Below the pieces are notes generated by a model. That model searched no databases. It was not told the DNA's origin and worked only from the letters and a program-made list of their open reading frames with translations. This document shows positions 1-64,000 of a DNA stretch of 64,000 nucleotides, piece by piece. A program made the translations under genes and the position numbers. This DNA is from a virus. Positions within the stretch are counted from its first letter, which is position 1, and every line of letters begins with the position of its first letter. Where the stretch lies: positions 1 to 64,000 of IMG/VR virus record IMGVR_UViG_3300034095_001503, one strand, 5' to 3'.

Positions 1-1474
1 TAATCGAAATTAATACAGCGTTGTTTATAAAGTTAGGAAACGGTGTAAATGCTTCTATTTGCATATTTTGAACAGCTTCAGCAAAGTTAGAATAAACATG
101 TTGTCCATACATAACTCTAATTGAACCATTTTGAAGTAAATACACTCTTTGGTTTGTTGCTTTTGTACCAGCCAACGGTGTTATAACACCGTTTAAATCA
201 TAGTTCAAAGGGTCAATCAAAGTTGTGTTTGTAATTGTACCACCAGTTTGTGTACGATATTGGAATGTAGTTGGTGAACCACCACTAACATAGAATGAGT
301 TAGGACTAAGTTCATCAGCAGAAAAATTAATACCTAATCCATAAATGTAACCAGCACTATTATTTATTGTCAAATCAGTATTTGGGGAAGGATAAACACC
401 ACCGTTGATTAAGTTTATAGGTATAAACATATCTCTTAATTGACCCAAAGGTGTTAAAATATAATCTGGTTGTGAAAAAACCAGATTAATTACTGTTTTA
501 TCTGGGTGACCAAGTTTACCCAAGAAAATATTTTGTCTTCTTTGTGTTGGAGTTAAAGGTGTTGCTTGTTGTTCTATAGTCCCACCACTTGTAATATATA
601 CAAATGTTTCAAAAGCAGTATTAACATAATTATCTGTGTGTGTTCCACCAGTATATTCTACATATGTTAAAAATGGTATTGTTGGATTTGTTACATCATC
701 AACAATAAACCCTTTTAATGGTGCAACACCAAAAGTAGAATTAGTAACCTTTGATAACCCACTAAATTCAATAACACCAGTGTTAGCTTGTGTTGAACCA
801 ATATTATAACCTATTATAACCCAATTAACACCATCACTAATCAACTGTACTGAATTACCTTTTGTTAATAAAACATCTGTTCTATCATCAATAGTTTCAC
901 CAACTTGAGAAATTACATTCACAATACCATCATTTTCATTCTTAATTACCAATAACTTACCTTGAACACCAACTGCGGACATCAGAGTTATATCCAAAGT
1001 ACCACCAGTAACAGTTAAAAAATAATCAGCAGTTGTTGCTGTGTAAGAACCAGTTACGTTTTTTTGTGGAAATATAATACCACCAGTAGATGTTACACCA
1101 CTAGTTTGCGTCAAACCAGTAACATTCAATGTATCAGCAGTTAAACCACCAGTATAAATAGTTGGACCATAAACTGTACCACCAGATAATGGTAAATAAT
1201 CGTCAGCAAAAGAAGGTAGGTTAAGGTATGTTGTAGCGGATACTGTTGTAGCAGATAGATATGGAGTAAATAAATTACCAGTCATTGTATCACCAGTTCT
1301 AGCAACTCTATCCCAACCAATTGGTAGAATTGAACCAGCTGTGGTTCCAGATGCGTAAAGTATATTGTCAGCTGTGTTTAAAGCTAATTCTCCTAGTTGT
1401 AAATCACCAGCTGCTGGAACTTTGCCAACAACATTCGAACGTTTAATCAAAAACGTATTCTTTCTATTTGCCAT
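1..1474 (-). CDS. Tail fibre / virion fibre protein with Mtd_N-like N-terminus (partial, runs off the window start; absent from the ORF track)
   Basis: ATG at 1474 opens MANRKNTFLIKRSNVVGKVPAAGDLQLGELALNTADNILYASGTTAG..., open to position 1. The KRS...P...L..GELALN motif is typical of Mtd_N/hyaluronidase-like fibre N-termini. Thr/Gly-rich. Confidence 0.75.
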   Translation of the reverse strand, partial: MANRKNTFLIKRSNVVGKVPAAGDLQLGELALNTADNILYASGTTAGSILPIGWDRVARTGDTMTGNLFTPYLSATTVSATTYLNLPSFADDYLPLSGGTVYGPTIYTGGLTADTLNVTGLTQTSGVTSTGGIIFPQKNVTGSYTATTADYFLTVTGGTLDITLMSAVGVQGKLLVIKNENDGIVNVISQVGETIDDRTDVLLTKGNSVQLISDGVNWVIIGYNIGSTQANTGVIEFSGLSKVTNSTFGVAPLKGFIVDDVTNPTIPFLTYVEYTGGTHTDNYVNTAFETFVYITSGGTIEQQATPLTPTQRRQNIFLGKLGHPDKTVINLVFSQPDYILTPLGQLRDMFIPINLINGGVYPSPNTDLTINNSAGYIYGLGINFSADELSPNSFYVSGGSPTTFQYRTQTGGTITNTTLIDPLNYDLNGVITPLAGTKATNQRVYLLQNGSIRVMYGQHVYSNFAEAVQNMQIEAFTPFPNFINNAVLISI

Positions 1475-1543
1475 ATGAATGGTATGTCTTAAAAATCTCT
1501 ATAAAGAGTTATAGTTTTGGGTTATGTAACCTCTATAAAATAA

Positions 1544-1571
1544 ATATGCACAATCCGTAAATTGTGCATAT
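1544..1571. terminator. Hairpin ATATGCACAAT-CCGTAA-ATTGTGCATAT; probable terminator of the 482-aa fibre gene, overlapping the next late promoter
   Basis: Perfect 11-bp inverted repeat in the intergenic region, followed by T-rich sequence on the minus strand. Confidence 0.5.
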
Positions 1572-1634
1572 TATAATTGTGATATTTTTAAAGTAAATCT
1601 TTTAGTGATTAACTAATTGATTATTAAGTGTTTA

Positions 1635-3083
1635 CTAATATGTACCCCCATCTAACGTATCAAATTCTGTCAATACTCTAACGCCATTTGGTGTTGCAAT
1701 ATTTGTACTTCTAATTACGATATCATTTAATTGAGTTACCCAACCTCTATTTCCATAACCAGTTGCTGATGTATATTCAGTAATATTTGGAATTTGAGTA
1801 CCAGTTAAACCAGTAAGTGTATTTAACGCTCTAATATCTAAGTTTACATTTCCACCATTTAACCCGTTACCATCTTGAAGTGTCCAACCAGCACCAATAG
1901 ATGTTGCTGTTGTATTTCCAGTTGGATTATAGTTAAGTGTAATATTTGGGTCTTCAACATATAATTGAGAAGTAAACGCTGAAACAGAAGGACCAAACAC
2001 TGTCAAAGAACCTTGAATAACTGCATCACCAGCAACTGATAAACCACCAGTACCAACACTAACAGCACCATCTGAAGGAACACTAAATGTATTTGTTCCA
2101 TCATCATATGTAAATCCAGACTCATCAGTTAATAAACCACTAGTACCTACATAAACAACTCTACCAGATGTTAAATTACTAACAGTTAAACCAGATACAG
2201 TATTAAACTGAACTGGTAAATCACTTTGACCTTGATTTTGTTTAATTGTAAAAGTATTTGTTGTTGGTGAATAAGTAAAACCAGTTACAAATGTATCTGT
2301 TGATGTTAAACCAGTTACATTAAATGAACCATTACTATTATTATTTAATGTAAGTGTACCAGCATTATATGTACCACCAGTAGTATATACATCAGTTAAA
2401 CCAGTTAAAGTTACATTTGATGCGTTTTTTCTACCTAAAACGATTGAACCATTAGGACCAGTATAAGAAATAGTACCACCAGTAACATAAATATCATTTG
2501 ATATTGAATACCCAGTCAATGTACTATAATTCACAATATCATTTGGGTTACTAGCAGCTGTTGTAATACTACCACCAGTTGCATTTAATGTCGTAGTGTT
2601 GATTGTACCTATATTACCAGTTGTTGCTGATAATGTACCATTAACAGTTAAACCAGTCATTGTGTTTATCAATGCTGTTAAATCAGATTGACCAACATTT
2701 TGTTTAATAGTTAATACGTTATCATTGTATGTAAATCCAGTTACATAAGTATCAACACCAGCAATTGATGTGATATCAGCCAATACGAAACCGTTAGTTG
2801 TACCAGATAAGAATTTACCAGATAAATTTGTTATACCACTATATTCTGTAATTTTATTTCTAATTTTTAAATTATAAAGGTTTGACCCAACTTCAAAGAA
2901 ATTAGCGTTACCAGCTGGACCAGCTGGAACCCAATCATTACTTCCAGTTGTAACACCAGAGAACATCATTATACCAGCAGCTGTGTTAACTATTGGTTCA
3001 CCAGCTAGTAATGTAGACCCAGAAAAAGGTGCTGTTGAATTTGCATTATTTTTTAGAATAAATCTAGTACTTCTATTTGCCAT
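1635..3083 (-). CDS. Tail fibre-like virion protein
   Basis: Degenerate Mtd_N-like start (LLAGEPIVNT), internal D-x-[YF]-[VT]-T-G-[GF]-T-Y repeats, EDPNITLNY segment, C-terminal DGGTY; late promoter upstream. Confidence 0.7.
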   Translation of the reverse strand: MANRSTRFILKNNANSTAPFSGSTLLAGEPIVNTAAGIMMFSGVTTGSNDWVPAGPAGNANFFEVGSNLYNLKIRNKITEYSGITNLSGKFLSGTTNGFVLADITSIAGVDTYVTGFTYNDNVLTIKQNVGQSDLTALINTMTGLTVNGTLSATTGNIGTINTTTLNATGGSITTAASNPNDIVNYSTLTGYSISNDIYVTGGTISYTGPNGSIVLGRKNASNVTLTGLTDVYTTGGTYNAGTLTLNNNSNGSFNVTGLTSTDTFVTGFTYSPTTNTFTIKQNQGQSDLPVQFNTVSGLTVSNLTSGRVVYVGTSGLLTDESGFTYDDGTNTFSVPSDGAVSVGTGGLSVAGDAVIQGSLTVFGPSVSAFTSQLYVEDPNITLNYNPTGNTTATSIGAGWTLQDGNGLNGGNVNLDIRALNTLTGLTGTQIPNITEYTSATGYGNRGWVTQLNDIVIRSTNIATPNGVRVLTEFDTLDGGTY

Positions 3084-3116
3084 TTGTTTTTGTTTTTATA
3101 TAAATATATTATTTTA

Positions 3117-3518
3117 TTAATAAGTTCCACCTAAAAGAGTATCATCATGAACTATTGAGTTATTTGCAGTTATTTGTCTTAAATTTCCTTGTGAATCATT
3201 TCCTAAATCCAACGTTGGTGTATTCACTTTAACAGTAGAAGTCCAAACACTAGAAGTTCCACTAACTGTGTTTATATTTCTGAATCTTTTCAAAGGTGTA
3301 CCAGCATCTATATTATTATCAATTTCTGGTAGAATACTAGTATTAAAAATTGTTGACCCACTAGTTAAGTGTATTTGAGAATCACCACTACAACTAATTA
3401 AAATATTAGTAAATACAGCGGTACATGCACTTATAGTGTCACTATTAATTAAAAGTGGTTCAATTATAAATGTTTCGTTTATATCTGAATGATATAGTGG
3501 TCTAAAGTTATTATCCAT
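3117..3518 (-). CDS. Small virion fibre/adaptor protein
   Basis: ILPEIDNNIDAGTPLKRFRNI resembles fibre 'P..D...DLG....R' segments; ends LLGGTY like the downstream gene. Confidence 0.5.
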   Translation of the reverse strand: MDNNFRPLYHSDINETFIIEPLLINSDTISACTAVFTNILISCSGDSQIHLTSGSTIFNTSILPEIDNNIDAGTPLKRFRNINTVSGTSSVWTSTVKVNTPTLDLGNDSQGNLRQITANNSIVHDDTLLGGTY

Positions 3519-3523
3519 ATTGT

Positions 3524-4582
3524 TTAAATTGTGTTTCCAATTATTTTAAACCCACCCAAAGTTAGTAGATTTTTATATACTCTAATTGAAACTGTATCAT
3601 TTGCATTTACAATTATTGGTGTTGTCATAATTGTACCATCAAATACACCAACCCCATTAATCCAAATTACAATTCTACTAATATCTTGTATATCAACTAT
3701 TTGTGTGAAATTAATAGCGTATGGACAAATAAAAGAAAAAATATTATTTGCTGCTGGTTTAAATATAAAACTATATGTAATTGTATTACCGACCTTAATA
3801 GGTTCAATAATAACATCATTATAAATTCTAGAGTCTTCTATTTCAATAGTTGTAATACCTCTATTTATAGTTGGAATAACTTCAAAATCATCTTCATCTA
3901 GAATATAACCCAATAATTTCATTTCAAATAATTGAACATAAAATCTTCTGTTTTCGAAATCATCAATATTACTCTCATCACCAATTGTTTCTAAATGCAA
4001 TGGCATTGGATGACCATTTACACTAATATAACATTGTCTAGATTGAAACGCTCTTTGAATCAATCTGTTGAATTTATTCAAATCTTTCATTCTGTTGGTA
4101 AACATCCTAACTTCATATGTCATATCAACTGAAGTTGGTTGTGGTATTTTATATAAATCAACACCACGTCTAACACCATCCCAAGTTGGAACTTTCATAT
4201 ATGTATATGTATGGTTTGCTGGTATATTCCATAATCCAGCTTGGTTTTGACCTTGTTGAATATCTGGTTTTCTAACAACTGTAATAAATGGTAATTCAAT
4301 ATTTTTGAATTTATCAGAAAATTGCCATGTTTTACTAAATTCTGTCCATCTTTGTATTGTTAAAAAAATTACTGGAACTTTTTCACCATCAACAGATAAA
4401 GACATTCTTTCATCAGATTTTAAAAATTCCAAAAAAGTTTGGTCCATATCTTCTTCCAATACACCTCTAGGTAAAAATGTACCTCTATCAGAAATATCAT
4501 CTAATATTTCTTGTCTTCTAGGAAAACCAATTTTACCTGGATGAATGTTTATGTTGGTAATATATCCTTTAGGCATTGCCAT
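3524..4582 (-). CDS. Tail completion / sheath-terminator-like protein (T4 gp15-like)
   Basis: LPFITVVR...IPQPTSVDMTYEVRMFTNRMKDLN pattern; adjacent to a neck gene. Confidence 0.55.
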   Translation of the reverse strand: MAMPKGYITNINIHPGKIGFPRRQEILDDISDRGTFLPRGVLEEDMDQTFLEFLKSDERMSLSVDGEKVPVIFLTIQRWTEFSKTWQFSDKFKNIELPFITVVRKPDIQQGQNQAGLWNIPANHTYTYMKVPTWDGVRRGVDLYKIPQPTSVDMTYEVRMFTNRMKDLNKFNRLIQRAFQSRQCYISVNGHPMPLHLETIGDESNIDDFENRRFYVQLFEMKLLGYILDEDDFEVIPTINRGITTIEIEDSRIYNDVIIEPIKVGNTITYSFIFKPAANNIFSFICPYAINFTQIVDIQDISRIVIWINGVGVFDGTIMTTPIIVNANDTVSIRVYKNLLTLGGFKIIGNTI

Positions 4583-4602
4583 AATTTGTAATTTTTTTTA
4601 TT

Positions 4603-5124
4603 TTATACACCTCTAAACTCGCTACCATCGATTGATGCACATTTTATTGTTCTAAATGCACCTTTGTAACCCATTATTGTGTGTTTATTATCATAATTTT
4701 TAACTCCATCGTTAACAACACTGAAATATCTAATTTCAGTTTCAGTAACTGGGTAACCTATATAGTCACCATAACTAATTTGAACATCTAGCTCACTCAA
4801 TTGAGAATCATAAATACCAAATGTGAAATTACCATCTTGTAAATATCTTAATGAACCATTTCCATTATAAGTTTTATTTTCAGCTTCTTCTAAAATAGGG
4901 ACTACTTTCAATTCAACTGGGGAAAAATATTTTATACCATCCTTTGGAGCTTCACCATATAAATTATCTGATGCACTATTCTCTCTATCAACACGATACA
5001 AAATAACTGTGAAATTTCCATCACCTTCTAGTGCTTCACGACCCATAGAAATCTCCAATCCAAAATCCTCTTCGGAAAAAAACTTGTTGATACGTGTTAT
5101 CGGTGTAATCTTCTTATTATCCAT
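4603..5124 (-). CDS. Neck/head-completion protein (T4 gp14-like)
   Basis: VILYRVD...DNLYGEA...F..PVEL motif and GDYI segment; late promoter upstream. Confidence 0.6.
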   Translation of the reverse strand: MDNKKITPITRINKFFSEEDFGLEISMGREALEGDGNFTVILYRVDRENSASDNLYGEAPKDGIKYFSPVELKVVPILEEAENKTYNGNGSLRYLQDGNFTFGIYDSQLSELDVQISYGDYIGYPVTETEIRYFSVVNDGVKNYDNKHTIMGYKGAFRTIKCASIDGSEFRGV

Positions 5125-5171
5125 ATCTTTTAATATAAATATTTATCTTTTAGATATTAATCCCATAACAC

Positions 5172-5202
5172 TTGATTTTTATTAAAAAAATTATTATATT
5201 TA
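5172..5202 (+). promoter_or_regulatory. Host-sigma (Bacteroidota-type) promoter variant for the helicase
   Basis: TTG(5172-74)-N20-TATATTTA(5195-5202). Confidence 0.5.
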
Positions 5203-5234
5203 CATATAATTACCAGGAATTAAAAACAATTACA

Positions 5235-7070
5235 TTGATAAATTTAGATGACATACGAGGACGCTCAGCAATTACACTTCTAGAAAAGTATGAAGGTATC
5301 AACCCATATCTAAGAAGATTAAAAGGTGAGTATATAAAAAACAAAAAATTGGCTCTTACTGAGAACCAATCAAAATATATTGTGGATAATCACGAAAGAG
5401 AACCACAATATATAAATCGAGTTATTGGTATAACTTCTTATTTAGGTGAAGAACTTAAAAGAGTTGAAGATTTATCATTTACTCCAGAGAAAATACTAAT
5501 AGAATTCATTTTAGCTGAAACGGATAAAAGTTACCATGTTTACGGTAAACTTAAACAAAACCAAAAAGAATCAAAAATGTATTGGGTTCCGAAAACACAA
5601 GTAAATGATGACCCATATTTTGAAAAAGTAGATGTAAACGTTGATTTAACAAAATACAATGAAATTTTAAGTAAATACGGTAAAACACTTTACAAACACC
5701 AAGAAGATGGTATAAAATTTTTGTTGTCTAGAAATGGTTGTATTTTGGCTGATGATATGGGGTTGGGTAAGTCCATGCAATCAATTATTGCTGCAATAGA
5801 AAGTGGTGCTGAAAAAATTCTTATAGTTACCACTTCATCAACAAAAATTAACTGGGAACGAGAAATAAATGTATTTTGTAATGAAACAACTATTATCGAT
5901 GGGAAAAAATGGGATAGTAACAAATTTACAATTATAAATTTTGATATATTAAAGAATTTCCATTCTTTGCCAGCCACTAAAAAAATAAAAGAAGGTGAGG
6001 AACCAATCTTAATTAGAGATATAGTAAACACTAAATTTGATTTATGTATTGTCGATGAAGCACATAACTTAAAAAACAACGAAAGTATTAGAGGTAAAAT
6101 AATGGTGGATGTTTGTGTTAAACACAATATTCCAAAAGTATGGTTACTTACTGGAACTCCAGTTGCCAACAGACCCATGGACTTCTTTAATTTATTGAAA
6201 CTAATTAAGTCTCCTATCGCAGAGAATTGGAAACATTATGCTGTTAGGTATTGTGACGGTAGACAGTTCTTTAGAACGCTTAAAAATGGTCAAAGAAAAC
6301 AAATCTGGTTAACTGATGGTGCATCAAATTTAGAAGAATTAGCAAATAAAACAAAAAACATATTATTAAGACGTTTGAAAAAAGATGCTATTGATATGCC
6401 AGATAAAATAGTTACTCCTATGTATCACCAATTAGATAAAGCTGGTTGGAAAATGTATGAACAATTATGGGTTGAATATGTTGAAATGAAAAAGAAATTG
6501 GGTAAAAAAACAATGGAATCTCAAAAAGATTTGGTTGAACTTATTTTATTGAGACAATTCATCGCTATTCAAGCTATTCCGTATACTATTGAAATGATTG
6601 AAAACGCATTGGAAATGGGTAGAAAAGTAATTGTATTTACCTCATTTTCAGAAGAACAAGAAATCATTGCCAACCATTTTGGAAAACATGCTGTAAGACA
6701 CAATGGTTCAATGTCAAATGTTAAAAAACAACATTCAGTTGACCAATTCCAAAACAACGATAAAATAAAAGTATTTATTGGAAATATCAAAAGTGCTGGT
6801 GTTGGTATTACACTTACTGAAGCTACTGTTGTTATTTTTAATTCATTTGATTGGGTGCCAGGAAATAATGAACAAGCAGAAGATAGAGCATATCGTATTG
6901 GACAAAATAATGATGTAAATGTTTACTATCAATTATTTGAAGATACAATCTCAACTAGAATGTGGGAAATGCTTAGAAATAAAAAAGATATTATCTCAAC
7001 CATTATGGGTGAGAAAAAATTATCAGATGATGAAATAACTGATTTATTATCAGAACAATTAATAGATTAA
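5235..7070 (+). CDS. SNF2-family (SMARCAL1/HARP-like) helicase
   Basis: LADDMGLGKS (Walker A), IVDEAH, LLTGTP, QAEDRAYRIGQ motifs. Start moved to the in-frame TTG at 5235 because 5172 lies in the promoter. Confidence 0.9.
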   Translation: MINLDDIRGRSAITLLEKYEGINPYLRRLKGEYIKNKKLALTENQSKYIVDNHEREPQYINRVIGITSYLGEELKRVEDLSFTPEKILIEFILAETDKSYHVYGKLKQNQKESKMYWVPKTQVNDDPYFEKVDVNVDLTKYNEILSKYGKTLYKHQEDGIKFLLSRNGCILADDMGLGKSMQSIIAAIESGAEKILIVTTSSTKINWEREINVFCNETTIIDGKKWDSNKFTIINFDILKNFHSLPATKKIKEGEEPILIRDIVNTKFDLCIVDEAHNLKNNESIRGKIMVDVCVKHNIPKVWLLTGTPVANRPMDFFNLLKLIKSPIAENWKHYAVRYCDGRQFFRTLKNGQRKQIWLTDGASNLEELANKTKNILLRRLKKDAIDMPDKIVTPMYHQLDKAGWKMYEQLWVEYVEMKKKLGKKTMESQKDLVELILLRQFIAIQAIPYTIEMIENALEMGRKVIVFTSFSEEQEIIANHFGKHAVRHNGSMSNVKKQHSVDQFQNNDKIKVFIGNIKSAGVGITLTEATVVIFNSFDWVPGNNEQAEDRAYRIGQNNDVNVYYQLFEDTISTRMWEMLRNKKDIISTIMGEKKLSDDEITDLLSEQLID

Positions 7071-7073
7071 AAT

Positions 7074-7328
7074 ATGGTAACAATTTATGGTTTTAAAGAT
7101 TGTCCTTACTGCACTGAGTTAAAGGACTTATTAACAAAAGAAGGGATTCAATTTATAGATGTTGATGTGAACCTTCCAGAAAATGAAGAAGAATTTAATA
7201 AAATTCTTGAGGTATCTAAAGCAGAAGAAGTTCCTATCATCAAGGTAGGTAAACAATTGCTAGTACCTAATGTTTCTTTTCAAAGTATAAACGAAGCTGC
7301 TGAATTAACAAAGAGATTTTTAGGATAA
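7074..7328 (+). CDS. Glutaredoxin
   Basis: CPYC active site, VPII cis-Pro motif, 84 aa. Confidence 0.85.
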   Translation: MVTIYGFKDCPYCTELKDLLTKEGIQFIDVDVNLPENEEEFNKILEVSKAEEVPIIKVGKQLLVPNVSFQSINEAAELTKRFLG

Positions 7329-7364
7329 TTCCTTTTTTTCTTATATTTATAAGAAAAGAAAATT

Positions 7365-8510
7365 ATGGGAGTTAGTTTAGACGAAAAAGAAAAATTGTTC
7401 CGTCAATTAAGACATTCATTGGGTGCACCTATACGCCAAATTGAATTAACGGATGAACAGTTATGTACTCTTCTAGAAATTTGTATAGAAGACTACGCAC
7501 AATATGTTCAAGAATGGTTAATAGAACACCAATGGCAATCTTTATTGGGTCAAAGTATTGACACAATGGACATGGCTTTTGCTTTGAGTGTAAGAAATTT
7601 CGATTTCATGACTCAATATACATACGCATATTCAAAACAAGTTGGTTTGCAAACCAATGGTCCATGGGAACTTAAAAAAGATTACGTTGAATTAGAAGCT
7701 GGTAGACAAGTTTACCAAATTCCAGCTGGACGTGAAGTAAATGAAGTACTTTGGATTACACCTCCAGCTACTAGTCAAGCTTTATTGGCTAACTATGGTG
7801 GTATCGACTACGGTTTTGGTGGTGGATTTGCACAAATGGGTGGTGGTGTTGGAACTGGTGGTGCTGGTGGTGCTGCTCGTTCTGGTTATTATATTGCACC
7901 AGCATTTGATATTCTATTAACTGCTGCTGATATGAACTTAAAAAATCGTATTGTTAGAAGTGAATTGGTTTATAAAATAACTGCTGGTCCTAACGGAACA
8001 AAATTATTGCATTTGATTAGTACGCCTGGTTCTAAATTATCATTTGGACAAGGAATTGGTGGTGTTGGTAGTTCTATCAATATGACTGGTTGTCAAGTAT
8101 GGTATTTCTATTACGATACAACAAACGCTGATATTGATGCTTGTAAAGCTGATAACCCAGATATTATTAAAATGCCTAATCAAGTTCCTTTATCAAAATT
8201 AGATTATGCTGATTTCAATGAACCAACAAAAACACTTGTACGTCAGTTATTTATTGCTGAAGGTAAAAGAACGTTAGGTAGAGTTAGAGGTAAATTTGGT
8301 GGTATCGTTGGTGTTTCTGAAGCTGAAAGAACAATGGATTACGATACTTTGCTTTCTGAAGGTAATGACGAGAAAAAAGCTGTACTAGAAAGACTTGATA
8401 CTAGATTAGATAGACTTTCATCTACAAAACAATTAGAAAGAGGTGCACTGGAAGCCGAATCATTAAACAAACATATGAAATACAGACCAATGGGGTTCTG
8501 GGTATATTAA
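7365..8510 (+). CDS. Neck protein (T4 gp13-like)
   Basis: N-terminal LGAPIRQIELTDEQL, C-terminal LGRVRGKFGG...; late promoter at 7343-7350. Confidence 0.7.
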   Translation: MGVSLDEKEKLFRQLRHSLGAPIRQIELTDEQLCTLLEICIEDYAQYVQEWLIEHQWQSLLGQSIDTMDMAFALSVRNFDFMTQYTYAYSKQVGLQTNGPWELKKDYVELEAGRQVYQIPAGREVNEVLWITPPATSQALLANYGGIDYGFGGGFAQMGGGVGTGGAGGAARSGYYIAPAFDILLTAADMNLKNRIVRSELVYKITAGPNGTKLLHLISTPGSKLSFGQGIGGVGSSINMTGCQVWYFYYDTTNADIDACKADNPDIIKMPNQVPLSKLDYADFNEPTKTLVRQLFIAEGKRTLGRVRGKFGGIVGVSEAERTMDYDTLLSEGNDEKKAVLERLDTRLDRLSSTKQLERGALEAESLNKHMKYRPMGFWVY

Positions 8511-8511
8511 A

Positions 8512-8545
8512 AAAGAAAAGGAGCTTAATAGCTCCTTTTTTATTT
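8512..8545. terminator. Bidirectional intrinsic terminator
   Basis: AAAAGGAGCT-TAAT-AGCTCCTTTT between convergent genes. Confidence 0.8.
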
Positions 8546-8546
8546 G

Positions 8547-11500
8547 TTAGAATCCCCATTCATCTTCTGGTTTATCTTTTTTCTCTTCTTCTTCTATTTT
8601 TTTAACGTTTTTATTGTAAGTATTTATTGACTCTATAGCTTCATTCATTGTAGCTCTTTGGTTTTTCCAATACTCATCAGTTTCTTCTGGTGACCTAGAT
8701 TCATAATCATCTGGCATTTCACCGAATGTGTCATCATATTCATCATCTAAATTTATATTTTCTTCACTTCTAACCAGATTACCATTTTCATCTTCTTCGA
8801 TTACATCCTCATCTTCTTCACTTTCAGAATAAACTCGTTTCTTTTTAACTTCTGTTGGTTTTACGATAATTATCGATTCAGCTTTTTTGATTAATTTTTC
8901 AGTAACATTATCTATTGTCTCAATAACAACTTCTGTTTCATGTTCAGTCAATCCTTCTTCAATCTCAGAAAATATATTATATGTCTGACCAGTCATAACA
9001 GTACATTCAGTTACATAATCTAACCATTGCTCATATCTATCATCAGACGTGTTTTTGGCCATCTGATAATATTTATCACGTTCAATAGCATCTTTTTCAT
9101 ATTTAAATATGTCTGAAACATGACACAAGGGTTCATTCCATTTTCTAGAGATAAGCATTCCATCACCATCGTTGCTAATACCACAAATAATAAAAACATC
9201 TTGTTGTAATTCACCAGTAGTTTTAATCGCATTCAATTCTTTAATTTCTAAGTGTTTGAATATATCTTCTAGTGTATCCTTTTCATGTTGAATACCTTCT
9301 AACCTAGCAATTCTAAGTCTTTCATGATAATCAGCTCTAATTTCGTCCCATTCTTCAACTTCCATGTTGTTTGGAATCTTATTAACTTTATCCCAGAATT
9401 TAATTTCTTTATCTTCCATTCTCATAAGGTCAGCGTAAGTATCTTGGTCACTTTCTTTGAAAGGAATACCAGAAACTAATTCACATTCACCTTTTGTGAA
9501 GATAGTTCTTTCTTTTAACTTTTCAGTTGTTTTTTTTGTAATTTTATCTTTTGTTTTTACAATATCTAAAACTATTTTAGACCTAACGTCTTCATTGAAA
9601 CAAACAAGTAGTGGTTTAACCTTTTTATTGAATGCATCCAAATAACGAGCAACATTATATTCATCTGTATATAAACTATTTTGAATCTCTTTCATTCTAT
9701 CAGTCATACCAACATATGCCTCATTCATAGTATCCATTTCACCATTTTCTTCCATTGCAATAAGTGCTTTTTTAAGTACTTCTAATTCTTTGATATTCTC
9801 AAAGTCTTTTTCAACAGTTTCTGGGTCAATCAATTTACAATTTAACTCAACAACTTTATCAACTGTAGGATAACAGCCATTTGCTTCAAAATAAGCATAT
9901 GTATCTTTTTTACTCATCTTGTTTTTATCAATAGTTTTTAAATCACCAGTTGATTTTGAAGCACCAATATTTATATAAAACAATGTATCACCTAAATTTA
10001 CATCTAAACCTTCTCTCATAACCAATTCCATATGAGCTTGTTTAGGTAACGGATTACCAGCTATATTTGTCTTTGTAGCCTTTTTCTTATATTCAGCAAT
10101 GGTTATCTTTATTTTAGCTTTTGAAGCCATCTTAACAAGCGGAATTTGATAATTGTAAATCTTATCTACATATTCATAATAATGATTAACAAATGAATAA
10201 CCATCTCCATCCAATAACATTCTAATTCCTTTACCTAAAAATTCTTCAATATAAACTGACATTTTTTTAGATTTTACAGAGTTACCAACCAATTTAATTT
10301 TACCACCAATATCGTTAGCATAATTTTTACGAGCAAAGTTGATTGTTGAGTTACAAATATCATCGATATCCAATCCCATACGACCTTCCATATAATTCTC
10401 ATTGAATTCAGCCAATACTGCATCTAACCCAGTTAATTCTTTTCCACCATCATCAGTAGTTTTCCAATGTGAACCTTTTGCTACGTATTTGATTTCATCA
10501 ATATTATCTGGGAATGCAAAGTTAAAACCATCTGTATCACCTACCAACGCTCTAAAACCATGTTTTTCAGTAAAGTGACGAACCATTAGACGTAAGTATT
10601 GACGACCACGACATGTTGTTTCTTCAGCTGAATCAGTATCACCCCAGTTAAAGATATAAGGTGCACCATATGAACCAAACCATGAATTGGCTAAAATTTT
10701 AAGAGGTAACTGTTTTTTATCATATAAATTAGCCAAAGCTTTATACTCACCTATTTCTTTTTTGGTTGAAACAATCACTTCTGCTGTTAAATCTTTGTTT
10801 TCTTTAAGTTTAGCTTCAAGTTTTTTAGCTTTTTTCTTCTCAATACCAGTCAAGAATTTAAATTTGTCACGTGTATCAACAACATATGTTAACATTCCTT
10901 CCATTACACCAGAAATATCTAAGTCTGGGAAAATTAAGTGAGTTAACTGAATCTTTGGATAAAGTGCCGCAAAATCTAACTTAACAACACCTCTAGCATA
11001 ACCAACTTCCAATAAACGAGATAAACCACCAGTAAAGTCTCTTTTAGGTAATCCAGATGGGATAGCTAACCCTCTCTCGTAAGACCATGCAGCCATGATT
11101 AGTTTCCATTGACCAGCAGTACCCATTGTAGAACTACGCATGAATGTTGTAGGTAACATTTTTGCGATAAGGAAAGATGCTTGATTGAAGATATTATCAA
11201 TTTGTTCAGTTTCCCATAAATCATCGCAAAGATATCTTTGAACAATATAATCACCTTTTACTACTTTATAATTATCTTTCAATGGTTTCTTATCAGTAAT
11301 AATATACCAATCACCATCAGTATCATTGAATGCGTATTGATTAACTTTATCAGCCCATGTTGTATTGATTTTATCACCAGGAACATAAACACGATTAGGT
11401 TTTGCAATCTCAGAATATTGAGTAATGTATTTCAAACCCCAAGATTTGATTTCAGAGTTGATAGCCATTGCTCTACGTACAGCATGTGAAATATCCATGA

Positions 11501-12428
11501 TATTATAACCATACATGTGAGTTTGTTTATATTTCTCAGTTTCACCACCTAGTTTAAGCGATGCATCTTTTCTTCTAATCTTAGAAATTCTGTTAAGTGT
11601 AATCGCTAATTCAGTAATTGGAATTGAAAGTCTTTCAGCACGTTCAAATAAGAAAGGCCAGTCAAAGTTCTCAGAGTTATATCCAGTGATAATATCTGGT
11701 TGCACTGCATCGATGATTTTAAAGAACTTTTCGATGTTTTCCCTCTCACTGTTTCGTTTATCGCTTGGAGTCGCACCAATCGTCTCTAACACACCTTCAA
11801 GTCCTTTGTTATCACGTACACCTATCTGAAAGATTGCATGTTTACTAGCAAATAATCCTTCAGTCTCTAAGTCAAATTGAAATCTATGTACATCATCGTA
11901 ATCATCCATTCCATTGAACAATCTTTTACCACTTTGGATAAGATATTGTTCAGTAGGACTAAACATTACGAAAAAACTTCTATACATTGGTGATTTATCA
12001 TCATCTGGGTCAATGTTTTTATCACTAAATACATCAACACCACCTTCTTTAAAGAATTTTAAAAGATTATTGTATGAGTGTTTACATGTAGCCATGTATT
12101 TATATCCACTATCCATTCTGTCTGGAGTATAACCTTCTTCATTGCTAGTAATAAGTTTTGTGATTTTAATACCATAATCTTTACAAGCTTCCATGATTTT
12201 AAGACGTTTACCACCATAAATCATTGATGTTACATCTTCTTTAAACCAAAGAAATGGTTTATATGTATCATCATATAAATATTTACCCTTTTCTGGGTCA
12301 TTTATAACCAGTGTTACTTTTGGTTCGTTGTAATTAGATTCAACAGCTACAATGTACTTTTCTGGGTTTGAGCCTTGTAAAAACGATTCAATTTGTTCGT
12401 TACTTACCTTTGTTTTAGATTTACTCAT
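8547..12428 (-). CDS. Family B DNA polymerase with 3'-5' exonuclease and long acidic C-terminal extension
   Basis: ExoI FDLETEG, ExoII GYNSENFDWPF, ExoIII YLCDD; Pol motifs DFAALYP, KILANSWFG, VGDTDG, RKNYA. Confidence 0.92.
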   Translation of the reverse strand: MSKSKTKVSNEQIESFLQGSNPEKYIVAVESNYNEPKVTLVINDPEKGKYLYDDTYKPFLWFKEDVTSMIYGGKRLKIMEACKDYGIKITKLITSNEEGYTPDRMDSGYKYMATCKHSYNNLLKFFKEGGVDVFSDKNIDPDDDKSPMYRSFFVMFSPTEQYLIQSGKRLFNGMDDYDDVHRFQFDLETEGLFASKHAIFQIGVRDNKGLEGVLETIGATPSDKRNSERENIEKFFKIIDAVQPDIITGYNSENFDWPFLFERAERLSIPITELAITLNRISKIRRKDASLKLGGETEKYKQTHMYGYNIMDISHAVRRAMAINSEIKSWGLKYITQYSEIAKPNRVYVPGDKINTTWADKVNQYAFNDTDGDWYIITDKKPLKDNYKVVKGDYIVQRYLCDDLWETEQIDNIFNQASFLIAKMLPTTFMRSSTMGTAGQWKLIMAAWSYERGLAIPSGLPKRDFTGGLSRLLEVGYARGVVKLDFAALYPKIQLTHLIFPDLDISGVMEGMLTYVVDTRDKFKFLTGIEKKKAKKLEAKLKENKDLTAEVIVSTKKEIGEYKALANLYDKKQLPLKILANSWFGSYGAPYIFNWGDTDSAEETTCRGRQYLRLMVRHFTEKHGFRALVGDTDGFNFAFPDNIDEIKYVAKGSHWKTTDDGGKELTGLDAVLAEFNENYMEGRMGLDIDDICNSTINFARKNYANDIGGKIKLVGNSVKSKKMSVYIEEFLGKGIRMLLDGDGYSFVNHYYEYVDKIYNYQIPLVKMASKAKIKITIAEYKKKATKTNIAGNPLPKQAHMELVMREGLDVNLGDTLFYINIGASKSTGDLKTIDKNKMSKKDTYAYFEANGCYPTVDKVVELNCKLIDPETVEKDFENIKELEVLKKALIAMEENGEMDTMNEAYVGMTDRMKEIQNSLYTDEYNVARYLDAFNKKVKPLLVCFNEDVRSKIVLDIVKTKDKITKKTTEKLKERTIFTKGECELVSGIPFKESDQDTYADLMRMEDKEIKFWDKVNKIPNNMEVEEWDEIRADYHERLRIARLEGIQHEKDTLEDIFKHLEIKELNAIKTTGELQQDVFIICGISNDGDGMLISRKWNEPLCHVSDIFKYEKDAIERDKYYQMAKNTSDDRYEQWLDYVTECTVMTGQTYNIFSEIEEGLTEHETEVVIETIDNVTEKLIKKAESIIIVKPTEVKKKRVYSESEEDEDVIEEDENGNLVRSEENINLDDEYDDTFGEMPDDYESRSPEETDEYWKNQRATMNEAIESINTYNKNVKKIEEEEKKDKPEDEWGF

Positions 12429-12443
12429 ATTAATATATTTTTA

Positions 12444-12541
12444 CAAAGGTACTAAATAAAATAAATAAAAACAAGGAAAAAGTCAAAATAATTTTTAAGT
12501 TTGTAACGTACAAACTTACATTTTTATTTTTAAAGTGTCAA
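12444..12541 (-). promoter_or_regulatory. Tandem Bacteroidota-type sigma70 promoters driving the DNA polymerase
   Basis: Minus strand: TTG(ACA) at 12541-12539, N20, TAAGTTTG at 12518-12511; and TTG at 12474-12472, N20, TACCTTTG at 12451-12444. Confidence 0.7.
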
Positions 12542-12548
12542 GTAAATA

Positions 12549-12923
12549 TTATTTTTTTATTGAACCATCTAACACATTTACAAATAATTCCTCACGAATA
12601 GGCACAATAAGAGTACCACTACCATCTAAAAAGTCTATTTCAAAATATGCCGCATATCTTCCAGCCACTGATGTTTCTTTTGTGGTAAATTGATAAACCA
12701 AATAATATTCCTCACAAATACAATTATTTTTAGGTAGTACTTCTTCAATACCAGCTATTTTACAAGCTATTTTTTTGACACCAGTAACTATATCAGTCAT
12801 TGTAAATGTGATATTAGCGTTTTGAATCTTATCGTGAAATTTATTGAAATCATTTCTTCCATCTTTGATAAGTTCCAATTTAAGTTTTGGTAACGTTGCT
12901 TTTTTATTTATGTGAAATTCCAT
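12549..12923 (-). CDS. BppU-like Ig-fold virion protein
   Basis: FHINK.ATLP.L...LVYQFT..ET..AGRY.A.FEIDF..G...IVP pattern; late promoter upstream. Confidence 0.55.
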   Translation of the reverse strand: MEFHINKKATLPKLKLELIKDGRNDFNKFHDKIQNANITFTMTDIVTGVKKIACKIAGIEEVLPKNNCICEEYYLVYQFTTKETSVAGRYAAYFEIDFLDGSGTLIVPIREELFVNVLDGSIKK

Positions 12924-12941
12924 ACTAATAAATATCTAATT

Positions 12942-13787
12942 TTAATTTATAAATCCATATTTCTGTTTAAAATAATTCCAAACAGTTATTAACCCATCAT
13001 CTGGTACAGCCCCATCATACACCAAAACTTCAGCTATATCAATTGGTGAAGCTTGTGCAAATGTACTACCATTAAAACCACCAGAAATATAAAACTTAGC
13101 AGTTGCTGAAACAGCTTTCATTGTTTTATTTCCACCAGCAGCAATTGCTGCTGTTTTAAGTGTCGAACCAACATAACCATTACAAGTTCCACCACTCATT
13201 CTGTATGTGTAATAAAAGAACTTAGATGAATCAACACCACCAGAACCCCAAGGAATTGATATTGTTGTTTTATTTAATGAGTTATTATAATACCACATAT
13301 CAATAAATGATGGTGTTGAATCACCATCAATACCAAATCCTTCTGTCTCACTACTCCACGCAGCATTGAATTCAATAATAGGTGCACCAGAACTCCATGT
13401 TCTAGTTGTATTTCTTTTAAATACAAAAAATACTGTAAAACCAGAAGAAATACCAGTAAGACTTGGTGATAAATTAGCCGCCATATATTCAGAATTAGCA
13501 TCAGTTGATGCAATATATGGGAATGAAGAACTACTACCACTAGGTGAGAATGTTGCTGCTGAATAACTTGGTGAATTTGTTGTTGTTGCTGTTAAATTAT
13601 TACCATAAACCGTTTGGTCTTGCCATAATCTAATATCAGTATTACCAACAGTTCCACCACTATAAGGTAACCCATTATAAACACCCTTCAAAGAATCAAC
13701 CCAAAGGATAGCTTTTATATTACCAAAAAGTGGTGAAGGGTCACCAGCACTATAACCATCTCTATAATTAAAAGGTATATTAAACAT
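12942..13787 (-). CDS. LamG/concanavalin-like virion protein
   Basis: LWVDS...WQDQT.YGN, FTVFFVF, DIAEVLVYDGA...YFKQKYG. Confidence 0.65.
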   Translation of the reverse strand: MFNIPFNYRDGYSAGDPSPLFGNIKAILWVDSLKGVYNGLPYSGGTVGNTDIRLWQDQTVYGNNLTATTTNSPSYSAATFSPSGSSSSFPYIASTDANSEYMAANLSPSLTGISSGFTVFFVFKRNTTRTWSSGAPIIEFNAAWSSETEGFGIDGDSTPSFIDMWYYNNSLNKTTISIPWGSGGVDSSKFFYYTYRMSGGTCNGYVGSTLKTAAIAAGGNKTMKAVSATAKFYISGGFNGSTFAQASPIDIAEVLVYDGAVPDDGLITVWNYFKQKYGFIN

Positions 13788-16723
13788 TATCTAAAATCTT
13801 TTGCTATAAGACCATACAAACTAGTACCATCACTTATTAATGTTATTATGTCAACCGCATTTGCTGTAGATGATAAAACTGGTGCTATACCAGATTGCCA
13901 TTTGTATTCACTACCCCAATTAACTACTCTAGAACCACTAGCATTTTGTTTAAGTATCATAGTATAAACAGCACCATTTTGTATGTTTGTACCACCACTA
14001 ATACTTGTAGTTGCTGCTGATAAGATAACAGTTTGGATATTACTGTTGTTCCAGTTAGGTATATGTGTTGCAGTTACTGTTCCAGCACTATAAATAGGAT
14101 TTCTAGATTGACCAGTAAATGTTAAATTACCATCAACCAATAAGTTTCCACTAACATGTAACCTTTCTGTAGGTGCTATAACACCAATACCTATTTTACC
14201 ACCAGGAACTACAGTTAATGATGCATTACCACCAGTTATTGAATAAGTTCCAGTTCCAAACAACACACCACCAATATTGATACTGTCTATTGTACCAGCA
14301 GATAAAGTTATATTTGTACCAATAATTATATTATTTGAACCAATACTATCACTAGTGATTGTTGCATAACCAACATTATAACCAAATAAATTTGAATTAG
14401 TAGCACCAGTTGCTCTAAAACCAGTAGCACTACCCATGAAATTAGAAAAAGAAGCACTAGATGCACCATTACCAGCTTGATAACCAATGAAATTACTAAA
14501 TTTAGCATCAGTTGCTTGTTGACCAGCACTATACCCCATGAAATTAGATTGACTAGCACCAGTTGCTTGATAACCAGAATTATAACCAATAAAGTTTGAA
14601 TTAGTAGCACCAGTAGCCCCTAAACCAGCAGCACGACCCATAAAATTAGCAAAAGTAGCACCATTAGCTTCCCTACCAGCACTACTACCAATAAATGTTG
14701 AAAAACCAGCACTATATGCTTTATAACCAGCATACCAACCAAAGAAATTTGATTCACCAGCACCAGATGCTTGATAACCAGAACTACCACCTATAAAAAT
14801 TGAAGCTAACGCACCAGATGCTTGATAACCAGAATTATAACCAATAAAGTTTGATTGATAAGCATTATATGCTTGTTGACCAGCTGCTTGACCAAAGAAA
14901 TTTGAATTATTAGCACCACTAGCTTGATAACCAGCCCCTTGCCCCAAGAAGTTAGAGTTAGATGCGTTATAAGCTTGACCACCAGCAGTAGTACCAAAGA
15001 AGTTAGAATTATTAGCACCACTTGCTTGATAACCAGTGTTAAATCCAATGAAGTTAGCTCGAATAGCATTAGTTGCTTTATAACCAACTAAATAACCAAT
15101 AAAGTTTGAATTATTAGCACCAGATGCTTGAAAACCAGCACTTGGACCAATAAAGTTTGAACCAGCAGCATCATAAGCTTGATAACCAGCATTAGTACCA
15201 AAGAAGTTTGATACAGTAGCACCACTAGCAAACAAACCAGAGTTTACACCAAAGAAATTTGATTGAGAAGCATTAGTTGCACCATAACCAGCACTACTAC
15301 CCAAGAAATTAGATGAGTTTGCATCAGTTGCACCATAACCACTACGGAAACCAAAGAAGTTAGATTGTTCAGCGTTTGTTGCAAATGTACCAGCACTTAA
15401 ACCCATAAAGTTTGACAATGAAACTCCAGATGCTTGATATCCAGCATAGTTTCCGAAGAAGTTTGAATCAGTAACTCCAGATGCTTGATATCCAGTATCT
15501 ACTAATCCAGTTGAAAATAAAGAAGATGTGTTAATAACTGATATTGGACCACTACCACCATTGGTAAACCCACTTACATTAAATGTACCACCAGAGTTAT
15601 TGGTGAACGTAGCAGTACCAGAACTATAAGTACCACCAGTTACAAATGTATCTGTCATTCCAGTTAAGAACCCACTTACATTAAATGTACCACCAGTATT
15701 GTTGGTAAACGTAGCCACACCATTATTAGCATTATATGTACCACCAGTAATAGTCATATCACTAGCTAAAATAGATAAATTTTGACTAAAACTAGTATTA
15801 TCGTTTCTACTAATAGTTAAATTATAATTACTAGCGTTAAAAGTCATACCAGTAGTATAAATGTCATCAGATGTTTTAAAATAACCAGACACATTAAATG
15901 TTCCACCAGTATTATTGGTAAATGTAGTTGTTCCGTTTGAATAAGTACCACCAGTTGTAAATATATCAGTATTTATTGGTAAATTATAATATGTTGTAGC
16001 ACTTACTGTACTAGCAGTTAAATTACCAAATATTTGAGTATCACCACTACCAATAATACTTAAAGCCTTTTTTGCTGGAATAGTACCATTTGGTGTTAAA
16101 TAAAAATCCATTCTAGTACCACCAGAACTACCAAATGTAACACCACCATGATTTTCATTAGCGTATACACCTATCCAATTATCCCATTGTGAACCACCAG
16201 AAATACCATAAGCAGTAGTTGTAAATTTTATAGTACCCAAAACATCATTTTTCAATAAATTTAATGATGCTTGAGGTGTACCTCTTTGTCTATAGAAACC
16301 TAAACTTCCAGATTCATTAGGGCTATTTTGATATGATTCTTGATTAATATAAGTATATCCAGTATGTCTAATAGCAAATTGTTGTTTACCCATAAAACTA
16401 AAACTACCAGTCCCAGCTGATGGGATATAATCACCAACAAATATACTACCTCTTCTTTGTATTACTGCATCTTTATCTGAACCAGCATCTGTTGTTTGTG
16501 AATTTTGTAAAAAAAACGGTGTACCAGCACCAGTACTGAATTCAATGTCTTCTCCATTGAATTTTGTTAGTGTTACAATTCCATTGTTTGTTGTTGCAGT
16601 ATGTATTGCGAGTCCTTTTAAAAAGATGAGATTTTCATCCATTTCAGCAAAACTTAATACGCTACTTTTTGTAACGTCATTATATGGGCTATTTTGACTT
16701 CTTAATATTAAATAGTTATTCAT
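13787..16723 (-). CDS. Large fibre/adhesin protein with YadA-like 17-aa repeats
   Basis: N-terminal LSFAEMDENL fibre anchor, TGGTY repeats, about 20 SNF[FIM]G..AG repeats, IGIG...PTERLHV, C-terminal ILKQNASGSRVVNW...VDIIT module. Confidence 0.75.
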   Translation of the reverse strand: MNNYLILRSQNSPYNDVTKSSVLSFAEMDENLIFLKGLAIHTATTNNGIVTLTKFNGEDIEFSTGAGTPFFLQNSQTTDAGSDKDAVIQRRGSIFVGDYIPSAGTGSFSFMGKQQFAIRHTGYTYINQESYQNSPNESGSLGFYRQRGTPQASLNLLKNDVLGTIKFTTTAYGISGGSQWDNWIGVYANENHGGVTFGSSGGTRMDFYLTPNGTIPAKKALSIIGSGDTQIFGNLTASTVSATTYYNLPINTDIFTTGGTYSNGTTTFTNNTGGTFNVSGYFKTSDDIYTTGMTFNASNYNLTISRNDNTSFSQNLSILASDMTITGGTYNANNGVATFTNNTGGTFNVSGFLTGMTDTFVTGGTYSSGTATFTNNSGGTFNVSGFTNGGSGPISVINTSSLFSTGLVDTGYQASGVTDSNFFGNYAGYQASGVSLSNFMGLSAGTFATNAEQSNFFGFRSGYGATDANSSNFLGSSAGYGATNASQSNFFGVNSGLFASGATVSNFFGTNAGYQAYDAAGSNFIGPSAGFQASGANNSNFIGYLVGYKATNAIRANFIGFNTGYQASGANNSNFFGTTAGGQAYNASNSNFLGQGAGYQASGANNSNFFGQAAGQQAYNAYQSNFIGYNSGYQASGALASIFIGGSSGYQASGAGESNFFGWYAGYKAYSAGFSTFIGSSAGREANGATFANFMGRAAGLGATGATNSNFIGYNSGYQATGASQSNFMGYSAGQQATDAKFSNFIGYQAGNGASSASFSNFMGSATGFRATGATNSNLFGYNVGYATITSDSIGSNNIIIGTNITLSAGTIDSINIGGVLFGTGTYSITGGNASLTVVPGGKIGIGVIAPTERLHVSGNLLVDGNLTFTGQSRNPIYSAGTVTATHIPNWNNSNIQTVILSAATTSISGGTNIQNGAVYTMILKQNASGSRVVNWGSEYKWQSGIAPVLSSTANAVDIITLISDGTSLYGLIAKDFR
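14380..15495 (-). repeat. Tandem 51-nt (17-aa) repeats, consensus A[ST]GA.xSNF[FIM]G..AG[YF]Q
   Basis: Directly visible in translation and DNA (recurrent gcttgataaccag / aagaaatttga); boundaries approximate. Confidence 0.85.
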
Positions 16724-16756
16724 AGTTTAAATCTTTACAATAAATATCTATAAAAA

Positions 16757-16787
16757 CAAAAAAGCTGGAGCATTGCCCCAGCTTTAT
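16757..16787 (-). terminator. Intrinsic terminator
   Basis: Minus strand AAAGCTGGGGC-AAT-GCTCCAGCTTTTTT. Confidence 0.7.
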
Positions 16788-16800
16788 TTATTTTAATGTG

Positions 16801-16833
16801 TTTTTATTATAAATATGATATTTATAATAAAAA
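16801..16833. promoter_or_regulatory. Perfect palindrome formed by back-to-back late promoters
   Basis: TTTTTATTATAAATAT-G-ATATTTATAATAAAAA (16-bp arms). Confidence 0.7.
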
Positions 16834-16843
16834 ATAATATATT

Positions 16844-17485
16844 ATGAATAGTACATTACAAAAATTAGCACAATCATTAGGTTTTAAAAAAGATATAGAT
16901 AATCTTAAATCTAATACTACTGAAGGTGTTGATTCAATATCTGAAGTTTATGATTTATTATTAACTAATATTAATAGAATTAATACATTAGAAAATAATT
17001 TATCTGGAACCACTGGTACAACTACATCAAATAAAAAAGTTGCTTTCTCACCTATGAATATTTCATCTTGTGATACCGCACCAACAGCTGGTACCACACA
17101 ATACTATTATTTAACTATTGCTGAAATGGATATGACCATTAGTAAAGCAAAACTTTGGGGTTATAGTGGTACTGATACTGTGTTATTTGGTATATATAGA
17201 GGTACATTTGAGTCACACACATTAATAGGTGAAGGTAGTGCAGTTTGTGGTTTAGGACCAAATGTTATAAATATAACCCCAAAAGAAGGACAAACATTAG
17301 ATGTAACTACTGGTGAAAATTTAATTGTTGGTTTTTACCCTACTGGTACCAGTTGGAGAACAATATACGATACTGGAATAAATGATTTAATTTTTGGTAT
17401 AACAAGTACTGCTAATATTAATTCTATGCCACAAAATATAATAGGGACAGCAACAAATGTTAGATTTGGTTTAACTTTATATTAA
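16844..17485 (+). CDS. Hypothetical protein (short coiled coil plus beta domain; possible virion appendage)
   Basis: ORF directly downstream of a late promoter; contains SGTTGTT. Confidence 0.5.
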   Translation: MNSTLQKLAQSLGFKKDIDNLKSNTTEGVDSISEVYDLLLTNINRINTLENNLSGTTGTTTSNKKVAFSPMNISSCDTAPTAGTTQYYYLTIAEMDMTISKAKLWGYSGTDTVLFGIYRGTFESHTLIGEGSAVCGLGPNVINITPKEGQTLDVTTGENLIVGFYPTGTSWRTIYDTGINDLIFGITSTANINSMPQNIIGTATNVRFGLTLY

Positions 17486-17487
17486 TT

Positions 17488-17880
17488 ATGATATTATTAA
17501 CTATATTAGGAATATTACTTGTTATAGCAGCAAGTATTTCAGAAGCAATTATGGATACTATACAATTTCATTATGAAAGAAGTATTTTCAAATTCGACCC
17601 AGATAAATATAATCCATTATTTTGGGACGCATCTATTTCTTGGAAAAATAAATACAAAGAAAATAGTATGACTGAACCTAAATTTTATGGTTCAAAAACA
17701 ATTTTTGTTTTTCTAACAGATGCTTGGCATTTTTTTAAATTTTTAAGAAACTTATTTTTATTTATCGGGTTACCATTATTAGGACTTGGTTCATTGAATA
17801 TTATTGTAGCTGTTGTAATAGCTAGAGTACTTTACGGATTGGTATTTACATTTTGTTTTGATAAAGTACTTATTAAATAA
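17488..17880 (+). CDS. Membrane protein
   Basis: Three hydrophobic stretches; SWKNKY and FLTDAWH motifs. Confidence 0.6.
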   Translation: MILLTILGILLVIAASISEAIMDTIQFHYERSIFKFDPDKYNPLFWDASISWKNKYKENSMTEPKFYGSKTIFVFLTDAWHFFKFLRNLFLFIGLPLLGLGSLNIIVAVVIARVLYGLVFTFCFDKVLIK

Positions 17881-17886
17881 ACCATT

Positions 17887-18465
17887 ATGGATGAAAAATT
17901 AGTTGATTTACAAATAAACAAATTGATACAAGAATATTCTTTTTTAAAGTCTGATGAAGAATTAAAAAAAGAGATGATAAACACAAATCAAAAAGGTTTT
18001 TTAGATTTAGTTAATGGTAAATTAGGTGATTTAAAACCAGAAGAAATTAACCAAGGACCAACCAAAGAACCAAAATCAAAAAAAATTGAACCAAAAGTAG
18101 ATATGTCTGGTATATCTGAAAACACCAAAGTTAGAATCAAGAAAATATATAGAAACATAGTTAAATTAACACACCCAGATAAAGCTGAATCAGAAGAATT
18201 GAACGAGTTATACATGGAAGCAACTGAAGCATATGAAGCTTATAATATATTTGAATTATGTTTCATTTCCAAAAAATTAAATATAAAAGTAAAACTATCA
18301 CTAGAAGAAACAAAAACATTAAAGGAATTGTTAGATTCCAAAAAAGATGAAATAAAGAAAATAGAATCTTCTTTTATTTGGTTATGGTTAACAGCATCTA
18401 ATGAAAATGATAAAAATGAACTAGTAGATAGATTTATTGAAAAACACTATAAAAATGGAAATTAA
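17887..18465 (+). CDS. J-domain-like (DnaJ HPD motif) protein
   Basis: IKKIYRNIVKLTHPDK...ATEAYE helix II-HPD-helix III pattern. Confidence 0.65.
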   Translation: MDEKLVDLQINKLIQEYSFLKSDEELKKEMINTNQKGFLDLVNGKLGDLKPEEINQGPTKEPKSKKIEPKVDMSGISENTKVRIKKIYRNIVKLTHPDKAESEELNELYMEATEAYEAYNIFELCFISKKLNIKVKLSLEETKTLKELLDSKKDEIKKIESSFIWLWLTASNENDKNELVDRFIEKHYKNGN

Positions 18466-19660
18466 AAAATTAAAAATTGGAATAACAATTGGACTGAAAG
18501 ATAATAAAGAATCAATCTGGACAAATGGTATTAAACAAAATGTTTTAATGTTAACAAGATTGTTAAAAAATTCTAAAAACAATTATGAGATAAAACTTTT
18601 AAACACGTTTGATGTTGATTGGACTGAAAAACCTAGTTATTTAAATGATGTTGATATCTGTACATTTAGAGATAACTTCATGGATATGGATATGTTAATC
18701 GTTATGGGTTCACAAATTTCAAATACTGATATCAAAAAATTTAAAACCGACCCAAATAAAAAAGTGATTGCTTATAAATGTGGTAATAACTATGTTATCA
18801 CAATGGAGAATATTTTATTCAGAGAACAAGAAGAAAATAAATCATATCAATTTGAAGAAGATTATGATGAAATTTGGTATATCCCACAACAAGATGAAGT
18901 TAATAGTGGATTTTATAAAACACTATATAGAACAAACGCTTTCATAGTTCCTTTTATTTGGCATAACCAATACCTATTAGAAGCTCTTACAGATATTGAA
19001 AGGGGATTTAAAAGAGGTAAATTCAAAAAAGATTATCGTTATGAAATTGGTAAAGAGAAAAAAAGAATTGGTGTTATGGAACCAAATCTTAATATTGTTA
19101 AATTTTCTCTAATTCCAACTATGCTTGTTGAAGAATGTTATAGAGGTGATATTGGTAAAGAACACATTGATAAATTAATGCTTACTAATTCTGAGAAAAT
19201 TGCTAAGAATAAAGAATTCATGGCCATGATTAAAACATTTGATTTATTTAAAGATAATAAAATAACAGCTGAAAGTAGATACCAAACAGCATTCATCCTT
19301 TCTCAACACATAGATGTGTTGGTTTGTCATCAAATTTTAAACCCATTAAACTACCTATATTTAGATGCGGCTTATATGGGTTATCCAGTATTACATAACG
19401 CACCAATGTGTAAAGATTTAGGTTATTACTATGAGAATTCAGATACAGTTGATGGTGCTAAACAATTAGATTATATCTTGACTGAACATGATAAAAATAT
19501 TGATGTTTATAATGAAAGAAACGATAAAGTATTGATGAGATATTATGCTGATAATATGAAGCTTGTTAAAACTTATGATAAATTAATTTCCAACCTATTC
19601 AACGGTGGTAATCACGGATTGATTTACAACTCTAAAACAAACTTATATACAAATTTATAA
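18455..19660 (+). CDS. DUF2827-like putative glycosyltransferase
   Basis: SIWTNGIKQN, VMEPNLNIVK, HQILNPLNYLYLD...YPVLHN...GYYY motifs; start set at ATG 18455. Confidence 0.65.
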   Translation: MEIKKLKIGITIGLKDNKESIWTNGIKQNVLMLTRLLKNSKNNYEIKLLNTFDVDWTEKPSYLNDVDICTFRDNFMDMDMLIVMGSQISNTDIKKFKTDPNKKVIAYKCGNNYVITMENILFREQEENKSYQFEEDYDEIWYIPQQDEVNSGFYKTLYRTNAFIVPFIWHNQYLLEALTDIERGFKRGKFKKDYRYEIGKEKKRIGVMEPNLNIVKFSLIPTMLVEECYRGDIGKEHIDKLMLTNSEKIAKNKEFMAMIKTFDLFKDNKITAESRYQTAFILSQHIDVLVCHQILNPLNYLYLDAAYMGYPVLHNAPMCKDLGYYYENSDTVDGAKQLDYILTEHDKNIDVYNERNDKVLMRYYADNMKLVKTYDKLISNLFNGGNHGLIYNSKTNLYTNL

Positions 19661-19673
19661 CAATGTTTATAAA

Positions 19674-19705
19674 CAAAAAAAGGGACTCTTTCGAGTCCCT
19701 TTCTC
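19674..19705. terminator. Bidirectional intrinsic terminator
   Basis: AAAGGGACTC-TTTC-GAGTCCCTTT between convergent genes. Confidence 0.85.
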
Positions 19706-19753
19706 ATTCTTATTAATTTTAGTTTAATTAGAATAATTTTGATTAATCACTGA

Positions 19754-22394
19754 TTAAACAGCATCAACTTTTTCACCAGATTTCTTACCACCACCAAAAA
19801 CATCTTTTAACTCTGCTAATTGTGTTCTAAGTGCAGATATACTAGCGTTAGCTTTTGACATACTAGCTTCTAGTTCTACAATTACTTTACTATAGTTAGC
19901 AATTTTAGCTTCAGCTTTAGCAATATTCGCTTGAGATGAAGAATACAACTCAGTAGCTTTTTTCAAGTCTTCGTTAATCACCATTAATTGTTGTCTTGCA
20001 GCTTTCAATTTAGCTTCACTCTGATTCAAACGATTTTGAAATTCTTCAATCATAGAATCATTGTCAGCTTTTTGAGCTCTAGCATTCATTAGTGAATCTT
20101 GAGAATCTGCTAAAATAGCATTAGCACTAGCTATAGTAGAATCATAACCATCAATAGTTGCTTGGTCATCACCACCATCTGCTAAATATTGAGCTTTTTC
20201 TGCTTCAGTATTTGCTTTATTTGCTTGAGCTTCAGCAATAGCTTTTTCATATTCTGCAATACTAACACTTAAATCAGCATCAGAAGCTTGTGCCTCTGCC
20301 AAGAAATTTTGACTTTCAGCAATTCCTTCTTGAGTTTTTGCCACATCACTATTTGTGTTATTTAGGTCTTCTTGAAGACTAACCATCTCTTGTTGAGACA
20401 TGTTCATTTCAGCAGTTGCTTGATTCAATCCATCTTTTGAAGCCTCTAAACTAGCTTTAGAACTTGCCATGTTCATTTCTGATTCTTGCAATTCCATTTC
20501 TAGTTTTGCAATTTGAGCATTGATATCAGCAGCAGAAACAGCATCAGTAGCATAAACAGCATAAGCTTTAACTCTATCACCAACTAATGGAGCATCGATA
20601 AAATCAACAGCAGCAATGTTTCCAGAAACACTTACTGTAGTGTAATCTTCACCTTCAGTTAATAATAAACCGTTTAAGAAAATAGACTCAGAAGAACTTC
20701 TACCCCAAGTTGTGAATGTAAATCTTACGATTTCTCCATCTGGAGTTTCGTTAACAACCAACTTTTTGTAGTATTCAGCATCAACTCTTTTAGTGATTAA
20801 AGACTCAGCATTTTCAGCACGAGCAATTTCACTATCTAAGTTAGCAACAACTTCAGCGAATGAATCAATTGAAGTTAAATCAGTGTTAGCGATGATGTAA
20901 GATACTTCAGTAGATAATACTTCAGCGATAGACGCTTCAGCTTCCATAGCTCTTTTCTCTTCATTTTTGATACCTTCAGATAATTTAGCATCACTTTCTT
21001 CTCTTGCTTTAGCTTCATCAGAATCAGCAGCTTCTCTTGCAGCAACTTCTTTTTCTATTGCAGAATCTAAACTAGCGAATAATTTAGTATCAATTTCTTC
21101 TCTAGCTTTAGCTTCAGCAGCAATAGCTTCTTCTCTTACAGAAACTTCAGTAGACATTGCAGATTCTAAACTATTAAATAATTTAGTATCACCTTCTTCT
21201 CTTGCTTTAGCTTCAGTAGCATCAGCTTCTTCTCTTACAGAAACTTCAGTAGACATTGAATCAGATAAATTAGAAAATAATTTAGCATCACCTTCTTCTC
21301 TTGCAGAAATTTCAGCAGATAAAGCAGAACTAGCAGACTCAGCTAAAAGTGTAATTGCACCATTCAAGTCATCATCAGCTGATTTGAACGCACCAACGAT
21401 TTCAGTTAATGAATCCAAAGCATCACCATCAACATTAGATAATACATTATCAATTTGACTTTGTAATTTAGCATCACCTTCTTCTCTTGCTTTAGCTTCA
21501 TTAGCATCAGCTTCTTCTCTTACAGAAACTTCTTGTGAAATTGTAGATTTTAAATTAGCTTGTAATTGTCTATCACCTTCTTCTCTTGCTGAAGCTTCAT
21601 TAACATCAGCTTCTTCTCTTACAGAAACTTCTTGTGAAATTGTAGATTTTAAATTAGCTTGTAATTGTCTATCACCTTCTTCTCTTGCTGAAGCTTCATT
21701 AGCATCAGCTTCTTCTAATAGAAACTTCTTGTGAAATTGTAGATTTTAAATTAGCTTGTAATTGAGCATCACCTTCTTTTCTTGCATTAGCTTCATTAAC
21801 ATCAGCTTCTTCTCTAATAGAAACTTCTTGTGAAATTGCAGCATCTAAATTAGCTTGTAATTGAGCATCACCTTCTTTTCTTGCTGAAGCTTCATCTAAA
21901 TCAGCTTCTTCTCTTGCTTCAACTTCTTTTGCCATTGCAGCAGCAGCAGCATCAGCCAATGTAGTAATTGCACCATTGATATCACCATCAGCAGCTTGGA
22001 ATGCACCAATGATTTCAGTTAATGAATCGATAGCAACTGGGTCAGAATTATTAGTGATGAAATCAATTTGATTTTGTAATGCTTTATCACCAGCAACATG
22101 ATGTTCATGTTCGTCACTAATTAAAGCAGATACTTCAGCAGATAATTCAGCGTCAGCTTTAGTTCTAGCTTCATCTTCATTTTTGATACCTTCAAATAAT
22201 TTAGCATCAACAGCTTCTCTTGCTTTAGCTTCAGCAGCTATTGCGGCTTCTGTTTCTTTTGATACAACATCAAAAGCATCACTAACACCAGCAATATCTG
22301 TTAATACGATACCAACTGGGGCTATAATTTTTGCGTTGTCTAATATTAAATCAGACTGTCTATTCAATACAATTTTTGTGTTTTTATTTGCCAT
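19754..22394 (-). CDS. Long coiled-coil fibre protein (~880 aa) interrupted by a 2-nt frameshift at ~21715; joins track ORFs 21705..22394 and 19754..21418
   Basis: The same E..AREE.D..L repeats occur on both sides. The span is 2641 nt and adding 2 nt restores the frame. One repeat copy lacks CT. Confidence 0.75.
21506..21915 (-). repeat. Tandem 99-bp (33-aa) near-identical repeats
   Basis: Units start (atcagcttcttct) at 21506, 21605, 21704, 21801 and 21900, giving spacings 99, 99, 97, 99; a related array lies at ~21020-21310. Confidence 0.9.
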
Positions 22395-22514
22395 AATAAT
22401 TGTTTTTGTTTTTGTTTTTGTTTTACGTTATTTTATTATTTTTCGAACATATGAATCCACCCAACTATTAACTAATAATTGTTTTAAATAACGATACAAT
22501 AAAAGGACTAATCC

Positions 22515-22751
22515 TTATTTGTTGTTATAAAGTAAATTTTTAATGTTTCTTATTGCATTTGTGTATGCAAGTGGTTCACAAGAACCCGTTTCGGTCAAAT
22601 ATTCATTAACATAGGTTGTTAACTCTGGGGTTTCGTCAAAAACAAATTTAGATTTTGTTTTTTCTTTAGTTGCAGTAAACTTTAAACCCTTTGTTTTTAG
22701 ATAGGCGGTTAAATATAAATCAGATGTTACATATGTGATTTCGCTATTCAT
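22515..22751 (-). CDS. DUF5659-like small protein
   Basis: TSDLYLTAYL...G......F.F...V.EY......P..Y...IR..K pattern; late promoter at 22770-22777. Confidence 0.55.
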   Translation of the reverse strand: MNSEITYVTSDLYLTAYLKTKGLKFTATKEKTKSKFVFDETPELTTYVNEYLTETGSCEPLAYTNAIRNIKNLLYNNK

Positions 22752-22827
22752 ATTAATATTTGTTTTATTATAAATATAGATATTTTACTGAAAGTTATTA
22801 AAATATTCAAAAAAAAAATTAAATAAA

Positions 22828-23316
22828 TTAAAAACTCCTATAACTACATCTAATTCTCATACCAAACATAGGTGAATCACTGAAGATTATTGACTTTCCG
22901 TCAATAATATAATCCTCACCATTCTCTTGTAAAAGACCATTTAAATACACATGTTCTGAGTTTAATATTGGTTCATAAGATAATTGAAAAATTGTGTTAT
23001 CATCATCAATAAGACCAGTTGGATTTTCTTTGTCAATATGAATAATATTATTAAAAGATATTTCGGACCAATCAGATAAATCCCACTCCCATTCAATATC
23101 TTTTAATTTGTAGTATTGTTTACCACCATCAACACCCACAATCATTCCAGCCCTTCTTCTTTCTTCTGGTATTTCAATCATGTCATTAATAGTTTCAACA
23201 TTTCGAAAACCATCAATACCGTACAATGGGTCAATAACAGCATAGGTATCATCAGTGGCCATTGGACTAATAAAGCCCATTACACCAACACCACCTATTT
23301 TATAAAAATTAGTCAT
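22828..23316 (-). CDS. Virion protein with small C-terminal beta domain
   Basis: IPEERRRAGMIV segment and VYLNGLLQENGEDY domain also present in the coiled-coil fibre. Confidence 0.55.
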   Translation of the reverse strand: MTNFYKIGGVGVMGFISPMATDDTYAVIDPLYGIDGFRNVETINDMIEIPEERRRAGMIVGVDGGKQYYKLKDIEWEWDLSDWSEISFNNIIHIDKENPTGLIDDDNTIFQLSYEPILNSEHVYLNGLLQENGEDYIIDGKSIIFSDSPMFGMRIRCSYRSF

Positions 23317-23332
23317 AAAACTCTAAAGTTAT

Positions 23333-25468
23333 TTAATCGCAAAACCAAATGTCCAAGACACCATTTGTTTTATTATAAGTCCTATATACCGTATAATTAA
23401 CAGTAAATCCATTTGCGTCCAAAATATTAATATCTGCTAACGATATATAAGGTACATCAAAACCTTGACAACCAAATTGACTATTTTTAAAGTTAGTTGG
23501 TTGTACAAAATCTGATGGCACTATTACATAACCATAACTATTTGTATTTGACGAAAAAGTTATAAAATTGTTAATAATTTCATCACCTAAAGTAAACATT
23601 AAATTATTAACATCATTCAATGTGATGAAACTAGTTGGTAATTTACCATAATAATACCCACTAGGTGCTTTTATTATCGTTGTACTCACACCATTTAATC
23701 CTAACATGTAATTATTTTGTATATCGTTATATGTTAAATCACATATGTTGAATCTAAATTGCTCAATACCACCAATAAATGTACCAGCAAAATTAGTTTC
23801 TATTGGTAATTTTCTATCATTTAAATCTAAACCATCAAATGTTTGGCTTTCTAATAAACCCAATGAACCACCACCTAAACTAAAGTTAAATGGAACACCT
23901 ATTTGTTTGTCTTTATATTCAAATAAACGTCTTGCAATAAATTCATCAAATTCTTCAACTACAAATTTTAATTTGGCGTTTACGTAAAACATTAATCTAC
24001 CTTTTCTACGTTTAGATGTTTTTAATTGACAATCATCTTCGTAATCTGTAATGAATCTAATAACAACATAATTCCATTCATTTGGCATAACCATATTAGG
24101 TTCTGAATATTTTTCCTCTATGGTAACACCACTAACATATGTTCTTTCACCAGTTGTTGATGTAATACAAGCACCAGTATATGTCAATAATCTATAACCA
24201 ATACTACCATTGTCTTTTATTCTAAAACCTAAAGCGTTATCTATAATATCTAAATTATAATCCAATTCAGTAATTGGAGATGTTAAACCACTAAAACTAC
24301 AAATAGTTTGATTTCCTAAACCATCGTTAGGACCAGAACAAGCTGAACAATTACATGTACTACCAGAACTTGCTCTACCATAAATCAAAAATGGGTTTTG
24401 ATTATTTGTTTTTCTTTCAGCTGTTTTAACTACAACAATACCATTACCATCATAAGAACATACTGTTTGACTACCTAATCCATCGTGAACATTACCACAA
24501 ACACCACAAGTATCGTGTGTATCATTTGTGTCTGCTGAAAATACATAAGTACCAGTACTAGCTGTTGATAAACTATATCCATCATCTCTAGCTCTACCAT
24601 AAATTAAAAATGGGTTGGTTATTAAATCAATTTCAACTTGAGGTGGGTCCAACGGTATTGCAACACCATAACTACCAATTATTGATATTTCAGATTCTTT
24701 AGGTATTGTACACCAATTACTTAATGTGTCGGTACACCCAGATGGAATAGTACAACCGATAGTACAACCAGTATCAGCACCATTCCAAATATTCCAGAAT
24801 TTATTTTCAGCTCTAGTACCCATATAAAAGAAAAATCCTTTATTGTTAGGGTAAATATCATTAAGTGTTGTACCAGTATATGTGCAAATATCTTGTTTAT
24901 TTAACCAAAATTCAGCGGCCCATGCTTGATTAATTCTAGTTGGTAAAACTTCATATGAATAACCATCTATTTTATAGTAACCTTGATAAAAACCACCACA
25001 AAATTGTGCATAAGTTGTAGTACCACTTATAATATCTATTGGATATATAAAATTACCAGTTGTACCAGTAACTCTAGTCATTTGAAGTCTTGTATCACCA
25101 GAAGGAATAACCAAAGTTGTACCAGTCAAAGCACTTAATAAAGCTAAATTACTAGTATCACCACTTGTTTTATTGAATAAAACTAATCCATTATCAATTC
25201 CCGTTAAACCAATTGTATTAAATGTATATCCAGTATTTATAGCTTGATTCCATGTAACTAAACTATAAATCGATGTTGCTGATATTTGACTATTAGCAAA
25301 AGTTGTTGGGTTGTTAAAATCATACCAAACTACAAGACATTCACCGTATGCTGGCGGTCCATCATTACAATTATTATATTCATCAGTAGATAAATAAAAA
25401 TCCCAATAGTCAGAATTTGACAATTTTAGGTCTAGTTTATTGAAATTAAAGTTTTTAATATTTCCCAT
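23333..25468 (-). CDS. Large virion structural protein (LamG-like fold with Cys-rich inserts)
   Basis: WAAEFWL, WNYVVIRF, LMFYVN, F.GGIEQFRF LamG-type strands; many SGxT/TGxT motifs. Confidence 0.55.
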   Translation of the reverse strand: MGNIKNFNFNKLDLKLSNSDYWDFYLSTDEYNNCNDGPPAYGECLVVWYDFNNPTTFANSQISATSIYSLVTWNQAINTGYTFNTIGLTGIDNGLVLFNKTSGDTSNLALLSALTGTTLVIPSGDTRLQMTRVTGTTGNFIYPIDIISGTTTYAQFCGGFYQGYYKIDGYSYEVLPTRINQAWAAEFWLNKQDICTYTGTTLNDIYPNNKGFFFYMGTRAENKFWNIWNGADTGCTIGCTIPSGCTDTLSNWCTIPKESEISIIGSYGVAIPLDPPQVEIDLITNPFLIYGRARDDGYSLSTASTGTYVFSADTNDTHDTCGVCGNVHDGLGSQTVCSYDGNGIVVVKTAERKTNNQNPFLIYGRASSGSTCNCSACSGPNDGLGNQTICSFSGLTSPITELDYNLDIIDNALGFRIKDNGSIGYRLLTYTGACITSTTGERTYVSGVTIEEKYSEPNMVMPNEWNYVVIRFITDYEDDCQLKTSKRRKGRLMFYVNAKLKFVVEEFDEFIARRLFEYKDKQIGVPFNFSLGGGSLGLLESQTFDGLDLNDRKLPIETNFAGTFIGGIEQFRFNICDLTYNDIQNNYMLGLNGVSTTIIKAPSGYYYGKLPTSFITLNDVNNLMFTLGDEIINNFITFSSNTNSYGYVIVPSDFVQPTNFKNSQFGCQGFDVPYISLADINILDANGFTVNYTVYRTYNKTNGVLDIWFCD

Positions 25469-26670
25469 TAGAAGTTTTCTAAATTAGTTCTTTTCCAACC
25501 AGTGCTACTTTTAATATATAAGTAGTTATCGTCTCTTGTTATATTTCCTTCACTACCAGCAGCATCATTTGATGATGTTGGAGTATATAAAGGTATAGTT
25601 AAGTCTTGAGGTTTAAAATCATTATTTGTAACAAAATCACCATTGGCATCTGTTATCAAATCTGATGATAACCCTTGACCTTTAGCATGTAATATACTTA
25701 AACCACCACCCAAAGCTGTTTGTTGTGTTCCGTTGAAGTTTAACTCAACATTATTATCTTCAGCAAGTATTGTTTGTGTTTCTAAATGAGTGTTGTTTGA
25801 TGTTGTAATACCAGAAGATAATTCTTTAACTGCTTCAACCAATAATGCTGTTACATTATCATAATGAACACCCATATATTGTTCTGGACTATTAGGGTTT
25901 GTAAATGTTAATTCTGGAACAATATTGTTAACTTCTTGAGCGATAAAACCAATTCTAGTATCACCAGTTGGGTTTTCAGTCCAATTATATGTTACACCTC
26001 TTAATTGATTGACTTTACTCAACGCACCAGTAAGTGTTGTTATGTTTGTTTTAAGTCTTTCATCAGAAGTATTGGTTGTAAGAGTACCATCAGAAGTATA
26101 ATGCAACGCACCAGCTGATGCAGTTGAACCAATACTTCTAAATCTACCATTTCCATTAACATCAAGTATTTGTGTTGGTAATAATGTATTTATACCAATA
26201 TAACCTTGCGTTGCACCACTACCAACTATATTCATAGCCATAGCAGATGGCGAAGCACAATCACCACCAGTCCAAAATCTTATATAATCGTCAGTACCAG
26301 TACCATCTGAACTAATTATATTTAATCCATTAGATTGCTTGCTAGAATATATGTGTGAATCACCAGGTTTACCATATGCAGAATAAACTGCATCATCCCA
26401 AGCTCTAATACCAATACTAACACTACCACTTTGATTTACAACACTAGTGTCGGTGCTAACACCCATCAGAGCTAAACCAGTACGTGCTGAAAGAATCACA
26501 GCACCAGCACCACCAGGACCAGCTCCATCATAATAAAATTTATTATTAGTACCACCTCTAGCATCTATTACATATGCTGGTGATGAAGTATTTACACCTA
26601 TTTTAGAAGCTAATATTGTTGTAGCTGATATGCTAGTTATACCACTAAAGTTATTATTATTGTTTATCAT
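25468..26670 (-). CDS. Tail fibre with peptidase S74 intramolecular chaperone domain
   Basis: IGINT..P...LDVNG repeats; TSDERLKTNI...LRGVTYNW...GFIAQEV...V.Y..VTALLVEAVKEL. Confidence 0.85.
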   Translation of the reverse strand: MINNNNNFSGITSISATTILASKIGVNTSSPAYVIDARGGTNNKFYYDGAGPGGAGAVILSARTGLALMGVSTDTSVVNQSGSVSIGIRAWDDAVYSAYGKPGDSHIYSSKQSNGLNIISSDGTGTDDYIRFWTGGDCASPSAMAMNIVGSGATQGYIGINTLLPTQILDVNGNGRFRSIGSTASAGALHYTSDGTLTTNTSDERLKTNITTLTGALSKVNQLRGVTYNWTENPTGDTRIGFIAQEVNNIVPELTFTNPNSPEQYMGVHYDNVTALLVEAVKELSSGITTSNNTHLETQTILAEDNNVELNFNGTQQTALGGGLSILHAKGQGLSSDLITDANGDFVTNNDFKPQDLTIPLYTPTSSNDAAGSEGNITRDDNYLYIKSSTGWKRTNLENF

Positions 26671-26685
26671 ATTTATTATTTATTT

Positions 26686-28953
26686 TTAGAATGTATTTTT
26701 ATCATATAGTAATTCAACGTTACAAGTCCAATCAATCGTTTTACCAATCTCACCAGTAACATCAATATACATATTAGGTCCAGATATAACGAAACTTGAA
26801 GAGGCTGTTGTAAATTCACTCTTAATGATATAATCAACAACTCCAATTTGTGTTACTGGAGTTGCACCAGTAGAATTAACTCTTACCCACGATGTTATTT
26901 CAGCAGCATAACCCAACATTTTATCACTTGATATTCCTCTAACGTGAGACTTAATTTGAACTATACTAGTATTAGTTGTGGCTGGGTCCATATCACAATA
27001 TATCATTAAAGTCGTTGTATTATCACTCGTTTGCATACAACCACCTCTTTTATCATCTGTAACTGTAATTTGTGGATATCCAGATGGTGAAAATTTATAT
27101 TGATGTTTATCAGTTATAATATTAGTTGAACTCCATTTTTGGTAACCATTATCCGTTATTGTTGATAATATACTAGATGGTGTGTGATTAGTTTGTGATA
27201 ATATAGTATTAGAAGTATCTTCTGATTTAATACCAGTTCCGTAATTTATTCCTAGTGGGTCTAATGAAATAGTATCTGTTAGACCCAAGGCTATATCAGT
27301 AACCGTTGATGTTATAGATGTTGGGGTAGACATAGTTAAAGAACCAACTCCAGTATTCTCTGTGATATATGTATAACCAGTAAATGCTGATGAACCAGAA
27401 ACAACATTTCCAGATGAATCTAAACCTAAGTTAATTAAGCTAGTACCACTTCCAATAGTTTTAATATTCAATGCATTCGTATAAACAGTATTAGCTGATG
27501 TACCAGTTATACCCTCACCAAAAACAATCGTATTCGTATTGGTTGCACTTGAATTTCTACCATGTACAAATGATTGAAGACCAGATGCTACACTACCAGA
27601 ACCTCCACCAGCATGACTATAAGCACCACTAGCTGTAGTAGCAAAACCTTCAGCATGTGACATTTGACCACTTGCTAGTGTAACAGAACCTTCAGCATGA
27701 CTATAATTACCAGTTGCTGAATTACCATTATTTTGTGCATGTGAAAATATACCACTAGCTATAGTTGACCCACCTTCAGCGTGTGAACCAACACCAGATG
27801 CTATTGTGTTACTACCTTCAGCATGTGACCATGTACCACTAGCAATCGTACTATTACCTTCAGCATGACTTGTTGTACCAGACGCAATTGTACCATTACC
27901 TTCAGCATGACTATAAGCACCACCAGCTACCGTGAAATTACCTTCAGCATGCGATGTATTACCAGATGCTATTGCTACAACACCTTCAGCATGTGAATTA
28001 GCACCACTAGCAATAGTAGCGTTACCTTCAGCATGTGCTGCATAACCAGTAGCAGTTGTACTTTCACCTTCAGCATGTGTTCCTCCTGGTCCATTAGATA
28101 TGGTGAATTGACCCTCAGCGTGAGAGTTAACTCCACCAGCATAAGTTGTTTGACCTTCGGCATGACTATTATTACCTATGGCTTGTGTGTAACTACCTTC
28201 AGCATGAGAAGCTGTACCACCAGCTATTGTTTCTGTACCCTCAGCTACAGAAGTATCACCAGTGGCAATACTAGCAGAATTTCCTAATACAGCTGAATTA
28301 GCACCAGTACCAGCAGTCCATATAGTTGAACCAGATGATGAACCATTATATTGCCACTCACCCATTCCTTCAGAATCCAAACAAGTCCAAACATAACCAA
28401 CTTGAGGGTTTTCTGTTATAATAAGTCTTTGTGTTCTTGTAATACCAGAAACATCATTCCATATAGTTCTACCAGTAAAATCTAAACCAATTGTTTCTAA
28501 AATTTGTAATTGTTGTGATGTTATATCACCACTATAAGCACCACCACCTAAATTAGTGAAAGTATTAGCATACATTGAATAACTAACACCAGTATAATGT
28601 GTATACCCAGTGTTTCCATCAATATTAAATAAACTACTAACATCTGGTGTAAATATTGCACCAGTATTTTGTGTTGTAGCTGAATTTGATGGTGTGATTG
28701 CAGACAAACTTGAATCACCTAAACTCATTCTAGTATCAGCCCATGTGAAAATTGTTGTTCCACTATTTCCAGAGAAAGTACCAGTAAGATTATTAATAGT
28801 TTGCGTTATTGAACTTAAATTTGTATTAGGTCCAGTTGGTAAATCACCATAAGGCACACCAAAATATGTCCCACCAGATAATATTGTTGTAGTTTCTATT
28901 CTTTGTTTTACTTGTCTATTGTCAGAAAAGTCTAATTTTGTTCTAAATCCCAT
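26686..28953 (-). CDS. Fibre/adhesin with YadA-head-like 14-aa SHAEG repeats
   Basis: About 15 [ST]HAEG..T.ASG repeats; start at ATG 28953 (MGFRTK), downstream of a late promoter. Confidence 0.8.
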   Translation of the reverse strand: MGFRTKLDFSDNRQVKQRIETTTILSGGTYFGVPYGDLPTGPNTNLSSITQTINNLTGTFSGNSGTTIFTWADTRMSLGDSSLSAITPSNSATTQNTGAIFTPDVSSLFNIDGNTGYTHYTGVSYSMYANTFTNLGGGAYSGDITSQQLQILETIGLDFTGRTIWNDVSGITRTQRLIITENPQVGYVWTCLDSEGMGEWQYNGSSSGSTIWTAGTGANSAVLGNSASIATGDTSVAEGTETIAGGTASHAEGSYTQAIGNNSHAEGQTTYAGGVNSHAEGQFTISNGPGGTHAEGESTTATGYAAHAEGNATIASGANSHAEGVVAIASGNTSHAEGNFTVAGGAYSHAEGNGTIASGTTSHAEGNSTIASGTWSHAEGSNTIASGVGSHAEGGSTIASGIFSHAQNNGNSATGNYSHAEGSVTLASGQMSHAEGFATTASGAYSHAGGGSGSVASGLQSFVHGRNSSATNTNTIVFGEGITGTSANTVYTNALNIKTIGSGTSLINLGLDSSGNVVSGSSAFTGYTYITENTGVGSLTMSTPTSITSTVTDIALGLTDTISLDPLGINYGTGIKSEDTSNTILSQTNHTPSSILSTITDNGYQKWSSTNIITDKHQYKFSPSGYPQITVTDDKRGGCMQTSDNTTTLMIYCDMDPATTNTSIVQIKSHVRGISSDKMLGYAAEITSWVRVNSTGATPVTQIGVVDYIIKSEFTTASSSFVISGPNMYIDVTGEIGKTIDWTCNVELLYDKNTF
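27570..28260 (-). repeat. Tandem 42-nt (14-aa) SHAEG repeats
   Basis: Recurrent ccttcagcatg on the + strand at ~42-nt period; boundaries approximate. Confidence 0.85.
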
Positions 28954-28963
28954 ATTTTTATCG

Positions 28964-29009
28964 GTTTTATTATAAATATTCCACAATTTGAATATATTTA
29001 TAATAAAAC
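28964..29009. promoter_or_regulatory. Divergent late promoters forming a 16-bp inverted repeat
   Basis: GTTTTATTATAAATAT-N14-ATATTTATAATAAAAC between divergent genes. Confidence 0.75.
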
Positions 29010-29016
29010 TTAATTT

Positions 29017-29511
29017 ATGGCAACATTTAAAAAGAAAAAATTACAAGAGTTGGTTGGTGGCGATATGACATCTAGTGGTGGTGATAGAAATGTGACTAAC
29101 AATAGTGAAATTGAAACTGGTCCAGTTCAAAAAGATTTTAAAGATAAATCATCTTATGAAAAAGGTGTTTCGACAACAACTGATAAAGTGTTTGGTCATT
29201 ATAGACAAAATATTCCATGGTTTGCTGTTTATAGTTTTGGTGGTTCTAGAACTGGTGGTATACCTATTAGTTATGGTCTTAATGAAGATAATAAAAATAT
29301 AATTATCACTAAAAAAACTGTTGAAGAAAAAATTGAAGATTTAGTTAAAAAAAGTAAATCATCAGAAATAAATAAAAAAGATTACAACCCTAAAGTTGAA
29401 AAAGTATTGGATGAGATTTCTGATTTGGATTTATCTGAAAAACAAATTGAAGAATTACTAAAAGCACTTGAAGATAAAAAGAATAACCCTTCTAAAACAA
29501 AAAACATATAA
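29017..29511 (+). CDS. Hypothetical, putative head-internal protein
   Basis: Late promoter; Lys/Glu-rich; LQE, LNE and VEE motifs. Confidence 0.5.
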   Translation: MATFKKKKLQELVGGDMTSSGGDRNVTNNSEIETGPVQKDFKDKSSYEKGVSTTTDKVFGHYRQNIPWFAVYSFGGSRTGGIPISYGLNEDNKNIIITKKTVEEKIEDLVKKSKSSEINKKDYNPKVEKVLDEISDLDLSEKQIEELLKALEDKKNNPSKTKNI

Positions 29512-29921
29512 TGAAAACTAGTTTAGATAATACAAATTTTAATCACGACAAACAAGAATTGGATGGTGAAGCGTTGAAAATGCGTCAATCTAGATTAAAA
29601 GCTGAATTAAAAGCTGGTACTATTACACCAGATGGTGAAAAAGATTTAGAAGAGATAACAAAAAAACTAGAACACGCTAGAAATATAATCAACAATGGTA
29701 AAGAAATTACTAAAGATGTAGATTATAGAAATACATTTAGAAAAGAACAAAAAGTTATGAATGTAAATTCAGCATCAGTTTCTAAAAAAAGTGATAAATC
29801 TGGTGATGTTAGTAATATATTATCAAATAAACAAGCAATGAAAGAAGAAATTTCTTCTATTAGATATTTAATAGAGTACATGAATAACAATAATAACAAT
29901 AACAAAAAACAAAACTTATAA
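29511..29921 (+). CDS. Hypothetical, putative head-internal protein
   Basis: C-terminal MKEEISSIRYLIEY motif; highly charged. Confidence 0.5.
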   Translation: MKTSLDNTNFNHDKQELDGEALKMRQSRLKAELKAGTITPDGEKDLEEITKKLEHARNIINNGKEITKDVDYRNTFRKEQKVMNVNSASVSKKSDKSGDVSNILSNKQAMKEEISSIRYLIEYMNNNNNNNKKQNL

Positions 29922-29924
29922 ATT

Positions 29925-30425
29925 ATGCCAGCTCCAGTTCCTTACAACGGTGGTCAATCTAGATTAGAATACTACGCATTAAACGGTAACGTAACAGTTA
30001 ATGGTGGTCTAGGAAGACCAGTATTAATCAACCAAACAACATTATACTACGGTCATTCATTCAAGAATCCATTATTAAGTTCACCTAATGATATCTATGG
30101 TTTAGTTCACACTAACGCAATTAACGATATACCAACACCTTTTAGAGGTAAAGGTACCAATGATGGTATCAATGTTACCAATACTTATATGGGTATGATG
30201 GCAAGAAATAACTACAAAGGTGGTGATGATTTCGATATAAACGGTGGTAACGCTGGTATGCAAGCTGGTGTCAGTATTGCTGGTCAAGCAATTGGTCGTA
30301 AATCATCACTAATTCTTAATTTCTCTACTTGGGGATACCAACCAGACCAAAGTGGTGCTGGGGCAGATACAGACTGGTACCACCTACCTAACATGTCTCT
30401 TAATGTTGGACAAGTAATTATTTAA
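29925..30425 (+). CDS. Hypothetical Gly/Asn-rich protein, possibly virion
   Basis: ORF in a late operon. Confidence 0.5.
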   Translation: MPAPVPYNGGQSRLEYYALNGNVTVNGGLGRPVLINQTTLYYGHSFKNPLLSSPNDIYGLVHTNAINDIPTPFRGKGTNDGINVTNTYMGMMARNNYKGGDDFDINGGNAGMQAGVSIAGQAIGRKSSLILNFSTWGYQPDQSGAGADTDWYHLPNMSLNVGQVII

Positions 30426-30441
30426 TTATTTAATTTTTTAC

Positions 30442-31209
30442 ATGAAACTTTACAATTTATATCAAGATATTATATTAGAAGAAATAACTAAAGCTAAGTT
30501 GTTGGCTGAAGCAATGTCAACAACTGATGTGGATACTATTTTAGATGGTGACCCAAAGAGACAAGGTGTGTATTTTAAAGTTAATATTAAATATAAAGAT
30601 GAAGATGGTGAAGTTGCTAATAGATTTATAGAAGTCTATCAAAGAAATATTTCAACTGCAAATAACCCTTTGATTGATGCTTATCAGTTATCTAAAAATA
30701 ACAAAAACAGTGGTATTAAATTAAAATTAGATAAACAAAATAGATTAGTACCAGCAGTAGATAAAAATGGACAACAAGTAATTGAAGATTATGAAGGGTG
30801 GAGAAAATTTAGATTAGATAGAATTCTATCGTTTAAAGTTAGTAAAGTTGCTTACTTTAAACCTAGACCTGGATTTAATGATAAAGGTAATAATTCATCA
30901 ACAGTAAGTTCAACACAAAAAATTGCTGGTGATACAACTAGTTACCAATATAAAGATACAACTCTTAAACAAAGAAAACAAACACAACAACAAGCACAAA
31001 CTGCTAAAGTTGATTTGAAAAATAAAAGTTATGGTGATATTGAAAAACAAAGAAAAGATAAATTGAGAGGTGATTTAGAACAACAATTACAAAATCAGTT
31101 GAAACCACAACCAGAAGCTCAACCGCAACCAACAGTTGAACCAAAACAAAATATTCAAGAACCAGAAATTGGTGATGAATTAGATAATAAAGATGAATTA
31201 AATAAATAA
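30442..31209 (+). CDS. WYL-like domain protein with putative N-terminal propeptide
   Basis: IKYKDEDGEVANRFIEVY...LIDAYQ...WRKFRLDRILS matches the WYL pattern; starts MKLYNLYQDIILEE. Confidence 0.6.
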   Translation: MKLYNLYQDIILEEITKAKLLAEAMSTTDVDTILDGDPKRQGVYFKVNIKYKDEDGEVANRFIEVYQRNISTANNPLIDAYQLSKNNKNSGIKLKLDKQNRLVPAVDKNGQQVIEDYEGWRKFRLDRILSFKVSKVAYFKPRPGFNDKGNNSSTVSSTQKIAGDTTSYQYKDTTLKQRKQTQQQAQTAKVDLKNKSYGDIEKQRKDKLRGDLEQQLQNQLKPQPEAQPQPTVEPKQNIQEPEIGDELDNKDELNK

Positions 31210-31212
31210 AAT

Positions 31213-31791
31213 ATGGATTCACCAGCACCAGTAAATTTAGCTGCTTTAAAAGGTATCTTAGCCAAAGCTAAAACCGTTATGAATAAAATAGAGGAAGCTA
31301 ATCCTAAAGGTAGACAAAAAGTAAGAGAAAGTTATGATGATGGATACTCCAATCAACCAATTTATGATGAATCGGATGAAAGAGAACCAGTTTATGAAAA
31401 CTTTACGCCTAGTACACCTTCACAAATGCAACCTCAAATGTATACTCCAGAACAAGTTATGGCATCAAAATTGCCAGCAAATGTAAAAGAAGCTATGCTT
31501 AAAACACCAATACCACAATTGCAAGGACCACCCTCTAAATTTAGTTTAGAAGATTTAAGTGATTTAATAGAAAAACCTAAAAATAATTACAAACCATCTG
31601 GTGTTCCATTACATGAAAGTTCTGGTAATTACCAACCACAGTCGATTGACCCTAATATGTTAAAGGCAATGGTAAAAGAAGCTGTCAATGAATACTTCAA
31701 AGAATCTTATGAAAAAAGGATAACTGAAGAAGCAATCAAAAAGACAATAAATGTTTTGATAAAAGAAGGTAAAATAAATACAAAAAAATAA
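31213..31791 (+). CDS. Hypothetical Pro/Gln-rich protein
   Basis: ORF in a late operon; VRES, LHES, VNEY and ITEE motifs. Confidence 0.55.
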   Translation: MDSPAPVNLAALKGILAKAKTVMNKIEEANPKGRQKVRESYDDGYSNQPIYDESDEREPVYENFTPSTPSQMQPQMYTPEQVMASKLPANVKEAMLKTPIPQLQGPPSKFSLEDLSDLIEKPKNNYKPSGVPLHESSGNYQPQSIDPNMLKAMVKEAVNEYFKESYEKRITEEAIKKTINVLIKEGKINTKK

Positions 31792-31798
31792 AATATTC

Positions 31799-31827
31799 AA
31801 AAAGGGCTTTTTTAAGGCCCTTTTTTA
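31799..31827 (+). terminator. Intrinsic terminator
   Basis: AAAAAGGGCTT-TTTT-AAGGCCCTTTTTT (imperfect stem followed by a T run). Confidence 0.7.
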
Positions 31828-31857
31828 TTTACATATATTTTTTAAAGATTATATTTG
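31828..31857 (+). promoter_or_regulatory. Bacteroidota-type promoter starting the glycan locus
   Basis: TTTACA(31828)...TATATTTG(31850-57). Confidence 0.55.
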
Positions 31858-31889
31858 TTTTATTAATAAAAAGTTTTTAAATAAAATTT

Positions 31890-33161
31890 ATGAAAAAATT
31901 AAAAGTACTAGTAGTACCTAGCGATAGAACTGGAGTTTCTTATTTCCGCTCAACTAACCCACATATTGCGTTAGAAAGTAATTACCCAAATGAATTCCAT
32001 GTTGATGTGGATTATGAACCTCAAATCGATAACGATGAATGGTTAAAACAATATGATATAATTCATTATCACAGAACTTTGGGACATTATGACCAAATGC
32101 CAGCTTTGTTGGAAAGAACAAAACGTTTAGGTATTGTAACTATCATGGATTTAGACGATTATTGGTCACCTGGACCACATCACCCAGCTTATTACCTTAT
32201 TAAATCAGCAAATATTGATAAAATGATTTTAGACAATATTAAAGTTGCTGAGAATGTAATAACAACAACAACATTGTTTGCTGATGAAATTAAAAAATAC
32301 AATAAAAATGTATTTGTTTTAGCTAACGCTATTAACCCAACTGAAAAACAATTCACACCTAAATTAGAACCATCAAATGGTCGTGTTAGAATTGGGTGGT
32401 TAGGTGGTTCATCTCACTTAAAAGATTTAGAAATACTTAAAGGTATTGTCGGTAAACTTAAAGTTGATGGATTATTAGATAAAGTACAATTTGTGTTGTG
32501 TGGTTTTGATACTAGAGGAACGCATACTGAAATCGACCAAACTACTGGACAACAAAATACTAGACAAATTAGACCAATTGAAAGTGTTTGGTATGAATAC
32601 GAAAAAATCTTTACTGATGATTATAAAACTGTTAGTCAAGGATATAAAGAATTTTTGATGAAATTTATTCCAAATTCAGAATTTGAAAATGTTGCAAACG
32701 AACCTTATAGACGTGTTTGGACTAAACCAATTTCGACATATGCCTCTAACTATAATTTATTTGATATTTCATTGGCACCAATTGAAGATAATATCTTCAA
32801 CAAAGTGAAAAGTCAATTAAAAGTTATTGAAGCTGGTTTCCACCATAAAGCAATTATTGCTCAAGATTTTGGACCTTACAAAATAGATATAAAAAATGCT
32901 ATACAATATGGCGGTGGTTTTGATTTAGAAGCTAACGGTATTTTGATAGACCCAAAGAAAAACCATAAAGATTGGTATTCTGCAATTAAAAAATTAATTC
33001 AAAATCCAGAAGTGGTTGCTGCATTGCAAGAAAATTTATACAACACTGTAAAAGATACTTACTCAATGGATAAAGTAACTGAAGAAAGAAGAGAATTGTA
33101 TTTAGGTTTGTATGAAAAAAACAAAATAACTAAAAATAAAAAAGAAACTGAAAACGCATAA
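31890..33161 (+). CDS. Glycosyltransferase (GT-B, GT4-like)
   Basis: GVSYFRSTNPH, MDLDDYW, IGWLGGSSHLKDL, DISLAPIEDNIFNKVKSQLKVIEAG. Confidence 0.85.
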   Translation: MKKLKVLVVPSDRTGVSYFRSTNPHIALESNYPNEFHVDVDYEPQIDNDEWLKQYDIIHYHRTLGHYDQMPALLERTKRLGIVTIMDLDDYWSPGPHHPAYYLIKSANIDKMILDNIKVAENVITTTTLFADEIKKYNKNVFVLANAINPTEKQFTPKLEPSNGRVRIGWLGGSSHLKDLEILKGIVGKLKVDGLLDKVQFVLCGFDTRGTHTEIDQTTGQQNTRQIRPIESVWYEYEKIFTDDYKTVSQGYKEFLMKFIPNSEFENVANEPYRRVWTKPISTYASNYNLFDISLAPIEDNIFNKVKSQLKVIEAGFHHKAIIAQDFGPYKIDIKNAIQYGGGFDLEANGILIDPKKNHKDWYSAIKKLIQNPEVVAALQENLYNTVKDTYSMDKVTEERRELYLGLYEKNKITKNKKETENA

Positions 33162-33163
33162 TT

Positions 33164-33661
33164 ATGGCTAGAAAAGATGATTTAAAACTTTTATTTAACT
33201 TCATGATTGAGTTATTAAAAGACGAACAAGAAACAAATACTGTTAAAGAACAGACAATTAAGTATGAGGTACCTAATATTACACCAAAAGAGTTTAACGA
33301 AATCACCAAACAAGTTTTAACTGAAAACCAAAATGATTCAGCTAAACATATTTTGGAAGTGATGAAGCGTGCTGAACTTATGGATAAAATGAGAAGTACT
33401 GTAATCGCTAGACCTAAAGTTGTTCCACCATCATTAAGAGATGATGATGAAATAGCTCAAAATGATAGAGAGGCAATCAATACCCACAAAGCAGAAAAGA
33501 AAAATAAAAACATTAAAAATATTTTATCTGATGCTAAAGGGTTTATGGATGAACTAGAATTTAAAAAACCATTGGTTCCAAGTGTATCACTTCATGAATT
33601 AGCTGAAAAGGAATTAGCTAAAAGTATTATGAGGTCTGAAGAAGAAAAAATTGAAAAATAA
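33164..33661 (+). CDS. Hypothetical protein
   Basis: ORF only; charged and helical. Confidence 0.6.
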   Translation: MARKDDLKLLFNFMIELLKDEQETNTVKEQTIKYEVPNITPKEFNEITKQVLTENQNDSAKHILEVMKRAELMDKMRSTVIARPKVVPPSLRDDDEIAQNDREAINTHKAEKKNKNIKNILSDAKGFMDELEFKKPLVPSVSLHELAEKELAKSIMRSEEEKIEK

Positions 33662-33671
33662 AATATAAAGG

Positions 33672-33702
33672 TTGATTTATTGGTTTTTTGTTAGTATATT
33701 TG
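33672..33702 (+). promoter_or_regulatory. Bacteroidota-type promoter
   Basis: TTG(33672-74)-N20-TATATTTG(33695-702). Confidence 0.7.
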
Positions 33703-33732
33703 TTTAAATAATATTAATAAAAAACCAATAAA

Positions 33733-34296
33733 ATGCCTTTAGAACAAGAAAAAATCGTTGCAAATGCTAAAAAGTATTTCGACACAGCTACAAAGATTGG
33801 CTTTATGAATGAAGACCTAATGAAATTCTTAGGTGAATCTTTTATAAAAGCTCCAGCATCAACAATGACAGACTTACATAACGCTTTTGAAGGTGGACTT
33901 ATTGACCATTTATTAAGAGTTGGTTCATACGCTGTTAAATTCAACAACGCATTACCAGAAGAAGAAAGAGTTGACCAAAATTCTTTACTTAAAGTTTGTT
34001 TACTACACCAAATTGGTAAAGCAAATCTTTACAAGCCATGTGAATCAGAATGGCACAGAAAAAATCAAGGGAAAATGTATGAATTCAATGATTCTATTTC
34101 ATCTATGAGAGTAGGTGAGAGAAGTCTTCATTATGCTATGTCAAATGGTGTCTCTTTTACTGAAGAAGAATTCAGTGCTATTTTGAATTTTGAAAAAAAT
34201 GATGATAAAATGGCTGAGTATCATAACTCAACTGTTGGTGATTTATTAAAAACAGCTGCATTATTTGCTGTTAAAAATGAAAAAATAAAAAAATAA
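33733..34296 (+). CDS. HD-superfamily-like protein (HD replaced by HQ)
   Basis: APAS...HNAFEGGLIDHLLRV...LLHQIGKA. Confidence 0.65.
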   Translation: MPLEQEKIVANAKKYFDTATKIGFMNEDLMKFLGESFIKAPASTMTDLHNAFEGGLIDHLLRVGSYAVKFNNALPEEERVDQNSLLKVCLLHQIGKANLYKPCESEWHRKNQGKMYEFNDSISSMRVGERSLHYAMSNGVSFTEEEFSAILNFEKNDDKMAEYHNSTVGDLLKTAALFAVKNEKIKK

Positions 34297-34297
34297 T

Positions 34298-34882
34298 ATG
34301 GATTTATTGGAAAAAATGCGAGAGAAAGTTTTTCTACTTGCTGACCCAGATAGCGGTTACACCCAAAAAGATTTTGACGCTGAGTTTAACCCATCAACAT
34401 TGGGTATGGAACCTAATTTTGATGAATATAAAATCAATTTCAAATTTAAAAATGAATCTAACAACCCAGACCCAGAATATGCAACTGGTGGTTCTTCTGG
34501 ATTTGATTTAAGAGCTAATTTAACAGAGGTTATAAAATTATCACCACAAGGTGGTTTTGCCATTATACCAACTGGGTTATATTTTGAGATTCCAGAGAAT
34601 TTTGAAATACAAGTTAGAAGTAGAAGTGGGTTGGCTGCAAAAAACCAAGTAGCAGTTTTAAACTCACCTGGTACCGTGGATGCTGATTATCGTGGTGAAG
34701 TTAAAGTTATTTTAATCAACCATGGTTTAAATGAGTTCACAATTAACCATGGTGATAGAATTGCACAAGCGGTAGTTGCTGCTGTAACTGCTAAAAACTT
34801 TATTAAACTAACTAAAGTAAATAATATTAACGAAGACACTGAACGTGGTTCTGGTGGTTTCGGTTCAACTGGAATAAAATGA
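34298..34882 (+). CDS. dut: Trimeric dUTPase
   Basis: SGFDL, RSRSGLA, GTVDADYRGE, RIAQ, RGSGGFGSTG motifs. Confidence 0.95.
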   Translation: MDLLEKMREKVFLLADPDSGYTQKDFDAEFNPSTLGMEPNFDEYKINFKFKNESNNPDPEYATGGSSGFDLRANLTEVIKLSPQGGFAIIPTGLYFEIPENFEIQVRSRSGLAAKNQVAVLNSPGTVDADYRGEVKVILINHGLNEFTINHGDRIAQAVVAAVTAKNFIKLTKVNNINEDTERGSGGFGSTGIK

Positions 34883-35139
34883 TTAGAACTGAATTTATAG
34901 AAATATTAAAAGAACATGCTGAAACAGCTGGTGTATTTGGTAACAGATTTGTTTGTCGTTCCGATGACAAAAATTATTGGACTTATCATATACCAGCAGT
35001 GGATACACCAGAACCTTCAATAGAATTATTTACTGAAGGTTTTGTTCTATATTCACCAAATATAGGTTTTGGATTGAATGCTATTGAAAAAATAAGTTAT
35101 GAAGATTTCATAACAAAATATAATTTAACTAGAAAATGA
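34879..35139 (+). CDS. Hypothetical protein
   Basis: ORF coupled to both neighbours by overlapping start/stop. Confidence 0.55.
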   Translation: MIRTEFIEILKEHAETAGVFGNRFVCRSDDKNYWTYHIPAVDTPEPSIELFTEGFVLYSPNIGFGLNAIEKISYEDFITKYNLTRK

Positions 35140-36323
35140 TAACAGTTGTATATTGTACAAGAGAATCAAACCCAGAACACACAGAACATTTAATCAAGAC
35201 TTCTGGTTTACATAAACACTTAGAAGTTATTGAAATAATCAATAACGGTGAATCGTTAACAAAAGCTTACAATCGTGGGTTAAAAATGGCTACAAATAAA
35301 ATTGTAGTTTTTTGTCACGATGATTTAACTATTGAAACTAAACAATGGGGTACCAAACTTATCAAATTATTTGAAAGAAATAAAGAATATGGTATTATCG
35401 GTATTGCTGGTACAAAGTTTATGGCGGAAAATGGTCAATGGTGGACTAACCCTAGAAAAATGTACGGTAGAGTTCAACATACACACGAAGGTAAAACTTG
35501 GTTATCATCATATTCAGATGATTTAGGTCAATCACTAGAAGAAACTGTTATTGTTGATGGTTTATTTTTTGCTGTGAATAAAGATGTTGTTAAAAAAGAA
35601 TTTAACGAGGATTTTGAAGGTTTCCATTTCTATGATGTTAGTTATTGTTTTGACAACTTTTTAGAAGGTGTTAAGGTTGGTGTGACAACTGTAGTTAGAG
35701 TTAACCACCAATCTATTGGTATGGTAAACGAACAATGGGAAGAAAATAGAAAACAATTTGCTGAAACTTATAAAGATAAGTTACCAATCAACATTAAAAA
35801 AACACTAAGGAAAGGTGAAAAATTAAAAATTATGGTTACTTCATTATCTTTTGATGATGCAAACCCTAAAAGTAAATTAATTTTAGAATTTGCTACTAAG
35901 CTAAAAAATGAAAAACATGATGTAACTATCTGTTCCAACATCAATGGTAAAATACCTTCTTTAGCTAAAAAAATAGGAATTAGTTTAGCACCAATACAAC
36001 AACCACCAGGTTTTGCTTTAGGTGATGGTAAATGGGTTTTAAACACAAATGAGGGTCCAGTTCCATCAACACCTAATACATTGTATAAAGTTAAAGATTA
36101 TAAGTTTGATATTATCCATACTTTTGATGATGAACTTATTAGTCATTTAGAAAAATTGTATGGTGGTTCAAATATCATCAACACAAACTTTCCAAATGGT
36201 TTATTTATTAATACTGAAAAAAATCCTTTGGTTAAAACAACGATAAGTTTAACAAATGATTTAACTGAATTTGTTAAATTAGATATCGATAACGTTATAC
36301 AAGAATATATTGACGTAATATAA
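35136..36323 (+). CDS. Glycosyltransferase GT-A (GT2-like) with C-terminal extra domain
   Basis: SLTKAYNRG, FCHDD, VDGLFFA, FHFYD, VNHQS. Confidence 0.85.
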   Translation: MITVVYCTRESNPEHTEHLIKTSGLHKHLEVIEIINNGESLTKAYNRGLKMATNKIVVFCHDDLTIETKQWGTKLIKLFERNKEYGIIGIAGTKFMAENGQWWTNPRKMYGRVQHTHEGKTWLSSYSDDLGQSLEETVIVDGLFFAVNKDVVKKEFNEDFEGFHFYDVSYCFDNFLEGVKVGVTTVVRVNHQSIGMVNEQWEENRKQFAETYKDKLPINIKKTLRKGEKLKIMVTSLSFDDANPKSKLILEFATKLKNEKHDVTICSNINGKIPSLAKKIGISLAPIQQPPGFALGDGKWVLNTNEGPVPSTPNTLYKVKDYKFDIIHTFDDELISHLEKLYGGSNIINTNFPNGLFINTEKNPLVKTTISLTNDLTEFVKLDIDNVIQEYIDVI

Positions 36324-37108
36324 TGATTAAAATAGTTTCTGGATATTCTGAAAAAGGTGGTTCAACATCTGCATTTATTGATTTAACGAATGAGTTAAAT
36401 CGAAATGGTATTGATACAACTTTTTATGGACCACATGCATGGCATTTAGATAAATGTAAATCTGGTATTTTAGATAGCAGTTTTGTTGTTGACCCTACTG
36501 ATACATTAATTTGTCATTTCCTACAATTACCAAGCAGACCAAATGCTAAAAAAGTTATTTTAAGCTGCCATGAAAAGTGGTGGTTTAAAGTAGGTGAGAT
36601 AAAAGAATATTGGGATACTGCTATCTTCTTACATAATGAACATAGAGAGTATCATAATGCTTATGAAGGTGATTTTACTATCATACCAAATTTGAAACCA
36701 GATTTAAAACCAATCGACAAAGAAAATTTAGATTTGGTTGCTGGTATTATTGGAAGTATTGAAGATAGAAAACAAACCCACACCTCAATACAAAGAGCTT
36801 TGGCTGATGGTTGTGAAAAAATAAAGATATTCGGTCATATTGGTGAAGAAGGTTATTATGAAAAATATGTAAAACACTTACTTAACGATAATATTGAAAT
36901 TGTTGGTTTCAGCACCAATAAACAAGAAATGTATGATTCTATTGGACGAGTATATCATTCATCAAAAGGTGAAGTTGCTTGTTTGGTTAAAGACGAATGT
37001 TGGTTAACCAACACTAAATTCTTTGGAAATGAAGAAACTGAAAATGAAGTATCTAAATTATCAAATATTGAGATTATAGATGCATGGAAAAAAATATTAG
37101 GGATATGA
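36323..37108 (+). CDS. Glycosyltransferase (GT-B-like)
   Basis: GGSTSAF, IIPN, IIGSIEDRK, YHSSKGEVACLVKDEC. Confidence 0.7.
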   Translation: MIKIVSGYSEKGGSTSAFIDLTNELNRNGIDTTFYGPHAWHLDKCKSGILDSSFVVDPTDTLICHFLQLPSRPNAKKVILSCHEKWWFKVGEIKEYWDTAIFLHNEHREYHNAYEGDFTIIPNLKPDLKPIDKENLDLVAGIIGSIEDRKQTHTSIQRALADGCEKIKIFGHIGEEGYYEKYVKHLLNDNIEIVGFSTNKQEMYDSIGRVYHSSKGEVACLVKDECWLTNTKFFGNEETENEVSKLSNIEIIDAWKKILGI

Positions 37109-37821
37109 TAATACACGCACACATACTAGCATTCAATGAAGAAAAAATTCTTCCATTTACGTTAGATTATTATTCTAATTTATGCGAAAAAATATTTATA
37201 TATGATAACATGTCAACTGATGGTTCAGATGAAATTTATACAAGATATCCAAAAGTTACTGTTATTAAATGGGATAGTAACAATGAAATAAATGAAATGA
37301 ATTATGTCAACATAAAATCAAATGGTTATAAACAATATAGTAGAGATGCTGATTGGGTTATCGTTTGTGATTGTGATGAAATTTTGTATCATTCAAAATT
37401 GTTAGATAAATTAACTTATTACAAAGAAAACGGTATAACTGTACCTAAAGTAAATGGTCATGATATGGTGAGTGAAACGTTTCCAGAATATGATGGTGGT
37501 TTGATTACTACCAAAGTTAAAACTGGTTCTGAAGTTTACGCACCTTTTTGTAAAAACATAATATTCAATCCTAAACTAAATGTTGAATTTGGTATTGGTG
37601 GACATTCTTTCAAATGTGACAACGCTACTTTTTCTGTTAGCCCAGAATTAAAATTGTTACATTACAAATTTTTAGGTGTTGAATATGTTGAAACCATTTA
37701 TAAAGCTAGAATGGAACGATTAAGTGAATTTAACAAAGAACATAAATTTGGTGAGCATTATTTTAATGTTCCTTATGATTATATGGAAAAATTATTAAGT
37801 GAAAATATACAAATAGTATGA
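37105..37821 (+). CDS. Glycosyltransferase family 2-like
   Basis: AFNEEKIL, YDNMSTDGS, WVIVCDCDE, LLHYK. Confidence 0.85.
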   Translation: MIIHAHILAFNEEKILPFTLDYYSNLCEKIFIYDNMSTDGSDEIYTRYPKVTVIKWDSNNEINEMNYVNIKSNGYKQYSRDADWVIVCDCDEILYHSKLLDKLTYYKENGITVPKVNGHDMVSETFPEYDGGLITTKVKTGSEVYAPFCKNIIFNPKLNVEFGIGGHSFKCDNATFSVSPELKLLHYKFLGVEYVETIYKARMERLSEFNKEHKFGEHYFNVPYDYMEKLLSENIQIV

Positions 37822-38639
37822 GAAAAATATTAATATCAGATTTTACTATAAAAGAAGCACCACATGGTGGTTCAGAATGGGTTAACCAAGTTTTGATTGA
37901 TAAATTTAATTTAGAATTTAAATACTCACAACAAGTTACTTCTTTTGAACCAGATGTTTTATATATCATTTCAAATGTATCTTTAATGAGACCAGATTTG
38001 GTTAGTCAAATTTCTAGTCTTAATTACATCATAATTGAGAATGATTATAAAATATGTCATTCTAGACACCCATGGCGTTGGCCAGAATCAATCATCCCAT
38101 TGAATGAACGAATCAACTATGATATGTATGCTAACGCTAAAGCAGTTTTTGTTCAAACCAACGACCACCAAAGAGTTTATAAGATAAATGATGTCAAAGC
38201 TAATTTTATCAACTTACACTCATCTATATGGGCTGAAAGTGATTTAGAGTTATTAGAGAATACTCTTAAACAAACTACAGAGAAAAATGGTAAACACGCT
38301 ATTTACGCTACTGATAACTGGATTAAAAATTCTCAAGGTTCTGTAAAATATTGTGAAGATAATAATTTAGAATTTGATTTGATTTATAACCAAGAAAGAA
38401 GAGAAGATTTTATAAGTAAATTGGCTCAATGTTCTAATTTGGTGTTTTTTCCTTTGGCTAGAGAAACTTTTTGTAGATTAGTTGTTGAAGCTAAATGTTT
38501 AGGTTTAGATGTAACCACAACTAAAAATTACGGTGCTTCTTTGGAAGGATATTTTGAAATGTCTGGTCAAGAACTGATTGATTTTTTAAGAATGCAAACA
38601 GAAGATAATTTAAATAAAATAAACAAATACCTTAATTAA
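37818..38639 (+). CDS. Glycosyltransferase (GT-B-like)
   Basis: HGGSE, VFFPLARETFCRLVVEAKCLG. Confidence 0.75.
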   Translation: MRKILISDFTIKEAPHGGSEWVNQVLIDKFNLEFKYSQQVTSFEPDVLYIISNVSLMRPDLVSQISSLNYIIIENDYKICHSRHPWRWPESIIPLNERINYDMYANAKAVFVQTNDHQRVYKINDVKANFINLHSSIWAESDLELLENTLKQTTEKNGKHAIYATDNWIKNSQGSVKYCEDNNLEFDLIYNQERREDFISKLAQCSNLVFFPLARETFCRLVVEAKCLGLDVTTTKNYGASLEGYFEMSGQELIDFLRMQTEDNLNKINKYLN

Positions 38640-39667
38640 TGGAAAATATCTTTATAAATATAAAAAAATGGGGTTACAGTAAATTAGCTATGCTTTCGTT
38701 AGCAATGTCCAACGTTGAAAAAAACTCTTTAGGACAATCCGCTGAACCTTTATCAACTGACACTGCTAAATTCCAAAGACATACACAAGGTCAATTAGCT
38801 GATTCACTTATAAATGGTGAAGTAACACAAGAAGTTATTGACATGCGATGGAGAACATATAAAATCATTCGAGAAACTGAAGGTGTTACTGCTGAAATAG
38901 TTGGGTATGATGAGAATGGTATGCCAATTGTTAAAACTAGAAAAAGAAACAAAAAAGCTGGTCTTAAAAAAGTTAAATTAGATGAATTTGATTCTTATCC
39001 TTTGGAAATGATAATCGATAATTCAGAAATAGTTTTAAGTGGTAATCAAGCTATGGATAATGATAACATTTCTATCTTTGATGAAGTAATTATAAACCAA
39101 ACTACTGGACCAATAGGTGTGATTGGACCAATAGGTCCAGATGGTCAAAAAGATGTTGATGGAGAACCAAGTAAAATTGAATGGTCAGCTTCACATGGTT
39201 CAATTAGTGGTACTGAATATTTTGCAACCAACAAATCTGAACGTCCAATCATATTAACTAGACTTAACCCACCTAAATTCAAGTTAGAGAACTTTACAAA
39301 AAAACTAAATATTAGAACTATAAATAAAACTGAAAAGTTATTAGAGTTTTATGTTAGTAAGTATCCAGATGAATACAATAGAACAAGTCGTTTATTTATT
39401 AGCGATATTAAAAAAGCTATTTTAGAACCAGAGAAATCAACAATACTAGAATTTAGTAGTGTTAATTTTATCACTTACAAATGTATGGGTGTTGATGACT
39501 TTTTAGAGTTTGAATATGAGATTATTTCTTTTGATAAAATAATTGAATACAATGGTTTTTATGTTGTTAAATTTATTGCAAAAGTTAATGTTAACGGTGT
39601 GGATATGTTAGAAAAACATAGAGTTGTTGAATTAGATAAAAAATACGAAAATAAACAAAAGAAATAA
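38639..39667 (+). CDS. Hypothetical protein
   Basis: ORF in operon; no recognised motif. Confidence 0.6.
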   Translation: MENIFINIKKWGYSKLAMLSLAMSNVEKNSLGQSAEPLSTDTAKFQRHTQGQLADSLINGEVTQEVIDMRWRTYKIIRETEGVTAEIVGYDENGMPIVKTRKRNKKAGLKKVKLDEFDSYPLEMIIDNSEIVLSGNQAMDNDNISIFDEVIINQTTGPIGVIGPIGPDGQKDVDGEPSKIEWSASHGSISGTEYFATNKSERPIILTRLNPPKFKLENFTKKLNIRTINKTEKLLEFYVSKYPDEYNRTSRLFISDIKKAILEPEKSTILEFSSVNFITYKCMGVDDFLEFEYEIISFDKIIEYNGFYVVKFIAKVNVNGVDMLEKHRVVELDKKYENKQKK

Positions 39668-39668
39668 T

Positions 39669-40400
39669 ATGGGAGAAATAACTGCAATTTTAAATGGTTA
39701 CAAACGTCCACAATTTTTGAAAGAACAAGTTGAGGCAATTAGAAACCAAACTATTAAACCTAAAGAGATTATGTTATGGCAAAATAACAGTGAAGGTTTT
39801 GATAAAGAACTAACCGATACTTTAATTACGGCTAGTTGTAATAGTAATTTAGGTGTTTGGGCTAGATTTGCTTATGCTTTAAATGCTAAAACAGAATATA
39901 TTTGTATTTTTGATGATGATACAATACCTGGTGATATGTGGTTTGAAAATTGTTTAGAGACAATGAAAACACATGAGGGGTTATTAGGTACTGTTGGGTT
40001 GATTTACGATACACCAAATAGTTATAGACCAAACGTTAGATTCGGGTGGGCTGATATTAACAATCCAGAACCCATTAGAGTTGATATTGTTGGACACGCA
40101 TGGTTTTTTAAACGTGAATGGCTTTCTGCTTATTGGAGAGAATTACCACCTATCGGATTAACAACTGTAGGTGAAGATATGCACTTCTCATACACATTAC
40201 AAAAATATTTAGGTTTAAACACTTATGTACCAGCACATCCAGAAGAAAATAAAAGACTTTGGGGTAGTTTAAAAGGTTGGGAAATGGGAACAGAACAAAA
40301 TGCATTATCATTCAATAATGACAATTTAATGCTTATGGATTCGTATCATAAACATTTGTTATCACAAGACTTTAAACTAGTTAGATATGGAAAAATTTAA
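39669..40400 (+). CDS. Glycosyltransferase family 2-like
   Basis: LNGYKRP, ICIFDDD, VDIVGHAWF, GEDMHFS. Confidence 0.85.
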   Translation: MGEITAILNGYKRPQFLKEQVEAIRNQTIKPKEIMLWQNNSEGFDKELTDTLITASCNSNLGVWARFAYALNAKTEYICIFDDDTIPGDMWFENCLETMKTHEGLLGTVGLIYDTPNSYRPNVRFGWADINNPEPIRVDIVGHAWFFKREWLSAYWRELPPIGLTTVGEDMHFSYTLQKYLGLNTYVPAHPEENKRLWGSLKGWEMGTEQNALSFNNDNLMLMDSYHKHLLSQDFKLVRYGKI

Positions 40401-41106
40401 TAGTGATTTTGATTATTTTTGGGGTAAAATTAATAGAAAAGAAAATTTTACCTTTACTAGATACGCAGATGGCGAAATATTATTAATGAAAGGTGCACCA
40501 GTAAAAGAAGGAACACAAGCCTTCAATGTTGATAAATGGTCATCACCTATTGGTATAACAAAAGTTGGTAGAGAATTATTAGGTTCTTTGAATCATAATG
40601 AAACCAATTATTACTATGCTATTTCAGCACCAACTGATAATATTTACGATTATAACTTTTTGATTAACAATATCAAACAAGATAAATCAAAAATAACATT
40701 TGTAAATTTGTGGATAAATGCAAATTATAATAAAACATTGGAAAACTATAAAAAACTTGACAGAGAAGTTATTTTAATTTGTAACGATAAAGCCAATGCT
40801 GATAATTTTCCATTTAAAGTTAAAGACATCACTTATTTTCCAAATGATTGTATAAATTTTTGGGAAGAAAATAGTGATAGTTTCATTAATGAATTATCTT
40901 TAAAATACAAAGATTTCAACAATGAACTTTTCTTTATTTCATGTGGTCCAATATCAGAAATAATAATACATAATTTATATTTACTTAACCCAAATAATTC
41001 TTATATTGATGTAGGTTCATCGATTGATGAATTTGTACATGGTTTTAAAACAAGACCATACATGGAAAATAACACAGTTTATAGTAATATGACATCAAGT
41101 TTTTAA
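40387..41106 (+). CDS. GT-D-fold (DUF1792-like) glycosyltransferase
   Basis: FTRYADGE, FFISCGP, YIDVGS motifs. Confidence 0.65.
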   Translation: MEKFNSDFDYFWGKINRKENFTFTRYADGEILLMKGAPVKEGTQAFNVDKWSSPIGITKVGRELLGSLNHNETNYYYAISAPTDNIYDYNFLINNIKQDKSKITFVNLWINANYNKTLENYKKLDREVILICNDKANADNFPFKVKDITYFPNDCINFWEENSDSFINELSLKYKDFNNELFFISCGPISEIIIHNLYLLNPNNSYIDVGSSIDEFVHGFKTRPYMENNTVYSNMTSSF

Positions 41107-41811
41107 ATGGAATTAACATTATTAACATATACACATAGTAAAGCATCTGATTTACATAATGTTTATTTCGACAGAGTTAAAAAATTCTTCAAACCAGAAA
41201 ACCATGTAGTTTTGTGTGATATAGAAATTAATTATAGTGACATTATTATGTCCATATACGATAATGAAAGTAAGTATTATGAACAAATGATTAATGCTTT
41301 GGATAAAGTTAAAACTGAATATGTTATTTATTCACAAGAAGATTATATATTATTTGATTATGTCAACTTAGATAAAATAAATAATTTAATTTCTGTATTA
41401 GATAACGACAAAAAATTATCATTTATTAGGTTAATTTATAGCGGAGTAGACTTCAATACTATTGATTACAATGAAGATTTAATATATCTAAAATCAGAAC
41501 ATCAATATTATTTTAGTACTCAAATAACCATATGGAGAACACAAGATTTAAAAGATATGTTCAATAGTTCTAAAGTAGAAACTATATGGGATGAACCTAA
41601 AAATTCTATTTATTTAAAAGAACTAAATAAAATTGGGTTATGTGTTAAAGAAAAAGGTGATAAAGTTGGTGGTCATTTTAATTCGTCAATATATCCATAT
41701 ATTGCTACTGCTATTGTTAAAGGTAAATGGAATGATTCAGAATATAGTGATGTATTAAACACCATTTATGATGAGTATAATATAAATAAAGAAATAAGAG
41801 GTGTAAGATAA
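41107..41811 (+). CDS. Putative GT-A glycosyltransferase
   Basis: YVIYSQEDY, FIRL, QITIW, IVKGKW pattern seen in polysaccharide-locus proteins. Confidence 0.55.
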   Translation: MELTLLTYTHSKASDLHNVYFDRVKKFFKPENHVVLCDIEINYSDIIMSIYDNESKYYEQMINALDKVKTEYVIYSQEDYILFDYVNLDKINNLISVLDNDKKLSFIRLIYSGVDFNTIDYNEDLIYLKSEHQYYFSTQITIWRTQDLKDMFNSSKVETIWDEPKNSIYLKELNKIGLCVKEKGDKVGGHFNSSIYPYIATAIVKGKWNDSEYSDVLNTIYDEYNINKEIRGVR

Positions 41812-42482
41812 TGAATGATTTTGTTATAATAGTTCAAGGTTCTAGTATATACGTAGAACAAATAAAAGAAGCTTTAAAAGATTGTAATATTATCTTTTCA
41901 ACGTGGGTTGGTGAAGAAGAAAAATATTCAGAAAATGATAATGTCATCTTCAATGAAACACCAATTTATTCTGGTCCAGCCAATTTAAATTATCAAAAAA
42001 TATCTACTTTATCTGGTTTAAAAAAAGCTAAAGAATTAGGTTATAATAGAGCATTAAAACTTAGAGGTGATATTATACCTACAAATATTAATGAACTTAT
42101 TAAATCATTTGATAATGACTCTTTAAACTTTTTATGTTGGCATTGTCATGAGGTTTACCCTAATTGCCCTGGTTATTTGATAGATTATTTAATGTCTGGA
42201 AAAATTGATGATTTAATTGAATTATGGGATATAGAAGATATGACTTGGTGTACTGTTCCAGAAATACATTTAACACAACAATACATTAGTAAATTAATGG
42301 GTAGAGTTAATATTGAATATTTTTTACCAGAACTTAATTCTAATAATGATTTATTATGGGTTAAACGTGGTATTAATTTAAGTTCGTATCAAGCGAATAC
42401 AATTTATGACAAATATAGAAAATATGATTTTGAATTAAATAAAGAGCATTTAGTTACTGATTATATTAAATTTTTAAAATAA
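41811..42482 (+). CDS. WavE-like polysaccharide biosynthesis protein
   Basis: IIVQG, IIFSTW, NLNYQKISTLSGL, LKLRGD, PEIHL. Confidence 0.65.
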   Translation: MNDFVIIVQGSSIYVEQIKEALKDCNIIFSTWVGEEEKYSENDNVIFNETPIYSGPANLNYQKISTLSGLKKAKELGYNRALKLRGDIIPTNINELIKSFDNDSLNFLCWHCHEVYPNCPGYLIDYLMSGKIDDLIELWDIEDMTWCTVPEIHLTQQYISKLMGRVNIEYFLPELNSNNDLLWVKRGINLSSYQANTIYDKYRKYDFELNKEHLVTDYIKFLK

Positions 42483-42506
42483 CAAAAACAAAAACAAAAA
42501 AAAAAT

Positions 42507-43250
42507 ATGTGGTTAGCAAGTAATGATACTCAAAGTAGATATGAAATGGCAGTTAATGAAGCGTTGACTGATGATAATAAATTTAAAACATTTAAAAGCG
42601 ATTCAAATTATAATTGTATTGTAGGTATGAGTGAACAATGGCAAGCACCGTTGTTCTATAAATTTATTGAAGAAAATAATAAAACAATTTTTGATAAACT
42701 TGATTTATTTAAAAATAACGACTCAATAGGTTCACCAGAAATTTGGGTGTCAGAAAACGGTTACTCTATGTCACCAAACACGTTGAGATATGTTAAAACT
42801 TTGGTTGATATAGAAAATGCTTTTGGTTCACTAAAAGGTTTTGTTATTGCTGAATTAGGTATTGGCTATGGAGGTTTATCTTTTATCATCAATACCAATA
42901 ATGAATTAAAAGATTATGTACTTTGTGATTTACCTAAAGTGGAAGAATTAGGTAAAAAATATTTATCTTCTTTCAACTTCACTTCAACAAATGATAGAAA
43001 TAAATACGATAAATTTGATTTGTTTGTTAGTGAGTTTTGTTTATCAGAATTTAATGATGAGGGTATTTATAATTTTTATAATGATTTAATTTTAAAATCT
43101 GATAGAATTTATTTAACTATGAATCTTCATGATGAAATTAGAAAAGAAACTTTTTTAAATAAAATTAAAGAAGATTTTGATATCACAATTTTAGATGAAT
43201 ACCCAAAAACTCATTGGCCAAATTACATCATAATAGGTAATAAAAAATAA
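42507..43250 (+). CDS. Putative sugar O-methyltransferase
   Basis: SPNTLRY, ELGIGYGG SAM-binding motif, DLP, SEFCLSE. Confidence 0.75.
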   Translation: MWLASNDTQSRYEMAVNEALTDDNKFKTFKSDSNYNCIVGMSEQWQAPLFYKFIEENNKTIFDKLDLFKNNDSIGSPEIWVSENGYSMSPNTLRYVKTLVDIENAFGSLKGFVIAELGIGYGGLSFIINTNNELKDYVLCDLPKVEELGKKYLSSFNFTSTNDRNKYDKFDLFVSEFCLSEFNDEGIYNFYNDLILKSDRIYLTMNLHDEIRKETFLNKIKEDFDITILDEYPKTHWPNYIIIGNKK

Positions 43251-43252
43251 AG

Positions 43253-44620
43253 ATGAAATTAATAATATTTGATTTAGATGGTGTGTTGGTTGAGGCCAAG
43301 GAAATTCACTATACAGCATTAAACGAAGCACTAGCTGCAATCGGTAACCAATATATTATATCATGGTCTGAACATTTAAGTAAATATGATGGTCTTAAAA
43401 CCAATCAAAAATTAGAAATGTTAACAATTGAAAAAGGTTTACCTTCAGACCAACATAAAAACGTCTGGAATAAAAAACAAGAAATAACATTAGAAAAATT
43501 ACGCTCGTTGGAACCTTCGTTAATTTTACAAGAAACTATGTCAAAATTAACGCAAGATGGTTTCAAAATAGCTTGTTGTTCAAACTCAATTCGTAAAACA
43601 GTATTGACTGTTTTATCTAAATTAGGTATTATTGAATACTTTGATTTGGTCATTTCAAATGAAGATGTTAAAAATAGTAAACCACACCCAGAAATGTATT
43701 GGAAAGCAATTTCTTTTATTGGTGTTTTACCAGAAGAAACATTAATTGTTGAAGATTCTCCTTATGGTTTATTAGCTGCTGCTAGGAGTAAATCACATGT
43801 ATTAAGAGTTATAAGTCCAAATGAAGTTAATTATTCAAATATAAATAATAAAATAACTGAAATAAAAACAAATAAACATATGAAAACACCTAAATGGAGT
43901 GATAAAAAATTAAATGTATTAATACCTATGGCTGGAGCTGGCTCTAGATTTGAGCAAGCTGGATATACATTTCCAAAACCTTTGATTGATGTAAATGGTG
44001 AACCTATGATAAAAGTTGTGAGTGAAAACTTAAATCTAGACGCTAATTTTATCTATATTGTACAAAAAAAACATAGAGAAAAATATAATTTAGATACACT
44101 TTTAAATCTTATTTCACCTAACTGTACTATTGTTGAGGTTGATGGAGTAACTGAAGGTGCTGCATGTACAACATTATTAGCTAAAGAACTAATCGATAAC
44201 GAACAACCATTAATTATGGCTAATTCAGACCAATTTATTGAATGGGATTCAAATGAGTTTATGTATAAAATGAACGAAACTGAGGCTGATGGTGGTATTG
44301 TTACCTTCACATCTACACACCCTAAATGGTCATTCGCTAAAATAGATGATAATGGATTTGTAACTGAAGTTGCTGAGAAAAACCCAATATCTGATATTGC
44401 AACTGTTGGTGTTTATTTTTGGAAACATGGTTCAGATTACGTAAAATACGCTGAACAAATGATAAGTAAAAATATTAGAGTTAATAACGAATTTTACGTT
44501 TGTCCAGTGTTTAATGAAGCAGTCTTAGATAATAAGAAAATAAGAACATTCAATATAGAAAAAATGTGGGGTATTGGTACTCCAGAAGATTTGAACTATT
44601 TTTTAGAAAAATACAAATAA
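43253..44620 (+). CDS. HAD phosphatase fused to sugar-phosphate nucleotidyltransferase
   Basis: N-terminal FDLDGVL...KPHPE...EDS; C-terminal IPMAGAGSRF...PKPLI...EK.PIS...EFYVCP...GIGTPEDL. Confidence 0.88.
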   Translation: MKLIIFDLDGVLVEAKEIHYTALNEALAAIGNQYIISWSEHLSKYDGLKTNQKLEMLTIEKGLPSDQHKNVWNKKQEITLEKLRSLEPSLILQETMSKLTQDGFKIACCSNSIRKTVLTVLSKLGIIEYFDLVISNEDVKNSKPHPEMYWKAISFIGVLPEETLIVEDSPYGLLAAARSKSHVLRVISPNEVNYSNINNKITEIKTNKHMKTPKWSDKKLNVLIPMAGAGSRFEQAGYTFPKPLIDVNGEPMIKVVSENLNLDANFIYIVQKKHREKYNLDTLLNLISPNCTIVEVDGVTEGAACTTLLAKELIDNEQPLIMANSDQFIEWDSNEFMYKMNETEADGGIVTFTSTHPKWSFAKIDDNGFVTEVAEKNPISDIATVGVYFWKHGSDYVKYAEQMISKNIRVNNEFYVCPVFNEAVLDNKKIRTFNIEKMWGIGTPEDLNYFLEKYK

Positions 44621-44622
44621 AA

Positions 44623-45252
44623 ATGATACATTTAATTGGTAATAGTCATGTTAATACCTTTTCAAATGATGATAAAATAAATATGTCATTTGAAAATGAA
44701 TTTTTTAAATCACACCACATTGGCCCAGTGATTGCTTATAACTTTTATGAACATCATATGAGTTCAGTTAATAAGATTATTATTGATAATAATATTCAAA
44801 AAAGTGATTATATATCTTTAATCATTGGAGAAGTTGATTGTAGGGTACACTTACCATTACAAGCCGATATTCAAAAAATAAATGATGAAGAAATAGTTGC
44901 TGAATGTGTTAATAGATTATTTAGATGTTATGATAACTTATTAGAAAGAGATTATAAAATAATTGTTTATTCCACTCACCCAACAACTACTGAAAATCAC
45001 GATATGAGTAGAGAAGATAGACCGATATATGGTGATGTAGAAAGAAGAAATAATATTTCTTTGATATGGAATAAAAAATTAGGTGATTTATGTAAATCTA
45101 AAAACATTAAATTTGTAAATTTTTATGATTTATTAGTAAATGAAAATAATATAACAAAAATGGAATATTTTTTAGACTACTGCCACCTTAATAGCAGTAT
45201 GTGTTATCCATTTATATTAGAAAAAACAAAAAATGAAATTAATATCGCATAG
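44623..45252 (+). CDS. SGNH/GDSL-like hydrolase (sugar O-acyl processing)
   Basis: IGNSH, GEVDCR, DYCH motifs; start set at ATG 44623. Confidence 0.65.
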   Translation: MIHLIGNSHVNTFSNDDKINMSFENEFFKSHHIGPVIAYNFYEHHMSSVNKIIIDNNIQKSDYISLIIGEVDCRVHLPLQADIQKINDEEIVAECVNRLFRCYDNLLERDYKIIVYSTHPTTTENHDMSREDRPIYGDVERRNNISLIWNKKLGDLCKSKNIKFVNFYDLLVNENNITKMEYFLDYCHLNSSMCYPFILEKTKNEINIA

Positions 45253-45670
45253 AGGTAATATAAATGGTAAGTTAGAATCATGGGAGAATGAACCAACCTA
45301 TATTGATTTAGCTATATCAAAAGGTTATGATGTAGAAATAGATGTTTGGTATAAAGATAATATGTTATGGTTAGGTCATGATAAACCAGATTATGGAATT
45401 GATTTCAGATTTATTAGAGATAGGATATCTAAACTTTGGGTTCACTGTAAAAATATTGAAGCTATTCTTTTTTTAAAAGAATGTGGTTATGATGTTAATT
45501 ATTTTTGGCATGAAAATGATGTAATAACTTTAACAAGTCTTAATTATATTTGGGCTTTTCCAGGTAAACAACCAATTAAAAATAGTATAGCGGTCATGCC
45601 AGAAATTTTCAATGATGATGTTTCAAGTGCAATTGGTGTTTGTAGCGATTTTATTGAAAATTATAAATAA
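45233..45670 (+). CDS. Short glycerophosphodiester phosphodiesterase-like protein
   Basis: ISHRGN, EN, VEIDVW, LGHD, WVHCKN, GVCSD. Confidence 0.75.
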   Translation: MKLISHRGNINGKLESWENEPTYIDLAISKGYDVEIDVWYKDNMLWLGHDKPDYGIDFRFIRDRISKLWVHCKNIEAILFLKECGYDVNYFWHENDVITLTSLNYIWAFPGKQPIKNSIAVMPEIFNDDVSSAIGVCSDFIENYK

Positions 45671-45712
45671 CATTGACATTGAATTATTTTATTAGTAATA
45701 TTAATTAAAAAT

Positions 45713-46714
45713 ATGATTCTATTAACTTATGGTACTCGACCAGAATACATCAAAATTAAACCGTTGATAAAAGAATTTAAAAATTCTAATTTACCATTCA
45801 AAATACTCTTTACTGGTCAACATAAAGATATAGCAAATGGTGAATATGATTTTAAATTAGAAATGACTGATTTATCTAATAATAGATTAGATTCAGTTAT
45901 TGCTAATCTAATGACTTTATCTGATGATATTTTTGACGAGATTACACACGTACTAGTTCAAGGTGATACAACATCTGTTGTTGGTTTATCTTTGGCTGCT
46001 TTACATAGAAAGATAAAACTAATACATTTAGAAGCTGGTTTAAGGACATATGACACTGAAAACCCATTCCCAGAAGAAAACAATAGACGCATAGTATCAA
46101 CTATCGCTACAATACATCTATGCCCTACTGAATTAAATGCAAATAATTTATATAAAGAAAATGTGAGTGAAAATGTTTTTATTGTTGGTAATACTGTATT
46201 GGATAATCTTATTGATTACAAAGAAAAGTGTGAATATACAAATAAAGTCTTAGTTACGATGCATAGACGTGAAAACCATGAAAATATTAATGAATGGTTC
46301 ACTGAAATAAATGAGTTAGCCAAAAAACATAATGAATTAGAATTTATTCTACCTTTACACCCAAATCCAAATGTTCAAAAACATAAATCAATATTAACAC
46401 ATGTTAATATTGTTGAACCTTTGAAACATGAAGATTTATTAAATCTATTGGTTAAAACAAGGTTGGTTATAACTGATAGTGGTGGTATTCAAGAAGAGTG
46501 TTCATTCTTCAATAAGAAATGTTTAGTATGTCGAAAAGTAACCGAAAGACCAGAATCAGTAAATTTGACTAGCTTTTTAATCGATGAACCAAAAGATTTA
46601 GCGTCAATCTTTAATTGTCATATCAATAATTATAATGTAAATATTGAGTCACCATATGGTGATGGTAAATCGTCAATTAAAATTTGTGATATTTTGAATA
46701 AGTTAATAAAATAA
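45713..46714 (+). CDS. wecB: UDP-N-acetylglucosamine 2-epimerase
   Basis: GTRPEYIK, TGQH, VQGDT, HLEAGLRT, PFPEE, HRREN, TDSGGIQEE, ERPE, PYGDG. Confidence 0.92.
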   Translation: MILLTYGTRPEYIKIKPLIKEFKNSNLPFKILFTGQHKDIANGEYDFKLEMTDLSNNRLDSVIANLMTLSDDIFDEITHVLVQGDTTSVVGLSLAALHRKIKLIHLEAGLRTYDTENPFPEENNRRIVSTIATIHLCPTELNANNLYKENVSENVFIVGNTVLDNLIDYKEKCEYTNKVLVTMHRRENHENINEWFTEINELAKKHNELEFILPLHPNPNVQKHKSILTHVNIVEPLKHEDLLNLLVKTRLVITDSGGIQEECSFFNKKCLVCRKVTERPESVNLTSFLIDEPKDLASIFNCHINNYNVNIESPYGDGKSSIKICDILNKLIK

Positions 46715-46736
46715 GATATTTATAATAAAAGTTTGT

Positions 46737-47597
46737 ATGATAAAAAAACCAGCTACAACAGCTAGAAAACCTAGAGTTAAAAAAACAACAACCGAGGTAG
46801 TTGTTGAGAAAAAAGTTTCATTTGATTTATTATCGTTAATTAAAATAGATATCAAACATAAAAACGAGATTCAAAAGAAATTAACGCAATCAATTAAGAA
46901 TGGTGATGTTACTATATGTACTGGTCCAGCTGGTACTGGTAAAACTCTTTTGAGTGTTGCTGAAGCGTTGTTACTTCTTAAAACCCATAGCGACATATAC
47001 CATGAGATTAAATTGGTTAAATCAATTATAAACTTAGAAGGTGAAGATTTAGGTACATTACCTGGTGATGAAAAAGACAAACTTAAATTTATTATGATGT
47101 CTTTCTTCGATGCGTTTTATAAACTTATTGGTGAAGAACTTACAAACAGACTTTTAGAAGCTGGATACATCAAGATGGAAGTATTTGGTGCAATACGTGG
47201 TAGGTCTATTTCTAACGCAATTATATTGTTTGATGAATTCCAAAATGTATCTGATAGAAACGGTAAAACTCTTTTAACAAGATTTTCTGAAAACACAAAA
47301 GTTATTGCTTTAGGTGATAGTAATCAAGTAGATTTAAAAAACCCAGATTTGAGTTGTTTGAAAGAATTGGTTAGAATGACAAAACTATATCCAGAACAAG
47401 GTGTTAGTGTTGTTGAATTTACCGATGAAGAAGTTGTTAGACATAGACTTACTAGATACTTTATAAACATATTTGAACACAAAGATTATAAAAAGAAAGA
47501 ACCTAGAGTTATTCCAGTAATCGAAAGACCAAAAACTCAAATTATAAAAAAAGAAAGTTTTTTTAAAAAACTTTTATCATTTTTTACAAAAAAATAA
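46737..47597 (+). CDS. phoH: PhoH-family ATPase
   Basis: GPAGTGKT, LGTLPG, RGRS, DEFQN, GDSNQVD, VVRH; late promoter at 46716-46723. Confidence 0.9.
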   Translation: MIKKPATTARKPRVKKTTTEVVVEKKVSFDLLSLIKIDIKHKNEIQKKLTQSIKNGDVTICTGPAGTGKTLLSVAEALLLLKTHSDIYHEIKLVKSIINLEGEDLGTLPGDEKDKLKFIMMSFFDAFYKLIGEELTNRLLEAGYIKMEVFGAIRGRSISNAIILFDEFQNVSDRNGKTLLTRFSENTKVIALGDSNQVDLKNPDLSCLKELVRMTKLYPEQGVSVVEFTDEEVVRHRLTRYFINIFEHKDYKKKEPRVIPVIERPKTQIIKKESFFKKLLSFFTKK

Positions 47598-47640
47598 TTT
47601 TTTACTTTACTTATCTATAGTTATTCCTTAGATTTATTTT

Positions 47641-48246
47641 ATGAAGATAGGGATAACTATAAACGAGGTTTTAAGAGATTTTATTGGTCAACTAAATTAC
47701 ACGTATTCAAAATATATCAACGAAACTGATATTACAGAAGAAAATGTAACTAGTTTCAATTTAATTGATTATTTTAAGTTTGACGACATCAATCAACTTA
47801 ATAGGTTTCTATACTTAGAAGCACCTCTAGAAATTTTCGGCCATGCCGACCAGATGTCAGATGGTTTAATTAACCATTTTAATACTTTTTTAATGGACAC
47901 CAAAGATGAAGGTGAACATGAAATCATTTTAATTAGTCGAGAAATCGAAAAAAGTATTCCTTCAACACTTTTCTTTTTATCAAAAACTGGATGTCGTGCA
48001 GCAAATATTAAATTTGTTACTTCATATTCAGAAAAATGGGATGATGTTGATGTATTGATTACAGCAAACCCACAAACACTTGAAAATAAACCAAACGGTA
48101 AAATTAGTGTAAAAGTTAACGCTTCTTACAATAAAAATACGCCATCGGATTATGAGATAGACTCCATATTAGACTTCATCAACAATGAAGAACTTAGAGA
48201 AAAAATCTTAAATACAAAAATAACAACTTACGAAGAAATTAATTAA
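47641..48246 (+). CDS. 5'(3')-deoxyribonucleotidase-like HAD-fold protein (degenerate motif I)
   Basis: KIGITINEVLRDF in place of IxIDxDGVLxDF; YN near the C-terminus. Confidence 0.5.
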   Translation: MKIGITINEVLRDFIGQLNYTYSKYINETDITEENVTSFNLIDYFKFDDINQLNRFLYLEAPLEIFGHADQMSDGLINHFNTFLMDTKDEGEHEIILISREIEKSIPSTLFFLSKTGCRAANIKFVTSYSEKWDDVDVLITANPQTLENKPNGKISVKVNASYNKNTPSDYEIDSILDFINNEELREKILNTKITTYEEIN

Positions 48247-48247
48247 T

Positions 48248-48607
48248 ATGATTGGATTCGGTGGAAACATCTATTACATTGACTTAGATGCCTTAGAAAA
48301 AACAATAATACCACTTGGTGTAAGCCCAACTGATAAAGTCATTGAACGTGAAGAAAAAGTTCATGTAGATGCAGATAACAAAATAGTACATACTGATATT
48401 ACAGAAGTTAGTAGAGATAGAGGTCGAGAAATTGATGGTGCTAAATACGAAATAGTTAGACTTATGCTTGAAATATTGATGGATGGTACAGAAGAAACTG
48501 ACGATGACGCATTAGGTGCTGATAGAGCATTAGAAAAGACATCATTATCGTATAAAATTGCATTCAATACCCTATACAATTACGGTATTTTAAAAGAACA
48601 AGAATAA
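48248..48607 (+). CDS. Hypothetical protein
   Basis: ORF in operon. Confidence 0.6.
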   Translation: MIGFGGNIYYIDLDALEKTIIPLGVSPTDKVIEREEKVHVDADNKIVHTDITEVSRDRGREIDGAKYEIVRLMLEILMDGTEETDDDALGADRALEKTSLSYKIAFNTLYNYGILKEQE

Positions 48608-48631
48608 CACCCATATAAAAAAAAAATAGAA

Positions 48632-49780
48632 ATGGAAGAAAAACAAAAACAAATCGCAGAACAAATTACTCAAGTAAATGAAGTTCTAGCAAAATTGGAA
48701 TCAAAAGATTTCAACCTATACTTTTTCACGTTAGATACAAAAGGTAACCCAACAGCTGGTATTGCAAATATTTACGAGCATGTTAAAATTTTAAATAGTT
48801 TAGGTTACAAAGCAAGTATTCTTCATGAAAAAAATGATTATAAATTAAGAGGTGACCAAGAAGGAAACGGTATTGCTGATTGGTTAGGTGAAGAATATGC
48901 TTCATTACCACACACTTCAATCGAAGGACAACAATTAAACGTTAGCCCAGCTGATTTTATCATTATCCCAGAAATTTTTGCTAACATTATGGACCAAGTA
49001 AAAGGTTTCCCATGCAAAAAAATAGTTTTCTCACAAAGTTATGATTACTTATTAGAATTGTTACAAATAGGAAAAAGATGGAATGTTGATTATGGATTTA
49101 CAGATGTTATTACAACAACTGAAAGACAATCAAATTATTTGAAAACATTATTCCCATCAATAAAAACTCACATTGTACCAGTTGCAATCGCACCTTATTT
49201 TAAAGATAGTGATAAACCAAAAATTCCAGTTGTTTCTATATTGACTAGAAATCAAGGTGATGCTGCTAAAATTGCAAAATCATTCTATTTACAATACCCA
49301 GTTTACAAATGGATTACCTTCAAAGAATTGAGAGGTTTACCTAAAGAACAATTTGCTAGCGAATTAGCTAAATCTTGTTTAGCTGTTTGGGTTGATGACC
49401 AATCATCTTTCGGTACATTCCCATTAGAAGCTATTGAATCTAACACGCCAGTAATTGGTAAAATACCTAACATGATTCCAGAATGGATGGAAAGTGTTGA
49501 TGAACAAGGTAATGTTACTATCAAACAAAATGGTATTTGGACAAATACTACATTGAATATTCCAGAATTAATCGCAACTTATTTAAAAGTTTGGTTAGAA
49601 GATTCTGTACCATCTGATTTAATCGAAGGTATCAATGAATCTAAAGGATTATACACTTCAGAAAACCAAATTTCTGTTGCAACTAACGTATATTCAACTT
49701 TAGTTGAAAATAGACTTTCTGAATTAAAAATAACTTTAGAAGCATTAGAAGATGCTCAAAAAGAAACAACTAACGCTTAA
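48632..49780 (+). CDS. Glycosyltransferase (GT-B-like)
   Basis: GIANIYEH, IIIPE, SSFGTFPLEAIESNTPVIG. Confidence 0.75.
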   Translation: MEEKQKQIAEQITQVNEVLAKLESKDFNLYFFTLDTKGNPTAGIANIYEHVKILNSLGYKASILHEKNDYKLRGDQEGNGIADWLGEEYASLPHTSIEGQQLNVSPADFIIIPEIFANIMDQVKGFPCKKIVFSQSYDYLLELLQIGKRWNVDYGFTDVITTTERQSNYLKTLFPSIKTHIVPVAIAPYFKDSDKPKIPVVSILTRNQGDAAKIAKSFYLQYPVYKWITFKELRGLPKEQFASELAKSCLAVWVDDQSSFGTFPLEAIESNTPVIGKIPNMIPEWMESVDEQGNVTIKQNGIWTNTTLNIPELIATYLKVWLEDSVPSDLIEGINESKGLYTSENQISVATNVYSTLVENRLSELKITLEALEDAQKETTNA

Positions 49781-49793
49781 TAAAAATACGAAT

Positions 49794-50588
49794 ATGAAAA
49801 ATACAAATATTTCAGTTATCCTTCCAGTTCATGAATTGAACGAAGAAACAACAATTTTATTTACAAACGCAGTACAAAGCGTTATCGACCAGTCAATTAG
49901 ACCAGAACAATTAATTATCGTAGTACCAAAAGGTAGTGCAGTAGTTAATATTGTTAAAACTGTTGATTATGGTGATTATAAAGATTCAGTAGTAATTGCT
50001 GAAAATGATGGTGAAACTGATTTTGCATCACAAATTAATTATGGTGTATCAGTTTCAACGACAGAATGGTTTTCAATCTTAGAATTAGATGATGAATATG
50101 CTAAAATATGGTTTAAAAATGTTGTAGAATATAGAGAAAAACATACAAATGTAGATATCTTTATGCCTATAATCATTGATGTAGATAATTCTGGTCAATT
50201 TATTGGATTTACTAACGAAGCTGTTTGGGCTCAAAGTTTCTCTGATGAATTAGGTGTATTGGATAACAATGCATTGTTGGCTTATCAAAATTTCAACATC
50301 GATGGTATAGTAATAAGAAAATCAATCTATAATGATTTTGGTGGGTTTAAACCTAGTATCAAATTAACTTTTATTTATGAATTCTTATTACGTATGACGT
50401 TTAAAGATGCTAGAGTTTTTGTTATACCTAGATTTGGTTATAAACACGTAAATCAAAGACCAGGCTCGTTATTCTCTTCTTATAAAGAAACATTAGACCC
50501 AGCAGAAGCTAGATGGTGGTTAGCAACAGCTAAAAAAGAATATTATTTTCCAACAGATAGAAAAATAACATACGCTGTAGAAAAATAA
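49794..50588 (+). CDS. Glycosyltransferase family 2-like
   Basis: ISVILPVH, QINYG, ILELDDE, YEFLLR; start set at ATG 49794. Confidence 0.8.
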   Translation: MKNTNISVILPVHELNEETTILFTNAVQSVIDQSIRPEQLIIVVPKGSAVVNIVKTVDYGDYKDSVVIAENDGETDFASQINYGVSVSTTEWFSILELDDEYAKIWFKNVVEYREKHTNVDIFMPIIIDVDNSGQFIGFTNEAVWAQSFSDELGVLDNNALLAYQNFNIDGIVIRKSIYNDFGGFKPSIKLTFIYEFLLRMTFKDARVFVIPRFGYKHVNQRPGSLFSSYKETLDPAEARWWLATAKKEYYFPTDRKITYAVEK

Positions 50589-50591
50589 TAA

Positions 50592-51320
50592 ATGGTAACT
50601 AAACGAGGACGCAAAAGAAAAAACGACATGTATTTTGGTCCAGAAGAAGAAGAAGCCGTTATTAATTTTTTAGAATCAGAAAACGAAATAGAAAGGAATC
50701 TTATTTTTAACGAGTGGTTAAAAGCACCACTCGATAAAATGATAGAATCGATAATTAGAAGGTATAAGTTATATCGCAAAGGTGAAACCTTTGAAGAACT
50801 GCATGGTGATACTGTGTCATTTCTTATGACAAAAGTACATAAATTCGAAGGAGCTAGAGGTAAAAAAGCCTATTCATATTTTGGAACAATTGCCAAGAAT
50901 TATATTCTTGGGTTGCTTATAAAAGATGAGAAACACATGAAACAGACAACTTCATATGAAGATTTGTCTGATAGATTAGAAGAACGTGAAGATTTAACTT
51001 ATGTTATTGACAACGACCACTTTTCAATGGATGAATTTATAAAAAAATTAGCCAATGGTATTAGAGAAGAATTAAACGATGAAACCCTACCACCAAAGAA
51101 AAAGTTAAACGATAATGAGAGAAAAGTTGGATACGCTCTGATTGAAATTTTAGAGAATTGGGAAACAGCATTTGAATCAATGAATGGTGGTGCTAAATAC
51201 AATAAAAATTCAGTGCTAGAAACCATGAGAAACTATACCAACCTTTCAACGAAAGATATTAGGTTGGCAATGAAGAGATATAAAGAACTTTATGAACTTC
51301 TAAAACACCATGGTTTGTAG
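50592..51320 (+). CDS. Phage sigma-factor-like protein (sigma70 region 2; candidate late sigma)
   Basis: YF..EEE.A...RNLIF...KFEGARGKKAYSYFGTIAKNYIL resembles region 2 of T4 gp55-type sigma factors. Confidence 0.65.
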   Translation: MVTKRGRKRKNDMYFGPEEEEAVINFLESENEIERNLIFNEWLKAPLDKMIESIIRRYKLYRKGETFEELHGDTVSFLMTKVHKFEGARGKKAYSYFGTIAKNYILGLLIKDEKHMKQTTSYEDLSDRLEEREDLTYVIDNDHFSMDEFIKKLANGIREELNDETLPPKKKLNDNERKVGYALIEILENWETAFESMNGGAKYNKNSVLETMRNYTNLSTKDIRLAMKRYKELYELLKHHGL

Positions 51321-51372
51321 AAAAATTACAATAAAACCGCTTTATTAGGTATTTATAGTAAAACTAAAAAAC

Positions 51373-51765
51373 ATGCCAAGAAAAAAGAAACAAGACGTAA
51401 AAGTAAACAATACAGAATCATTAGAAGGTCTTATGCAAGAAACCTATAACGATGCGTGTTTACAAATAACTGATGCTCAGAAGACAATTAACGAATTAGC
51501 TTCTAGTGCAACACCAGTTGATATTGATGATTTAACTAAAATTGCCAAAGAAAAAGGTGGTTTATTAAAAATTAAAGATTCAGCAATTAGAATCAAATTA
51601 GAGTTAGCTAAATTACAAAGTGATATAATTAAGAATCGTGGAGACGTTGAATCGACAATCACAGAAAGAAGTCATGGTGCTGCATCTTTAACTGATTTTA
51701 AATCAATTAGAGAAATGTTAAAAAATGATAAAAAAGATAACGATTTAGATAACGAAATTGAGTAA
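51373..51765 (+). CDS. Hypothetical helical protein (late)
   Basis: GTATTTATA promoter at 51349. Confidence 0.55.
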   Translation: MPRKKKQDVKVNNTESLEGLMQETYNDACLQITDAQKTINELASSATPVDIDDLTKIAKEKGGLLKIKDSAIRIKLELAKLQSDIIKNRGDVESTITERSHGAASLTDFKSIREMLKNDKKDNDLDNEIE

Positions 51766-51767
51766 CT

Positions 51768-53216
51768 ATGTCAGTAGTAGACAAAAAACAAAAAATTTTT
51801 GGAAATATAGCAGCAGCTAGAACCATAACTGAAGGAATGCCTAAGTTCAAAAAAAACTCGTCATTTCCTTCAATTAATAATAAAGGTAATTCCATAACTT
51901 TTTTAACCGATTTAATTAAAGCACTTATTGGATATATTGCTTTGGTTAAAGCAATTGTCGATATATTAACACATCAATTAGCGAAGATTGAAAAAGATAT
52001 TAAAAAAGCTTTAAAAACAGAACTAAAAGCCATTGTTAGTTGTGGTGTTGACCCTAGTTTACCTAGTTTTATCAAATCAACTGGTACTGGTATTGTTATT
52101 GAAGTTAAAAAAGTAGATTTTTTACAATTATTTAAAATTGATGCTAAAACAAAAGTTGGTGCATTATTATATAATGATGTCACTCCAGTTCTGACCGACT
52201 CAACAGATTTAAATACATTCTTATATGGTGTAATACAAGATGACGGTGTAATGCACACATGGAAAGATAAAAATGGAAACGGGTTGTTTGATATAACTTT
52301 CAAATCAACTGGAACTGCTGGTATTCCAAATAATACTTTTACAATAAAAGCAAATTCAAGTTACAACACGAAAACACTTAACGATTTAAATAATAATTTT
52401 GTCGATTCATTAACTTTATTCAATTCAGAAAACATTGTTAGTAGAATAATAGATATTATCTTTGGTTCTATTTCATTTACAGTAAAGAAACCTAGATTCC
52501 ATTTAGAAATGGAAGAAAAGATAAATAAAATTGTCGATAAAATGGTTGATGAAGATGCTAACGCTAAAGAAAGTGATTCTGGCGATGATGATACCTTTTT
52601 TACTTTTAATAATGATGAATTATCTGTTATTGAAAGTCGTTCTGATGAACGACAAAGAGGTGTTATAAAAATAAAAACATCAACTGAAATAGATGGTGTT
52701 GTTCCAGTAGAAACACTTACAGCGTTCACTCAATCAATGTCAGTTGCATCAACAACAGAACAGAAAAAAGCAGCGTTATCGAATAGTTTAGACCAAATGG
52801 CTAATGAAAGTGCTAGGGATGTTAAATTAATCAAGGATAAGGGTTCTGTTAAATTAAATTTTATACAATTACTTATAACCAATTTAATAAAAGCCATTGT
52901 TGGTATTGTTTTGTCACCTAAAATAGTTATGATATTTTTAATAAATTATAAAATAATTTATGGACCAACAGCAACTTATGGTGACGCAATTGATTTCATA
53001 AAAAAGAATAAAAAACTTTTCAAACAAATAATGAAAAGAATTGCTGGTATGATAATTAAAATTTTATTAGCAATTGCTTTACAAAAAATAGCAAAATTAG
53101 TTGGTGATGCTATGATTGAAAAAAATATTGAAAAAAATAAAAATAAAAAGACTCAATTATTAAGTCTTGTTGGTGTACCACAAGAAGCTTTGAGAGCAAT
53201 TAAAGGATTAATGTAA
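51768..53216 (+). CDS. Hypothetical protein in the baseplate operon
   Basis: Long ORF with amphipathic/hydrophobic helices, upstream of the gp5-like gene. Confidence 0.55.
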   Translation: MSVVDKKQKIFGNIAAARTITEGMPKFKKNSSFPSINNKGNSITFLTDLIKALIGYIALVKAIVDILTHQLAKIEKDIKKALKTELKAIVSCGVDPSLPSFIKSTGTGIVIEVKKVDFLQLFKIDAKTKVGALLYNDVTPVLTDSTDLNTFLYGVIQDDGVMHTWKDKNGNGLFDITFKSTGTAGIPNNTFTIKANSSYNTKTLNDLNNNFVDSLTLFNSENIVSRIIDIIFGSISFTVKKPRFHLEMEEKINKIVDKMVDEDANAKESDSGDDDTFFTFNNDELSVIESRSDERQRGVIKIKTSTEIDGVVPVETLTAFTQSMSVASTTEQKKAALSNSLDQMANESARDVKLIKDKGSVKLNFIQLLITNLIKAIVGIVLSPKIVMIFLINYKIIYGPTATYGDAIDFIKKNKKLFKQIMKRIAGMIIKILLAIALQKIAKLVGDAMIEKNIEKNKNKKTQLLSLVGVPQEALRAIKGLM

Positions 53217-53617
53217 TGTTTGATATTAGTAATATTAGTGGTGTACTAAATGTGATTTTAGCTGCATTCACAATTCCAGAAGAACCAATAGCGTCACTCC
53301 CACCACCATTGATTATTGTAGGTGCTAAGTTAAGACCAGGTGTATCAGCAAAATCAATTGCTTCTAAAATTATATCTAGACAATCACAGTCTGGTAGACA
53401 AGTTGGTGATGTATTTGCTGATGGTCCTAATAATGAAGAAGCAATGGAATTAATTAGAATTGAAGAAATAATAAATGCGTTATTAAATGAAAGTGTTATT
53501 AATGTTGCGATTCCACCTGGAATTTCTGTTACGGTAACTGGCGGTAACGCTGGTGGTCCATTCATTGCTCAAGGGTTCACAACAACAATAGCAACTGGTA
53601 ACGGTATACATAGATAA
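53216..53617 (+). CDS. Hypothetical baseplate/spike-associated protein
   Basis: C-terminal IPPGISVTVTGGNAGGP...G beta-rich tip. Confidence 0.45.
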   Translation: MFDISNISGVLNVILAAFTIPEEPIASLPPPLIIVGAKLRPGVSAKSIASKIISRQSQSGRQVGDVFADGPNNEEAMELIRIEEIINALLNESVINVAIPPGISVTVTGGNAGGPFIAQGFTTTIATGNGIHR

Positions 53618-53628
53618 ATTTTGTTATT

Positions 53629-53820
53629 ATGATAGAAGAAAAAAAAGATGATTTAGAATCAAAATCAAGCAATGAAATTTTGTTTGAAATAAAACAAATG
53701 GAAGCTGACCATGAAGCAATAAAATTAAGAATGGTACAAGATTATGATAGATTAGTTGAAATAGAAAATAAATTTGAAAAAGCTAATCAAATAATATTAA
53801 AAAGATTAAAAGGTGTGTAA
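53629..53820 (+). CDS. Small coiled-coil protein
   Basis: 63-aa ORF in operon. Confidence 0.55.
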   Translation: MIEEKKDDLESKSSNEILFEIKQMEADHEAIKLRMVQDYDRLVEIENKFEKANQIILKRLKGV

Positions 53821-54810
53821 ATGAGCAACGATGGTACAAGTAGTTGGTTCTTGGGTCCTTATCCAAGTAAACAAGACAATTTTAGATATTTAAAATATGG
53901 TGTTGTTGATTCTATAGAAGATGAATTTGGAATGGGTAGAATCAAAGTTAGGGTTAATGGTAACCACGCTGTTGGTGGTGACGGTGATACATTAACTAAA
54001 GATTTACCATGGGCGTTTCCATTGTTACCTAAACATTTATCAACTATACCAAAAGTTGGTGAAGTTGTGTGGATTTTTATTTTAGGTAAAAAATCACAAC
54101 ATGCTGATAGACTTTATATTGGACCAATTACGTCTCAATTAGATAAACTTAATGAAGATAGATTTTCTGCGTTAACACCTTTAAGACCATTTACATTTGG
54201 TCAATTAACTCCAGGTGCCTCAGTATTGACTGATGAGACAACAAACAAAATAATACCAGAATTAATAGGTGTCTTCCCAAAAGCAGATGAAATATCAATA
54301 CAAGGTAGATACAATACTGATATCACTCAAAAAAAGAATGAAATTGTAATTAGAGCTGGTAAATTTGAAGCTTCAGAAAGTAATGTTTATAAAATAGCAT
54401 TCAACAGTAAAACACAAGGGTTTATTCAAATTAAAAATGATGTTTCATATCCATCAACAAATAATTCTGAAAGTATTGAAAAAGGAAGTGTTACTAATAT
54501 CGTTGCTAATAAAATAAATTTATTAACACATAGAGATGGTACACCAACAATCAATATAAATAATAATGATTTAATCAGCAATGATGAATTAAAAATGATT
54601 TTAATGGATGCTCATCAATTACCATTTGGTGATATCTTATTAGAATATTTACGTTTATTGAAAGAAGCTATATTTTCACACGTACATAATGGTAACGGAA
54701 ACCCAGCAACTGATTTAACGGCAACTGACTGTGCAGCAGTAGCAGCACTTAAATCACAAGCAGATGATTTAGAAAAAAGAATGTTATCTAAAAACATTCG
54801 TATTAATTAA
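53821..54810 (+). CDS. Baseplate hub/spike protein (gp5/Vgr N-terminal OB-fold)
   Basis: GVV.SIED...GRIKVRV...LPWAFP...PKVGEVVWI...YIG; C-terminal HVH metal-binding tip motif. Confidence 0.75.
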   Translation: MSNDGTSSWFLGPYPSKQDNFRYLKYGVVDSIEDEFGMGRIKVRVNGNHAVGGDGDTLTKDLPWAFPLLPKHLSTIPKVGEVVWIFILGKKSQHADRLYIGPITSQLDKLNEDRFSALTPLRPFTFGQLTPGASVLTDETTNKIIPELIGVFPKADEISIQGRYNTDITQKKNEIVIRAGKFEASESNVYKIAFNSKTQGFIQIKNDVSYPSTNNSESIEKGSVTNIVANKINLLTHRDGTPTININNNDLISNDELKMILMDAHQLPFGDILLEYLRLLKEAIFSHVHNGNGNPATDLTATDCAAVAALKSQADDLEKRMLSKNIRIN

Positions 54811-54841
54811 TCTTTTTAGATATTTATTATAAAAAGATACA

Positions 54842-56248
54842 ATGGTAATACGAACATATTTCGATAAGAACAATACTATTGTTTACAATTTAAATGTAAA
54901 CACTGGATTAAACCCAATAACTCAATTATTCTATGGTGGACCAGTTGGTAACCAAACTTATAGTAGATTTTTATTTCATTTCGATGAAAATAGAATTAAA
55001 TCGCTATATACTGGTGGTACATTCACCGATTTATCTAAACTTAAACATACACTTAGAATGACCAACACTGGTGCTTTTGATAAAGAATTATTAAACACTA
55101 GTGTGGGTGGTAAAGTTAGAACAACTTCTTTTAATTTAATTGCATTCAAAATAGAACAACCATGGGATAATGGAGTTGGTTATGATTATGAAGTTCCAAT
55201 TCTAACATTTGGTGACCCAGCTTATTTTGTTGGTCCATCAAACTGGGTTAGAGCTCAAACTGGAATTGACTGGTCTGGTGGGTCTGGCGTTTATTCTGGG
55301 TCACCAAGTGCGATAACCGTAACATATCAACATTTTAATAAAGGTAATGAAAATATAGAAATGGATGTTACCAATTATATTAATGGTGTTTTAACTGGTA
55401 ATACAAATTATGGATTAGGAATTGCTTATGATAGAAGTTATGAATTATTAAATACTACAGTACCACAATATGTTGGTTTCTTCACAAACAATACACAAAC
55501 ATTCTACGAACCTTATATTGAAACGGTTTATGATAACCATATAAAAGATGATAGAAATAATTTTTATTTAGATAAAAATAATAAACTATATCTTTATGTA
55601 AATGTTGGTGGAAACCCAACAAATTTAGATGTTATACCAACAGTAGAAGTATATAATAACAACGATGTATTATTTTCTTCATATACCCAATCACAAGTAA
55701 CTCACGTAACAAAAGGTGTTTATTCAATAGATATTATTGTTCCATCAAATGGTTCAAATGATTGCGTTATGTATAATGATATTTGGTCTGGAATAACTAT
55801 AAATGGTGTTTCTAGACCAAATATTTCTTTGGATTTTGCAATGAAAGATTCTATGGAATATTATAACATTGGAACATCGGATAATTTACCTAAGAAAACA
55901 GCGGTTAGTATTTCTGGTATTCAAAACAACGAAAGAATAAAACGTGGTGATGTTAGAAAAGTAATTGTTTCTGCTAGAATACCTTATACTATTGAACAAA
56001 CACAACTTATTGATGATATAAAATATAGATTATACGTTACTGAAGGTAAACCAGAATTAACTGTAATTGATTACCAACCAGTTGAAATGGCTAACAATCA
56101 TTATTATTTCTTATTGGATACTGCTAGTCTTATCCCAAATACATATTATTTAGATGTTCTAGTTACCTCTAATTTAGAGGTGACAACATTAAAAGGTGTG
56201 TTGCAATTTGATATTGTAAACCAAGTAGATTTAAGAAGAGGACAGTAA
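54842..56248 (+). CDS. Virion structural protein (DNRLRE-like beta domain)
   Basis: SRFLFHFD, W..G.G, MDVTNYI...NYGL, FFT.NT.TFYEPYIE; late promoter at 54820. Confidence 0.55.
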   Translation: MVIRTYFDKNNTIVYNLNVNTGLNPITQLFYGGPVGNQTYSRFLFHFDENRIKSLYTGGTFTDLSKLKHTLRMTNTGAFDKELLNTSVGGKVRTTSFNLIAFKIEQPWDNGVGYDYEVPILTFGDPAYFVGPSNWVRAQTGIDWSGGSGVYSGSPSAITVTYQHFNKGNENIEMDVTNYINGVLTGNTNYGLGIAYDRSYELLNTTVPQYVGFFTNNTQTFYEPYIETVYDNHIKDDRNNFYLDKNNKLYLYVNVGGNPTNLDVIPTVEVYNNNDVLFSSYTQSQVTHVTKGVYSIDIIVPSNGSNDCVMYNDIWSGITINGVSRPNISLDFAMKDSMEYYNIGTSDNLPKKTAVSISGIQNNERIKRGDVRKVIVSARIPYTIEQTQLIDDIKYRLYVTEGKPELTVIDYQPVEMANNHYYFLLDTASLIPNTYYLDVLVTSNLEVTTLKGVLQFDIVNQVDLRRGQ

Positions 56249-56249
56249 T

Positions 56250-56600
56250 ATGAAAAGTTTTATAAAAAAAAGAATTAGAGAAGAAATGATTGATGGTCAG
56301 AACATGTCACCAATTATGCAAACATTTTGTAATCAAATGAGTATACCAAAAGAATGGTTTAATGCTGATTATGAACGTATAATTGAATTAGTGAGTAGTA
56401 TGATTGGACCTAAAGATGGTAAAAATGCTGCAATTTGGGAAAAGATTCATTTACCATTAAAACAATGGAAACAACAAGAAACTAGTATCAACAAACAAGT
56501 TAAACAAGGAAAAATGTCTGGTAGTTCAAATCCAGACAATAATACTTATTGGACAGAAATCCAAACAACAATTTGTGAACAAGGTTCAGATTTTGAATAA
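56250..56600 (+). CDS. Hypothetical, putative head-internal protein
   Basis: N-terminal MKSFIKKRIREE propeptide-like segment. Confidence 0.5.
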   Translation: MKSFIKKRIREEMIDGQNMSPIMQTFCNQMSIPKEWFNADYERIIELVSSMIGPKDGKNAAIWEKIHLPLKQWKQQETSINKQVKQGKMSGSSNPDNNTYWTEIQTTICEQGSDFE

Positions 56601-56606
56601 AAAGAC

Positions 56607-56638
56607 TTGACAATTTTTTTTATTGTCATATATTTATA
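56607..56638 (+). promoter_or_regulatory. Overlapping promoters with an operator-like palindrome
   Basis: TTGACA at 56607, TGACAAT-N7-ATTGTCA (56608-56628), TATATTTA (56629-36) and late ATATTTATA (56630-38). Confidence 0.55.
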
Positions 56639-56640
56639 AA

Positions 56641-56712
56641 TGTGTTAACTCACGTATTGGTCTCGACCCTTAAAATGGTTTAGAGTTGTCAAGGCAACAA
56701 AGATATCAGTAC
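56641..56712 (+). ncRNA. Candidate structured 5' leader (three-way junction)
   Basis: GTATTGGT(56654-61) pairs with ATCAGTAC(56705-12), enclosing hairpins CTCGACC-N8-GGTTTAGAG and GTTGT-CAAG-GCAAC; folded by eye only. Confidence 0.4.
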
Positions 56713-56742
56713 AATAATAACAAAAATTAAAAGTTAATTAAA

Positions 56743-57642
56743 ATGTACAAAAAAAACTATGAGGCACCAACTGTGCCTACAGCTATGATTGCTGTGAACA
56801 AATCAAGACTTAAAGTCTACAACAATACGGGCGATATGCCAACGTATTATCTACAATCTGGAACTGAGTTCCAAATCGAATTATTCAACCCAACAACGGA
56901 CGTTATTTTGGCTAAAATCATACTTAACGGTAATCCTATTTCACAAGGTGGTTTGGTATTGAACCCTGGCCAGAGAGTTTTCTTGGATAGATACTTAGAT
57001 GTTGCTAAAAAATTCTTATTCGATACCTATGAAGTATCTAACACTGAAGAAGTTAAAAAAGCCATCGAAAAGAATGGTGATTTCAAAGTAGAATTCTACA
57101 GAGAAAGAATCGAACCTAAATTCAACCCAAATTACGGTAGTCTAACAATAAATAGCTGTAATTCTAGAGGTTTTAGTGGAAACTTAAACAACACAATTGG
57201 TGGTTACGCTTCAAATAACGGTAATGCTGTTAATCTTTCAAACACATCTGGTCATCTTGGGACTACTGCATTATATAGTTCTCCTATATCCAATACTTTC
57301 TTTGACCAAAACGCTAACAGAAGTATTCCAACACTAGATTCAATGGAAGATACTTTATCGTTGGATATACCAAATGTAACTAGAAGGTTTTCACAAAAGA
57401 AGCTTTCTAAGAGCATAGAAACTGGTAGAGTAGAGCAAGGTTCAGTTTCTGACCAAAAGGTTGTTACAGTGGATAAAAAGTTTGAATATTGGGCTTTCCA
57501 TACAATTGAATGCAAGATGCTACCAGTATCACAAAAAATAAATACAGTTGAAGATATACATGTAAAAGTATATTGCACCAACTGTGGTTCTAAATTAAGT
57601 AAAGGTCACAAATTCTGTGGTCACTGCGGAACAAAAGCATAA
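56743..57642 (+). CDS. Conserved phage hypothetical protein with C-terminal zinc ribbon
   Basis: Beta-rich N-domain (EFQIELFN...GQRVFLDRY...KFLF...NGDFKVEFYRE), low-complexity linker, ETGRVEQGS, CTNCG...CGHCG. Confidence 0.75.
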   Translation: MYKKNYEAPTVPTAMIAVNKSRLKVYNNTGDMPTYYLQSGTEFQIELFNPTTDVILAKIILNGNPISQGGLVLNPGQRVFLDRYLDVAKKFLFDTYEVSNTEEVKKAIEKNGDFKVEFYRERIEPKFNPNYGSLTINSCNSRGFSGNLNNTIGGYASNNGNAVNLSNTSGHLGTTALYSSPISNTFFDQNANRSIPTLDSMEDTLSLDIPNVTRRFSQKKLSKSIETGRVEQGSVSDQKVVTVDKKFEYWAFHTIECKMLPVSQKINTVEDIHVKVYCTNCGSKLSKGHKFCGHCGTKA

Positions 57643-57670
57643 AATAAAATTAACGAGTTAACACACAATA

Positions 57671-57701
57671 AAAAAGCCTAGAATGTTCTAGGCTTTTTTT
57701 T
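57671..57701. terminator. Bidirectional intrinsic terminator
   Basis: AAAAAGCCTAGAA-TG-TTCTAGGCTTTTTTT. Confidence 0.85.
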
Positions 57702-58362
57702 ATTTTATTAATATTGGCATTTTATTCTTTATAAATATTTTATTCAAATCTGTTATCGTTGTTTTTGTTATTACACAATCTTTTTTACCATCTGCGTTAA
57801 CACCTAACCAAACATAGGTTATTTTATTAATAACCAATATTTTATAATAATGTGTTGGTATTTTTATTGTTGAATTAGGTAAGTATTTTTTATTCTTTTC
57901 ATCGTAGATAACACCAGTAATTATAATAGCATCTTTTTTATATTTGGCTATTGAATCCTCAACACCCATCTCTAATTCTTTCCATGGATGTTCGTTAAAA
58001 TAAGCATATTGTGGTGCTTCATTTAACATACTAAATGAATAACGATTTATTAAACTATCATACGATGTAATGCTAGATGGTGTTAAATGTCCCATATCAA
58101 AACCAGTTTTAGAAAATCTACTTTGGATATATTTTCCTTTATAAGCTTCTTGGAACCAACAATTACATCTATCATATGTACCTTTATTTTTAAAGTTTTT
58201 ATATGTTATAACATGTTTAGAAGCTAATGTTGTTGTATCATTATCTAAATATAAAGTTATATCACCATGAGGTATTGTTAGTGTATTATTTATTATTACA
58301 TTTGTTTGGGAATAAGTTCCAAAAGTAATTAGTAGTGTTAGTAAAATTAAAATATGTTTCAT
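57700..58362 (-). CDS. DNA/RNA non-specific endonuclease (NucA-like) with signal peptide
   Basis: GFDMGHL.P, SMLNEAPQ...FN...W..LE, ITG, IPTHYYK; hydrophobic N-terminus MKHILILLTLLITFGTYSQ. Confidence 0.85.
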   Translation of the reverse strand: MKHILILLTLLITFGTYSQTNVIINNTLTIPHGDITLYLDNDTTTLASKHVITYKNFKNKGTYDRCNCWFQEAYKGKYIQSRFSKTGFDMGHLTPSSITSYDSLINRYSFSMLNEAPQYAYFNEHPWKELEMGVEDSIAKYKKDAIIITGVIYDEKNKKYLPNSTIKIPTHYYKILVINKITYVWLGVNADGKKDCVITKTTITDLNKIFIKNKMPILIK

Positions 58363-58375
58363 ATAGATAAATATC

Positions 58376-58405
58376 TTGATTAATAAAAAATAATTCGTAT
58401 ATTTG
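58376..58405 (+). promoter_or_regulatory. Bacteroidota-type promoter
   Basis: TTG(58376-78)-N19-TATATTTG(58398-405). Confidence 0.7.
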
Positions 58406-58426
58406 TATAAATTAAAACTTATAACT

Positions 58427-58582
58427 ATGTGTATTAAAAAATTAGTAAGCCAAACTTATTTAGATATTAAAAAATTGGTTGAAGAAACACCTAATGATAT
58501 GGATTTAGGTAAGGTGATTAGAAACTATATCGCAAAAGAAAAAGAAAAAATAGAAAAAGATGATGATTATGAAAACGTATAA
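58427..58582 (+). CDS. Small hypothetical protein (51 aa, not in the ORF track)
   Basis: MCIKKLVSQTYLDIKKLVEETPNDMDLGKVIRNYIAKEKEKIEKDDDYENV, directly after a promoter. Confidence 0.6.
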   Translation: MCIKKLVSQTYLDIKKLVEETPNDMDLGKVIRNYIAKEKEKIEKDDDYENV

Positions 58583-59060
58583 ATTAACATCTGAAATTGT
58601 TCCAAGTACATCTTGGTATAATAACGTAAGAAGCAACATATCAACGAAAGAATGGGATTATTTAAGAAAAAAATCTTATGAAGCTGCTGGTAATGTATGT
58701 GAAATATGTGGTGATACTGGTAAAAATCAAGGTTTTAACCACAACGTAGAATGTCATGAAATTTGGGAATACAACGATGAAACTCTTATACAAACACTAA
58801 CTGGGTTGATTTCATTATGTCCACACTGCCATAAAGTAAAACACCCAGGTTTGGCTCAAATAAAAGGTGAATCTGAAATAGTTATCTCTCAATTAATGAA
58901 AGTTAATGAAATAAGTAGAAATAAAGCTATGGAATATTTAACAGAAGCTTTTAATTTATATCATATGCGTTCTGAACATGAGTGGACATTAGATATTACC
59001 TATTTGGAAAATACTTTAAATGATTATAATGAAAAACCTTGGTGGGATAAAATGATTTGA
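58560..59060 (+). CDS. HNH endonuclease-like protein
   Basis: CEICG...ECHEIW...LISLCPHCHKVKH. Confidence 0.8.
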   Translation: MMIMKTYKLTSEIVPSTSWYNNVRSNISTKEWDYLRKKSYEAAGNVCEICGDTGKNQGFNHNVECHEIWEYNDETLIQTLTGLISLCPHCHKVKHPGLAQIKGESEIVISQLMKVNEISRNKAMEYLTEAFNLYHMRSEHEWTLDITYLENTLNDYNEKPWWDKMI

Positions 59061-59663
59061 TTATCTTTCTAAACTATAAACCATATTCATAACATTTGTT
59101 TTTGGGTTTTGTTTAAGATATTCATCACCTTTAGCTATAAGTTTGTTTAGTTTATCCATACCCAGAGTATAGATGAATTGTGTATTGTGTAGTTCTCTAC
59201 CTCTAGCTATCCATTTTTTATTTTCTTCGTCATCAAAATCATGACTCATATCATCGAACCATTCTTCTTTGCCAGTTCTTTGTGTTCTAACTATTGGTTT
59301 CTTTTCAACATCATCTCTAGTTGTAAATTTTTCCCATACATTAATGGCATCTTGACTGGTTGAGGAATCATCTGACATAGTAATTCCTTTTGGATAAACA
59401 TATGTCATTGCTAATTCGTATAACAATGCCCCATAACCTCTGTCAGAATAAGCACCATAAATACCATATACATCACCTTGTGTAAGACTAAATGAAATAT
59501 AACCTTTTGGTTCAGCAGTTGTTGTATCTAAGAGTAAGTTTTTTACGAGCTTGACAAGTAAAAATATGTTATCATCTTTGATAAAGATAACAGCCAAATT
59601 AGCAGTATCATTTATTGTGATTCTTGCTTCTAATAGTTCGTTAAAAATTTCACTTAGTTTCAT
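59061..59663 (-). CDS. GNAT-like acetyltransferase with putative propeptide
   Basis: DRGYGALLYE (acetyl-CoA loop-like), S...SQDAINVWEKF; starts MKLSEIFNELLEA; late promoter at 59668-75. Confidence 0.5.
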   Translation of the reverse strand: MKLSEIFNELLEARITINDTANLAVIFIKDDNIFLLVKLVKNLLLDTTTAEPKGYISFSLTQGDVYGIYGAYSDRGYGALLYELAMTYVYPKGITMSDDSSTSQDAINVWEKFTTRDDVEKKPIVRTQRTGKEEWFDDMSHDFDDEENKKWIARGRELHNTQFIYTLGMDKLNKLIAKGDEYLKQNPKTNVMNMVYSLER

Positions 59664-59685
59664 ATTAATAAATATCCTATAAAAC

Positions 59686-59716
59686 AAAAAAGCTCCACAT
59701 TTCTGTAGAGCTTTTT
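59686..59716 (-). terminator. Terminator of the capsid operon
   Basis: AAAAAGCTC...GAGCTTTTT hairpin downstream of the capsid gene. Confidence 0.7.
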
Positions 59717-59735
59717 AGTTTATATAAGATTATTA

Positions 59736-61595
59736 TTATCTTAATTCGTTAACATTAAATGTTGGTACACCATCAACTCTTACGTGACCGTAGAATCTAT
59801 TGTTAACCACTTTTTTAGCGTAACGTGTCATAATACCTTTAACTGGAGCAAAGTTAAATGGATTGTACATAGTTGGAGTTAATTGTAAAGGCACGTATGG
59901 TGCGTAGATATAACCAGTATCCAATAATGATTTTCCTTTGTGACCGATGATTACTGAGAATGCTGGTGCATAAGGGTCACGGTACACTTGGTAACGTCCA
60001 CTTAAAGAACCGATTCTTTCAATACCCATGTTGTATTGGTCTTGCTCTGGGTTAGCATCAGATACGTGGAAGTATTCTAAATCGTCAAAGATTGCAGAGA
60101 TTTCAGAAGAAACCACGATGAAGTTTGCACCACCACGAAGTGTTGATTTATGGATTTGAGCAGAAACTTGGTTTAATCTAGTGATTAAAGTTTGATTCCA
60201 TTCTTTTTGAGTATATGGGTTTGCAGATGTAGCAGCTTTTCTCCATCCGTTATAATCCCAACGTAATTGCCATGCAGCAGCTTTACGGATATCTCTAAGG
60301 ATTTCACGGTCAATCTCAGCAGCAACTTGTTCAGATAACATAGCAGTTAATTCAGCTTCAGCATCAATGTTGTGGAATGCACTAACATCTTGTGCTAACT
60401 CTGGAGACCATGTAGCTCTTAATTTTCTTTCTTCTACAGATACAACAACTTCGTCTAATCTGAAAGATACTTCTCCCATTTCAGTTTCAAGCTCTAATGA
60501 AGCGTATTCAGCCCATGCAGCAGTGAAAGTGAAAGCAGATACAGTTGTTGCAGATGCACCAACATATCCATCATAAGTAGCAGTACCAGGAGTGATATTT
60601 GTACCAGCAGCAGTTGTTCCAACTGGGTGACGTAAATCTAACTCTACATAACAAGTACCAGTACCATCAGTTAATGAACTAGAACCAGTTACGATACCTT
60701 TACCATATTGTTGAGTAACTAAACGGAAAGGAACTTCTTTACCAGCCTCGATGATTTGGTTACCGTCTCTATCTAAGATAGCAGCACTAGTTACAACGTG
60801 TAATGAAGCTAAGAAAGATTCAGTATCCATGTTGTTACCGTTAGCACCAGTCATTACTTCTCTACCGTTGTTTGTAACGTTTTTAGAGAAACCAGTGATT
60901 CCTAAGATAATACCTCTTAATGAACCATCAGTTGCAGTTGCACCTGGAGACATAGCAGCAGTAGCTACAGTATAAGAACCGTCAGTTCCTAAAGTGTAAA
61001 CAGCAGAACCACCAACTTGGATAGTAAGAGTACCTTTAGAGTTGTCAAATAAACCGTCATTGTAGAAAGCATCATAAAGATTTTTTCCTACGAATGGAGT
61101 TACAACACAACCACCAGCACTAATACAAGAAGGCAATGCAGCTCCAACTGGAGTACCATTGTTAAGACCACCTAAACCAGTGTGTGCAGAAAATTGAGTA
61201 TTATAAGCACCACCATTTACGTCATAATCAGAACCAGCATTTCCAGCACCGTCAACACGACTAGAAGTTTGTGGAACGAAGAAGAACAATTTACCAATTG
61301 GCATGTTCATAGCTTGTACAGATACGATATCGTTAGCTAATAATTTAGAGAAAACTCTACGTACAATTGGGAAAACTACAGTTTCGAAAGAACCAGAGTT
61401 AGTTGCAGTTGTAGCTTCAGTTAATAATGAAGACGCTTGGTTTTCATATAATTGAGCGATGTTTTCTTTTACGTGTCCTCTAAGACCGTCAAGGAATCCT
61501 AAAGAATCCCATTTTGTTTGTGTTTCCAAACGAATAGCTTTCATGTGGTTTAAACCGATGTTACCTACTTGTCCAGATGTTAATAAATGTGACAT
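59736..61595 (-). CDS. Major capsid protein (T4 gp23-like)
   Basis: FPIVRRVF...SVQAMNMPIG, RKLRATWSPELAQD..AFH.IDAEAELT..LS..VAAEIDREI, YAPYVPL, GIMTRY. Confidence 0.95.
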   Translation of the reverse strand: MSHLLTSGQVGNIGLNHMKAIRLETQTKWDSLGFLDGLRGHVKENIAQLYENQASSLLTEATTATNSGSFETVVFPIVRRVFSKLLANDIVSVQAMNMPIGKLFFFVPQTSSRVDGAGNAGSDYDVNGGAYNTQFSAHTGLGGLNNGTPVGAALPSCISAGGCVVTPFVGKNLYDAFYNDGLFDNSKGTLTIQVGGSAVYTLGTDGSYTVATAAMSPGATATDGSLRGIILGITGFSKNVTNNGREVMTGANGNNMDTESFLASLHVVTSAAILDRDGNQIIEAGKEVPFRLVTQQYGKGIVTGSSSLTDGTGTCYVELDLRHPVGTTAAGTNITPGTATYDGYVGASATTVSAFTFTAAWAEYASLELETEMGEVSFRLDEVVVSVEERKLRATWSPELAQDVSAFHNIDAEAELTAMLSEQVAAEIDREILRDIRKAAAWQLRWDYNGWRKAATSANPYTQKEWNQTLITRLNQVSAQIHKSTLRGGANFIVVSSEISAIFDDLEYFHVSDANPEQDQYNMGIERIGSLSGRYQVYRDPYAPAFSVIIGHKGKSLLDTGYIYAPYVPLQLTPTMYNPFNFAPVKGIMTRYAKKVVNNRFYGHVRVDGVPTFNVNELR

Positions 61596-61628
61596 ATTGT
61601 TTTTTTTTTATTTTTGTTATTGTTATTA

Positions 61629-62852
61629 TTATCTTTTTTCAACTCTGTTAATCAAATCCATGATTCTCTTTGTTGAAGGGTCAACGTATGCAGTACTTTC
61701 ATTTAATTGTTTTGAAATACTAGTAGTTGCTTCCTTAATGATTTTACTTTCTACTGATTCTGAAATTGGTTTTCTGTTCTCCAATTCAACTGCAATAGTT
61801 TTATGTAATTTTTTAGATTCTTTAAGATTAGAAATATCATCAAATCTTTTTAGAATACTTTGTTTTTCAGCTTTAGTTGTAGAGTGCTCTGTAAACAATC
61901 TTGTAATATAAGTCAAGTTTGAATTAAACACTACAGTTTCAACTAACTTATTTCTAAATTCTTTAAGAGCTGTTCTGAATTCTTGATTCTCAGTCTGTAA
62001 TTTTTTAGCTTCAGTTAATAAGCTGTTATATTTTTTTGCTGTTTCAGAAACAATTTGTTTAGCTTTGATAGATTCTCCAAGTCCTTCACGTTTTAATTCG
62101 TCTGGGAAGTTGTTAGGTTTAACTGAATTCATGCGACCATTTTTCAATGTATGTTGCATATTTTCTTCAATTTCCTCTTCTTCTTCTTCTTCGTCACCTA
62201 ATTCAGATTCTTCTTCTTCAGATTCTTCTTCTTCTTCGTCACCGAATTCAGATTCTTCTTCTTCAGATTCTTCTTCGTCATCACCCATTTCAATGTCGTA
62301 TTCAACATCAGAATCGTCTTCTTCATCATCACCACCTAATTCGATAGGTTCAATTTCAGAATCAACATCCATGTCATCACCACCTTTTAATGAATCTAGT
62401 TTAACTATATATTCACCAGGTTCTGTAACGTTTAAGTGAAGTTCATCACCAACAATTTCGATTTCGTCTTCACCGCTTAATTTTTTGTAAATTGCGATTA
62501 CATCTTCATCGCTTGCTCCAGTCATATCAAGTTCTTCTGATGATTCATCATCGTCCATTCCCATTGCACCCATAGCTGGTAATTCTTCATCACCAAATTC
62601 TGAGTCTACATCTTCGATATCACTATCTGCATTCAAGTCATCTTCGTCTTCTTCTTCTTCACCATCTATTGGTGTTAAAGGATTGACTTCTTCTTCTTCA
62701 TAAGTCGCTTCTTCAAGTGACTCTTTCACAACACTATCAATTTCTTCTTTAGCAACGCTACGAAGTATTTCTTTTGTGTTTGCATTAAGAGCGTTTTGGA
62801 TATTTTTAATATCCAAAAGAGCTTCTTCAAGTATTGATTTTTTTTCTGCCAT
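61629..62852 (-). CDS. Prohead core scaffold protein (T4 gp22-like)
   Basis: Very acidic N-half with a duplicated GDEEEEESEEEESE tract, coiled-coil C-half; lies between the protease and capsid genes. Confidence 0.75.
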   Translation of the reverse strand: MAEKKSILEEALLDIKNIQNALNANTKEILRSVAKEEIDSVVKESLEEATYEEEEVNPLTPIDGEEEEDEDDLNADSDIEDVDSEFGDEELPAMGAMGMDDDESSEELDMTGASDEDVIAIYKKLSGEDEIEIVGDELHLNVTEPGEYIVKLDSLKGGDDMDVDSEIEPIELGGDDEEDDSDVEYDIEMGDDEEESEEEESEFGDEEEEESEEEESELGDEEEEEEEIEENMQHTLKNGRMNSVKPNNFPDELKREGLGESIKAKQIVSETAKKYNSLLTEAKKLQTENQEFRTALKEFRNKLVETVVFNSNLTYITRLFTEHSTTKAEKQSILKRFDDISNLKESKKLHKTIAVELENRKPISESVESKIIKEATTSISKQLNESTAYVDPSTKRIMDLINRVEKR

Positions 62853-62971
62853 TTTATCTTTTATTTATTTTATTCTTTTATTAGATAAGCACAAGATTTC
62901 TCTCATTTGTTAATAAATATGTATTATTTTATCAAAAATCATTTTTTAATTAAAAAAAAAATATTTTTTGG

Positions 62972-63697
62972 TTAATCAGTTAAAAATTTATCTAAATCAT
63001 TTAATAGATTTTCTTTGATGATTGGTTTCTTCTTTTCAACGTTTTCAACGTATGGAGTCATTTCTTCTCTATTTCTACCAATCCATGCGTCTGGTGTAGA
63101 TGGTGCAGTAACAACGTCCCAACAAATTATTTCAAAATCGTCTTGAACTATTTGTTCACCATCTTTTCCTTCTTTAAGAGAACCAACACCACGTGAAGAA
63201 ACACCAATCTTGATTCTATTTCTTAATAAGTTAGCAACTTCGTCACCTTTTGTAGATACGATACCATAATTAATAAAACCAGGTGTCATTAAGATTTCCA
63301 TCTTACCCATAAGAGTATGACCTTCCCACCATGTTTCAACAATATTATGTGATATTCTATCACCAGCAATAATTGATGACTCTGGGTGGTCTAATTCACC
63401 TACTGCTCTACGTTCACGTATTGCTTCTTGATATAATCTGTCTTGTGATTTAAGGATTGATTCTGGATATATCCTACCATTTCGGTTTAGGATACCATAC
63501 TTTTGTAACACTACGTATACAATAAGTGGTTCAACGATAGACATTTTGCTACCAGTATCTATTTTTTTTATTTCGTTTATGAAAGGTTGATTTCTTGGTT
63601 CGTCTGGACTAATGTATCCAGCATCGTGTTCAATAAGTCCACCCCAACCGCTTTCACCACGTTTTACTATTTTAAAGTCTTTATAATTTATATCCAT
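62972..63697 (-). CDS. Prohead protease (T4 gp21-like)
   Basis: NRNGRIYP, GELDHP, SH, GVSSRGVGS, WDVV..PSTPDA; start set at ATG 63697. Confidence 0.93.
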   Translation of the reverse strand: MDINYKDFKIVKRGESGWGGLIEHDAGYISPDEPRNQPFINEIKKIDTGSKMSIVEPLIVYVVLQKYGILNRNGRIYPESILKSQDRLYQEAIRERRAVGELDHPESSIIAGDRISHNIVETWWEGHTLMGKMEILMTPGFINYGIVSTKGDEVANLLRNRIKIGVSSRGVGSLKEGKDGEQIVQDDFEIICWDVVTAPSTPDAWIGRNREEMTPYVENVEKKKPIIKENLLNDLDKFLTD

Positions 63698-63737
63698 GAT
63701 AAGTTTGCTTATATAGATATAAATATGTTGGTTAAAT

Positions 63738-63761
63738 AAAAAAAGCCCCAATGGGGCTCTT
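63738..63761 (-). terminator. Intrinsic terminator
   Basis: Minus strand AGCCCC-ATT-GGGGCTTTTTT. Confidence 0.7.
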
Positions 63762-63762
63762 A

Positions 63763-64000
63763 TTATATTTTTTTCTTATTAAAATTAAATGTTTTATTGT
63801 TTTCAAAATTTGTCTTTATCAAATTTTCTGTTACCGATTCTAATTTGTCTTTCATGTAATCTGATGTTACCGACATTTCTTCGTTTAAGAATAATGTCAT
63901 CTCACAACTCATAAAACTACGTTTCCCGTATCTTATACCAGATTCTCTGATATCCAAATCAACTATAGTTCTATTGCCATCAAAAAAACAATCCTCTTGT
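63763..64000 (-). CDS. Hypothetical protein (partial, starts beyond the window)
   Basis: Frame open to the window end (...FFDGNRTIVDLDIRESGIRYGKRSFMSCEMTLF...). Confidence 0.6.
   Translation of the reverse strand, partial: QEDCFFDGNRTIVDLDIRESGIRYGKRSFMSCEMTLFLNEEMSVTSDYMKDKLESVTENLIKTNFENNKTFNFNKKKI

Follow-up and report, generated by a model that had tools for sequence, protein, structure and literature searches.

Complementary transcript ends and a three-way-junction leader in a gene family of very large phages

Stem-loops located at or near the 5' end of a message, as in the ompA leader, ermC and others, block decay that depends on the 5' end. Pairing between flanks also decides the fate of RNA in the stems flanking rRNAs, in the RNase III sites of phage T7 and in lambda sib, where the helices span at least 20 bp and are cleaved. 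RNase III-type enzymes usually require near-perfect duplex spanning some two turns (~20 bp or more), and their trimming activity is known from rRNA precursors and phage T7 mRNAs. In Staphylococcus aureus, the 3' UTR of the icaR mRNA reportedly represses translation, masks the ribosome binding site and favours cleavage by RNase III. Base-pairing joins this 3' UTR to the 5' UTR of the same mRNA (PMC3868564). In the hbs mRNA of Bacillus subtilis, a 14-bp pairing joins the 5' UTR to a segment located just upstream of the terminator, and limits cleavage by RNase (Braun, Durand and Condon 2017, PMC5737220).

A single-gene unit between baseplate and head genes

The stretch of DNA analysed here (64,000 nucleotides, hereafter the window) belongs to the genome of a very large, uncultured phage from lake water. 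In protein searches, matches were restricted to the Lak phages of Prevotella and to further huge, uncultured phages; a search of phage DNA returned zero nucleotide matches. The unit under study separates plus-strand baseplate genes from minus-strand head genes; the features of the region are as follows.

53821-54810, plus strand: 329-aa protein, match to a baseplate hub family
56607-56634, plus strand: promoter-like site TTGACA-16-TATATT (11 of 12 matches), predicted start at ~56640-56642
56608-56628, plus strand: palindrome TGACAAT-N7-ATTGTCA, in the spacer between the -35 and -10 boxes
56641-56651, plus strand: 5' arm of the long-range helix, TGTGTTAACTC, predicted first transcript bases
56654-56712, plus strand: leader three-way junction, from covariation and a covariance model
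56654-56664 with 56702-56712, plus strand: leader helix P1, two bases past the 5' arm
56666-56668 with 56677-56679, plus strand: leader helix P2
56685-56688 with 56695-56698, plus strand: leader helix P3
56713-56742, plus strand: A-rich, unstructured 30 nt before the AUG, ribosome loading region without a Shine-Dalgarno sequence
56743-57642, plus strand: open reading frame, gene of the 299-aa protein
57655-57665, plus strand: 3' arm of the long-range helix, GAGTTAACACA, reverse complement of the 5' arm
57670-57699, two-way: intrinsic terminator, 13 pairs followed by a T-run
57700-58362, minus strand: DNA/RNA non-specific endonuclease gene, convergent, using the same two-way terminator
59736-61595, among the head genes of the minus strand: 619-aa protein, match to a major head protein

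The locus was compared with homologous loci from deposited huge-phage genomes (n = 11) and from IMG/VR (n = 69), designated by L numbers, with protein identities of 31-88%; flanks were readable in 75 loci.

An earlier note on the window had listed the palindrome, the two 11-mers, an open reading frame with a zinc ribbon, a promoter and a terminator, all of which were found at the positions that it gave. The 11-mers are, as it had also said, exact reverse complements, and TGTGTTAACTC and GAGTTAACACA are the sole two exact copies in the window. The extension of this pairing by CGT/ACG, which it had added, is invalid: G57655 would be re-used, being already paired with C56651, G56654 and T56655 are bases of P1, and the extension is not kept in relatives. 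The 3' arm lies 13 nt past the stop codon and 4 nt ahead of the terminator stem, and positions 56713-56742 are covered by neither the three-way junction nor the long-range helix.

With regard to expression signals, the box TATATTTA in the promoter-like site is also compatible with the Bacteroidota-type TAnnTTTG motif, and a TATATTTAT box stands immediately 5' of the 5' arm in nearly all relatives. Elsewhere in the window, the promoter at 58376-58430, located before a small ORF upstream of an HNH gene, exhibits the exact Bacteroidota consensus (TTG, then TAtaTTTG), which supports a putative Bacteroidota host for this phage. A spacer palindrome of varying sequence was also observed at the same place in L012, L016, L019, L021, L038, and L060, with its left arm often taking in the -35 box. 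When read by eye, the hairpin or palindrome was formed by GACAAATT/AATTTGTC in L012, ACTATTTT/AAAATAGT in L060, and AAAAACTATT/AATAGTTTTT in L019, and was missing from L013, L017, and L041. This structure could be a weak terminator of the upstream gene, or an operator.

The earlier note had seen no such terminal pairing at other genes and, indeed, none was found at any other gene of the window. When the 5' zone was tested against the 3' zone by shuffling, the gene gave a z-score of 4.0 (p ~0.007); with ~65 genes in the window, ~0.5 such matches are expected by chance. Moreover, the window contains 15 intergenic inverted repeats of at least 11 nt within 6 kb, all but two of which are at least 91% A+T. 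Taken by itself, and in the window only, the 11-bp match is weak evidence and not compelling; it is the comparison with relatives, not the window alone, that argues for more than chance.

Pairing of the transcript ends among relatives

Homologues were checked for flanking complementarity and leader structure. A helix joining the same two places was present in 62 of the 75 loci, with shuffle z-scores of 3 to 9, and the leader stems were found to covary. The 5' arm was located at -94 to -111 from the ATG. The 3' arm was located 5-17 nt past the stop codon in 55 loci, usually beginning 12-14 nt past it, and 0.9-1.2 kb away in seven others; in most relatives, it adjoins the terminator. The gap from the -10-like hexamer to the first paired base was mostly 5-6 nt, which places this base at ~+1. 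Helix cores measured 10-15 bp, that of the window being 11 bp, with 38 distinct helix sequences among the 62 loci. The arms of distant clades are unrelated words (ACGTGATTAAACTA, AGACCTTGTG, TTTATAGCTGTTCG, and TCTCACTTTGTT), of which the first three were seen to pair no less well. Chance complementarity in an A+T-rich genome would be in keeping with the figures from the window alone, that is, such a p-value for one of ~65 genes and many A+T-only inverted repeats of equal length. It is refuted by the recurrence of the pairing, with compensatory changes, at two fixed places in 62 loci, and its probability is negligible.

In a plain MAFFT alignment of whole transcripts, 79.7% of the cells at 13 named pairs were able to pair, versus 24-40% with the partner slid, and the observed long-range covariation was reached by 0 of 500 shuffles; this alignment mis-registers distant clades, so that the signal is understated. 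The two pairs beside the GTTAAC core were found in the complementary states GT:AC, AC:GT, GC:GC, TG:CA, and TA:TA. On the protein tree, at least 10 changes of these pairs were counted, some of them among phages closely related to that of the window, and complementarity was retained throughout.

Positions of the core that are not Watson-Crick pairs were sense-strand G:U in six lineages (L026, L044, L056, L063, L068, and L061), the exceptions in helix cores being one A:A and one C:U. A:C was restricted to frayed ends and to the decayed helix of L059, which retains only 7 bp. Since random transitions in DNA repeats would give G:U and A:C equally, this argues for pairing at the level of RNA rather than DNA. 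The G:U bias, the free change of the arms and the fixed order of promoter, arm, gene, arm and terminator together point to pairing in the sense RNA. In minimum-energy folds of whole predicted mRNAs, every long-range pair was present in five out of five transcripts with different arms. The 5'-3' panhandle proposed in the earlier note is thus backed by covariation in 62 loci, by sense-strand wobbles and by whole-transcript folds. Overall, these comparisons indicate that an end-pairing RNA fold very probably exists and is under selection.

We also considered that the arms might act at the DNA level, as inverted repeats of a mobile cassette, as crossover sites of an invertible segment, or as two operators of one protein. 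The unit is self-contained, and L090 lacks both it and the adjacent endonuclease gene at the corresponding site; the region is a hotspot of homing endonuclease genes, and a GTTAAC palindrome is present inside each arm. However, the arms enclose neither the promoter nor the terminator: in every locus read, the 5' arm is preceded by a promoter and the gene is followed by a terminator or by an inserted endonuclease gene, and the inverted order was found in none. Neither a recombinase nor a transposase is encoded, the sole gene between the arms being that of the β-sandwich/zinc-ribbon protein, and the neighbours of the unit are endonucleases, not invertases. The flanks (TATAAA and CAATAA) exhibit no target duplication. 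Some of the 38 arm versions are free of the palindrome, whereas a protein site would be conserved rather than covarying, and the mismatches are of the sense-strand G:U type instead of being evenly mixed with A:C. Moreover, repeats of 11-15 bp, the length of the arms, are too short for homologous exchange. A role in DNA, including the mobile or invertible cassette suggested in the earlier note, is therefore very improbable.

An empty site was found among related phages. In this close relative of the window (L090, 5745-6000, versus 56598-58430 in the window), both the zinc-ribbon unit and the neighbouring non-specific endonuclease gene are absent, and directly past the upstream 112-aa gene come a terminator and the promoter that serves the small ORF ahead of the HNH gene. 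The gene was not found elsewhere in the records of L090, L108, L137, and L155, which are 8-32% complete.

Other loci carry insertions between the stop codon and the 3' arm, a site that is a hotspot for mobile endonucleases: a LAGLIDADG endonuclease gene in L029 (2365-3245), whose 3' flank is shared by L036 and L049, a GIY-YIG gene in L040 (2418-3570), and further inserts in L055 and L061. These inserts push the 3' arm 0.9-1.2 kb from the stop codon. The arm matches the 5' arm of its own locus in five of these six loci; that of L061 is degraded, with wobbles and one mismatch. A terminator-like hairpin follows the stop codon in L029, which suggests that the message may stop short of its arm and that pairing would then be dispensable, at least temporarily. 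A GIY-YIG gene fused to approximately the first 19 codons of the zinc-ribbon gene stands behind the canonical promoter, 5' arm and leader in L035; a second, degenerate leader (52 bits) lies ahead of the displaced zinc-ribbon gene, and an 11-bp helix encloses both genes. In both L035 (520-1480) and L065 (340-1490), the GIY-YIG gene has usurped the promoter, 5' arm, leader and start codon.

The long-range helix was not found in L001, L003, L009, L065, and five Lak phage loci. In L001, which has no long-range arm, a TTGAAA-16-TATAAT promoter makes +1 coincide with the start of P1 (11 bp), and in L009 a local hairpin is present immediately past the -10 box; these local 5' structures fit the same need for burial of the 5' end. 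For the Lak loci, candidate arms consisted of A+T-only matches and were rejected as unconvincing. The leader model gave no match there at E-values up to 1, and the junction that can be drawn by eye is not evidence. The homologues in Lak phages L002, L004, L005, L010, and L011 are open only when TAG is read as a residue; this in-frame TAG fits the known recoding of stop codons in late genes of Lak phages.

In the distant homologue L006 (2885-2905 and 3816-3845), the 12-bp arm of the long-range helix shares about five bases with the 5' strand of P1 and, as a result, the long-range helix and P1 would compete. For a second, non-nested arm pair in the same locus (TGTTAAGG/CCTTAACA), which was taken as chance, part of the sequence probably precedes the start.

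The three-way-junction leader and the encoded protein

The leader was examined in an alignment of 56 distinct sequences, and its structure was refined from the fold of this alignment. Pairing was possible in 95.3% of cells, versus 32-50% when the partner was slid, and none of the leader measures was matched by any of 500 shuffles. Both sides had changed in 15 of the 18 pairs, and these compensatory changes bear out the three-way junction that the earlier note had drawn. The joining strands (GA, UUUAGA, and AAA) were nearly invariant, and the loops were variable.

A covariance model of the leader identified one site only, at 56646-56745 (108 bits), both in the window and in the 78-kb record. 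This model also matched 11 further loci, 10 with the gene called and one (L104) clipped by the end of its contig, and gave zero matches in loci without the gene. None of the Rfam 15 covariance models matched within 56640-56745 at E-values up to 5; the sole Rfam matches were terminator look-alikes (57639-57726), far under the gathering scores. The element was described in no paper or RNA family found by literature search and Rfam scan, and the three-way-junction leader constitutes an RNA motif not previously described. The junction is most likely a protein-binding module or a further protective one.

The 299-aa protein was modelled by AlphaFold with 52 homologues. It is predicted to consist of an Ig-like β-sandwich (aa 7-125, completed by strands from aa 225-261), a disordered linker (aa 132-221) and a C-terminal zinc ribbon (aa 277-298). 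The latter matches PF13240 at residues 277-298 with 28.9 bits, versus a cut-off of 25, and contains a CxxC...CxxC knuckle pair. The protein was without a family in PHROGs, and fold searches returned just generic Ig-like sandwiches and uncharacterised viral proteins, from which no function can be deduced; the generic folds were MSP/PapD-like, with Z 6.5 and an rmsd of 3.1-3.4 across 94-103 residues. Conservation within the protein is highest in the motif IETGRVExGSxSxQ (57415-57456, residues 225-238), located past the disordered linker, in which E226, T227, G228, V230, G233, S236, and Q238 are invariant. The I-E and V-E within this motif resemble prohead-protease sites.

The C-terminal domain appears to be exchangeable: L007 and L008 carry a SHOCT domain instead of the zinc ribbon, and the linker of L009 contains collagen-like repeats. 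Arms and leader are kept in L007 and L008, which weakens the suggestion, made in the earlier note, of autoregulation through the zinc ribbon. The location in a structural module, the exchangeable small C-terminal domain and collagen-like linker of relatives, and the in-frame TAG in Lak phages, suggest that the product is a late virion protein.

Proposed function and comparison with known systems

The gene would form an insulated single-gene transcription unit, with an mRNA beginning at ~56641. The first 11 nt of this mRNA would pair with 57655-57665 in the 3' UTR and close the whole message into a loop. In finished transcripts, the helix would bury the 5'-triphosphate end in duplex beside the 3' hairpin, so that pyrophosphohydrolase, 5'-end-dependent endonuclease and 5'-exonuclease, which need a single-stranded 5' end, could not begin decay; 3' exonucleases would likewise be barred from starting it. 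Protection would be reserved for full-length messages, which would be stable and translatable late in infection, with a high output of the probable virion protein as a result. The A-rich 30 nt before the AUG would be left free, so that initiation would not be blocked by the fold, and the 3' strand, located just past the reach of a terminating ribosome, could allow the fold to persist during translation.

We infer a protective fold because the helix lies at ~+1 and two bases before P1, its 3' strand is near the terminator, and the loading region is free. Judged from this geometry, burial of the 5' end may well be what protects complete transcripts from decay, a role that we put forward tentatively. 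The best explanation overall, a selected end-pairing fold in a single-gene message with a protective function, seems on balance probable. The 11-bp helix that closes the 1-kb loop is only moderately stable. The only data from RNA libraries are contigs of relatives: two metatranscriptome runs yielded short contigs in which neither a start nor an end of the transcript is visible, one contig extending 47 nt upstream of the promoter, and no joints were found in DNA runs. Covalent circularisation, another possibility raised in the earlier note, loses ground here, as the 5' end abuts an internal base rather than the 3'-OH.

A stronger version would make the closed loop a licence, in which end pairing and the junction together ensure that only transcripts reaching the terminator are kept and translated, the junction being the dock of a protein, from the phage or its host, by which this state is sensed; we consider it rather unlikely.

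A different role would be the control of translation by completeness: the nascent 5' arm would pair with a short look-alike of the 3' arm, AGUUAAU, at -11, near the ribosome loading site, and keep translation off until the longer 3' arm is made and takes its place, which would restrict translation to finished messages. In the window, L019, L056, and L076, the 5' arm could form 6-7 bp with positions -12 to -6 (p 0.02-0.07 versus shuffles), and the sequence AAGUUAA ahead of the AUG is conserved in the main clade. However, this pairing is weak (z-scores of 1 to 2.8) and is absent in L007, L008, L050, and L052; the GTTAAC core is a palindrome, so that the look-alike pairs trivially, and independent clades are too few for a test. 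Such a switch is improbable.

The stacking of the end helix on the terminator hairpin could also create an RNase III-type site, at which both ends would be trimmed. In L007 and L076, the long-range helix is flush with the terminator stem, with no spacer and ~27 stacked pairs, a geometry reminiscent of the stems flanking 16S and 23S rRNA. In the window, however, the stack is broken by the 4-nt spacer, the helices of 10-15 bp fall under the ~20 bp usual for these enzymes, and neither a conserved internal loop nor a cleavage motif was seen; we regard a processing stem as even less probable than the switch.

A separate observation concerns L068, L070, L071, L073, and L074, which exhibited no clear hairpin terminator in the first 40 nt after the 3' arm. 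In this clade (L068-L074), a U-rich run (UUUUUAAUAA, UAUUUAAUAA or similar) directly follows a long-range helix of 14-15 bp, and the next promoter comes soon after. Since a hairpin terminator is lacking and the U-rich run follows the 3' arm, the helix itself may aid the end of transcription.

Compared with the rRNA-flanking, T7 and lambda sib stems, the phage helix is shorter (10-15 bp), and no cleavage signal was seen. It resembles the ompA and ermC stabilisers in being located near the 5' end, and L001 and L009 seem to use local versions of such structures. However, ompA and ermC rely on local hairpins, whereas the partner strand in the phage is 1 kb away in the 3' UTR, so that a complete transcript is required. 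As in icaR, the 3' UTR of a bacterial-type mRNA would pair with its own 5' UTR (PMC3868564). Unlike in icaR, the phage helix is ~90 nt away from the AUG, on its 5' side, and the loading region remains free.

The closest parallel is hbs, in which complementary segments of the 5' and 3' UTRs also belong to one transcript and the 3' segment is also located just before the terminator (PMC5737220). The evidence is of the same kind, pairing being backed by compensatory changes, which in the phage case are those of natural covariation only. The 5' segment of hbs is internal, past two hairpins and over an RNase Y site, whereas the phage arm corresponds to the predicted first bases of the message, before the junction. 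While hbs is a single experimental case, the phage pairing is that of a gene family with natural covariation, known from sequence alone. End pairing in bacterial-type mRNAs is so far known from a handful of single-gene experiments, and that described here is kept, through dozens of compensatory changes that arose independently, across a family of very large phages, which points clearly to selection. It may provide a part for stabilising messages in Bacteroidota-type hosts and, with its many natural variants, it lends itself to studies of how end pairing affects mRNA stability and translation where the cell has neither caps nor poly(A)-binding proteins.
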